Assembly: GCF_016903815.1 (NCBI RefSeq) | Contig: NZ_CP069973.1 | Source: Escherichia coli | GTDB lineage: Bacteria > Pseudomonadota > Gammaproteobacteria > Enterobacterales > Enterobacteriaceae | Length of the DNA: 64,000 nt | Strand: one strand, 5' to 3' | Part shown: positions 1-64,000 of the stretch, piece after piece | How positions within the stretch are numbered: the first letter of the stretch is position 1 | Layout: the number at the start of each line of letters is the position of its first letter | Position numbers and translations under genes: made by a program | The notes under the pieces: model-generated | What the model was told of the DNA's origin: nothing | Seen by the model: only the letters and a program-made list of their open reading frames with translations | The model's database searches: none

Positions 1-24695: not shown

Positions 24696-26024
24696 TTATG
24701 GCTCCTGATGAACAACTTCTGGCGGTGGAACGTCAACCAACCTTCTGCTTAACAACGCATTGAGTAAAATCGCGCCAAAGGTTGCTGTACCGATCCCTCC
24801 CAACGTAAAACCGCCCAGCGTGAGAGCAAAATCACCCGCGCCCAGCACTAAGGTTACTGCGACCATAATCAAATTACCGTTCTGGCTTAAATCGACACGG
24901 TTTTGTACCCAGATCCTTGCGCCTGCGACGGCAATCAGCCCGAACACAACAATTGATGCACCACCAATCACCGGTGCTGGAATGGTATGAATCAGCGCGC
25001 CAAATTTCGGCGAAAAGCCCAACAGCATGGCGATGACGGCAGCAGCAACAAACACCAGCGTCGAGTAGACTTTTGTCACGTCCATCACACCGATATTTTC
25101 AGCATAGGTGGTCACGCCGCTACCGCCGACAGAGCCGGAAAGCATCGTTGCCAGCCCATCGCCCACGAATGCCCGCCCCATATATGGATCCATATTGCGT
25201 CCGGTCATCCCGGCGACCGCCTTGAGATGACCTAAGTTTTCTGCCACCAGAATCACCGCCACGGGCGCAATCAGCATCATTGCCTGACCATTAAAAGCAG
25301 GAGTGGAAAAATGTGGCAAACCGAACCAGGCAGCATGGCTGACGAGAGTAAAATCGACGGCTTTTCCCAGCCCTAAAACGTTGGTCATCACGCCATACAG
25401 CAGACAGGCGACAATTAATCCTACGAGAATCAATAATCGCTGGATCATGCCACGGGTAAACACCGCCACCAGCCCAATACACAGCACTGTCATTACCGCC
25501 ATCCAGCTATCAAAGGCCGAAGCCGATACACTTTTCACTGCGATAGGCGCTAAGTTCAGGCCAATCGCCATCACCACCGCACCCGTCACCACTGGCGGCA
25601 TCAGTCGTTCAATCCAGCGCGTACCGATTTTCATCACCACCAGGCCAATGACGGTATAAACCAGCCCACAGGCGATAATCCCGCCCAGCGCAATGCTGAT
25701 ATTCGGGTTAATGCCCTGACCGTTAAAGCCCGTCGCGGCGATCACCACGCCGACAAAAGCCGCGCTGGAGCCGAGATAACTGGGGACGCGCCCGCCGGTA
25801 ATAAAGAAAAACAGTAACGTGCCGATCCCCGACATCAAAATGGAAAGATTGGGATCCAGCCCCATCAGAATAGGCATTAACACCGTCGCGCCAAACATCG
25901 CCACCGCGTGTTGAACGCCCATTACTGCCGTCTGAGCAAACGGCAATCGTTCATCCGGCGCGACCACGCCGCTCTCTGTAGAGGTCGATTTTAACTGCCA
26001 GTGAGAAAAACCGAACATTGCCAT
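24696..26024 (-). CDS. rutG: Pyrimidine (uracil) permease RutG
   Basis: 442-aa NCS2-family transporter beginning MAMFGFSHWQLK. Confidence 0.93.
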   Translation of the reverse strand: MAMFGFSHWQLKSTSTESGVVAPDERLPFAQTAVMGVQHAVAMFGATVLMPILMGLDPNLSILMSGIGTLLFFFITGGRVPSYLGSSAAFVGVVIAATGFNGQGINPNISIALGGIIACGLVYTVIGLVVMKIGTRWIERLMPPVVTGAVVMAIGLNLAPIAVKSVSASAFDSWMAVMTVLCIGLVAVFTRGMIQRLLILVGLIVACLLYGVMTNVLGLGKAVDFTLVSHAAWFGLPHFSTPAFNGQAMMLIAPVAVILVAENLGHLKAVAGMTGRNMDPYMGRAFVGDGLATMLSGSVGGSGVTTYAENIGVMDVTKVYSTLVFVAAAVIAMLLGFSPKFGALIHTIPAPVIGGASIVVFGLIAVAGARIWVQNRVDLSQNGNLIMVAVTLVLGAGDFALTLGGFTLGGIGTATFGAILLNALLSRRLVDVPPPEVVHQEP

Positions 26025-26044
26025 CAGCTGTCTCCTTAAGGAGG

Positions 26045-26539
26045 TTAACAAGCAGGACGCATCAACGCGTGATAACTGCGATCGAACCACACCAGCCCGT
26101 AGGGGGTGGCGTGACGATGAATCGCTTCTATGGCACAAAACAGAATGTCGTGGGTGCCGACGCTCACCACCTGGCTGATACGGCAGTCAAACGAAACCAG
26201 TGCCTCTTCCAGTTGCGGGCATCCGGTCACACCAGTCTGCCAGCGGGCGGCGGCAAAGCGGTGTTCCATGGGCGTTTTGCCGCCAAAAAGGTTTGAAAGC
26301 GGCTCCTGTCCGGCGCTAAGTGTATTTACACACAGCGTTCGATTTTCATTGAATACCGGCCAGACGGATGCCCCACGATTCAGACACACCAGTAATGTGG
26401 GCGGCGTGTCGGTCACGCTGCAGACGGCGCTGGCGGTGAACCCGGCGCGCCCGGCTGGACCGTCCGTGGTGATGATATTGACCGCCGCGCCCATGCAGGA
26501 CATCGCATCGCGAAAAGTTTGTTGATCGACAATGTTCAT
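26045..26539 (-). CDS. rutF: Flavin reductase RutF
   Basis: 164 aa beginning [25 protein letters not shown]. Confidence 0.93.
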
Positions 26540-26549
26540 AGTTTGCTCC

Positions 26550-27140
26550 TTACAACAGCCCGCAGGCTTCCTCAAAGGACAGACGTGGCAGGCGCGCATA
26601 AAGCTTGCTGCTATCGCCATAGCCGATATTAATCAGCAGATTGCTCTTCAGCGTGCTGCCCGTAAAAAAGGCGTCGTCCACGTGTTGACGGTCAAAGCCG
26701 GACATCGGGCCGGTATCCAGCCCCAGCGCCCGGCAGGCGACGATCAGATAGGCCGCCTGCATGGAACTGTTGCGAAACGCTGTTTCTTCGGCAAGTTGTG
26801 GGCTGGAGGTAAACCAACTGCGGGCATCGCCGTGAGGAAACAGCTGTGGTAACCGTTCATAAAATTCACTGTCCCAGGCGACGATCGCGGTGACGGGCGC
26901 GGTCAGGGTTTTTTGCAGATTGCCGCTGGAAAGCGCCGGGCGCAGACGTTCTTTTCCTTCTGCAGTGCGGATAAACACGATCCGTGCCGGAGAACAGTTA
27001 GCTGATGTCGGCCCCCATTTCATCAGGGCATAAATCTCCCGTAACGTCTCATCGCTGACGGGTGTCTCCCGCCAGCCGTTGTGAGTGCGGGCATCGGTGA
27101 ATAGGGTGCTAAGCGCACCAGGGCTAACGGCTTCGTTCAT
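26550..27140 (-). CDS. rutE: Malonic semialdehyde reductase RutE (nitroreductase family)
   Basis: 196 aa; rut operon context. Confidence 0.93.
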
Positions 27141-27949
27141 AGCAATTCCTTACAGGCGGCTTCACGGTGATGTAACAGGCTGGCAAGCCCGTTGAGTAAC
27201 AGAGCATTAAACGTTTCGGGATCGGTCACGTTGCAGGCGTGTCCGCCATAGCGCATCACCATTTTCTGGCTATCGGGCAGGGCGGCATGAAGTTCACTGG
27301 AACATGCTGATGGCACCAGCAGATCATCACTGGCGCAGATGATTTGCACCGGGCAGCGGATGCGATCCGCATGGCGACTAAAGTCAGCGCGTTTGAGGGC
27401 GTTAAGTCGACGCAGTAAATTATTTTTGCCCTGAAAATGCGCCAGTGCCAGCGCGTCTTCAGCTTCCAGGCGAGGTGCGCGGGCCGCCATCCAGTCGGCG
27501 GGATAGAGGAACAATGGCTGAGCTTCCACCCATGCCTGCGCGCCGCCGCTATGTAGTAACTTCTCGCGAACCTGAAAACAGCGGCGCGTATGGGCGTTTA
27601 TTCGTAGCCAGCCGTTAACGCTGACCAGCATAGTTACCGACGCGGGATAATCCAGCGCCAGCTGCATTCCCACCAGCGCACCGAGCGCATGGCCGACCAC
27701 CGCGTAACGCTCAATCCCTGCGGCTACCAGCGCCTGATGCAGTTCCGCTGCCATCTGGGCGATACTGTAATCTTCTGCCAGCGTGTCGGGATTATTGCCG
27801 GTGCCGCGCTGGTCGTAACAGACTATCTGATACTCCTGCTCCAGCACCGCCAGTTGCGGTAACCAGTAACTGCCGCTACCGCCAAGACCCGAAATCAACA
27901 CCACTACGGGCGCATCAGCATAAGGGGGAGGTGAGAGTGAAAGTTTCAT
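27137..27949 (-). CDS. rutD: Aminoacrylate hydrolase RutD (alpha/beta hydrolase)
   Basis: Start at [26 protein letters not shown] nucleophile-elbow-type motif. Confidence 0.92.
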
Positions 27950-27956
27950 CGCGGCC

Positions 27957-28343
27957 TCACTTGGCGATATGCGCAATTGTGGCGATTTCCACCAGCGCAT
28001 CAGGTTTTACCAGTCCGCACTGAATGCAGAATCGCGCCGGTTTGTCACCCGGGAAAAACTCGGCGTAGATTTCGTTAATCGCGGCGTAATTTTTCCAGTC
28101 GGTAATAAAGATGCTGTTGAAGGTCACATCCGCCATCGTGCCACCCGCCGTCTCGATCACCTTGCGGATGGTTTCCAGAACGTGGCGGGTTTGCGCCTTT
28201 GGGTCATCGGCAAACAGCACGTTATTATGTTGATCAAAAGCCAGCGTACCGGAGACATACACCACGCCATCAGCCAACGTGCCGGGAACGAAGGGGGCCA
28301 GCGGTGCGCTGCTGCCAGCGGGAATAATTACGGATTTTGGCAT
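27957..28343 (-). CDS. rutC: Aminoacrylate peracid reductase RutC (RidA/YjgF family)
   Basis: 128 aa beginning [37 protein letters not shown]. Confidence 0.94.
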
Positions 28344-28354
28344 CGTTAAACTCC

Positions 28355-30195
<1,841 letters not shown>

Positions 30196-30222
30196 ATCCT
30201 TTTCAGCCGCGTAATGGTTTGT

Positions 30223-30240
30223 TTGCAAAGCGGATGCCAG
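30223..30240 (-). promoter_or_regulatory. Candidate sigma-54 (-24/-12) promoter for rutA
   Basis: Reverse complement reads CTGGCATCCGCTTTGCAA, matching TGGCA-N7-TTGCA with correct GG/GC spacing, about 30 nt upstream of rutA ATG. Confidence 0.55.
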
Positions 30241-30425
30241 TTTTTAAAAAGTGAATGTTATTAATATGTTAATGTTAAGTTGTCTAAAATATCTGGAAAA
30301 AAGTGGACTAAACGGTCAAAACAGTTGCACATAAAACATGCATCCGTGCGCGATGAAAGTGCAGAAGGTCGAGCCCGGGCAGGGGTTTTGCTATCCTGTT
30401 GCCAATCTACAAGAGGGGAGAGCGC

Positions 30426-31064
30426 ATGACGCAAGGCGCAGTGAAAACAACGGGTAAACGTTCGCGCGCAGTGAGCGCGAAGAAAAAAGCGATTCTTAGC
30501 GCAGCACTGGACACTTTTTCACAATTCGGTTTTCACGGCACAAGGCTGGAGCAGATCGCAGAGTTGGCAGGCGTTTCAAAAACCAATTTGCTGTATTACT
30601 TCCCGTCAAAAGAGGCGCTGTATATAGCCGTACTGCGGCAGATTCTCGATATCTGGCTGGCACCGTTAAAAGCGTTTCGTGAAGATTTCGCCCCGCTGGC
30701 GGCGATCAAAGAGTACATCCGTCTGAAGCTGGAAGTCTCACGCGATTATCCGCAGGCTTCACGTCTGTTTTGTATGGAGATGCTGGCAGGCGCACCGCTG
30801 TTAATGGATGAACTGACGGGTGATTTGAAAGCATTAATTGATGAGAAATCGGCGCTGATTGCCGGTTGGGTCAAAAGCGGCAAACTCGCGCCGATTGATC
30901 CGCAGCATTTGATTTTTATGATTTGGGCTTCCACTCAACATTACGCCGATTTCGCCCCTCAGGTGGAGGCGGTGACAGGCGCGACGTTGCGCGATGAGGT
31001 ATTTTTCAATCAAACGGTTGAAAACGTGCAGCGGATTATTATTGAGGGGATTCGACCACGTTAA
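30426..31064 (+). CDS. rutR: TetR-family repressor RutR
   Basis: 212 aa beginning MTQGAVKTTGKRSRAVSAKKKAILSAALDTF; divergent from rutA. Confidence 0.95.
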   Translation: MTQGAVKTTGKRSRAVSAKKKAILSAALDTFSQFGFHGTRLEQIAELAGVSKTNLLYYFPSKEALYIAVLRQILDIWLAPLKAFREDFAPLAAIKEYIRLKLEVSRDYPQASRLFCMEMLAGAPLLMDELTGDLKALIDEKSALIAGWVKSGKLAPIDPQHLIFMIWASTQHYADFAPQVEAVTGATLRDEVFFNQTVENVQRIIIEGIRPR

Positions 31065-31103
31065 AGATGCCGGAGGAGGTTGTAACATCCTCCGGCTTCC
31101 TGC

Positions 31104-34100
31104 TTAACCGATCGTCATTAAACTGGCGTTACCGCCAGCGGCAGCGGTATTCACACTCAGCGAACGCTCGATATACAGCCGTTCCAGCAGGATATTGCTT
31201 TCGCCACGGGCAAAACCCTGCACCGAAACAATTGCGCCATCCCGCGCGGCAACTGCTTCACACAATGCGCGAAGCTGATCCGAATCACCGTGGAAGATCA
31301 CCGCATCAAACGGTTGAGCGGTTATATTTTCCGCTTTCGCCAGTTGAATACGTTCGCTGACTGCCGATGGCAATGCCTTCACTAACTGACGATGCAGCGC
31401 GTCATCCGGCCACAGCACCTGGCTGCCCACCGCCAGCACGGCGGCGAGCTGAGTCAGCGCATCCTGCTCATCATCCGCAATACACAACACGCGCTCGCGC
31501 GGCAGCAGCGTCCAGGTGTTGCGTTCACCCGTCGGCCCTGGCAGCAATCGTTGTGTTCCTGCCTGCGCCAGCTCGCCATATTGCGTACATAACGCCTGCA
31601 ATTCTGGACGGTTTGCCGCCCATTCCCGCAGTGCATTTAGCGGCTGAGTCAATGCGGCTTTCAACTGCACATCGACCGGATACTCTGCATCCTGACGCGC
31701 GAGCGTCACTGCCAGTGCACTTTCCGGGCGATTCGCCAGCAGACGGTAGAGATAGAGCGGACCGCCTGCTTTCGGCCCGGTACCGGACAACCCTTCGCCG
31801 CCGAATGGCTGCACACCCACCACTGCGCCCACCATATTACGGTTAACGTACAGGTTACCGACATGGGCCGAGCCAGTGACCTGGGCGATGGTTTCATCAA
31901 TGCGCGTGTGGACGCCAAGCGTCAGACCATAACCGGAAGCGTTAATCTGCTCGATCAGCTCCGGCAGCTGGTTACGGTTATAACGCACCACATGCAGCAC
32001 CGGACCAAAGACCTCTTTTTGCAATTCGGCAAAATCATCCAGTTCGATAAGCGTCGGCGCGACAAAGGTGCCGCTTTGCCATTCACGGGCATCTTCGCTG
32101 TTTTCCCGCACCGCCTGGAACACCGGACGGCCTTTGCTACGCATGGTCTGAATATGACGCTCGATATTGGCTTTCGCTTCGCTATCAATCACCGGACCGA
32201 TATCGGTGGTCAGGCGACCCGGATTACCCATCCGGCATTCGGCCATTGCGCCGCGCAGCATTTTCAACGTGTGGTCGGCAATCTCATCTTGCAGGCACAG
32301 CACGCGCAGTGCCGAACAACGCTGACCCGCACTGTCGAACGCCGAGGCCAGCACATCTATTACGACTTGTTCGGTCAGTGCTGAAGAATCGACAATCATC
32401 GCGTTCATGCCGCCGGTTTCAGCGATGAGCGGAATAGGGCGACCCTGAGCGTCGAGGCGGCTGGCGATATTGCGTTGCAGTAACGTAGCGACTTCGGTTG
32501 AACCGGTAAACATCACCCCGCGCACGCGATCATCACCCGTCAGTTGCGCGCCCACGGTTTCACCCTGACCTGGCAGCAATTGCACCACGCCTGGCGGTAC
32601 ACCCGCTTCCAGCAAAATGGCGATCCCTTGCGCGGCAATCAGCGGCGTTTGTTCTGCCGGTTTTGCCAGTACGCTGTTACCTGCCGCCAGTGCGGCAGCG
32701 ATCTGCCCGGTGAAAATAGCCAGCGGGAAGTTCCACGGACTGATACACACCACAGGCCCTAATGGACGGTGGGTTTCGTTAGCGAAATCATCCCGCACCT
32801 GTCCGGCGTAGTAGTGGAGAAAATCGACCGCTTCACGCACTTCGGCAATGGCGTTACTGAAGGTTTTTCCGGCTTCACGCACCAGAATACCAATCAGTTG
32901 CTGCATCTGGCTTTCCATCAGCACGGCAGCGCGATGCAAAATTGCCGCGCGTTCAGCCGGAGGCGTGGCAAACCAGATTGGTGCGTTATTAACCGCACTT
33001 TCCAGCGCCTGTTCTACTTCACTCGGCGTGGCTTCGCGCACATAGCCCACAATATCTTTCGGCTCTGCCGGGTTAATAACGGGCGACATCTCACCAGCCG
33101 CGACCGATTGTTCCAGCATTGGCAAGGCCTGCCATTTTTGCAGTGCACTATTGAGCAGGGCAGAAGAGAGCGATGCCAGACGGTGTTCGTTAGCGAGATC
33201 CAGCCCTGCCGAGTTGTCGCGCCCGTGACCGTAAAGATCGCGCGGCAGGGGAATTTTCGGATGTGGTAATCCAGTTTGCCCTTCCTGTTGCGCCAGTTTT
33301 TCTACAGCAGTGACCGGATCGGCAACCAGTTCATCCAGAGGCAAAGAGGTGTCAGCAATACGGTTAACAAACGAGGTGTTAGCACCGTTTTCCAGCAGGC
33401 GACGCACCAGATACGCCAGCAGCGTTTCATGGGTACCGACAGGAGCATAAATACGACACGGACGGTTAAGTTTGCCGTCGGCAACTTTCCCGGTGACCTG
33501 CTCATACAGTGGCTCGCCCATACCGTGCAGGCACTGGAACTCGTACTGACCCGGGTAGTAGTTCTGACCCGCCAGTTGATAAATTGCCGCCAGCGTATGG
33601 GCGTTATGCGTTGCGAACTGCGGGTAGATTAGATTCGGCACCGCCAGCAGCTTTTTCGCACAGGCGAGATATGAAACGTCGGTATACACCTTGCGGGTAT
33701 AAACCGGATAACCTTCAAGGCCGTCCATCTGCGCGCGCTTGATTTCACTATCCCAGTACGCGCCTTTCACCAGGCGAATCATCAGACGGCGACGGCTGCG
33801 GGTGGCGAGATCAATCAGGTAATCAATCACCAGTGGGCAGCGTTTTTGATAAGCCTGAATAACAAAACCGATGCCGTTCCAGCCTGCCAGTTCCGGCTCG
33901 AAACAGAGTTTTTCCAGCAGATCGAGGGAGATCTCCAGACGATCGGCCTCTTCGGCATCGATGTTAATACCAATATCGTACTGACGCGCCAGCAGGGTGA
34001 GTGATTTCAGACGTGGGTAAAGCTCTTCCATTACCCGGTCATACTGGGCGCGGCTGTAACGCGGATGCAGCGCCGACAGCTTGATTGAAATGCCCGGACC

Positions 34101-35066
34101 TTCATAGATGCCACGACCATTGGACGCTTTACCAATGGCGTGAATCGCCTGCTGATAGGAAACCATATACGCCTGTGCATCTGCGGCGGTCAGCGCGGCT
34201 TCGCCCAGCATATCGTAAGAGTAACGGAAACCTTTCTCTTCCAGCTTGCGGGCATTGGCTAACGCTTCCGCGATGGTTTCGCCAGTGACGAACTGCTCGC
34301 CCATCAGGCGCATCGCCATATCCACACCTTTGCGGATCAGCGGTTCACCGCTCTTACCGATAATGCGGTTCAGCGAGCGTGAGAGGCTGGCTTCGTTATG
34401 GGTGGAAACCAGTTTGCCAGTAAAAAGCAGCCCCCAGGTCGCGGCATTAACAAACAGGGACGGGCTACGACCAATGTGTGACTGCCAGTTACCGTTGCTG
34501 ATTTTGTCGCGAATTAACGCGTCGCGGGTGGCTTTGTCGGGAATACGCAACAACGCTTCTGCCAGACACATCAGCGCCACGCCTTCCTGCGATGACAGCG
34601 AAAACTCCTGCAATAACCCCTGGACCATACCTGCGCGACCACTGGCATTTTTTTGATTACGCAGTTTATCGGCCAGTTGATATGCCAGTTTATGCGCCTG
34701 TTCAGCAATCGGCTGCGGCAGGCGAGCTTGTTCCAGCAACATAGAAACCGCTTCGGTTTCCGGGCGGCGATAGGCAGCGGTGATCGCGGCGCGGGAAACC
34801 GACTGGGGCAAAATTTGCTCGGCAAAGTCGAGGAAAGGCTGGTGTGGTTCCTCTGCCGGAGTCGGTGCTTCATCGCTCTCATTGGCAGCGCCAGAGAGCA
34901 GCGCAGGTAGCTCCGGAAGAGTATCGCTGTTTTCCAGTTGTTCAAGATAAGAAAAAATCGCCTGCTTAATTAACCAGTGTGGCGTGCGATCGATACGTGT
35001 CGCGGCAGACTTAATACGCTCACGCGTCGCGTCGTCCAGCTTAACCCCCATGGTGGTGGTTCCCAT
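31104..35066 (-). CDS. putA: Bifunctional proline dehydrogenase / P5C dehydrogenase and repressor PutA
   Basis: 1320 aa beginning MGTTTMGVKLDDATRERIKSAA (ribbon-helix-helix N-terminus). Confidence 0.97.
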   Translation of the reverse strand: MGTTTMGVKLDDATRERIKSAATRIDRTPHWLIKQAIFSYLEQLENSDTLPELPALLSGAANESDEAPTPAEEPHQPFLDFAEQILPQSVSRAAITAAYRRPETEAVSMLLEQARLPQPIAEQAHKLAYQLADKLRNQKNASGRAGMVQGLLQEFSLSSQEGVALMCLAEALLRIPDKATRDALIRDKISNGNWQSHIGRSPSLFVNAATWGLLFTGKLVSTHNEASLSRSLNRIIGKSGEPLIRKGVDMAMRLMGEQFVTGETIAEALANARKLEEKGFRYSYDMLGEAALTAADAQAYMVSYQQAIHAIGKASNGRGIYEGPGISIKLSALHPRYSRAQYDRVMEELYPRLKSLTLLARQYDIGINIDAEEADRLEISLDLLEKLCFEPELAGWNGIGFVIQAYQKRCPLVIDYLIDLATRSRRRLMIRLVKGAYWDSEIKRAQMDGLEGYPVYTRKVYTDVSYLACAKKLLAVPNLIYPQFATHNAHTLAAIYQLAGQNYYPGQYEFQCLHGMGEPLYEQVTGKVADGKLNRPCRIYAPVGTHETLLAYLVRRLLENGANTSFVNRIADTSLPLDELVADPVTAVEKLAQQEGQTGLPHPKIPLPRDLYGHGRDNSAGLDLANEHRLASLSSALLNSALQKWQALPMLEQSVAAGEMSPVINPAEPKDIVGYVREATPSEVEQALESAVNNAPIWFATPPAERAAILHRAAVLMESQMQQLIGILVREAGKTFSNAIAEVREAVDFLHYYAGQVRDDFANETHRPLGPVVCISPWNFPLAIFTGQIAAALAAGNSVLAKPAEQTPLIAAQGIAILLEAGVPPGVVQLLPGQGETVGAQLTGDDRVRGVMFTGSTEVATLLQRNIASRLDAQGRPIPLIAETGGMNAMIVDSSALTEQVVIDVLASAFDSAGQRCSALRVLCLQDEIADHTLKMLRGAMAECRMGNPGRLTTDIGPVIDSEAKANIERHIQTMRSKGRPVFQAVRENSEDAREWQSGTFVAPTLIELDDFAELQKEVFGPVLHVVRYNRNQLPELIEQINASGYGLTLGVHTRIDETIAQVTGSAHVGNLYVNRNMVGAVVGVQPFGGEGLSGTGPKAGGPLYLYRLLANRPESALAVTLARQDAEYPVDVQLKAALTQPLNALREWAANRPELQALCTQYGELAQAGTQRLLPGPTGERNTWTLLPRERVLCIADDEQDALTQLAAVLAVGSQVLWPDDALHRQLVKALPSAVSERIQLAKAENITAQPFDAVIFHGDSDQLRALCEAVAARDGAIVSVQGFARGESNILLERLYIERSLSVNTAAAGGNASLMTIG

Positions 35067-35089
35067 GCCATTACTCCTGTTGTTCTGAA

Positions 35090-35310
35090 AGGTGCAACTT
35101 AACGTTATCGTGAAATATCCATGATGTTGCAACTTTGTGCAACCATGTTAAATGTGACCTGCGTAGCAAGCTTAAAAATGAATGAAATGTTAATAAAAGA
35201 AATCGATATGACAGGGATTAAAAAAATAACTCAGACTTTTTCTCTGCGGCAGTTAACATTTTTGAAAGGTGCAACCGCAAAAAATGTGAGAGAGTGCAAC
35301 CTGATGAAAA
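35090..35310. promoter_or_regulatory. put control region with multiple PutA operator motifs (GTTGCA / TGCAAC)
   Basis: At least five TGCAAC/GTTGCA copies between divergent putA and putP. Confidence 0.7.
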
Positions 35311-35488
35311 ATAGTGTCGCTGAGCACTAAAATTTAATGTAAATGGTGTGTTAAATCGATTGTGAATAACCAGCGCTTCCGGCAGGATACGGTCGCCCTG
35401 GTAAAACATAAACTCTGCTACCCCGTTCCGGTGGCAGATATAACGGCAAGTTTCGACATTGCCGATAATAATTTTTTGGAGACTTTAG

Positions 35489-36997
<1,509 letters not shown>

Positions 36998-37067
36998 GGG
37001 ACTTAGCCTGCGGCGGTTTTGTTTGGCTTCAGCAGCGGGTTGCGCTCCCTTAATGTGCCTCGCCATA

Positions 37068-37105
37068 TAAATTGAATGGTGCAGGGGGCGGCCAATCGCC
37101 GCCAC
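37068..37105. repeat. GC-rich perfect inverted repeat (15-bp stem) downstream of putP, first of several hairpins
   Basis: ggtgcagggggcggc-caatc-gccgccaccccctgcacc; more hairpins at about 37216-37252. Confidence 0.6.
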
Positions 37106-37574
37106 CCCCTGCACCCCGGGCTCTGGCGAACAAAATCGCCGCTGCGCGGTACCTTCAGCTTATCCCCTTCGGCTACCGGGTCGGGCGCGAGGTAATGTCC
37201 TGTAAGACGCGCCCTCAGCCCACATCCATGTGGGCTGCCCCGGCCTTCGGGGAACGCTTCAGCGACTTTGACGCCACCAACACCCGAGCTGTTATTATGT
37301 TCCGGGCAAAAAGTTAGATTTGATAATCGCGGATGGACGAAATTGCTTGATACACCCGCTTATCAGTTTTACATGGAAGCTCTGATGCATTGAGTCTGGA
37401 CAGTTTTGTCGGCTGGATAAGGCGTTTACGCGGCATCTGGCAAGAACACATGGCTCGTTGTAAACAATCCCATCTTTGTACCTGGAATAATCGTTTATAT
37501 CCCCTGGCATTACCTCTCTTTGTTTACATTCCAACATCATTTTATAAACATTCCGCTTGTATTTTTCTTTGCCG

Positions 37575-37593
37575 TAATGATAATCGCTATCAC
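37575..37593. promoter_or_regulatory. Fur box upstream of efeU
   Basis: TAATGATAATCGCTATCAC resembles the GATAATGATAATCATTATC Fur consensus, about 60 nt upstream of efeU ATG. Confidence 0.65.
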
Positions 37594-37650
37594 TGCGATT
37601 TACTTTTCTTTGCATAGATTGACTCAGAAAAACGTTTAAGGGTGGGTGGC

Positions 37651-38481
37651 ATGTTTGTTCCATTTCTCATTATGTTGCGCGAAGGACTTGAAGCCGCGCT
37701 GATTGTCAGTTTGATCGCCAGCTATCTTAAGCGTACCCAGCGAGGCCGATGGATTGGTGTGATGTGGATTGGCGTGTTGCTTGCCGCTGCGTTGTGCCTG
37801 GGCTTGGGTATCTTCATTAACGAAACCACCGGCGAATTTCCGCAAAAAGAACAGGAACTGTTTGAAGGTATCGTGGCGGTGATCGCCGTGGTGATCCTTA
37901 CCTGGATGGTTTTCTGGATGCGCAAAGTGTCGCGCAACGTCAAAGTACAACTGGAGCAGGCAGTCGATAGCGCATTGCAGCGTGGAAATCATCATGGCTG
38001 GGCGCTGGTGATGATGGTCTTTTTTGCCGTTGCAAGGGAGGGGCTGGAGTCGGTCTTTTTCCTGCTGGCGGCGTTTCAACAAGATGTCGGGATCTGGCCG
38101 CCGCTGGGTGCAATGCTCGGTCTTGCTACAGCCGTGGTGCTCGGCTTCCTGCTCTACTGGGGCGGTATTCGCCTCAATCTTGGTGCATTTTTTAAATGGA
38201 CCAGCCTGTTTATTCTCTTCGTCGCCGCAGGGCTGGCGGCTGGTGCCATTCGCGCATTTCATGAAGCCGGATTGTGGAACCACTTTCAGGAAATCGCCTT
38301 CGATATGAGTGCGGTGCTCTCAACTCACTCGCTGTTTGGCACGCTGATGGAAGGGATTTTTGGCTATCAGGAAGCGCCAAGTGTCAGCGAAGTCGCCGTC
38401 TGGTTTATTTATCTCATCCCGGCGCTGGTGGCATTTGCTCTGCCACCACGCGCAGGGGCGACAGCGTCTCGCTCTGCGTAG
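37651..38481 (+). CDS. efeU: Ferrous iron permease EfeU (FTR1/OFeT family), intact
   Basis: Uninterrupted 276-aa ORF with two REGLE motifs (MLREGLEAAL, AREGLESVFF). Confidence 0.93.
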   Translation: MFVPFLIMLREGLEAALIVSLIASYLKRTQRGRWIGVMWIGVLLAAALCLGLGIFINETTGEFPQKEQELFEGIVAVIAVVILTWMVFWMRKVSRNVKVQLEQAVDSALQRGNHHGWALVMMVFFAVAREGLESVFFLLAAFQQDVGIWPPLGAMLGLATAVVLGFLLYWGGIRLNLGAFFKWTSLFILFVAAGLAAGAIRAFHEAGLWNHFQEIAFDMSAVLSTHSLFGTLMEGIFGYQEAPSVSEVAVWFIYLIPALVAFALPPRAGATASRSA

Positions 38482-38538
38482 CAAATACGACGCAAACTCT
38501 TGCTTAGTTACAACATACTTTAAAGGGATAGTCTCGTC

Positions 38539-39666
38539 ATGACCATTAACTTCCGCCGTAACGCATTGCAGTTGAGCGTGGCTGCGCTGTTTTCTTCTGC
38601 TTTTATGGCTAACGCCGCTGATGTGCCGCAGGTCAAAGTGACCGTGACGGATAAGCAGTGCGAACCGATGACCATTACGGTTAACGCCGGGAAAACACAG
38701 TTCATTATTCAGAACCACAGCCAGAAGGCGCTGGAGTGGGAGATCCTCAAAGGCGTGATGGTGGTGGAAGAGCGGGAAAATATCGCCCCTGGTTTTAGCC
38801 AGAAAATGACGGCGAATTTACAGCCTGGCGAATACGATATGACCTGCGGTCTGCTGACTAACCCGAAAGGGAAGTTGATCGTCAAAGGTGAGGCAACGGC
38901 GGATGCGGCGCAAAGTGATGCGCTGTTAAGTCTTGGTGGTGCAATTACTGCATATAAAGCGTATGTCATGGCGGAAACCACGCAGCTGGTGACCGACACC
39001 AAAGCCTTTACCGACGCTATTAAAGCAGGCGATATCGAAAAAGCAAAAGCACTGTATGCGCCGACGCGCCAGCACTATGAGCGCATTGAACCGATTGCTG
39101 AACTGTTCTCCGATCTGGATGGTAGCATTGACGCCCGTGAAGATGATTACGAGCAAAAAGCCGCCGATCCAAAATTCACCGGTTTCCACCGTCTGGAAAA
39201 AGCATTGTTTGGCGATAACACCACTAAAGGGATGGATAAGTATGCCGACCAGCTTTATACCGATGTGGTCGATTTGCAAAAACGCATCAGTGAACTGGCT
39301 TTCCCACCTTCAAAAGTGGTCGGCGGTGCAGCCGGACTGATTGAGGAAGTGGCAGCCAGCAAAATCAGCGGTGAAGAAGATCGCTACAGCCACACCGATC
39401 TGTGGGATTTCCAGGCTAACGTTGAAGGCTCGCAGAAAATTGTCGATCTGCTGCGTCCACAACTGCAAAAGGCCAACCCGGAACTGCTGGCAAAAGTCGA
39501 TGCCAATTTCAAAAAGGTCGATACCATTCTGGCGAAATACCGTACTAAAGACGGTTTTGAAACCTACGACAAATTGACCGATGCTGACCGTAATGCGCTG
39601 AAAGGGCCGATTACTGCGCTGGCGGAAGATCTGGCGCAACTTCGCGGTGTGCTGGGGCTGGATTAA
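38539..39666 (+). CDS. efeO: Periplasmic iron uptake protein EfeO (cupredoxin-like plus peptidase M75-like)
   Basis: 375 aa with signal peptide. Confidence 0.95.
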
Positions 39667-39671
39667 ACGTT

Positions 39672-40943
39672 ATGCAGTATGAAGATGAAAACGGCGTGAA
39701 TGAACCGTCACGCCGACGTTTACTGAAAGGGATTGGTGCGCTGGCGCTGGCGGGAAGTTGTCCGGTCGCTCATGCACAAAAAACGCAAAGTGCACCGGGC
39801 ACGCTTTCACCGGATGCACGCAATGAGAAACAGCCGTTTTATGGTGAGCATCAGGCAGGGATCCTGACGCCACAACAGGCCGCAATGATGCTGGTGGCGT
39901 TTGATGTGCTTGCCAGCGATAAAGCCGATCTTGAAAGGTTGTTTCGCTTGTTGACTCAGCGTTTTGCTTTTCTGACTCAGGGCGGAGCGGCACCAGAAAC
40001 GCCAAATCCGCGCCTGCCTCCACTCGATTCCGGCATTCTTGGCGGCTACATTGCGTCCGATAATCTCACCATAACGTTATCGGTGGGCCACTCATTGTTT
40101 GATGAGCGGTTTGGCCTTACACCGCAGATGCCGAAAAAGTTGCAGAAAATGACGCGTTTCCCCAACGACTCGCTGGATGCGGCGTTATGTCATGGTGATG
40201 TGTTGCTACAAATTTGCGCCAACACCCAGGACACGGTGATCCATGCGCTGCGCGATATCATCAAACACACGCCGGATTTGCTCAGCGTGCGCTGGAAGCG
40301 GGAAGGGTTTATTTCCGATCATGCAGCGCGTAGTAAAGGCAAAGAGACGCCGATTAATTTGCTGGGTTTCAAAGACGGCACTGCCAATCCCGATAGCCAG
40401 AATGATAAGTTGATGCAACAAGTGGTGTGGGTGACGGCAGATCAGCAGGAGCCTGCGTGGACAATCGGCGGCAGCTACCAGGCGGTGCGGTTGATTCAGT
40501 TTCGGGTGGAGTTTTGGGACAGAACGCCACTGAAAGAACAGCAGACGATTTTTGGTCGCGACAAACAAACCGGTGCGCCGCTGGGAATGCAGCATGAGCA
40601 TGATGTTCCCGATTACGCCAGCGATCCGGAGGGGAAGGTGATTGCGCTGGACAGCCATATCCGGCTGGCGAATCCCCGCACGCCAGAGAGTGAGTCCAGC
40701 CTGATGCTGCGTCGTGGCTACAGTTATTCGTTGGGCGTCACCAACTCCGGACAACTGGATATGGGGCTACTGTTTGTCTGCTATCAACACGATCTGGAAA
40801 AAGGCTTCCTGACAGTACAAAAAAGGCTCAATGGCGAAGCGCTGGAGGAATACGTTAAACCTATCGGCGGCGGTTATTTTTTTTCGCTGCCGGGAGTGAA
40901 GGACGCGAACGATTATCTCGGAAGCGCGTTATTGCGGGTTTAA
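39672..40943 (+). CDS. efeB: Tat-exported DyP-type peroxidase / deferrochelatase EfeB
   Basis: 423 aa with twin-arginine motif [11 protein letters not shown]. Confidence 0.95.
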
Positions 40944-40950
40944 TGTGTTT

Positions 40951-41095
40951 AGGCGGATAAGGCGTTCGTGCGCAGATGCCTGATGCGACGCTTGCGCGTC
41001 TTATCATGCCTACAATCGGTGCGGGTTTGGTAGGCTGGATCAGGCGTTCACGCCGCATCCGGCGTTCGTGCGCTGATGCCTGATGCGAATCCTGC
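40951..41095. repeat. REP/BIME cluster between efeB and phoH
   Basis: Several copies of GCCTGATGCGACGC / GCCGGATGCGGCGTGAACGCC-type palindromic units in alternating orientation. Confidence 0.75.
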
Positions 41096-41120
41096 TGAAA
41101 GCACACAGCTTTTTTCATCA

Positions 41121-41139
41121 CTGTCATCACTCTGTCATC
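41121..41139 (+). promoter_or_regulatory. Pho box (PhoB binding site) of phoH promoter
   Basis: CTGTCATCACTCTGTCATC: two CTGTCAT direct repeats with 4-bp spacer. Confidence 0.8.
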
Positions 41140-41562
41140 TTTCCAGTAGAAACTAATGTCACTGAAATGGTGTTTTGTAGTTAAATATAAGTGAATATAT
41201 TGTTGCAATGAATGCGAGATCTGTTGTACTTATTAAGTAGCAGCGGAAGTTCCCGGCAGTGATAGTCAGTCACTATGGAGATCGCGGATGGTAACGTCCT
41301 GTTCTGGACAATGTTTTGTTAAGCAAGGCTCCACCACTCGCGGAGATTTCTCCTCCGGTAGCAACTTCGTCACTCTGTATTTTTCTCACTTCCTCTCTTT
41401 ACTCGTGTTACCGACGCCGCAAACGGTGTGCGTAGCCGTTTTTCGGCATTTTATCCAAAAGCAAACTATGGCTTACAAGGAAGCCAACCCTCTGATGTTC
41501 GTGCGCATAATCGCGCTGCCAACGGCGCGTGTGATGAATACAAACAACTCAAGGTGCTCTCC

Positions 41563-42351
41563 ATGGGAAGACAAAAAGCAGTGATCAAAGCTCGTCGCGA
41601 GGCAAAACGTGTGCTGAGACGGGATTCGCGCAGCCATAAGCAGCGTGAAGAAGAATCGGTCACCTCGCTTGTGCAGATGAGCGGCGTAGAAGCCATTGGT
41701 ATGGCCCGCGACAGTCGCGATACCTCGCCCATCCTCGCGCGAAATGAAGCGCAATTGCACTATCTGAAGGCTATTGAGAGTAAGCAGCTGATATTCGCCA
41801 CGGGCGAAGCCGGGTGCGGAAAAACCTGGATCAGCGCAGCAAAAGCGGCAGAGGCCCTGATACATAAGGATGTCGACAGGATTATCGTCACCCGTCCAGT
41901 TCTGCAAGCCGATGAAGATCTTGGCTTCTTACCTGGAGATATCGCAGAAAAGTTTGCTCCCTATTTTCGTCCGGTCTACGACGTGCTGGTCCGGCGCTTA
42001 GGGGCTTCCTTTATGCAGTACTGCCTGCGACCGGAAATAGGGAAGGTGGAAATTGCGCCGTTCGCCTATATGCGTGGACGTACCTTTGAAAATGCAGTCG
42101 TCATTCTTGACGAGGCGCAGAATGTGACTGCCGCGCAAATGAAAATGTTTTTAACCCGCCTCGGGGAGAACGTGACGGTTATCGTCAACGGTGATATCAC
42201 GCAATGCGATTTGCCTCGCGGCGTGCGCTCCGGATTAAGTGACGCGCTGGAACGTTTCGAAGAAGATGAAATGGTCGGGATCGTCCGATTCGGTAAAGAG
42301 GATTGCGTACGTTCGGCACTTTGCCAACGTACGCTACATGCATACAGTTAA
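41563..42351 (+). CDS. phoH: PhoH ATPase core (P-loop NTPase); 5' extension appears out of frame in this sequence
   Basis: 262-aa ORF from ATG 41563 with Walker A GEAGCGKT; frame also open upstream to GTG 41428; separate upstream ORF 41288-41584 in another frame. Confidence 0.85.
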   Translation: MGRQKAVIKARREAKRVLRRDSRSHKQREEESVTSLVQMSGVEAIGMARDSRDTSPILARNEAQLHYLKAIESKQLIFATGEAGCGKTWISAAKAAEALIHKDVDRIIVTRPVLQADEDLGFLPGDIAEKFAPYFRPVYDVLVRRLGASFMQYCLRPEIGKVEIAPFAYMRGRTFENAVVILDEAQNVTAAQMKMFLTRLGENVTVIVNGDITQCDLPRGVRSGLSDALERFEEDEMVGIVRFGKEDCVRSALCQRTLHAYS

Positions 42352-42368
42352 GTGTATTATCGGCGCAG

Positions 42369-42395
42369 AGCCCGGGCGAACCGGGCTTTGTTTTG
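42369..42395 (+). terminator. phoH intrinsic terminator
   Basis: agcccgg-gcgaa-ccgggct followed by TTGTTTT. Confidence 0.7.
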
Positions 42396-42400
42396 GGTGT

Positions 42401-42814
42401 TTACGCCCGGACTAGCGCTTTTTCTGAAACCACCATTTTTATTTGCCCCTGCCTGGTGAAGTGTACGCTCATCCTGTGGCTTTTTTGTAGTTGCTGATAG
42501 AGCTCATCAGGTATTGCTAAGCTCTCAGCATATTCTTGCGGCGTATATTGGTAGGCTGCATGATGCTGCTGTTTTTGAAAACGTAGCTTATTGTACAGCG
42601 CCCAGACAATTAACACGACGGCATTCGCCACTGCCAGCAAAAAATAGAACTGAAGTCGGCTTCTGGCCTCGCTTTGCCAGTAATAACCCGTCAGCAGATC
42701 CATGGCGAATAAGAATATGAACAAAGCAAATAATGTCCATAAGATGGTTGTGGCAACATAATCAACCATTAAACGTACTGGCGATTGTCGGGTCGTAATA
42801 ATTAAATTGTTCAT
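42401..42814 (-). CDS. pgaD: PGA synthesis protein PgaD
   Basis: 137-aa two-TM protein; pga operon context. Confidence 0.93.
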
Positions 42815-42815
42815 A

Positions 42816-44141
42816 TTAACCTCTCAGAATCCCGCGATCGGGACTTACCCAACGGGCGCGTTGCTTTTTAGGCATCAACATGACTCGTGTAAATGATACC
42901 AATGTCGTTGCCAGACTCAGCATCCAGAAAATAACCGGGAACCAAATAATCCAGAAAAGCGATGAAGTCAGATTATGCTCATAGCGATTCTCGATCATCA
43001 GGCTGACAATAAATTGCAGTAAACATAACGTACACAATAATATTCCGGCAGTATGTGTCGCAGCGATATGTGTCAATTCAATATTTAACGGTACACCGGC
43101 AAGTTGGACTGCGTAAATAATGAAACCGACCAGGCAAGTGAAGGCCCATATTGTCGTCAGGCAGTATTCAAAAAACAGCGGCCACATTCGAAAGTTTTCT
43201 TTGCGCCACAACCTTGTCATATTTTTGAGGAATACTTCTGCACCGCCCTGAGCCCAGCGCAGGCGCTGTTTCCACAGCCCTTTTAACGTTTCAGGCATTA
43301 ATATCCAGCACAGCGCCCGTGGCTCGTAAAAAATCGCCCACTGATTCAACTGCAGCTTCCAGCTAATATCAATATCTTCGGTGATCATATCGTCACTCCA
43401 GTAACCCACTTCTGCCAGGGCGCTGCGACGAAATGCGGCAATAACACCGGAAACGGTAAATACGTTTCCATAGATACGCTGGGTTCGCTTGATCAAACCA
43501 ATAATTGAGGAATACTCGCCAACCTGAATTTTACCCACCAGGGTAGAACGTGTTCGAATACGAGGATTACCGGTTACGGCACCCACACGCGGGTTGTACA
43601 ACATCGGTTCCACAATATATGCCGCCGCATCGCGGTCTAATAACGCATCGCCATCAATGCACACCAGATATTCACTTTTCGCCGCGGCAGCTCCGGTTTT
43701 AAGCGCAATGGCTTTCCCCTGGTTTTGCGCCAGATGAATGACCCGCAGGTGGGGAATTTGTGCAGCCATGCGATCCAGGATGGCACGGGTTTTGTCTGTT
43801 GAACCGTCATTTACGGCAATAACTTCAATGTTCTCATAACGCTGTGCTAAAGCGGCGTGTATGGTTTCCTCAACGTTTTTCTCCTCATTAAAACAGGGAA
43901 TGATAATGGAGATAGACGGATTATCTTTCAACTGGGGAGCTGGTGCGTTTTCTCCCCACGGCCAGTGGCGTTCACGATAGACCCAGAAATAGACGCCGCC
44001 AACAATCCACATGATGGACATAAAAAACGGCCAGAAGAAAACGAACCTCATCATCAGTTCACCAGAGTGAAAGTACGCTACGCATAGGGGTATGCATAAC
44101 ACCAGACATAATATAAAAAACGATACGATGCGATTAATCAT
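42816..44141 (-). CDS. pgaC: Poly-beta-1,6-N-acetylglucosamine synthase PgaC (GT2)
   Basis: 441 aa; glycosyltransferase family 2 motifs including QRLRW. Confidence 0.96.
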
Positions 44142-46152
44142 TTTTCGGATACCAGGCTGTTGAAAACTCAGGACGAATAACGTCTATTTCAGGTTGGTTA
44201 TGCAGAAAATTGTCGGGATAATAACCATAGTTTTTCACTCCATTCAGTTGTAATAGGCTCATCCAGTGAGCGAGTTGTTGCGAAGAAATAGCCTGATGCT
44301 GACCATTTTTCTGCCAGTTTTGTGCCTGTAATTCTAAAATAGATTTGTCTTTAGCCTGAGGGATGTTTTTAATTTGATTGGTCAATTGTATTAACCATTG
44401 GTCAGCCGATTTTTCTGCGACACCTTCCATATAAGGCATAGCCATAATAGCGGTCCAGTCATAGCTTTTTAGGAAATCAGCATAATTCTGTGCAAACCAG
44501 GCTTCACTTTCAGGTTGTATTACCGGAAGTGCAAAAATATTTCGTGCAGTTTTAACATGTGGACCGCGAATGGCTTTTACGCGCGCACTAAGTTCTAAAG
44601 TGAAGTCAGTTAACGCACGACTTTTAAAGCGGGTCCACTGTTTAAATTGCTCCGGGTTTTGTCGAATTTCGCTCAGACTCCCGCTAAAGCCTGCTTGCTG
44701 ATAAGCCGTGATAGCCGGTGCACTGGCATCTTCATAATCTGAAAGCAAAGCATCATCGTGGAACAATATGCCATCAAAAGCAGCATGTCCGGCAAGATCT
44801 TCATATAACATGCCAACTTGTGCTCTGACTCTGTCATCGAAAGGAGAGAGACGGCGATATTGTTCAGGATGAATTTGTGCTTTTTTCTCCCCAGTCGGTA
44901 AGTATTTTACTCGCGTTAATGTGGGATCTAAATCCCAGCTTAATACCGGCATCCACGCATAGATGTTTACACCTGAGCGGGTACGTAATTGCCAGGCAAC
45001 CCGACTAAAAATATCTGCTTTCATTGGTAGCAAACGATTTGGAAACCAGACCTCTTTGACCAGCCCATCACCATCGGGATCAGCAAATGCCTGCAAATAC
45101 ACGGTTGATATTTGCATATCTTTCACCCGCTGAATTAGCACATCAATATTGCGATCCATTTGCTGGCGGTTTTCGTCATAAACGTAATCAAGATCGATAT
45201 GCATTATCCGTTGTGGTGATTTTTCCTGTACGGTAATAATTTGCTGGGCAAACTCTTTTAATGAGGGATTATTGGCGATTAATACTCGCGGAATGGAATC
45301 CAATTGTGACGCATTTGCCAAACCTGATTCAAGGGTGAAGAACATGTCATAACCGAGTTTTTTTAATTCCTCTATCGCTATGCCATTCGCTTCGCCATAA
45401 GGCCAAACAAAAACGTGTGGATTTACCTTAGCCTTTGTACGCAGGTATTCCGTCATTTTTACAGCATCCAGACGAATTCTTTCCCGGTATTCTGCTGCGG
45501 TTTCATACCGTGCGTGGTCAGTAAAATATGCACGATTTACATATACAGGCAATAAGCTGCCGGTGGCATTAGCCTGAATACCGTAGTGAGAATTCCATGT
45601 ATGAGAAGCGACCTCAACGAGCCGGGAACGCGCAACTTCTCGCACTTGTTGCCACGTGGCAAAATATTCTCGATCGACCATCTCATCGCCAAATTTTACT
45701 TGTTCATCCGCTGGCGTATCGACCCAACTGCCGACGGGGGCCCATACAGCAGGCCACTGGAAGGCCTGAAGAATTGGGAAGACGCGGGTATAAAAACTCT
45801 GGTAGCCGTCATCAAAAGTTAGCACTACTGCTTTTTCCGGTAGCGGCTTTCCTCCTTGATGTGCTTCACGAATTTGAGCAATACTGACCGGTTGATAACC
45901 GTTCTCGCGCAGCCAGGCAAATTGTTCACGCAGTGCTGATGTCCGCACTGACATAAAACGCTGGTCGGCAGCTTCGTCTTCAACGTTATGCCATGAAATC
46001 GCCACAAAACCATTATGCGGCCACGGTTGCTCGGCGAGTAAAGATTCGCGATCCTGTGGCGGTATAAATGATGTTCTTGACTGGCTAATGCACGCAGTGA
46101 GCATAATTATACTCACCAGCATCAGGAGATATTTATTTCCATTACGTAACAT
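44134..46152 (-). CDS. pgaB: PGA N-deacetylase lipoprotein PgaB
   Basis: 672 aa with lipoprotein signal (LTAC). Confidence 0.96.
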
Positions 46153-46160
46153 ATTTATCC

Positions 46161-48584
46161 TTAAAATCTGAATGTCATATCGAATTCAACGTATAAGTTG
46201 TGTTCTCTGTCACCGTCATAAGGTCGTTTTTCCCAGCGTAGCGTTGCGCCAGCATCAATCACGTCATTCCAGCTAATGCGTTGCCCGTAGCCGAGTTGGG
46301 TGACGACATCCGTGCCATAATGTTTTTGCCAGGAGGCACCAACACCTGCGCTGAAGATTTGCTCCCAGCTATTTTCATAGCTACGCCATAACAAATGACT
46401 TGCCTCAAATGCCGGAACAATATCGAACGTTTTTATAGGGTTGTAGTATGGAGTGTCGTGTTCTGTATTTTGTTCGTAATACAGATTGGGTAGGAAATCG
46501 ACAATCAAATATGGTGAAGACCAGATGCGTTCCTGACCCTCAAGTGAGACTTCATGACGCTGATTACTGTCAGAAAAATCAGTGAAAGCCCAGGAGACAC
46601 CGTACTTACGCCGCTCATTTTGATACCAGCGAACATAAGCCTGTGCACTGTTGCCTGTAACACCATTTTTCATTGCCCGTAATGGAACGCGGTGAGAGAG
46701 GCGTTCCAGTTGCGAACCAATACGCCAGTTATCATTAAAATCATACCAGCCAGACAGGCGCGCGCCGGGTTTATGCTCATGATTGAAAAAGCGTTCGGTG
46801 TACTCCGCCTCAAGCCAGATATTACGTGACCGCCACTCAACACCCGCAAGCCAGTCGCGAATAATCCCTTTTCCTTCGCTAAATTGTCCATCGGCATAAC
46901 CGAATCCAGCAAAACCGCGCCAGTTATCATTCAGCGGTGGTGAATAAACGATGGTGGTTAAGTCGACATCATGTTTGCCACTATCCGGACCTTCGGCATC
47001 AATTCCTGTTGAGCCAGCGATACGAAGCTCTGCAAGATTATGTACATCAACCGCACGTTTTAAACGTACAACGCCGGGATCTTGCGGTTCACGTTCGACA
47101 ACATCGTGCGTTAAGACCGCTGCCTGCTGCCATTCTTGTAACGTTAATGCTGTCCAGGCTTGTTCAACCTCCAGATTAATATTACGTGGCTCGATCACTT
47201 CTGCTTTTTTTAATTCATTTTCTGCCGCACGAGGCCAACCGCGGGCTTGTAACACACTCGCGTAATCAATGCGCAGTCCCTGATTTCCTGGTGCGTTATA
47301 AGCAAGCTCTCTGGCTGTCATTTCAGCCTGAGGAAGATCATTACTATATTTTGCTACGGTTGAGAGAAACGAATGCCCCTGTAACCAGGTATCATTCGGG
47401 ATGCTCGTAGGCGTGCCCATTAACCGAAGGAAAGGCGGCGAAGTATTAATGGTATGTTGGGTGACAGTTAGCGCGCCGGGATAATTTTCACTCTCCAGGT
47501 GGCTGTAAAAGAGATCCGCAAGTTCTTCATCGGATAAATCCGGGGCAATGGTCTCCTTGTGATAAAAGAGCTCTGTCATTATTGACTGTGCTTTTTTTGG
47601 CTGATGTTCTTTGAGATAAGCCGACGCAACCCAATATTGCGCCCAGGGCGGAATAATTTGCCCCGTCTTTTTTAAACGCTGATAGTGAGAAATAACGTCT
47701 TTATAACGATCGCGAGTTAATAACGCGCCAAGATGATCAACCTGAATACGCTGGTACTGGGCAGTGCGGTCAGGGTTATCATGCCACAGAATTTCTAATG
47801 CAGCGTATTGGGCGAGGGCCCGATCGGCAATGGCATAACGTTCACTTTCACTGCGCGTAGGCATAAATGACAGTCTGACCAGTTCGGCATGAATATCAGC
47901 GCGAATATCTGGCGTTAAATTGGCATCGTCAATCGCGGCAGCAAGTTGATTATTCCGTAATGCCTGCACGTATTCTGTGGGATATTGTTGCGTTAAGTCA
48001 TTTTCAGGTAATGACCCTGTCATCGCCCGTAATTCATCCTCATGCCGCCCCGCCAGTTTATAGATATAGGCTTCTGCGAGTAAATTAGCTTTGTCCGGTG
48101 CTCCAGAGTTAAGCTGCTTAAGTTTAACCAGCGCAGAATCATAGTGACCCGCATCTGCCAGGGTTAAAATTTGTCCCCGTTGATAATCCTTATTTTGCGA
48201 CTCCAGAGAGAGTGCCTTTTGCCACAGTGTAAGCGAGTTTTGCCATTGTTGCAGGTTACGATAAGCGACGGCGACAGCTGCATAACCACGCGCTGGTAAT
48301 TGCTGATGACGGTAGCGGTTGTAAACGGTAATAACCTGTTTATCTTGCCCGGCCCATAAGGCAATCTGTAACCAGTCAGCAATTTGGTTATTACTGAGTG
48401 CTGATTTTTGTGCAAACCATAACAAAGCTGGCTGAGTATTTCCCTTGCGAGCTTCGATAATCAATGCATCATAGGCATTATTAGCAGCACTCTTCGCCGC
48501 GGGACTCGCTGCTAAAAATGCGGCAGTAAGAATTTTCAAAGCCCATTTGGTTTTCGGGCACCTTTTTCTGCTACTTGAATACAT
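46161..48584 (-). CDS. pgaA: PGA outer-membrane export porin PgaA (TPR plus beta-barrel)
   Basis: 807 aa. Confidence 0.96.
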   Translation of the reverse strand: MYSSSRKRCPKTKWALKILTAAFLAASPAAKSAANNAYDALIIEARKGNTQPALLWFAQKSALSNNQIADWLQIALWAGQDKQVITVYNRYRHQQLPARGYAAVAVAYRNLQQWQNSLTLWQKALSLESQNKDYQRGQILTLADAGHYDSALVKLKQLNSGAPDKANLLAEAYIYKLAGRHEDELRAMTGSLPENDLTQQYPTEYVQALRNNQLAAAIDDANLTPDIRADIHAELVRLSFMPTRSESERYAIADRALAQYAALEILWHDNPDRTAQYQRIQVDHLGALLTRDRYKDVISHYQRLKKTGQIIPPWAQYWVASAYLKEHQPKKAQSIMTELFYHKETIAPDLSDEELADLFYSHLESENYPGALTVTQHTINTSPPFLRLMGTPTSIPNDTWLQGHSFLSTVAKYSNDLPQAEMTARELAYNAPGNQGLRIDYASVLQARGWPRAAENELKKAEVIEPRNINLEVEQAWTALTLQEWQQAAVLTHDVVEREPQDPGVVRLKRAVDVHNLAELRIAGSTGIDAEGPDSGKHDVDLTTIVYSPPLNDNWRGFAGFGYADGQFSEGKGIIRDWLAGVEWRSRNIWLEAEYTERFFNHEHKPGARLSGWYDFNDNWRIGSQLERLSHRVPLRAMKNGVTGNSAQAYVRWYQNERRKYGVSWAFTDFSDSNQRHEVSLEGQERIWSSPYLIVDFLPNLYYEQNTEHDTPYYNPIKTFDIVPAFEASHLLWRSYENSWEQIFSAGVGASWQKHYGTDVVTQLGYGQRISWNDVIDAGATLRWEKRPYDGDREHNLYVEFDMTFRF

Positions 48585-48820
48585 CCTGTATTACTCCATG
48601 TATTGCTAAAATCTCTCTCTGTATCTAATTACAGGTAACTGAAACGAAAGATATTTTTTTTTGCACATCATAATCCGTTATTAAACGCGGAAGAGAGACG
48701 TGAATTGTTGATGATGAGAAGAAGAAATGATGAGTAGAGTATCCATATAAAATCCTTTTCTCGCCCGAAAATCCATTCCAATGATGAGGAACTTCAGGAA
48801 TACGGCATAAATCCCAATGC
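48585..48820 (-). promoter_or_regulatory. pgaABCD long 5' leader (CsrA-regulated in K-12)
   Basis: Long untranslated AT-rich leader upstream of pgaA; position conserved; individual CsrA sites not mapped here. Confidence 0.5.
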
Positions 48821-49175
48821 CTTTTTCAAAATAAATTAGGATTAAAATAATTAAATCAGTAAATTCCGATGCATGATATCGGATTTTTCGAAAGTCCTGA
48901 TGAAATGCAGCGTTACTGTACTCACGGATTCAATTGTTATTCCTAATATATCTATGAATTAATGTTTTATAAGGATTTCCTTATAACCATTTATATGTAT
49001 TTGCAAGCCTGTCTTGTCGCGAAGAATGTATAAAGCACTAAGGTAATAATAATTGCAGTCTGCAACTATCATCATCGGTATTGTTTGTGGGCGGAATTTC
49101 ATATTGACAACAGTACAGTTCTTATATCTATTAATAATAGAAAGGGATCTACAACCTACAGATTGGTGTAGCTTT

Positions 49176-50543
49176 ATGGAAAAAGACTATTTGAGAATTA
49201 GTAGTACTGTATTAGTGAGCTTATTGTTTGGGCTTGCTTTGGTTTTGGTGAATAGTTGGTTTAATCAGCCAGGCGTTGAGGAAGTTGTTCCACGATCAAC
49301 CTATCTGATGGTAATGATTGCTTTATTTTTTATCGATACTGTTGCATTTATTTTTATGCAGTTGTATTTCATTTATGACCGTAGGCAATTTTCAAACTGT
49401 ATACTTAGTTTGGCTTTTCTGAGTTGTTTGATTTACTTTGTTAAAACCGTCATTATCATTCAGCAAATTATTGAGGGGCGTTTGACAAGCAGTGTTGTTC
49501 AAAATGACATTGCAATCTATTATTTGTTTCGTCAGATGAGTTTGTGCATATTAATATTTCTGGCATTGGTGAATAAAGTTAGTGAAAACACAAAACAGCG
49601 CAATTTATTTTCCAAAAAAATGACTTTGTGCATAAGTTTGTTTTTTGTTGTTGGGGGGCCGATAGTTGCTCACATACTTTCTAGTCATTATGAGAGCTAC
49701 AATTTACACATTGCCGAGTTAACCAATGAAAATGATCAGGTGGTTTGGAAAACATCATATGTTACCATAATGATTTTCATGTGGTTAACCTTGCTTTCAG
49801 TTAATCTATACTTTAATGGTTTACGCTGTGATATCTGGAATGGAGTGACGGTGATTGCTTTTTGTGCCGTACTGTACAATGTCTCTCTTTTATTTATGAG
49901 CAGGTATAGCGTGTCCATTTGGTATATTAGTCGCACTATTGAAGTAGTCAGTAAGTTAACCGTTATGGTAATATTTATGTGCCATATATTCAGTGCGCTA
50001 CGAGTAACAAAGGACATTGCACATCGCGATTCCTTAACCAATATATTTAACAGAAATTATTTTTTTAATGAACTGACAGTTCAATCAGCATCGGCCAAAA
50101 AAACGCCTTATTGCGTCATGATTATGGATATCGACCACTTCAAAAAAGTCAACGACACCTGGGGGCATCCGGTTGGCGATCAGGTGATAAAAACAGTGGT
50201 GAGTATCATTGGGAAAAGCATACGGCCAGATGACCTTTTTGCGCGCGTCGGCGGCGAAGAGTTTGGCGTCTTGCTGACGGACATCGATACTGAACGTGCG
50301 AAAGCTTTAGCGGAAAGGATTCGGGAAAATGTTGAGCGTTTAACTGGTGATAATCCTGAATACGCCATACCACAAAAAGTGACGATTAGTATTGGCGCTG
50401 TTGTGACTCAGGAAAATGCGTTAAACCCGAATGAGATCTATCGACTGGCTGATAACGCACTATACGAGGCGAAAGAGACCGGGCGTAATAAGGTGGTAGT
50501 AAAAGAGGCAGAAATTCTTATCAACCGCAAGGATGATGAATGA
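49176..50543 (+). CDS. dgcT: Membrane diguanylate cyclase DgcT (YcdT)
   Basis: Multi-TM N-terminal domain plus GGDEF domain with RVGGEEFGVLL active-site motif. Confidence 0.92.
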   Translation: MEKDYLRISSTVLVSLLFGLALVLVNSWFNQPGVEEVVPRSTYLMVMIALFFIDTVAFIFMQLYFIYDRRQFSNCILSLAFLSCLIYFVKTVIIIQQIIEGRLTSSVVQNDIAIYYLFRQMSLCILIFLALVNKVSENTKQRNLFSKKMTLCISLFFVVGGPIVAHILSSHYESYNLHIAELTNENDQVVWKTSYVTIMIFMWLTLLSVNLYFNGLRCDIWNGVTVIAFCAVLYNVSLLFMSRYSVSIWYISRTIEVVSKLTVMVIFMCHIFSALRVTKDIAHRDSLTNIFNRNYFFNELTVQSASAKKTPYCVMIMDIDHFKKVNDTWGHPVGDQVIKTVVSIIGKSIRPDDLFARVGGEEFGVLLTDIDTERAKALAERIRENVERLTGDNPEYAIPQKVTISIGAVVTQENALNPNEIYRLADNALYEAKETGRNKVVVKEAEILINRKDDE

Positions 50544-50605
50544 GTCTGTCGCTAGTTGTCGACCTCCGCCTGGGGCTTCTCATCCCCCCGGTCTATGCAA
50601 TATAC

Positions 50606-50635
50606 GAAAAAAAAGCTCGTACTTTCGTACGAGCT
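50606..50635 (-). terminator. serX intrinsic terminator
   Basis: On minus strand: hairpin agctcgtac-gaaa-gtacgagct followed by U8. Confidence 0.8.
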
Positions 50636-50647
50636 CTTCTTTAAATA

Positions 50648-64000: not shown

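Follow-up and report, generated by a model that had tools for sequence, protein, structure and literature searches.

Our analysis indicates that the spacer between rutA and rutR is almost certainly the divergent control region of rutABCDEFG (minus strand) and rutR (plus strand), activated by sigma-54 and NtrC and repressed by RutR in the absence of uracil. The two elements that the initial annotation had put forward in this spacer, a sigma-54 promoter for rutA and a RutR operator, are already known E. coli elements. Because published experiments cover identical sequences, both assignments were already established, and the two elements rank as textbook-level E. coli entries documented by ChIP, SELEX, EMSA, ITC, and mutagenesis. 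Real regulatory elements could be identified at this locus from the sequence alone.

The window that we analysed is a 64,000-nt stretch of E. coli contig NZ_CP069973.1. The open reading frame list shows minus-strand RutA, RutB, RutC, and RutD and plus-strand RutR around the spacer, with PutA farther downstream. A 701-bp query across the spacer matched 5,421 of 5,426 complete E. coli genomes, in which the annotated features were rutA and rutR. The interval 30196-30425, earlier taken as the whole rutA-rutR spacer, has those limits under the long rutA annotation of K-12. Under the PGAP annotation of an identical strain, with rutA extending to 30138 and rutR beginning at 30426, the spacer is instead 30139-30425. 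The features of the region are collected in Table 1.

Table 1. Coordinates of features at the rutA-rutR locus (window positions; -12, -24, and centre positions of the sigma-54, NtrC-like, and IHF-like sites refer to the rutA promoter)
Feature	Position	Strand	Basis and remarks
rutA CDS from conserved start (MKIGVF..., 363 aa)	29047..30138	-	PGAP of identical strain; RutA homology
rutA 5' leader, ~75 nt	30139..30213	-	Predicted sigma-54 start to ATG 30138
Shine-Dalgarno GAGAGG	30145..30150	-	6 nt upstream of ATG 30138; CCTC core invariant in 10-spacer alignment
Conserved leader element, sense AAAAGGAUAUGCAGGAUGCAGCGCC	30179..30203	-	Two GGA motifs; hypothetical CsrA-type site
Alternative in-frame ATG, K-12 382-aa RutA	30193..30195	-	NC_000913.3 annotation; probably not the native start
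Predicted rutA transcription start (+1), within ~2 nt	30213	-	-12 GC position; rule of PMC4591121
Sigma-54 promoter CTGGCATCCGCTTTGCA	30224..30240	-	-24 GG 30237-30238, -12 GC 30225-30226; ChIP-seq, gSELEX, conservation
IHF-like site TATTAATATGTTA	30259..30271	+	Putative; 1 mismatch to WATCAANNNNTTR; centre -52
Candidate rutR sigma-70 promoter	30261..30290	+	-35 TTAATA 30261-30266, -10 TAAAAT 30285-30290, start ~30297; consensus scan
RutR operator (RutR box) TGGACTAAACGGTCAA	30304..30319	.	Published RutR site; arms conserved
NtrC-like dyad 1 TGCACATAAAACATGCA	30326..30342	.	Centre -121; putative enhancer site; 9/12 of TGCACC-N5-GGTGCA
NtrC-like dyad 2 TGCGCGATGAAAGTGCA	30347..30363	.	Centre -142; putative enhancer site; 9/12 bases
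Conserved block TTTTGCTATCCTG	30386..30398	+	~30 nt upstream of rutR ATG; resembles extended -10 (TGcTATCCT)
rutR CDS (TetR-family repressor, 212 aa)	30426..31064	+	ORF list and annotation

The same locus in K-12 is the rutAp/rutR region (Loh et al. 2006; Shimada et al. 2007, 2008; Nguyen Le Minh et al. 2015; Bonocora et al. 2015). The sigma-54 17-mer, the RutR 16-mer, the specified bases of the NtrC-like dyads, and the -10 element are identical in the two strains. We counted 13 substitutions relative to K-12 in the 230-bp spacer, none on specified motif bases and two on N positions. Within E. coli, divergence of the spacer is unusually high: the flanks that we compared carry no substitution (162 bp of rutA) and one (76 bp of rutR). 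The substitution at 30266 weakens the candidate rutR -35 element.

The sigma-54 promoter suggested for the rutA strand at 30223-30240 is present as described, with the motif pointing towards rutA. Read directly from the sequence, the reverse complement of this interval is CTGGCATCCGCTTTGCAA, and its core TGGCATCCGCTTTGCA (TGGCAT-N5-TTGCA, 30224-30239, minus strand) has one mismatch to TGGCAC-N5-TTGCW, with GG and GC intact and the spacing correct. Sigma-54 binding has been detected experimentally on the identical 17-mer, as the ChIP-seq peak OS10 carries CTGGCATCCGCTTTGCA on the minus strand and is assigned to rutA (Bonocora et al. 2015, PMC4591121). An in vitro genomic SELEX analysis of the RpoN holoenzyme also yielded a peak between rutA and rutR, at 1073268, whether or not NtrC was present (Shimada et al. 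2021, PMC8743547). As of 2015, EcoCyc classed the rutA promoter as 'predicted' (PMC4591121). We placed the predicted transcription start 12 nt downstream of the -12 C, which corresponds to the rule of Bonocora et al. of 19 bp downstream of the motif centre (PMC4591121). Our literature search returned no nucleotide-level mapping of the rutA transcription start.

The RutR operator TGGACTAAACGGTCAA matches 11 of the 14 specified bases of the palindrome TTGACCAnnTGGTCAA and retains A and T at key positions 4 and 13, respectively. An imperfect palindrome had been noted at about 30302-30318; it exists, with its true place at 30304-30319 (1-2 nt away), and an identical 16-mer has been published for the rutA intergenic region as the RutR site, a ChIP-chip target with the same 11/14 match (Shimada et al. 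2008, PMC2475637). This site was among 16 RutR targets that shifted in EMSA, all 16 of which carry the consensus at positions 4 and 13. RutR ChIP-chip targets in the same study, rutA among them, were chosen by an at least 2-fold fall in signal with uracil, so that occupancy of the site is uracil sensitive (PMC2475637). The RutR binding for which EMSA had been recommended as a check is likewise in print, since a 2024 acetylation study performed both EMSA and ITC with RutR on a boxrutA 50-mer (PMC10891134). This 50-mer corresponds to window positions 30283-30334 apart from one strain polymorphism and contains the RutR box. Another report locates the box downstream of where rutR transcription begins and upstream of the sigma-54/NtrC-regulated rutA promoter, and shows that rutR loses its uracil-sensitive negative autoregulation when the box carries a 4-bp operator-constitutive substitution (Nguyen Le Minh et al. 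2015, PMC4325133). In the window, the box has its centre at -98.5 relative to the rutA promoter and, because the candidate rutR start lies at ~30297, covers about +8 to +23 of the candidate rutR promoter.

To compare this arrangement across species, we scanned one genome per species with RutR, which gave 80 loci, and compared 24 spacers consisting of the window and 23 other loci, each with rutA divergent from rutR. Every one of the 24 spacers, which range from Escherichia to Yersinia and Erwinia, had a sigma-54 motif with 0-1 mismatch on the rutA strand, and the -12 C of this motif was 44-90 nt from the conserved rutA ATG. A RutR box lay upstream of the sigma-54 motif in 24/24 spacers, and the order of the two elements was the same throughout. 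An alignment of 10 of these spacers (Escherichia, Klebsiella, Raoultella, Enterobacter, Leclercia, and one MAG) revealed GCAAA at -12, TGCCAG at -24, and both arms of the RutR box to be invariant. We observed a single RutR box at -98.5 in the E. coli group and a tandem pair at about -107.5 and -88.5 (~19 bp apart) in most spacers of Erwinia, Yersinia, Rosenbergiella, and Chimaeribacter; two-box loci include L057:1616-1973, L060, L045, L055, and L058 from Yersinia, Erwinia, and Rosenbergiella. An apparent movement of the RutR box in 10-bp steps was an artefact of scoring only the best of the two tandem boxes in Erwinia and Yersinia.

Farther upstream of rutA, the two NtrC-like dyads at -121 and -142 are likely to form the NtrC enhancer. 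A 9/12 match alone is not significant, with 29 NtrC-like matches observed over the whole window against 33.6 expected. In the 10-spacer alignment, the TGCAC...GCA ends of dyad 1 and the TGCGC and GTGCAG of dyad 2 were invariant and the centres of both dyads variable. A homologue of dyad 1 was found at -120 to -122 or -130 to -133 in other genera, and an equivalent of dyad 2 with 2 mismatches (TGCACC...GCGCA) in Klebsiella and most other one-box spacers. The proximal NtrC-like dyad lay 22.5-23.5 bp from the nearest RutR box in both groups of spacers, at about -131 in those with two boxes and at -121 in those with one, a shift of one helical turn. Expression of rut is said to be NtrC dependent, as attributed to Zimmer in 2000 and Loh in 2006. 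NtrC occupancy of the region has been observed by ChIP-seq in nitrogen-starved cells as a 94-fold peak at rutA-G, listed there as ycdMLKJIHG, its former name (Brown et al. 2014, PMC4066584). At the resolution of ~80 bp of that experiment, the called peak lies over the rutA promoter and not over the dyads, and the NtrC peaks of glnK, glnH, and astC likewise lie over promoters (PMC4066584). No footprint or mutation of the NtrC-like dyads was found in our literature search.

Between the putative enhancer and the promoter, in an AT-rich context, sits the IHF-like site, which fits an IHF-induced bend at -52. An IHF-like match with at most 1 mismatch to WATCAANNNNTTR was centred at -53 to -51 on the rutR strand in 17 of the 24 spacers and was perfect in Yersinia and one MAG; the background elsewhere in the AT-rich -95 to -25 tracts was 1 match per 1,632 positions. 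This conservation has an alternative explanation because the site shares bases with the candidate rutR -35 element. A literature search, with the supplements of the IHF ChIP-seq study outside its range, returned no IHF binding data at rutA.

Two alternative readings of these elements can be weighed against the proposed control region. The matches might be chance resemblances with no regulatory role, and motif counts over the window are indeed at the level expected by chance: we observed 3 sigma-54-like matches against 4.1 expected in shuffled sequence, with no enrichment, and 3 RutR-like matches against 2.9 expected. Because both counts are at chance level, a motif match alone is no evidence. 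What stands above chance is the orientation of the sigma-54 motif towards rutA, the place of the elements in the divergent spacer, and the conservation of both in 24/24 spacers. With direct binding data on identical sequences and mutagenesis of the box also against it, the chance reading has a negligible probability and is already refuted by published data. A more restricted reading holds that the RutR box is the autoregulatory operator of rutR, a roadblock at +8 to +23, with little or no direct effect on the NtrC-governed rutA promoter. The quantitative role of RutR is less well documented at rutA than at rutR: our literature search found operator mutation to have been applied to rutR autoregulation only, with no such test on rutA expression, and the authors of PMC4325133 call the mechanism at rutA 'proposed'. 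In addition, rutR deletion did not derepress rutA or raise its mRNA in exponential phase without nitrogen limitation (PMC10891134), indicating that removal of RutR alone is insufficient. However, the rutA promoter would be off anyway in that experiment, and the literature describes RutR as a repressor of both wings. Furthermore, the spacing between the box and the nearest NtrC-like dyad is fixed across genera, and the order of the box relative to the sigma-54 promoter is fixed although the part of the spacer towards rutR differs by >100 bp between genera. Together, these points make an operator that serves rutR only quite unlikely, and we favour RutR control of both rutR and rutA.

A third alternative concerns the start of rutA and thereby the length of its leader. 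The initial annotation had the promoter only about 30 nt from the rutA ATG and predicted a very short leader; this claim rested on ATG 30195 and does not hold. Because the conserved rutA start is ATG 30138 and not ATG 30195, the short form of RutA changes the predicted leader from ~18 to ~75 nt; leaders in relatives span 32-78 nt. The annotations conflict, with RutA having 382 aa in the K-12 reference record NC_000913.3 (1072863-1074011) and 363 aa in PGAP-annotated strains like this one. Both forms have been crystallised, the long form, after its expression, as PDB 5WAN and the short 363-aa form as PDB 6SGG. The promoter-gene distance of 18 given by Bonocora et al. also uses ATG 30195 (PMC4591121), and the ATGCAGGATGCAGCGCC block is conserved. 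Against the long form, similarity among RutA proteins starts at the Met of MKIG in 24/24 orthologous loci. The 19-codon extension is interrupted by a stop codon in one other E. coli genome, lies in a different frame in two Klebsiella species, and is missing through deletion from the Enterobacter cloacae group. An in-frame stop also occurs within 3-5 codons of the MKIG ATG in Erwinia, Chimaeribacter, and Yersinia aleksiciae. The conserved block itself persists in Erwinia without the ATG. The spacing of the ribosome-binding sequences points the same way, with AAGGA only 1 nt before ATG 30195 versus the conserved GAGAGG 6 nt before ATG 30138. The comparative evidence thus favours the short 363-aa RutA from ATG 30138, and a 382-aa native product with a leader of ~18 nt is very unlikely. 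We also rejected ATG 30195 as the start of coding sequence in general, whether an N-terminal extension or an upstream ORF, as neither the frame nor the ATG is conserved.

For the divergent control region that we favour, we propose the following mechanism. The sigma-54 holoenzyme binds the -24/-12 element, as experiments show, and is predicted to initiate transcription near 30213. As at every sigma-54 promoter, an enhancer-binding ATPase is required, here NtrC, which would supply the nitrogen-limitation signal and has been detected on the region under nitrogen starvation. NtrC most likely assembles on the putative dyads at -121 and -142, and it probably reaches the closed complex by looping over the AT tract, which may be bent at the IHF-like site. 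In the absence of uracil, one RutR dimer binds 30304-30319, and uracil releases it. With the box located on the promoter side of the nearer NtrC-like dyad, at a distance of 6 bp, and just downstream of the presumed rutR sigma-70 start, a single RutR position could both repress rutR and damp rutA-G. RutR bound at -98.5 may hinder the assembly of the NtrC oligomer sterically or may interfere with DNA looping, and it may also block RNA polymerase leaving the rutR promoter. The lack of rutA induction upon rutR deletion without nitrogen limitation would be expected from this mechanism because the promoter is activator dependent.

Promoters of the glnAp2/glnHp2 type consist of a -24/-12 element with two NtrC dyads >100 bp upstream, with an IHF bend between them and the promoter at glnHp2. 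Like these promoters, rutA has a -24/-12 element and two NtrC-like dyads, and its candidate IHF bend parallels the one at glnHp2. In contrast, rutA has a TetR-family operator between the putative enhancer and the IHF-like site, its NtrC-like dyads are weak (9/12), and its NtrC and IHF sites are predicted. The RutR box also has a known counterpart at carAB P1, TTGACCATTTGGTCCA (13/14), which is bound by the same protein, belongs to the same family of 16-bp palindromes, and shows uracil-sensitive binding (PMC2475637 and PMC4325133). According to the same two sources, the carA site has a higher affinity, lies far upstream (-184.5), and exerts a positive effect, whereas the 11/14 rutA/rutR site is repressive.

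On the rutR side of the spacer, the position of the candidate sigma-70 promoter identified by our consensus scan agrees with a box downstream of the rutR start as given in PMC4325133. We also observed a conserved block close to rutR at 30386-30398, which reads TTTTGCTAT(C/G)CTG with one variable base across the 10 aligned sequences and has the counterpart TTGCTATGATG in Pantoea conspicua. This block may represent a second rutR promoter. Because it lies downstream of the RutR box, such a promoter, if real, would be outside RutR control.

The ~75-nt leader includes a conserved GGA-rich element. E. coli, Klebsiella, Raoultella, and Leclercia share a 17-nt block of this element without any difference, and the pattern AAGGA...GCAGGAUGCA (AAGGA-N6-GCAGGAUGCA) of the element can still be discerned in Erwinia and Pantoea despite the loss of the ATG there. 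In the spacer comparison, the E. cloacae group had lost the element by deletion, and Yersinia lacked it. The two GGA motifs are 9 nt apart, the second within UGCA-GGA-UGCA, with no GGA at the Shine-Dalgarno sequence; the context of the second matches the CAGGAUG repeat of CsrB. The element is a candidate site for CsrA or another RNA-binding regulator that might place rutA under post-transcriptional control by carbon status. A more layered region of this kind, with such control in addition to an IHF bend and the shift of the enhancer between genera, is a tentative and on balance unlikely reading. If true, the leader element would add a post-transcriptional layer to the nitrogen- and uracil-controlled Rut pathway. 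Folding of the rutA leader gave a minimum free energy no better than that of shuffled sequences (z = +1.1), and the consensus fold contained 4 pairs with no compensatory changes or covariation. The CsrA CLIP-seq data contain no rutA peak under growth without nitrogen limitation, when rutA would hardly be transcribed, and no publication linking CsrA or IHF to rutA was found in our literature search. A peak of the same CLIP-seq data set, peak_110, lies inside the rutR CDS (K-12 1074528-1074704, corresponding to window positions 30712-30888; Potts et al. 2017).

Several further matches were noted in the window. The other one-mismatch sigma-54-like matches were TGGGACAGCGTTTGCA at 10767-10782 and TGGCACCTCTTTTGTT at 21925-21940, both on the minus strand, of which TGGGACAGCGTTTGCA retains GG and GC and TGGCACCTCTTTTGTT lacks the -12 GC. 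We attributed a sigma-54-like GGGCAG-N5-TTGCT on the rutR strand (overlapping 30376-30391) to chance, as it is unconserved in Klebsiella in the 10-spacer alignment. The second sigma-54 site that Bonocora et al. reported near the rut operon (OA02) is absent from the window at up to 2 mismatches. Other three-mismatch RutR-box-like matches were found at 34930-34945, inside putA, and at 57300-57315; both are unlikely to bind RutR well because the consensus base is missing at key position 4 or 13.

Finally, our scan revealed many rutR loci with rutA absent within 2 kb upstream (L002, L003, L005-L017, L020, and others), including those of Citrobacter species, Salmonella enterica subsp. arizonae, Escherichia albertii, and E. 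coli E69. RutR therefore appears to be kept without an adjacent rut operon in those genomes.

Follow-up and report, generated by a model that had tools for sequence, protein, structure and literature searches.

A decayed TwoAYGGAY-type RNA module, probably spread by an IS50-type MITE, in the putP-efeU spacer of Escherichia coli

Introduction

The spacer between putP, which ends at position 36997, and efeU, which is intact in this strain and starts at position 37642, contains a cluster of GC-rich hairpins. What this cluster represents, and on which strand it should be read, are the questions raised by this locus of E. coli. In the original prediction, made from the nucleotide letters, it was regarded as a possible member of an intergenic repeat family, as a pause or stabiliser element following putP, or as a small structured RNA. 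Here, the cluster is considered in the context of a 64,000-nucleotide stretch of contig NZ_CP069973.1 (assembly GCF_016903815.1), referred to below as the window.

The results point to the hairpins being helices of a repeat copy rather than a putP terminator or a locus-specific regulator, with the functional strand opposite to the one assumed earlier. The explanation favoured here, which we hold to be probable, is that an IS50-type MITE spread TwoAYGGAY-type modules and that the cluster is one such copy, now solo and decayed, with no essential role at this place. The TwoAYGGAY family has been without a known function or origin since 2010, and the present work describes a GC-rich enterobacterial branch of it that occurs in nearly every E. 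coli genome.

Hairpins of the putP-efeU spacer

The spacer at 37000-37640 is 100% identical to that of E. coli strain 7/2. All four inverted repeats proposed for it are present (Table 1), and the claim that they form stable hairpins agrees with the predicted folding of a 271-nt segment, which reaches -121.1 kcal/mol (z -4.07) on the plus strand and -137.5 kcal/mol (z -5.57) on the minus strand, with none of 200 dinucleotide shuffles as good in either case. The 15-bp stem, which had been described as perfect, is 14/15 (93%) complementary on the plus strand, where it contains one C.A mismatch; on the minus strand it is fully paired, the mismatch position being a G.U wobble there. The CCCCG-GCCTT-CGGGG hairpin is present as an inverted repeat but is not conserved as such in other copies, and its bases pair at long range in the family consensus structure. 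The extent of 37060-37260 given originally was too narrow, as the feature covers about 37029-37299 according to an nhmmer profile and to blastn against the 688-bp composite unit described below. A scan of 37000-37300 gave no terminator-like site on the plus strand, in agreement with the earlier remark that a T-run terminator is absent, and the element has no match to the REP-derived naRNA4 model, in agreement with its reported dissimilarity to REP units.

Table 1. Coordinates of the repeat copy and its parts in the window
Feature	Coordinates	Strand	Basis or description
Whole repeat copy (solo 'left module')	37029-37299	minus	nhmmer family profile, E 3e-77
TwoAYGGAY-like core domain, long P1 closing stem	37124-37276	minus	consensus structure, covariation
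Helix H1	37263-37276 with 37124-37138	minus	
Helix H2	37249-37262 with 37153-37167	minus	
Helix H3/H4	37239-37245 with 37171-37180	minus	
Small hairpin H8	37139-37149	minus	
Hairpin 1	37216-37237	minus	reads CAGCCCACA-UGGA-UGUGGGCUG; 10-bp perfect inverted repeat
Hairpin 2	37183-37214	minus	reads GGGCGCG...UUACAGGACAUUA...CGCGCCC
GC-rich hairpin H9	37078-37115	minus	3' of core in RNA sense
Orphan 3' arm (GGAGCGC) of helix H10	37042-37048	minus	alignment to K-12 and other copies
Inverted repeat 1	37078-37092/37101-37115		
Inverted repeat 2	37184-37190/37209-37215		
Inverted repeat 3	37216-37225/37228-37237		10 bp, perfect
Inverted repeat 4	37239-37243/37249-37253		

Two coding candidates in this region were rejected. 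An 81-codon ORF with a TTG start (37072-37317, plus strand) overlaps the repeat and is not a gene, as its copies differ by 1-nt indels, and the frames that follow a minus-strand AAGGAG comprise just 3-10 codons and are not conserved. In some RefSeq genomes, the match to the repeat region carries the annotation of a 'hypothetical protein'.

Dispersal of the repeat

In a BLAST search, a match to the putP-efeU spacer was obtained in 5,425 of 5,426 complete E. coli genomes. The original prediction had proposed to look for further copies in the genome, and these exist: the part of the window at 37081-37293 recurs at other loci, giving a median of 3-4 places per E. coli genome, with a single copy in the 64-kb window (nhmmer family profile, 37299 to 37029). 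Further Escherichia loci are lysO-aqpZ, dusC-yohP and alx-sstT, and K-12 carries the repeat at three places, near positions 915,000, 1,080,860 and 2,229,100 of its chromosome. It is also found in Kluyvera, Enterobacter, Pseudocitrobacter and Klebsiella, where it reaches 12 places in one chromosome-size record of K. pneumoniae. The phage collection gave no match, and the matches labelled as plasmid come mostly from large records, several of them chromosome-sized, all typed as non-mobilizable. The element is non-coding, occupies at least four Escherichia loci and is polymorphic in orientation at two of them, and its recurrence within single genomes of E. coli and other Enterobacteriaceae bears out the suggestion of another intergenic repeat family.

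The orientation of the repeat relative to neighbouring genes is mixed across its loci, even between strains at two of these, which fits insertions of a mobile element better than a cis-acting signal. The opposite-strand cores at lysO-aqpZ and dusC-yohP are 90.6% and 92.6% identical, respectively, and the outer flanks are collinear. A simple inversion was considered for both loci and discarded, since the sequence adjoining the inverted core is not homologous; the loci look instead like hot spots at which the element was repeatedly inserted or replaced. The strains concerned are K-12 (L010, 3840-4370) and O157 (L002, 2290-2780) at lysO-aqpZ, and K-12 (L011, 4740-5460) and E. coli E69 (L030, 1170-1840) at dusC-yohP, where L numbers are our designations of the loci and contigs compared.

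Two further arrangements were observed in the course of this survey. In K. pneumoniae (L006), module copies at 1495-1784 and 1932-2221 form a tandem pair with a spacing of 437 bp, located between pcaC and the gene for a mechanosensitive channel; they have an identical left flank, and the arrangement looks like a local duplication. Copies of the element are also found in L044, a 583-bp contig labelled Bacillus sp. (0.7x coverage), and in L050, labelled Chryseobacterium sp. In the former, a putP-side flank is joined to one of lysO type, and the contig resembles a chimeric contaminant.

Conserved RNA structure and its strand

Structural conservation in relatives, the absence of which was to have counted against the original prediction, is evident from an alignment of 34 distinct copies from six genera, for which RNAalifold predicts a covarying structure of 70 pairs in 10 helices. 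Standard pairs occupy 99.0% of the cells, a share that falls to about 40% if the 3' partners are shifted by 1-3 columns. Changes on both sides affect 20 pairs (124 cells), a level that none of 500 shuffles reaches. In the minus-strand sense, the alignment contains 108 G:U cells, with two of the G:U pairs being invariant, versus 5 A:C cells; neither these cells nor the covarying ones are independent events, as the former represent about 13 pairs with G:U variants and about 5 with A:C.

Rfam matches the left module in the minus-strand sense only. Because the excess of G:U over A:C agrees with the direction of these matches, the RNA sense is assigned to the minus strand of the window, and it is thus antisense to both putP and efeU. 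The idea of a small structured RNA was therefore right as to kind, given the covariation-supported structure and the relatives that reach the TwoAYGGAY gathering score, while the strand differs from the expected one, being antisense to putP.

From 5' to 3' on the minus strand, the module consists of a long closing stem, a GC-rich hairpin and a long-loop helix, and two hairpins whose loops contain GGA lie within the closing stem. In addition to these two loop GGA motifs, a conserved AGGGAUAAG and AAGGGAG are present. The closing stem, formed by H1 and H2 (23 pairs, the long P1 stem), is paired in 97-99% of cases across the 34 copies, shows compensatory changes in 9 of its pairs and is intact in the window copy. 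The tip of the hairpin 1 stem and its loop together read A-UGGA-U, an AYGGAY motif, and pair 76-85 of this hairpin is A-U in 19 sequences and G-C in 15. Compensatory changes also occur in helices 6/7 of hairpin 2 and in helix 9, where 4 pairs are changed on both sides and which counts 15 pairs on the minus strand, one of them G.U, compared with 14/15 on the plus strand. Helix 10 covaries between GCGCUCC/GGAGCGC and GCGCUCU/AGAGCGC; the conserved left block GTTGCGCTCC...TATAAA was examined as a promoter and dropped, as GCGCUCC/GGAGCGC covaries as this helix. Between genera, the sequence is 82-90% conserved and carries compensatory changes, which indicates that the structure has been under selection somewhere in the repeat family. 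Some copies of the repeat may thus be functional.

Relationship to the TwoAYGGAY family

In 2010, Weinberg et al. reported TwoAYGGAY (Rfam RF01731, with a gathering score of 43 bits) as probably an RNA and as not cis-regulatory; its two AYGGAY loops are enclosed by a P1 stem that is often very long (PMC2864571). It was found in human gut samples, Clostridiales and gamma-Proteobacteria, and the gamma-proteobacterial examples (Psychromonas ingrahamii) were multi-copy with conserved flanks (PMC2864571). Among the alignment rows listed there, no enterobacterial hairpin strings are present.

Core homologues in other copies of the repeat match RF01731 over model positions 1-168. The Kluyvera copy L024 scores 54.2 bits over the full model, the right module of L014 (see below) 49.2 bits and L037 42.6 bits, and the lysO copy of K-12 has a sub-threshold score of 30.6 bits (E 0.005). 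For the window copy, a 291-nt Rfam search gave no TwoAYGGAY match at E <= 10, and wide and narrow searches returned only noise; the covariance-model scan that had been proposed for this region was therefore informative through its relatives and not through the copy itself. Membership of the window copy follows from its sequence homology to copies that match the model. The first terminal loop of this copy (minus strand of 37216-37237) has AYGGAY, and AYGGAY is not present in the second, UUACAGGACAUUA. The corresponding loop is ACAGGGAU in K-12 copies, and in Kluyvera L024 and Enterobacteriaceae L038 it is ACAUGGAUGU, which is an AYGGAY sequence. Since the window copy lacks both the second motif and a model score, it would best be classed as a degenerate homologue in a GC-rich, transposon-borne TwoAYGGAY variant and not as a canonical member.

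The enterobacterial copies share with TwoAYGGAY the two adjacent GGA-loop hairpins in a very long closing stem, as well as the many copies per genome with no consistent position relative to genes. They differ in being GC-rich, in having two extra 3' helices (H9 and H10) outside the Rfam model, and in a second loop that is usually ACAGGGAY and not AYGGAY. In the literature that was searched, the enterobacterial branch, the paired divergent modules with Tn5-type ends and the targeting by IS110-family elements described below were not found.

A composite unit with IS50-like ends

In Kluyvera, Pseudocitrobacter and another Enterobacteriaceae genome, the module forms the left part (positions 70-323) of a non-coding unit of 688 bp; blastn aligns window positions 37039-37279 to element positions 71-323 of this unit in L037 at 82.6% identity. 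A plus-strand match to the TwoAYGGAY core is found in the right part of the unit (positions 377-587). Like the left module, this part comprises a closing stem, a GC hairpin and a long-loop helix, with loops that read AUGGAU and CAGGA; it also shows compensatory changes and G:U pairs of its own. The two modules diverge from the centre of the unit, where a reading by eye of the central spacer revealed only weak promoter hexamers.

The ends of the unit are inverted repeats of about 25 bp (CTGTCTCTTATACACAAATTCGTGG), and their first 19 bases are identical at 16-18 of 19 positions to the IS50 outside end, as checked against records annotated as IS50R. Relatives with IS50-like ends are L026, L037, L025, L059 and L060, and a scan of metagenomes yielded three more complete 688-bp units. 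L060 is flanked by a perfect 9-bp target duplication, ATAAGGGAG, and L037 by one that agrees at 7/9 positions. The IS50-like ends and the 9-bp duplication, together with the absence of coding capacity, mark the 688-bp unit as a predicted MITE of the IS50 group. It resembles other IS50/Tn5-group MITEs (IS4 family) in these features, which are those of the relatives; it differs in that its interior consists of two divergent covarying RNA modules and not of a deleted transposase gene, and in that the window copy and all other E. coli copies are without ends. A review of MITEs makes no mention of such an IS50-type element.

An autonomous partner was sought among plasmids with a 70-nt query composed of the inverted end and the adjacent sequence, which gave no match and hence no such partner from Enterobacteriaceae. 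Among the metagenomes scanned was an IS50-like insertion sequence that shares the 21-nt end and encodes a transposase of Tn5 type (PF14706 and PF01609); this transposase-bearing element was seen on a marine contig only. The element occupies positions 48-1521 of a TARA marine scaffold (L056); its left end resembles an outside end and its right end (CTGTCTCTTGATCACAAGT) an inside end. An unrelated element of 422 bp (L057, 952-1373) is bounded by the end sequence of L056, which implies that this type of end is common to several non-autonomous elements.

The flanks of the complete units show a recurrent setting. The units at L060 4284-4970, L037 529-1216 and L059 1964-2651 lie inside boxC-like GGGAG/AGGGAGAGGG palindromes, and the flanks of L037 and L059 are CTATGGGAG/CTTGGGGAG.

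The repeat itself also receives insertions. In Kluyvera genomosp. 3 (L025, 722-2106), a 1,385-bp IS110-family element encoding a 316-aa transposase (PF01548 and PF02371) is inserted precisely into the hairpin 2 loop (UUUACAGGGA^UGUUACC), and such an element occupies the identical position in three copies (L025, L026 and L027). Judged from these junctions, the repeat appears to be a specific target for the IS110 family, as REP is for other IS110-family elements.

Decay of the copy at putP-efeU

No E. coli genome holds at least 80% of the composite unit; just positions of about 50-357 occur. Neither inverted ends nor a target duplication was found around any E. coli copy, and near the window copy no IS50 end was detected, the sole weak match in the window being 12/19 at position 39763. 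Because the E. coli copies share the sequence of composite positions 50-357, we infer that they descend from the composite unit, and they would be solo left-half remnants that are no longer mobile.

Two lesions set the window copy apart from the family consensus: a deletion of 12 nt (GCAGGGAGCGCG) beside 37080/37081, by which the 5' partner of H10 was lost, and a deletion of a single G in the second GGA loop, which leaves hairpin 2 one G short of the family ACAGGGAY loop. It retains 63 of the 70 consensus pairs. Three alleles occur at putP-efeU: a full one, seen in other E. coli genomes; the one with the 12-nt deletion, as in the window, found in 351 genomes at >= 99% identity; and one with a 124-bp deletion that removes both GGA hairpins and is typical of K-12. 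At least 80% of the spacer is kept in just 947 of 5,425 genomes. A scan of either strand found no sigma-70-like promoter, a search that a weak promoter or one of another type could escape, and a single terminator-like site, on the minus strand at 37115-37078. As a chance result of the 12-nt deletion in the window copy, a U-rich tail follows the GC hairpin on this strand.

Possible roles of the module

The findings are consistent with the following scenario. A composite unit of 688 bp could have been moved by a Tn5-like transposase supplied in trans, E. coli would have been left with end-less left-half remnants of it, and the stems noticed originally are the RNA helices of a TwoAYGGAY-class module. 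The copy at putP-efeU, being damaged, probably does nothing essential: we infer from its sequence that it is without function at this place, and a harmless relic is the most likely description of it.

A different reading, which we consider unlikely, is that this copy or its family acts as a functional minus-strand sRNA whose GGA-loop hairpins bind and titrate the global regulator CsrA in the manner of CsrB and CsrC, though on a smaller scale than these. Several observations speak for it, since the structure is under selection across genera, hairpin 1 shows ACAUGGAUGU on the minus strand, and the GC hairpin with its U-rich tail is terminator-like in this allele. Moreover, hairpin 2 of K-12 shows UUACAGGGAUGU, which agrees at 11/12 positions with the CsrA SELEX consensus, reportedly determined by Dubey et al. 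in 2005 as RUACARGGAUGU. TwoAYGGAY and CsrB belong to one Rfam clan (CL00106), and binding of CsrA by TwoAYGGAY RNAs was put forward by Gardner and Eldai (PMC4333381). The likeness to CsrB/CsrC/Rsm is thus one of clan and of loop GGA motifs close to the SELEX consensus. It ends where the number of sites is concerned, as there are two loop GGA sites here versus about 18-22 in CsrB, which would accommodate approximately one CsrA dimer versus roughly nine. Furthermore, neither a BarA/UvrY-type promoter nor another was found here, the element is multi-copy and transposon-borne, the window copy has lost helix 10 as well as a G from its second GGA loop, and most E. coli have lost both hairpins at putP-efeU by deletion. 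Still less probable is that the plus-strand hairpins act on putP mRNA in a REP-like way, as a stabiliser of its 3' end, a pause or a terminator. The position would suit it, as the element begins 32 nt past the putP stop codon; most helices consist of Watson-Crick pairs, which allows them to form on the plus strand too (-121 kcal/mol, z -4.1), and stable 3' hairpins can block exonucleases. Against this stand the lack of a T-run and the imperfect stem on the plus strand, the G:U evidence for the strand opposite putP, the occurrence of either orientation to neighbours at other loci, and the loss of 124 bp of the element from K-12-type strains, a loss of the core that extends to most E. coli; the pause or stabiliser named in the original prediction accordingly finds no specific support. 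A role at the level of DNA, as a protein-binding or cruciform site, a recombination hot spot or a mobile-element target, has the least to recommend it and is very improbable. The opposite orientations at two loci in different strains and the IS110-family insertions at one position of three Kluyvera copies would fit such a role, but the asymmetry between G:U and A:C is unexpected for a double-stranded DNA palindrome, the non-homologous sequence beside the inverted cores indicates separate insertions and not a flip, and being the target of an insertion sequence gives the element no function by itself.

The preferred reading, that of a decayed module copy, leaves room for a broader idea concerning the family, which we consider unlikely: TwoAYGGAY modules could be working decoys for CsrA, or for another protein that binds GGA loops, scattered by MITEs in enterobacteria. 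Binding of CsrA by the GGA loops is a hypothesis only. If it were true, copies in sense orientation would place neighbouring genes, or the CsrA pool, under new control, with those in the dusC 3' UTR (K-12), upstream of lysO (O157) and in the alx-sstT spacer as candidates, and the copy at putP-efeU would be a member whose activity is weak or was lost recently.

Other repeats and neighbouring features

The element has in common with REP/BIME, ERIC/IRU, boxC and RSA that it is intergenic, palindromic, dispersed and variable between strains. In sequence it is presumably unlike the consensus of ERIC and of boxC. From REP/BIME it differs by having no sequence similarity; the only match to naRNA4 lies at 37411-37447, between the repeat and efeU, where a degenerate REP unit (GGCTGGATAAGGCGTTTACGCGGCATCTGGCAA) has a sub-threshold score of 27.2 bits (E 0.021). 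RSA, also called BEE95, measures 150-152 bp and has 6 copies in K-12 (PMC5172473). It could be the same family as the present repeat, because the core is about 153 nt long; the three places in K-12 versus the six RSA copies speak against it. Current K-12 records have nothing annotated at the repeat sites.

Two minor features flank the repeat copy. A weak 6-bp stem-loop, GCTAAG-GGA-CTTAGC, at 36993-37024 overlaps the putP stop codon and is followed after about 10 nt by a T-rich stretch; the terminator scan did not flag it. On the other side, efeU (37642-38481) is an intact ORF of 279 codons here and is also annotated as intact in strain 7/2, and in K-12 it is a frameshifted pseudogene.

Follow-up and report, generated by a model that had tools for sequence, protein, structure and literature searches.

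In Escherichia coli K-12 the iron permease gene efeU is a frameshifted pseudogene, and the present locus raises the question of whether a copy carried elsewhere in the species is intact and, if so, whether it would provide a functional EfeUOB system for ferrous-iron uptake. The stretch analyzed here, referred to as the window, comprises 64,000 nucleotides of E. coli DNA. We consider it very probable that the locus in it represents the ordinary intact chromosomal efeUOB (ycdNOB) operon of E. coli, the function of which was lost in K-12 by a 1-bp deletion. The relevant features, in window coordinates, are the following.

37573–37591, plus strand: Fur-box-like site, CGTAATGATAATCGCTATC, identical at 15 of 19 positions to the consensus GATAATGATAATCATTATC and ending 59 nt upstream of the efeU ATG.
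37599–37613, minus strand: candidate CpxR-box-like site, GCAAAGAAAAGTAAA, corresponding to GTAAA-N5-GTAAA with one mismatch.
37638–37642, plus strand: Shine-Dalgarno-like AAGGG, read from the sequence, 8 nt 5' of the efeU ATG.
37651–38481, plus strand: efeU, encoding a 276-aa inner-membrane iron permease of the FTR1/OFeT family according to its open reading frame and family models.
37678–37692, plus strand: first REGLE motif of EfeU (aa 10–14, in hydrophobic segment 1), from a motif search.
37756–37757, plus strand: GG dinucleotide at gene nucleotides 106–107, in codon 36, one G of which is lost in K-12 according to the alignment with MG1655.
38035–38049, plus strand: second REGLE motif of EfeU (aa 129–133, in hydrophobic segment 4), from the same motif search.
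38539–39666, plus strand: efeO, encoding a 375-aa periplasmic protein with cupredoxin-like and M75/imelysin domains (NCBIfam, Pfam).
39672–40943, plus strand: efeB, encoding a 423-aa DyP-type heme peroxidase/deferrochelatase with a twin-arginine signal (TIGR01412, Pfam).

Re-translation of the efeU frame, which extends over 831 nt from the ATG at 37651 to the TAG at 38481, revealed neither an internal stop nor a disruption of the frame, in agreement with the original prediction of an uninterrupted 276-aa EfeU. An alternative in-frame GTG start at 37642 would lengthen the protein by three residues; the ATG at 37651 is the start chosen by RefSeq in an identical genome. The product scores above the curated cut-offs of the NCBIfam equivalog model for EfeU (NF041756; 331.2 bits against 255) and of TIGR00145 (351.7 bits against 303.8), and matches the Pfam family FTR1 (PF03239) end to end, over residues 1–275, with 300 bits and an E-value of 1.8e-89. 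A crude Kyte-Doolittle profile (19-aa window) displays hydrophobic segments at approximately residues 1–24, 32–60, 68–94, 146–173, 177–204 and 242–266, with peaks of 1.8–2.5, and a weaker one at residues 119–137 (1.59) that holds the second REGLE, which brings the total to seven. Both REGLE motifs that had been predicted for the protein were found. A sequence search of solved structures returned no relative of EfeU. By exact-sequence look-up, the identical protein bears the UniRef name EFEU_ECO57 and has been seen on at least 1000 contigs.

The copy in MG1655 (b4490) is orthologous to that of the window, with 97–98% nucleotide identity at the locus and with efeO and efeB intact in both strains (EfeO differs from its K-12 counterpart at two residues), but it is annotated as an 830-nt pseudogene. 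The alignment of the two efeU genes contains 14 substitutions and a single gap, which corresponds to the G missing from K-12 at nucleotide 106. As a consequence, the K-12 frame reads ...RWIV and meets a stop at codon 37, with the remainder of the gene continuing in the +2 frame, whereas the window encodes the full 276 residues. The K-12 frameshift on which the original prediction had relied is thereby located. A paper that cites Grosse 2006 likewise describes the MG1655 transporter as non-functional through the efeU frameshift. When the missing G is restored, the K-12 gene yields a protein without any difference from the EfeU of the window; all 14 substitutions are therefore synonymous, which indicates purifying selection on the intact gene.

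The distribution of the two alleles was determined by a search of 5426 complete E. coli genomes for the efeU region, which was matched in 5417 of them. The intact allele, represented by an 81-mer with the extra G, occurs exactly in 3587 of the 5417, and the K-12 deletion allele, represented by the corresponding 80-mer, in 368. About 1460 genomes contain neither exact allele; in these the intact 81-mer is altered by substitution or indel at one or a few places, or is only partially matched. All 40 of the K-12-allele records listed look, by name, like laboratory strains of K-12 type, including MG1655, C600, J53, DH5alpha and NEB 5-alpha. Intact efeU is thus the default state in E. coli, and the broken K-12 copy is the exception. 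These counts also dispose of the notion that the intact frame is an error of assembly or sequencing within a short homopolymer, with a K-12-type lesion really present in the strain. We give this notion practically no credence: the lesion site is a GG dinucleotide, no support for such an error was found, and the same intact 81-mer recurs in 3587 independent complete genomes, as opposed to a K-12 allele in 368 whose listed members look K-12-type by name. The window, at 97.3% identity to K-12 across the locus, is moreover not K-12 DNA. An artefactual origin is excluded by these allele counts.

The same figures qualify the proposal that an intact efeU marks a non-K-12 backbone. The proposal is valid, but the marker is a weak one, since the exact K-12 allele is present in only 368 of 5417 genomes. 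Across the efeUOB locus the window is approximately 97.3% identical to K-12 at the nucleotide level, and the strain is therefore not K-12. A base-by-base comparison with E. coli strain 7/2 (NZ_CP023820.1; human feces, Sweden), which covered positions 1–50000 of the window, showed 100% identity throughout, and in the PGAP/RefSeq annotation of that strain efeU, efeO and efeB are intact and occupy identical coordinates. The identity values (97.3% to K-12 and 100% to strain 7/2) are far stronger non-K-12 markers than efeU itself.

An intact gene may nevertheless contribute little. Deletion of efeOB in the ExPEC strain PCN033 had no effect on virulence, and the physiological contribution of efeUOB may for this reason be small beside that of other iron systems. 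The studies by Grosse in 2006 and by Cao in 2007 reportedly needed strains devoid of other iron transporters for efeUOB phenotypes to appear. Both observations would fit an operon that is intact and expressed, yet adds nothing measurable to the supply of iron as it is redundant with Feo, siderophore and other systems, a reading that we hold to be possible but rather unlikely. It is at odds with a divergence that is purely synonymous (14 nt, with no amino acid change relative to either G-restored K-12 or O157:H7 Sakai) and indicative of purifying selection, and with the presence of the efeU region in 5417 of 5426 complete genomes.

The genes that follow efeU are those expected of a complete operon. 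As the original prediction stated, efeO and then efeB with its Tat signal lie 3' of efeU; the three genes are adjacent on the plus strand, separated by 57 nt (efeU–efeO) and 5 nt (efeO–efeB), and are flanked by putP upstream and by phoH and pgaDCBA downstream, in the same order as in K-12. EfeO matches the NCBIfam models NF007697 (773 bits) and NF041757 (481 bits), so that all three proteins exceed curated family cut-offs; it consists of the Pfam domains Cupredoxin_1 (PF13473, aa 13–115) and Peptidase_M75 (PF09375, aa 135–368), and carries at residue 217 an HxxE motif with the sequence HRLE. EfeB reaches 613.6 bits (cut-off 428) with TIGR01412, a model called 'tat_substr_1' after Tat substrates, and comprises the Pfam domains Dyp_perox_N (PF04261) and Dyp_perox_C (PF20628). 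Its predicted twin-arginine signal is SRRRLLK at residues 13–19 (nt 39708–39728). The GxxDG-type motif (GFKDG, at residue 232) with the catalytic Asp235 is kept, as are the proximal His329 and the distal Arg347, and the best relatives among solved structures are the E. coli YcdB/EfeB chains 2y4f, 2y4d and 3o72.

The identity of EfeB bears on a different reading of the operon, in which its main role would be the extraction of heme iron by EfeB acting as a deferrochelatase, or the import of iron as Fe3+ once it has been oxidized, in place of a simple permeation of Fe2+. Under this reading, the term 'ferrous-iron uptake system' would describe the operon incompletely. NCBIfam names EfeB deferrochelatase/peroxidase, and, according to the literature, the use of heme iron is driven by the staphylococcal homologues. 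The heme activity in K-12, however, occurs without EfeU and leaves the conservation of an intact EfeU unexplained, and the primary papers, by their titles and summaries, attribute the uptake of Fe2+ to EfeU and EfeUOB. We regard this reading as improbable. Neither a marginal role in iron supply nor a main role in heme or Fe3+ use contradicts the sequence finding.

The region upstream of efeU is consistent with iron-dependent control. A Fur box had been predicted at 37575–37593; a site is indeed present, but its best register is 37573–37591, 2 nt to the left. It is the top match to the 19-bp consensus on either strand of the 64-kb window, and sites with at least 15 of 19 matches are expected at 0.12 per 64 kb according to first-order Markov simulations of this sequence. 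A consensus scan that allowed up to three mismatches found no Fur site in the window, since the one described here has four. The last 88 nt before the efeU ATG, including this site, are identical to K-12, and other authors have found a Fur box 5' of efeU by computation. According to the literature, efeU is regulated by both Fur and CpxR, and the title of Cao 2007, together with its summary in a citing paper, describes efeUOB as acid-induced and CpxAR-regulated. The CpxR-box-like site lies downstream of the Fur box and upstream of the efeU start codon, a position that fits the published CpxAR control; as five sites with one mismatch were observed in the window against 4.2 expected, its frequency does not exceed chance and it is kept as a candidate only. 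A simple promoter and terminator scan detected no consensus sigma-70 promoter in the region 36950–41500, and for this reason no transcription start is proposed.

Farther upstream, the spacer between putP and efeU differs from that of K-12. At approximately 37100–37240 it contains an unannotated 141-bp dispersed repeat inserted relative to K-12, adjoined by a 15-bp GC-rich hairpin (37078–37115); copies of this repeat number six in strain 7/2, with a median of three and a maximum of nine per E. coli genome. In O157:H7 Sakai the distal part of the same spacer is occupied instead by an insertion of approximately 2 kb (ECs_1262), which identifies the spacer as a recurrent insertion site; no functional difference is implied. 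A REP-like palindromic unit is located at 37411–37447, upstream of the efeU promoter region. A regulatory RNA in the spacer was considered and rejected: the sole Rfam match, naRNA4, scores 27 bits, below the gathering score of 59.5, and marks the REP-like unit. The strain-specific make-up of the spacer, with the 141-bp repeat and the REP-like unit upstream of a conserved stretch of about 175 nt, could conceivably alter the expression of efeUOB with respect to K-12 and O157:H7, although we consider this highly improbable. If it were true, read-through from putP or a changed mRNA stability would cause efeUOB to be regulated unlike the textbook case.

Other structural variations were noted along the window. 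At the appA/cspH junction (5938–5946), approximately 9.05 kb of K-12 sequence, comprising the group 4 capsule locus etk-etp-gfcEDCBA and IS1D, are absent. The AppA of the window ends in ...PACALHQDK* (436 aa) as compared to ...PACSL* (432 aa) in K-12, and its gene overlaps the convergent cspH. Among 5414 complete E. coli genomes, 1669 share this junction, which thus represents a common lineage polymorphism. A copy of the IS3-family element IS1397 lies between torD and cbpM (17413–18880), at a site that is empty in K-12, and the ymdF–rutG spacer (24654–24689) is about 140 nt longer in K-12, as judged by the boundary of a BLAST block. Downstream of the operon, PhoH is annotated in K-12 and Sakai as a 354-aa protein whose start ATG corresponds to window position 41288. 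In the window, this long frame is broken in the 5' region of phoH by the loss of 1 nt and by a divergent patch (approximately 41310–41405); the ORF 41288–41584 ends after 98 residues, and the only PhoH possible is the 262-aa form (41563–42351), which is also the PGAP form in strain 7/2. The broken frame suggests that coding constraint does not act on the long N-terminal extension of PhoH.

Taken together with the literature, these features outline a probable mode of action. EfeU is an inner-membrane permease of the Ftr1p/OFeT family with seven predicted helices, the first and the fourth of which each contain a REGLE motif. EfeO would be exported, apparently by Sec, and EfeB, with its heme, would be exported by Tat. 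By homology, periplasmic Fe2+ would be handled by EfeO and EfeB and probably oxidized as in the Fet3p-Ftr1p pair of yeast, and, on the basis of the OFeT family and published work, the iron would then pass through EfeU into the cytoplasm via the REGLE glutamates. Repression by Fe2+-Fur at the box about 60–78 nt upstream of the start is anticipated from the literature, as is induction of efeUOB at low pH through CpxAR. This function was lost in K-12 through the 1-bp deletion in codon 36 of efeU, and would be retained in the strain of the window, as in most E. coli. Fe2+ uptake by EfeU itself we infer from its 100% identity to the EfeU of O157:H7 and from the literature. Sequence evidence alone could not give firmer support to the prediction of a functional EfeUOB, and no feature of the sequence speaks against it.

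That efeU is normally intact in E. coli and broken in K-12 has been known since 2006–2007, the point has been published for O157:H7, Nissle 1917, EAEC 042 and ExPEC PCN033, and the result has little import beyond correct annotation, in that the strain is to be credited with a complete EfeUOB. It does emphasize that K-12 is unsuitable as a reference for the iron-uptake repertoire at the efeU locus. In metabolic or virulence modeling of the strain, aerobic Fe2+ uptake at low pH may be assumed, as a prediction.

The closest counterparts of the operon are the EfeUOB (YcdNOB) systems of O157:H7 and Nissle 1917, which share with it the gene content, the gene order and the position between putP and phoH. 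The literature describes these systems (Grosse 2006, Cao 2007) as functional and that of K-12 as cryptic, and it has already been argued in print for EAEC 042 and ExPEC PCN033 that efeUOB, being intact, probably works. Relative to O157:H7 Sakai, EfeU has no difference in 276 residues, EfeO has one in 375 and EfeB has eight in 423. None of the eight affects Asp235, His329 or Arg347, but on sequence grounds they are counted as a possible caveat on functional equivalence. The similarity extends to the last 175 nt or so upstream of efeU, including the region of the Fur box, in which Sakai and the window are 91% identical. A more distant parallel is provided by the yeast Ftr1p/Fet3p system of the OFeT family, whose permease, like EfeU, belongs to the Pfam FTR1 family and has two RExxE motifs and multiple transmembrane helices. 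The partners of the permease are different, with EfeO (cupredoxin and M75 domains) and EfeB (a DyP heme peroxidase) in E. coli, and a multicopper oxidase in yeast.

Follow-up and report, generated by a model that had tools for sequence, protein, structure and literature searches.

Why does phoH, a single unbroken reading frame in Escherichia coli K-12 MG1655, occupy two different frames elsewhere in the species, and is a protein damaged where it does? PhoH belongs to the core of the Pho regulon, lacks an assigned function and is a common marker gene for phage diversity; the 354-aa K-12 reference entry is the form of it that gets propagated. The locus was followed up in a stretch of 64,000 nucleotides of E. 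coli DNA (contig NZ_CP069973.1, assembly GCF_016903815.1; the window), which shares with K-12 the order efeB-phoH-pgaD, the pho box, the leader Shine–Dalgarno (SD) sequence and the leader ATG. In K-12 (b1020; 1065 nt, 354 aa, leader fused to PhoH) one additional nucleotide lets the leader read on into PhoH, whereas the leader of the window stops at a TGA. What the window carries is probably a conserved, translated leader ORF that precedes phoH without being fused to it, and sequence comparison suggests that the leader stretch is a translated regulatory leader and not part of the PhoH protein.

A preliminary description, made from the letters of the window, had reported a 98-aa ORF opening at 41288, a PhoH core starting at 41563 in another frame that is itself open upstream to 41362, and a span of 1064 nt from 41288 to the phoH stop at 42351, one nucleotide short of K-12. 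These observations were reproduced in full. The leader ORF begins MVTSCSGQCFVKQG; the PhoH core begins MGRQKAVIKARREAKR and contains the Walker A motif GEAGCGKT. The PhoH frame is −1 relative to the leader ORF and is open for 67 codons upstream of its start, and both frames are free of stops across 41362-41584. The leader ATG lies about 275 nt 5' of the phoH start, and no continuous frame runs from it to the phoH stop, as it does in the K-12-type long PhoH of 354 aa. The elements that define the two frames are as follows.

41288-41584, plus strand: leader ORF (an upstream ORF, uORF) of 98 codons; stop TGA at 41582-41584, 22 nt within phoH.
41563-42351, plus strand: phoH proper, 262 aa, intact; NCBIfam and Pfam matches, RefSeq WP_000533536.1.
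41384-41385, plus strand: 1-nt deletion, relative to fused alleles in alignments, by which the leader ORF is unfused.
41420-41422, plus strand: CAA codon of the leader ORF, which in alignments is TAA in that frame in K-12-type alleles.

The 1-nt indel that had been proposed is real, as alignment with K-12 gives a net loss of one nucleotide that takes the leader ORF out of the PhoH frame; the opposite possibility, that K-12 has the same two-frame layout, does not hold because K-12 is fused. The two homopolymers named as likely sites were misplaced (T5 is at 41439-41443, not 41441-41445, and A5 at 41573-41577, not 41571-41575), and neither carries the indel, which directly follows a further T5 run at 41380-41384. 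The T run at 41439-41443 is the site of another deletion found in Escherichia, Citrobacter and Salmonella. The deletion at 41384-41385 is common to the window, Nissle 1917, O104:H4, H2, 504239 and Escherichia sp. E1V33, and lies within a 130-nt block (about 41300-41430) that has diverged by ~17% from K-12; besides the indel, the allele differs from K-12 by ~25 substitutions, including the linked TAA-to-CAA change. In the K-12-type strain EEC_W5, a different upstream deletion leads to a stop exactly at the TAA of 41420-41422, leaving 44 aa. The window and K-12 do not differ over the final 130 nt of the leader, and the 262-aa cores are 99% identical. A compensated indel pair is also present 5' of the net deletion (GQCFVKQ versus GHVLDNQ). 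Given the net deletion and the frame offset, ordinary decoding yields no 354-aa product, only the 262-aa form. The earlier claim of a split gene is therefore right in that only the form from the internal start can be made, and unsupported as regards a broken functional N-terminal domain, the extension showing no protein-like evolution.

The window allele is old and frequent. At least 30 independent complete genomes match the window at every one of the 1301 nt around the site, and the allele class, defined by at least 95% identity over the 153-nt variable block, accounts for 1954 of 5417 complete E. coli genomes (~36%), with the same block length in the members sampled. Within the block, 523 genomes are at least 99% identical to the window; the 98-aa ORF recurs in Nissle 1917, O104:H4, H2 and 504239, and its exact product is encoded on at least 1000 contigs. 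A K-12-like leader is found in 3411 of the 5417 genomes, and the E69-type leader allele, which has the T-run deletion, has no counterpart of at least 95% identity among complete E. coli genomes. These counts bear on the suggestion that the frame break is an artefact of sequencing or assembly at a homopolymer, with a true sequence one base longer that encodes 354 aa. Although the deletion does adjoin the T5 run at 41380-41384, the identical genomes come from various laboratories and platforms, the missing base is accompanied by the ~25 substitutions and the linked codon change, and both the frequency of the allele class and the recurrence of the 98-aa product speak against an error, which is refuted for practical purposes. 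Nor is the break confined to one strain or clone, as in a pseudogene, since it occurs in 26 other species as well.

The two-frame layout was compared across 81 loci, those of the window, of K-12 and of 79 Enterobacteriaceae species. In all 81, the ORF that begins at the homologous SD and ATG is open at least to position −26 of the phoH start. It is fused in frame with phoH in 54 of them (giving proteins of 352-369 aa), stops at +19, 22 nt inside phoH, in 22, and stops at −26 in five, so that every unfused Enterobacteriaceae locus (27 of 27) has its stop at one of these two positions near the phoH start. E. albertii, E. whittamii, most Citrobacter, Salmonella arizonae and diarizonae and others share the layout of the window, and the idea of a strain-specific lesion is thus not supported. 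The fusion has been lost through at least five independent indels: Escherichia has two distinct deletion sites, and further events are seen in L043, L055, Kluyvera and the P. vulneris group. The fusion state has thus been toggled repeatedly by indels of 1-2 nt and is polymorphic within E. coli.

In the 5' half of the leader, codons 2-55 are stop-free in the leader frame in 81 of 81 loci and in the other two frames in nine and none, these frames carrying 149 and 281 stops. For 17 clusters below 75% identity, the joint shuffle probability of such openness is ~1e-15 if the clusters are independent. Rahnella and Yersinia ruckeri also have the leader ORF, unfused. In Yersiniaceae the stops are more variable (−24, −66, −180), and exceptions to the rule are Serratia symbiotica, with a leader stop 180 nt ahead of phoH, and EEC_W5 with its early stop. 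That the ORF ends beside the phoH start may come in part from nucleotide conservation of the last ~130 nt, which are stop-free in two frames by chance. Judged by these comparisons, selection keeps the leader ORF stop-free up to the phoH start in all Enterobacteriaceae loci compared, and the translation of the leader itself is likely the property that is selected.

The amino-acid sequence of the leader behaves differently from that of the core. In close pairs, divergence at codon positions 1, 2 and 3 is 0.077, 0.059 and 0.087 for codons 2-55 and 0.035 at each position for codons 56-92, versus 0.011, 0.003 and 0.101 for the PhoH core; the picture is alike in the unfused class. Correspondingly, dN/dS is ~0.7-1 in the extension versus ~0.03-0.1 in the core. 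As the leader ORF lacks codon-position periodicity, its amino-acid sequence is not under selection, except that a faint trend in codons 2-55 (position 2 lowest, position 3 highest) may reflect very weak selection on the peptide. The extension evolves like a protein in no lineage, contrary to its earlier description as an N-terminal part of PhoH, and the sequence hit by the break is not one on which intact relatives show purifying selection at the protein level. The leader ORF has no match among Pfam and NCBIfam profiles.

The core, in turn, is complete. ORF 41563-42351 scores 512.3 bits against the PhoH equivalog NF007827 (cut-off 380), covering model positions 1-253 of 253, and 258.7 bits against PF02562, and its translation contains the P-loop NTPase motifs expected of PhoH (Walker A as above; Walker B VVILDEAQ). 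NF007827 spans residues 101-353 only of the K-12 protein. RefSeq annotates a 262-aa PhoH, with no pseudogene flag and an unannotated leader region, regardless of the state of the leader, while UniProt PHOH_ECOLI is the 354-aa form, and some GenBank records label the 98-aa piece 'PhoH family P-loop ATPase'. A Ribo-RET study in E. coli detected an in-frame internal initiation site within phoH, with a conserved start and raised synonymous-site conservation (bioRxiv 10.1101/520783). This site is presumably M93, the start of the phoH core. A paper on HilD and phoH in Salmonella does not address start sites. The best reading of the sequence is that functional PhoH is the 262-aa core, made from the ATG at 41563 with its own conserved SD.

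Upstream of both starts lie the known promoters, and the signals for transcription and translation initiation are arranged as follows.

41122-41139, plus strand: pho box (PhoB site) of promoter P1, TGTCATCACTCTGTCATC, identified by identity to the listed phoH motif.
41156-41209, plus strand: ArcA-P binding region overlapping P2, homologue of the K-12 site, with its position read from the window sequence.
41277-41290, plus strand: SD GGAG (41277-41280) and leader ATG (41288-41290), invariant in 80-81 aligned sequences.
41550-41565, plus strand: phoH ribosome-binding region with SD AAGG (41551-41554), whose predicted pairing partner, CCAUG, contains the start codon.

The pho box, already noted in the preliminary description, equals the PhoB ChIP-seq motif given for phoH (TGTCATCACTCTGTCATC; PMC10294691), and the ArcA-P site of K-12, ATGTCACTGAAATGG...TTGTTGCAAT, is located at −80 to −21 of the P2 start (PMC3798270, supplement). 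By this correspondence, P2 transcription in the window would start at about 41230, 58 nt 5' of the leader ATG. Both known phoH promoters are thus 5' of the leader ATG, and a consensus promoter scan of 41000-41650 found no sigma-70-like site. The leader SD is spaced 7 nt from its ATG, and neither GGAGA nor the ATG varies among the 80-81 aligned sequences; the motif GGAG.TCGC.AATGGTAAAGTCC at the leader start recurs in Rahnella and Yersinia ruckeri. At the other end, CAAGGUGCU.UCCAUGGGAAGACA of the phoH ribosome-binding region is kept in all loci. The helix predicted there (helix 7, 41550-41554/41561-41565), which involves the phoH SD and start codon, is nearly invariant, so that covariation is silent on its pairing.

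The leader between these two starts contains a C-rich tract and a series of hairpins.

41296-41309, plus strand: hairpin GUCC/GGAC just 3' of the leader ATG, predicted by RNAalifold, with pairs kept in 80-81 of 81 sequences.
41338-41359, plus strand: hairpin CG.CGGA/UCCG.G, predicted by RNAalifold, with pairs kept in 74-81 of 81.
41308-41430, plus strand: C-rich, G-poor, rut-like tract by composition, containing the fast-evolving block that differs from K-12.
41413-41450, plus strand: covarying hairpin, helix 41413-41418/41445-41450 (helix 1) with both-side changes in 6 of 6 pairs, inner helix 41425-41427/41435-41437.
41470-41485, plus strand: hairpin GGCUU-ACAAGG-AAGCC, which displays AAGGA, identical in 80 of 80 distinct sequences.
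41506-41536, plus strand: covarying hairpin with a CAU/AUG closing stem and a CGCGCU/GGCGCG stem (helices 5 and 6).

The single-sequence fold of the window leader RNA is no more stable than its shuffles (z = −0.63), and thermodynamic stability was therefore abandoned as evidence in favour of covariation. Constraint acts at the level of the RNA: 96.8% of cells are paired versus 30-47% in slid controls, and double-change cells number 139 versus 8-55, with none of 500 shuffles matching the observed values. Helices 5 and 6 have both-side changes in three pairs and 97.7% of cells paired. The hairpin at 41296-41309 hardly varies, which makes covariation uninformative there; in that at 41338-41359 the outer pair changes from GC to AU in 14 sequences, and it is this hairpin that accounts for the apparent residue conservation 'RGG..SGS' of the peptide. 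Equivalents of the hairpin at 41470-41485 are GGUCU-AAAAGG-AGACC in Rahnella and GGCU-GCGAAGGA-AGCC in Y. ruckeri. Rfam 15 covariance models gave no match with E ≤ 1 against 41074-42152. The C-rich tract evolves at a near-neutral rate in sequence, and its composition is general: from +40 to +140 of the leader ATG, C exceeds G in 100% of the 81 loci (mean 37% C versus 11% G), and positions 41348-41407 of the window contain 20 C and 7 G. On composition alone, the leader thus contains the C-rich, G-poor stretch of ~60-100 nt that a Rho attenuator has. Literature searches found no link between phoH and bicyclomycin or Rho, and none between phoH and CsrA.

Three further explanations compete with that of an unfused translated leader. 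The most serious is a loss-of-function frameshift, in which the 354-aa PhoH is real and its first 92 residues act as peptide, for example as a disordered tail, that is lost here. The fusion is, after all, kept in 54 of 81 loci, the K-12 annotation and UniProt give 354 aa, and Kim et al. (1993) reportedly described a PhoH product of ~39 kDa in K-12; if so, the fused form is truly made in K-12 and could have a role. However, the extension has neither codon periodicity nor a dN/dS resembling that of the core, its conserved-looking residues coincide with RNA hairpins, and the fusion has been lost at least five times, being absent in most Citrobacter, Salmonella, Yersiniaceae and 36% of E. coli. 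Further, the upstream ORF stays open after unfusing, which is not what a dispensable protein tail predicts. Such a loss is accordingly judged improbable. The layout does resemble that of split or frameshifted pseudogenes in having two ORFs in different frames where the reference has one; unlike in pseudogenes, the catalytic part is whole and strongly constrained by purifying selection, and the split-off piece is without protein-level selection in any lineage.

That the long form persists through programmed −1 frameshifting or transcriptional slippage, rejoining the 98-codon ORF to PhoH, is harder still to credit. PhoH does lie in the −1 frame, both frames are open over 41362-41584, and single-codon slip sites exist, such as A_AAA(G) at 41457-41461, but these candidates are not kept between species. 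Frameshifting of the dnaX or IS type was rejected, as 41288-41584 has no zero-frame X_XXY_YYZ heptamer. RNA polymerase would not slip efficiently on runs as short as T5 and A5. The same region is, moreover, identical in the fused K-12, and hence did not evolve for frameshifting. Somewhat less remote, and still very improbable, is an ordinary untranslated 5' UTR in which the ATG at 41288 is unused and the open frame is incidental to conservation of RNA structure. Such a UTR would agree with the covarying hairpins, with a peptide that is not under selection and with the lack of a RefSeq feature in the leader. It does not agree with a frame that no stop interrupts in any of the 81 loci, even in the near-neutral 5' half, where the other frames are full of stops, with the invariance of GGAG, 7-nt spacing and ATG, or with the preservation of the frame by indels in fused species across genera.

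For the unfused, translated leader, what would matter is the transit of ribosomes. Two reasons for it can be envisaged, which are compatible with each other and each of which we put forward tentatively, with equal and limited confidence. One is Rho: ribosomes in transit would shield the rut-like C-rich tract and thereby keep Rho from terminating transcription before phoH. The other is coupling and the opening of structure, in which the ribosomes would melt the structured domain and be delivered to the phoH start; in the unfused state, delivery would proceed by termination-reinitiation across the ATG...TGA overlap. This strain would then make no 39-kDa long form, a normal 262-aa PhoH and a 98-aa by-product peptide.

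Known systems offer partial parallels. In tnaC-tnaA, mgtL-mgtA and toiL-topAI, which are leader-ORF-dependent attenuators acting through Rho, the leader ORFs are short, with 8-24 codons, and stop well upstream of the gene under control. The phoH leader may be likened to them in that an ORF lies in a long 5' leader with a C-rich, G-poor stretch for ribosomes to cover, and in that the act of translation would count, not (or not only) the peptide. It differs in length, with 84-133 codons, in reaching or fusing with the gene, and in that Rho dependence at phoH is inferred from composition only. Similarly, a stop within ~25 nt of the downstream start and a downstream SD that is predicted to be paired recall termination-reinitiation coupling. 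The stop/start overlap in such coupling is usually 1-4 nt, whereas that at phoH is 22 nt, and in the fused two thirds of species there is no termination at all. A more far-reaching proposal, which we regard as speculative and rather doubtful at present, is that the phoH leader, of ~275 nt, constitutes a previously undescribed cis-regulatory unit, conserved across Enterobacterales, that gates PhoH synthesis, the fusion being a neutral by-product. Its parts would be the long translated leader ORF, the rut-like C-rich tract and the structured RNA domain, and gating would tie both transcription read-through and the opening of the phoH ribosome-binding site to leader translation. The invariant hairpin displaying AAGGA could be a CsrA-type or SD-mimic site.

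For annotation, the split does not call for a pseudogene flag, and 'ATPase' is the wrong name for the 98-aa fragment. The long form is impossible in a third of E. coli strains, in Salmonella and in most Citrobacter, and the comparisons indicate that the first 92 residues of the K-12 reference are probably translated leader sequence rather than a conserved portion of the protein. If the leader is indeed a cis-regulatory unit, the annotated N-terminus of K-12 PhoH would describe that leader and not a protein domain. The comparisons also point to a specific layer of post-transcriptional control that would lie between the PhoB- and ArcA-regulated promoters and the start of PhoH.

phoH lies between efeB and pgaD in the E. 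coli window, and its 5' extension is read there in two frames. As the preliminary description had reported, an ATG downstream of a pho box opens a 98-codon frame (the leader ORF), the PhoH core begins in a different frame that is itself open upstream to 41362, and the span from the first ATG to the phoH stop is 1064 nt. K-12 MG1655 (b1020) has a continuous 1065-nt ORF of 354 aa there. Two homopolymers it had placed 2 nt off are at 41439-41443 (T5) and 41573-41577 (A5).

41122-41139: pho box upstream of the leader, the PhoB site reported for phoH
41288-41584, + strand: leader ORF, 98 codons, from ATG 41288 to stop TGA 41582-41584
41413-41450: hairpin, covarying in an 81-sequence alignment
41470-41485: hairpin GGCUU-ACAAGG-AAGCC, invariant
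41506-41536: hairpin, covarying in the same alignment
41563-42351, + strand: PhoH core, 262 aa, ATG 41563, -1 frame relative to the leader ORF, beginning MGRQKAVIKARREAKR..., with Walker A GEAGCGKT

PhoH proper is intact in the window. Its 262-aa protein matches the full NCBIfam PhoH model, which spans only residues 101-353 of the K-12 protein, and the 98-aa product has no match in Pfam or NCBIfam. RefSeq gives both allele classes the same 262-aa PhoH (e.g. WP_000533536.1), in no case flagged as a pseudogene, and leaves the leader unannotated; the 354-aa form is annotated only in the legacy MG1655 record.

Annotation of the region varies. Some GenBank records (AOM69374.1, BAX10449.1 and others) label the 98-aa product (41288-41581) 'PhoH family P-loop ATPase' or 'Protein PhoH' despite its having no ATPase domain, and other pipelines call a 307-aa form with a GTG start (41428-42351). 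The K-12 core differs from that of the window at two positions, G for S in VQM(S)GVEA and C for R in GV(R)SGL, at one of which K-12 also departs from the consensus of other genera. Antisense to the phoH 3' end, Rfam places the Yersinia antisense sRNA family Ysr251 (42153-42346, - strand; 192.8 bits, gathering score 100), and the efeB-phoH spacer holds two sub-threshold matches to naRNA4/CssrE, REP-type repeats, at 40952-41010 and 41033-41073 (+ strand; 33.8 and 32.1 bits, gathering score 59.5).

The two-frame arrangement is a natural allele of high frequency, neither an error nor a private mutation. A block at about 41300-41430 is ~17% diverged from K-12 between identical flanks. It carries numerous substitutions and two indels that compensate each other, and immediately after the T5 at 41380-41384 there is a net loss of 1 nt; 41420-41422, in the frame now read by the leader ORF, is CAA in place of the TAA of K-12-type alleles. 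Among 5417 complete E. coli genomes, 523 carry the 153-nt variable block at ≥99% identity and a further 1431 at 95-99%, its length being 153 nt in every sampled match of both bands. The same 98-aa ORF was extracted from Nissle 1917, O104:H4, H2 and 504239 of the window allele class, and at least 1000 contigs encode its exact product. K-12-like genomes number 3411; the sampled members 317, KC-Dl-1 and VCSW7 are fused, that is, their leader ORF runs in frame into phoH. A sequencing error, suggested earlier as the alternative to a real indel, is contradicted by at least 30 independent complete genomes that match the 1301 nt surrounding the site at 100% identity, and its probability is negligible. 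The sole sampled E. coli genome with an early leader stop, EEC_W5 (NZ_CM130020.1), has a leader of K-12 type that has lost one further nucleotide in the CTCCTCCGG hairpin arm (homologous to window ~41355), and its ORF ends after 44 aa at the TAA corresponding to 41420-22; this may be a rare but genuine variant or an artefact of (long-read) assembly.

Unexpectedly, a protein search returned PhoH homologues of 353-356 aa in many genera, with the first ~90 residues barely conserved against a core ~95% identical. phoH loci were compared from one genome per species (80 in all), chosen against ascertainment bias, and the ORF opened by the homologous ATG (MV.SCTG...) could be assessed in 81 loci, those of 79 species plus K-12 and the window. 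Its start is invariant and its frame is kept open, with no stop in any of the 81 up to position -26 relative to the phoH ATG. It is fused in 54 (352-369 aa), stops at a TGA 19-21 nt inside phoH in 22 (97-98 aa) and stops at -26 in five (84 aa; Kluyvera and the Pseudescherichia vulneris group). The class of 22 comprises the window, E. coli E69, E. albertii, E. whittamii, Escherichia sp. E1V33, most Citrobacter, Salmonella arizonae and diarizonae, and one Enterobacter cloacae. Other frames contain 2-6 stops per locus; over codons 2-55, the fast-evolving 5' half, the leader frame is stop-free in 81/81 loci versus 9/81 and 0/81 for the other two, with a joint shuffle probability of ~1e-15 when 17 sequence clusters (<75% identity) are treated as independent. 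Eight fused Enterobacter loci (L011, L016-L018, L022, L028, L053, L056) have both the PhoH and the +1 frame open for >100 codons upstream of phoH, which exceeds expectation from composition alone and could be a trace of earlier frame switches.

Fusion has switched repeatedly. In Escherichia the ORF has been unfused by two distinct deletions of 1 nt, one after the T5 at 41380-84 (window, E1V33) and one in the T run at 41439-43 (E69, E. whittamii, E. albertii), the latter also common to Citrobacter and Salmonella; further independent events occurred in loci L043 and L055, Kluyvera and the P. vulneris group. In Yersiniaceae the leader ORF has the same SD-ATG-GTAAAGTCC start and is unfused, stopping at -24 (Yersinia ruckeri), -66 (Rahnella) and -180 (Serratia symbiotica, whose leader appears degraded). 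The phoH neighbourhood of these three loci, outside Enterobacteriaceae, differs, with a Na/Ca exchanger gene downstream; the start of the leader ORF and the AAGGA hairpin persist there.

The leader peptide is without selection and the leader RNA is under selection. Divergence at each codon position in close species pairs follows a normal coding pattern in the core, a near-neutral rate in the leader 5' half and equal conservation of all three positions in its 3' third; unfused species, read in their own frame, give the same result.

Divergence per codon position (positions 1, 2, 3)
PhoH core: 0.011, 0.003, 0.101
Leader codons 2-55: 0.077, 0.059, 0.087
Leader codons 56-92: 0.035, 0.035, 0.035

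In the consensus structure of the 81 sequences, 96.8% of cells are paired versus 30-47% with slid partners, and double-change cells number 139 versus 8-55; none of 500 shuffles reached the observed values. The AAGGA loop is kept on different stems in Rahnella and Y. ruckeri, and two additional hairpins in the 5' half explain the few apparently conserved leader residues. A predicted helix pairs the phoH SD with CCAUG, start codon included; because it is invariant, covariation is uninformative there. The leader matches no Rfam family. After its start, every species has a C-rich, G-poor tract (C > G in 100% of 81 loci; mean 37% C versus 11% G). The AAGGA of the invariant hairpin loop (41470-41485) and a second GGA at phoH codons 2-3 (41565-41569, AUGGGAAGA) resemble, by motif, a pair of CsrA-type sites. 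Next to phoH lies the pga operon, a textbook target of CsrA; a phoH-CsrA link was not found in the literature searched.

The pho box is bound by PhoB, which activates phoH (PMC10294691), and ArcA-P protects -80..-21 of promoter P2 (PMC3798270). This protection places P2 at ~41230, so that both promoters would lie upstream of the leader ATG and every transcript would carry the whole leader. Ribo-RET revealed an internal initiation site, in frame and with a conserved start, in E. coli phoH (bioRxiv 10.1101/520783); the authors leave open whether the enhanced synonymous-site conservation seen with it is due to an unrelated cis-element; the leader RNA structure accounts for it.

An ORF with an unconstrained peptide overlies conserved features of the RNA, its structure and a compositional tract, and we infer that the selected property is ribosome passage through the leader. 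Ribosomes there could keep Rho off the rut-like tract; alternatively, they could open the structured domain and feed the phoH start, which in the window allele would proceed by termination-reinitiation across the 22-nt ATG...TGA overlap. If passage is what is selected, fused and unfused states differ little in consequence, which would explain the repeated switching. A functional long isoform, lost in the window allele, agrees with the many fused loci and with the ~39-kDa product reportedly found in K-12 in the original 1993 phoH paper; set against the unconstrained peptide, it is unlikely. Still less probable is a plain untranslated leader, compatible with that peptide and at odds with the stop-free frame. 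Programmed -1 frameshifting would suit the -1 offset of the core, but no slippery heptamer is present, and it is very improbable.

Ribosome passage through the leader would make phoH a variant of leader-ORF control, a known kind of regulation. Of the earlier proposal that a 1-nt indel removes the long PhoH form, the net deletion relative to K-12 stands, but it belongs to a frequent allele with PhoH proper intact and is an ordinary, harmless polymorphism. Behind the split there appears to lie an undescribed leader, long, translated, structured and C-rich, that is conserved throughout Enterobacterales and annotated as protein in the K-12 reference.

Follow-up and report, generated by a model that had tools for sequence, protein, structure and literature searches.

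Does the membrane cyclase DgcT serve the polysaccharide synthase PgaCD, beside whose operon it is encoded? The 64,000-nt stretch of Escherichia coli DNA analyzed here (the window) carries the standard E. coli biofilm-polysaccharide operon, pgaABCD, together with its divergent neighbor dgcT (ycdT), the gene for a c-di-GMP-making enzyme. An earlier note on this DNA had described dgcT as a supply gene and the pair as an intact local signaling module acting on a c-di-GMP-activated synthase. Activation of PgaCD by c-di-GMP is established (Steiner 2013, as reviewed in PMC8461298), and supply of this c-di-GMP by DgcT is a published suggestion from gene position (PMC4287979). Throughout, what is said of control by CsrA, NhaR, and Rho, and of c-di-GMP activating PgaCD, comes from the literature, and the identity and intactness of the genes and the conservation of motifs and linkage come from the present sequence analysis.

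The pga genes fill positions 42401 to 48584 of the minus strand in the order A-B-C-D, and each product has its characteristic Pfam domains. These are the outer membrane export porin PgaA, with TPR and beta-barrel regions (46161 to 48584; 807 amino acids [aa]; PgaA_barrel, E = 1.4e-137), the lipoprotein deacetylase/hydrolase PgaB (44134 to 46152; 672 aa; Polysacc_deac_1 and GHL13, E = 3.8e-145), the family 2 glycosyltransferase and PGA synthase PgaC (42816 to 44141; 441 aa; Glycos_transf_2, E = 2.2e-39), and its small inner membrane partner PgaD (42401 to 42814; 137 aa; PgaD, E = 3.2e-15). Gene junctions are tight, with pgaB and pgaC overlapping by 8 nt and pgaC and pgaD separated by 1 nt. An intergenic region of 591 nt, compared with 586 nt in K-12, follows, from 48585, the first base past the pgaA start codon, and dgcT then runs on the plus strand from 49176 to 50543, the last base of its stop codon, so the divergent orientation described earlier is correct.

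All five open reading frames are uninterrupted. The four Pga proteins have the same lengths as in K-12 and contain no internal stops, differing from K-12 by 17 substitutions in PgaA, 12 in PgaB, 1 in PgaC (T269A), and 2 in PgaD (L16M and S121R); PgaC is identical to that of strain RIVM_C036569. Frameshifts in pgaC, pgaD, or dgcT, named in the earlier note as what would overturn its reading, were not seen. The 8,335-nt locus matches many RefSeq E. coli chromosomes at 100% identity, among them those of strains 7/2, AR_0067, and YDC107; these are genuine genes rather than a chance pattern. The locus is a complete, unbroken pgaABCD-dgcT, and dgcT and the serX tRNA gene have nothing inserted between them. 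The arrangement in this strain is ordinary and already published, as the note itself had acknowledged (PMC4287979, citing Jonas et al. 2008). Like about three-quarters of complete E. coli genomes, the strain has a full PGA biofilm-polysaccharide gene set and the adjoining cyclase, which matters little beyond annotation.

DgcT is an orthologue by position, divergent from pgaA and between phoH and serX, and an identical sequence is annotated as dgcT in RefSeq. Its start is the ATG at 49176 (1,368 nt, 455 aa), as in RefSeq genomes with the identical sequence, and not the TTG at 49053 given in the program-made open reading frame list. The large membrane N-terminal domain noted earlier is a full-length Pfam MASE4 match (PF17158; residues 41 to 274, E = 2.8e-69, 233.6 bits, profile positions 5 to 238 of 239), reported to have about eight transmembrane helices (PMC4287979). 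It is followed by a GGDEF domain (PF00990; residues 282 to 439, E = 2.9e-50, 170.6 bits against a cutoff of 23.8) whose GGEEF active-site motif is intact and can be read directly at residues 359 to 363 (50250 to 50264). Five residues upstream is the RxxD I-site, RPDD (residues 350 to 353; 50223 to 50234). Such I-sites are typical of feedback-controlled cyclases, while not being obligatory. The positions of GGEEF, the I-site, DID, and NDxxGH are invariant in an alignment of 15 MASE4-GGDEF proteins, and YcdT is described as an active cyclase (PMC4287979, PMC5635695). Overall identity to K-12 DgcT is about 96%. Residues 1 to 442 align without gaps with 14 differences (96.8% identity), 10 of which fall within MASE4.

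The remainder of the protein departs from K-12. Codons 443 to 455, KEAEILINRKDDE, together with the stop form a lineage-specific 3' end (50501 to 50545, plus strand), delimited by junction alignments and comparison of tails across alleles, so that the protein ends in 13 residues different from those of K-12 and is 455 rather than 452 aa long. The corresponding 3.26 kb of K-12 holds a different dgcT tail, encoding RDVVNFCESP, along with IS3, a gene fragment, ycdU, and rtT-like repeats. By these alignments, the tail of the 455-aa protein is the ancestral one, and that of the 452-aa K-12 protein is a derived form that arose with the 3.3-kb insertion. The description of all five genes as full length consequently needs one amendment: it stands for the pga genes and for the intact 455-aa reading frame of dgcT, but K-12 is unusable as a yardstick for the dgcT 3' end. 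That the K-12 reference DgcT bears a derived C-terminal tail is a modest point that could interest c-di-GMP researchers.

Beyond dgcT lies a remnant of an rtT-like repeat (50546 to 50647, no strand assigned) that aligns to the serX-proximal repeat annotated as RtT in K-12. A terminator-like site was detected within it, and a hairpin at 50614 to 50635, with A8 on one side and a T-rich stretch on the other, probably acts as a bidirectional terminator for serX and dgcT. The serX gene for tRNA-Ser(GGA) follows on the minus strand (50648 to 50735; ARAGORN and Rfam tRNA) with its 3' end toward dgcT. An Rfam search of 48000 to 51200 gave this tRNA as its sole passing match, with no RtT match in the shortened repeat; for the pgaA leader no curated family exists. 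The serX site, a hotspot for island insertion, is unoccupied in this strain; elsewhere, the position between dgcT and serX has received IS3 and ycdU (K-12), a P4-type integrase island, IS200C, and, in EDL933, pdeT (PMC4287979).

The intergenic region was compared with K-12, with transcription starts given as the positions aligned to that strain. The long pgaA leader placed by the note between the two genes is 238 nt on the minus strand (48585 to 48822), its +1 placed from the aligned K-12 leader of 234 nt, which has six CsrA sites (Wang 2005, as cited in PMC4052769) and for which CsrA binding and Rho-dependent termination have been demonstrated (PMC4052769). It carries six substitutions relative to K-12 and is 4 nt longer because of a homopolymer run at 48654 to 48662 (T9 on the plus strand, A9 at +161 to +169 of the leader) that has five residues in K-12. 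All eight GGA motifs are kept, and their relative positions match those in K-12. The predicted antiterminator hairpin, CsrA controlled and hiding a rut site by the mechanism in PMC4052769, pairs CsrA sites with a rut half-site and spans +61 to +107 (48716 to 48762, minus strand); its lower stem is as in K-12, its two substitutions (+82 and +88) are apical, and its predicted folding energy is −6.0 kcal/mol, compared with −6.4 kcal/mol in K-12.

A consensus promoter scan found 9 sites against 7.7 in shuffled sequence and missed both the known pgaA promoter and a conserved TTGACA block, so promoters were placed by alignment and conservation. Upstream of the leader, the pgaA promoter and control region (48823 to 48895, minus strand) contains two blocks, ATTAAAATAATTAAATCAG and GATTTTTCGAAAG, that a five-way alignment shows to be conserved down to an orthologue of 63% identity. 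Between them is the palindrome TCCGAT-N7-ATCGGA (48865 to 48883), also found as a stem in the site scan. The pga promoter requires NhaR (PMC2675270, PMC4052769), and we infer that 48823 to 48895 is the NhaR control region. On the other side, the candidate dgcT promoter and 5' untranslated region (49065 to 49175, plus strand) is 100% identical to K-12, compared with about 90% for the remaining spacer, whose least conserved part is 48905 to 49064. It includes TTGACA at 49104 to 49109. The CATATTGAC core of CATATTGACA is invariant in all five aligned sequences, the 63% orthologue included, as is TTATAT within the downstream TTCTTATATCTATTAAT block, the rest of which is variable. A single ANGGA motif (AGGGA, 49143 to 49147) lies 29 to 33 nt ahead of the dgcT start codon. 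One consensus CsrA motif has been reported for ycdT (PMC6028588), and DgcT is repressed by CsrA (PMC5635695).

These comparisons make it very improbable that the locus has been cryptically disabled by the A9 run, the leader substitutions, or the divergent spacer. The 4 extra nucleotides, the six substitutions, and the weak conservation of 48905 to 49064 are what such an explanation could draw on, but no change affects any GGA motif, the hairpin stem, or either promoter-like block, and the sequence is common to many clinical isolates. Genuine disruptions in the nearest relatives are of another kind, IS1 in the leader and IS200C beside serX.

With the locus taken as intact, it likely works as follows. 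Leftward transcription of pgaABCD would start at an NhaR-dependent promoter some 238 nt ahead of pgaA, with CsrA on the leader GGA motifs blocking translation at the ribosome-binding site and also opening the leader hairpin, leading to early transcription termination by Rho. The dgcT gene, read rightward, would have a conserved promoter of its own and likewise be held down by CsrA. Once made, DgcT would sit in the membrane, where MASE4 probably senses a signal and the GGDEF domain would make c-di-GMP; binding of c-di-GMP jointly by PgaC and PgaD would then stabilize PgaD and switch on polymer synthesis. Since both genes are CsrA repressed, the synthase and the neighboring cyclase would be expected to appear together when repression is lifted. 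Joint induction of pgaABCD and dgcT has been reported in E. coli W overexpressing narQ (PMC13124679).

The step in which DgcT product reaches PgaCD is one we infer, and it is here that the labels of the earlier note meet the literature. Expression of DgcT is very weak (PMC4287979, PMC5635695); in K-12 the protein is below detection, and the c-di-GMP pool of a pdeH mutant owed nothing to it (PMC5635695). Control of PgaD levels and stability has been shown for another cyclase, YdeH/DgcZ (PMC8461298). Because DgcT is undetected in K-12 and PgaD is controlled by DgcZ, "supply gene" overreaches the present evidence, as does "local signaling module." In the literature collection searched, no paper on ycdT, ydeH, and PgaD together came up. 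Most likely, PgaCD draws c-di-GMP from several cyclases, of which DgcT is a conditional one and DgcZ the chief one in K-12; DgcT is unlikely to be an exclusive local source.

A stronger form of local signaling would have DgcT beside or touching PgaCD in the inner membrane as a private c-di-GMP source that leaves the cellular pool unchanged. Both partners are inner membrane proteins, CsrA targets both mRNAs, the absence of a DgcT share in the global pool (PMC5635695) is how a local source would be expected to look, and linkage to pga, described below, is kept in two architectures and two MASE4 clades and is absent in paralogues. However, failure to detect DgcT in K-12 is a simpler account of the missing pool effect. 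The cited literature contains no interaction of DgcT with PgaC or PgaD; the GGDEF domain of DgcT has a single specific partner on record there, CsrD (PMC5635695). PgaD is controlled by DgcZ (PMC8461298), a soluble cyclase encoded elsewhere. A dedicated private source is improbable.

A further question is whether the two neighbors are kept together for a reason. Among 5,426 E. coli genomes, pgaCD is present in 4,399 and dgcT in 4,237, and about 1,030 lack both. Co-presence and co-absence of adjacent genes are weak functional evidence, since single deletions can remove such genes together. Linkage was also followed across more distant cyclases. A scan of 100,044 reference genomes with generic GGDEF peptides ([IM][MLI]DID[HND]FK and [VI]NDTWGHP) returned 80 unrelated GGDEF loci (L009 to L088) and no MASE4 proteins. 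A 135-nt degenerate DNA pattern built from MASE4-specific invariant residues matched the window and 10 of 11 MASE4-GGDEF loci in a local check (missing L090) and none of the 80 generic loci, and was used to scan metagenomes. L090, an E. coli locus encoding a 77%-identical DgcT, had been considered as a second paralogue and was rejected; it is the same locus with pgaABCD, a divergent allele.

In the DgcT clade (64 to 100% identity), each of the 40 informative metagenome loci had pgaA in divergent orientation, and the spacer had a median length of 586 nt; the sample is dominated by gut metagenome E. coli and says little about other genera. pga was near none of 61 loci of the YeaI/CdgI clade (flanks exceeded 3 kb on each side in 10 of these) and none of 6 loci from other clades. 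In Enterobacter, in two species-level variants (L003 and L127), the gene for a MASE4 cyclase of a separate clade follows pgaD after a 69-nt gap, in the same orientation. A close, 80%-identical relative of this enzyme occupies the same chromosomal site without pga, so the cyclase there has a life independent of pga.

These patterns bear on the view that dgcT and pga are neighbors by history only, traveling together in one variable phoH-serX segment while DgcT acts elsewhere, for example in motility, or is largely silent. The genomes lacking both genes are consistent with single block deletions (PMC5635171), and very weak expression and the pga-free Enterobacter relative fit as well. In a 3-HP import assay, which measures something other than PGA, pgaABCD had an effect and overexpression or deletion of dgcT had none (PMC13124679). 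However, the pairing persists down to 63 to 64% DgcT identity with spacer length kept, and a different MASE4 cyclase clade has joined pga in another orientation in Enterobacter, which makes inertia alone hard to accept; PgaCD is, moreover, a proven c-di-GMP receptor (PMC8461298). History alone is an unlikely explanation.

The comparative data make a functional link between DgcT and PgaCD more plausible. A bolder possibility, to which we give no more than a minor chance, is that selection has repeatedly paired MASE4-type cyclases with the PGA machinery. DgcT would then be a dedicated, membrane-signal-gated PgaCD activator that is silent in the laboratory, and the K-12 form, with its insertion-rewritten C terminus, may represent it poorly. 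Taken as a whole, the locus is best explained, with good confidence, as an intact standard locus in which DgcT is one conditional c-di-GMP contributor among several. Linkage of pga with MASE4 cyclases beyond E. coli, in two forms, strengthens the old suggestion from gene position and gives reason for studying DgcT under CsrA-derepressed or host-like conditions.

The closest known system is the K-12 pgaABCD-ycdT locus (PMC4287979, PMC5635171; also Wang 2004/2005 and Jonas 2008, as cited there). It shares all five genes, their order and orientation, both flanks (phoH and serX-ghrA), Pga lengths, and leader motifs at 96 to 99% nucleotide identity. It differs in having a 234-nt leader with A5 instead of 238 nt with A9, a 452-aa DgcT that lacks the last 13 residues of the 455-aa form, ends in a different tail, and has 14 further substitutions, and, in the dgcT-serX gap, IS3, a gene fragment, ycdU, and duplicated rtT-like repeats, all absent from the window. 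Other strains have variant versions. Enteroaggregative strain 55989 has IS1 between ycdT and pgaA and a ycdT frameshift, and enterohemorrhagic strain EDL933 has pdeT/vmpA inserted after ycdT (PMC4287979). The same two weak points are struck in the nearest relatives of the window, by IS1 in the spacer/leader (TOE51) and IS200C in the dgcT-serX gap (47538), whereas the window, with neither insertion and no frameshift, represents the uninterrupted state.

Among cyclases, DgcZ (YdeH) is the functional comparison, being CsrA repressed and making the product that stabilizes PgaD and activates PGA synthesis (PMC8461298, PMC5635695). DgcZ is encoded away from pga, and its effect on PgaD is demonstrated, whereas that of DgcT is only suggested. 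DgcZ itself is a soluble enzyme whose CZB domain binds zinc. CdgI (YeaI) and DgcX have the MASE4-GGDEF architecture of DgcT (PMC4287979, PMC5635695) and are 35 to 44% identical to it. Unlike DgcT, loci of the YeaI/CdgI clade have no pga nearby. Yersinia HmsT, the cyclase needed by the pga-like hms system, is a possible analogue of DgcT. In the Enterobacter loci, as in the window, a PGA operon adjoins a MASE4-type cyclase with GGEEF and RxxD motifs. That site is elsewhere on the chromosome, between fabI and the sap operon, and the enzyme is only 45% identical to DgcT, which it resembles no more closely than it does other MASE4 clades. Following pgaD on its own strand, the Enterobacter gene could be cotranscribed with pga, possibly as a fifth gene of the operon, whereas dgcT in the window is divergent.

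In the pga locus of the window, the ORF list and raw sequence show four genes on the minus strand and then one on the plus strand: pgaD (42401-42814, 137 aa), pgaC (42816-44141, 441 aa), pgaB (44134-46152, 672 aa), and pgaA (46161-48584, 807 aa), then a 591-nt spacer (48585-49175) and dgcT (49176-50543, 455 aa). The region 48585-50543 singled out by the earlier note is exactly the spacer plus dgcT. ARAGORN places serX, an 88-nt tRNA-Ser(GGA) gene on the minus strand, at 50648-50735. Pfam scores were very strong for PgaA_barrel in PgaA, Polysacc_deac_1 and GHL13 in PgaB, Glycos_transf_2 in PgaC, the PgaD family in PgaD, and MASE4 plus GGDEF in DgcT, where residues 359 to 363 read GGEEF and are preceded, at a distance of five residues, by an RxxD I-site (RPDD). 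With K-12 and a close relative as references, PgaA, PgaB, PgaC, and PgaD were of reference length, had no internal stops, and carried 17, 12, 1, and 2 substitutions, respectively, relative to K-12. Many RefSeq E. coli chromosomes match the entire 8,335-nt locus at 100% identity and have its genes annotated as pgaABCD and dgcT. The earlier note had raised frameshifts as a possible flaw, and none were found; the pga and dgcT reading frames are unbroken. The divergent anatomy it described is thus confirmed by ORFs, Pfam domains, the GGEEF motif, the leader, and intact genes, and this layout is, as it also said, already in the literature (PMC4287979).

The K-12 pgaA leader is 234 nt long (Wang 2005, as cited in PMC4052769). 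Aligning the spacer to K-12 with this leader as the reference gave 238 nt in the window (48585-48822). A run of A9 at 48654-48662 (+161 to +169), instead of the A5 of K-12, accounts for the 4 additional nucleotides and also for the spacer length, which at 591 nt was the longest compared with 40 metagenome loci of the DgcT clade (median, 586 nt). The hairpin at +61 to +107, which conceals a Rho entry site until opened by CsrA (Figueroa-Bossi et al., PMC4052769), retains the K-12 lower stem and has two substitutions, both apical, with a nearly equal predicted energy (−6.0 versus −6.4 kcal/mol in K-12).

A five-sequence alignment, which included orthologous spacers from loci with DgcT only 63 to 77% identical, revealed four conserved islands: the ribosome-binding region of pgaA; the block ATTAAAATAATTAAATCAG; GATTTTTCGAAAG, which is separated from ATTAAAATAATTAAATCAG by the palindrome TCCGAT-N7-ATCGGA; and, next to dgcT, CATATTGACA with TTCTTATATCTATTAAT after it. 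The stretch formed by ATTAAAATAATTAAATCAG, the palindrome, and GATTTTTCGAAAG is the promoter and the probable NhaR region; we infer the NhaR assignment. The near-perfect palindrome (48865-48883), immediately upstream of the pgaA promoter blocks, has one arm that differs in K-12 and is possibly a site bound by a LysR-type regulator (NhaR).

Toward dgcT, the 111 nt upstream of the start codon are identical to K-12, compared with about 90% identity in the middle of the spacer. These 111 nt contain a single ANGGA motif, 29 to 33 nt ahead of the ATG, a candidate CsrA site that agrees with the one consensus site reported for ycdT (dgcT) (PMC6028588). Expression of ycdT is very weak (PMC4287979). DgcT is CsrA repressed; in K-12, it and only three other GGDEF/EAL proteins were below the detection limit, and it made no contribution to the elevated c-di-GMP level of a pdeH mutant (PMC5635695). 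Joint binding of c-di-GMP to PgaC and PgaD stabilizes PgaD and activates the synthase, and control of PgaD has been demonstrated for the cyclase YdeH (DgcZ) (PMC8461298), which is encoded elsewhere. The locus anatomy and the c-di-GMP target are therefore established, but DgcT as the supplier is not, and the description of dgcT as a c-di-GMP supply gene in a local signaling module was an overstatement.

The association of pga with MASE4 cyclases was also surveyed in other genomes. Among 5,426 complete E. coli genomes, 4,399 carry pgaCD, 4,237 carry dgcT, and about 1,030 have neither, in line with PMC5635171. Because the genes are adjacent, this co-occurrence is weak functional evidence, and evidence from outside E. 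coli is stronger. For example, a locus with a 63%-identical DgcT orthologue (L006) keeps the divergent pgaA and a spacer of similar length. In the Enterobacter locus L003, whose Pga proteins are 34 to 71% identical to those of the window, a same-strand MASE4-GGDEF gene with 45% identity to DgcT is found 69 nt downstream of pgaD; an 80%-identical relative of this cyclase occupies the same chromosomal site in Enterobacter locus L008, without pga. In a pairwise identity matrix the Enterobacter cyclase is no nearer to DgcT than to other MASE4 clades, indicating two pga linkages on different branches of the family.

A locally validated, MASE4-specific DNA pattern scanned against a metagenome collection returned 120 loci, 4 of them without a qualifying cyclase match. 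The DgcT clade (64 to 100% identity) contributed 48 loci, with divergent pgaA in 40 of the 40 having enough upstream sequence; the other 8 had at most 633 nt upstream and were uninformative on pga. No pga genes were nearby at the 61 loci of the YeaI/CdgI clade, which are paralogues of DgcT, or at 6 loci from other MASE4 clades, and at the single Enterobacter-clade locus (L127) pgaABCD preceded the cyclase gene in tandem, on its strand. This linkage, an association in a sample that is mostly E. coli, makes a functional tie more plausible.

Both Enterobacter arrangements (L003 2754-10347; L127 786-8057) have pgaABCD followed 69 nt later by the same-strand cyclase gene of the different clade. In L008 (9001-10356) the cyclase sits at the fabI-sap site with an AraC-type gene where pga would stand, reflecting either insertion of pga at this site or its loss from the L008-type locus. 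A Citrobacter MASE4-GGDEF gene 38% identical to DgcT (L091 9001-10332) is surrounded by genes resembling those of plasmids or phages (ParM, ParE toxin, P7-type repressor), indicating that at least one family member is carried on a mobile element.

Divergence is uneven along the locus in some genomes. Relative to the window, identity in E. coli CP125919.1 (L090, 2234-10359) falls from 95% for PgaD and PgaC to 92% for PgaB, 87% for PgaA, and 77% for DgcT, which has no recognizable RxxD at the usual position. In L184 it falls from 91% (PgaC) through 82% (PgaB) and 76% (PgaA) to 64% (DgcT), and L206 and L162 show a similarly steep rise in divergence. The dgcT/pgaA end either evolves much faster than pgaC or is exchanged by recombination.

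At the 3′ end of dgcT, homology to K-12 is lost at about 50500 and regained at about 50546. A 45-nt stretch (50501-50545) replaces 3.26 kb of K-12 (L001 9912-13173) containing its own dgcT tail, IS3, a gene fragment, ycdU, and rtT-like repeats. The last 13 dgcT codons are lineage specific: DgcT has 455 aa versus 452 in K-12, with 14 substitutions in residues 1 to 442 and a different tail beyond. The Pfam GGDEF domain ends at residue 439, ahead of the break, so catalysis should be unaffected. Of the 5,426 E. coli genomes, 1,436 have the direct junction between dgcT and serX. Tails of the window type diverge along with the remainder of the protein (window, KEAEILINRKDDE; alleles about 90% identical, KEAEILINCKDDD; a 76%-identical allele, TEAENLMNWKDDD), and the K-12 tail, RDVVNFCESP, is invariant in every occurrence. 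The window tail is therefore ancestral and the K-12 C terminus derived; the K-12 tail arrived with an insertion on the 3′ side of serX, a typical island site. This hotspot is empty in the window strain, where about 100 nt of rtT-like repeat, not recognized by Rfam, is left in the dgcT-serX gap. In other genomes the site holds IS3/ycdU, a P4-type integrase island (L089), or IS200C (L094), and pdeT is inserted after ycdT in EDL933 (PMC4287979). Overall, nothing here is new in kind; the linkage data and the tail polymorphism add modestly to what was known.

Apart from a single insertion each, two strains match the window completely over the aligned locus: TOE51 has IS1 within the pgaA leader (48777-48786, about +37 to +46), downstream of the native promoter, and 47538 has IS200C at 50640/50641, adjoining the serX/dgcT terminator hairpin. 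These strains are the nearest relatives of the window, which has neither disruption. The TOE51 insertion recalls published strain 55989, which has IS1 in the spacer together with a frameshift (PMC4287979).
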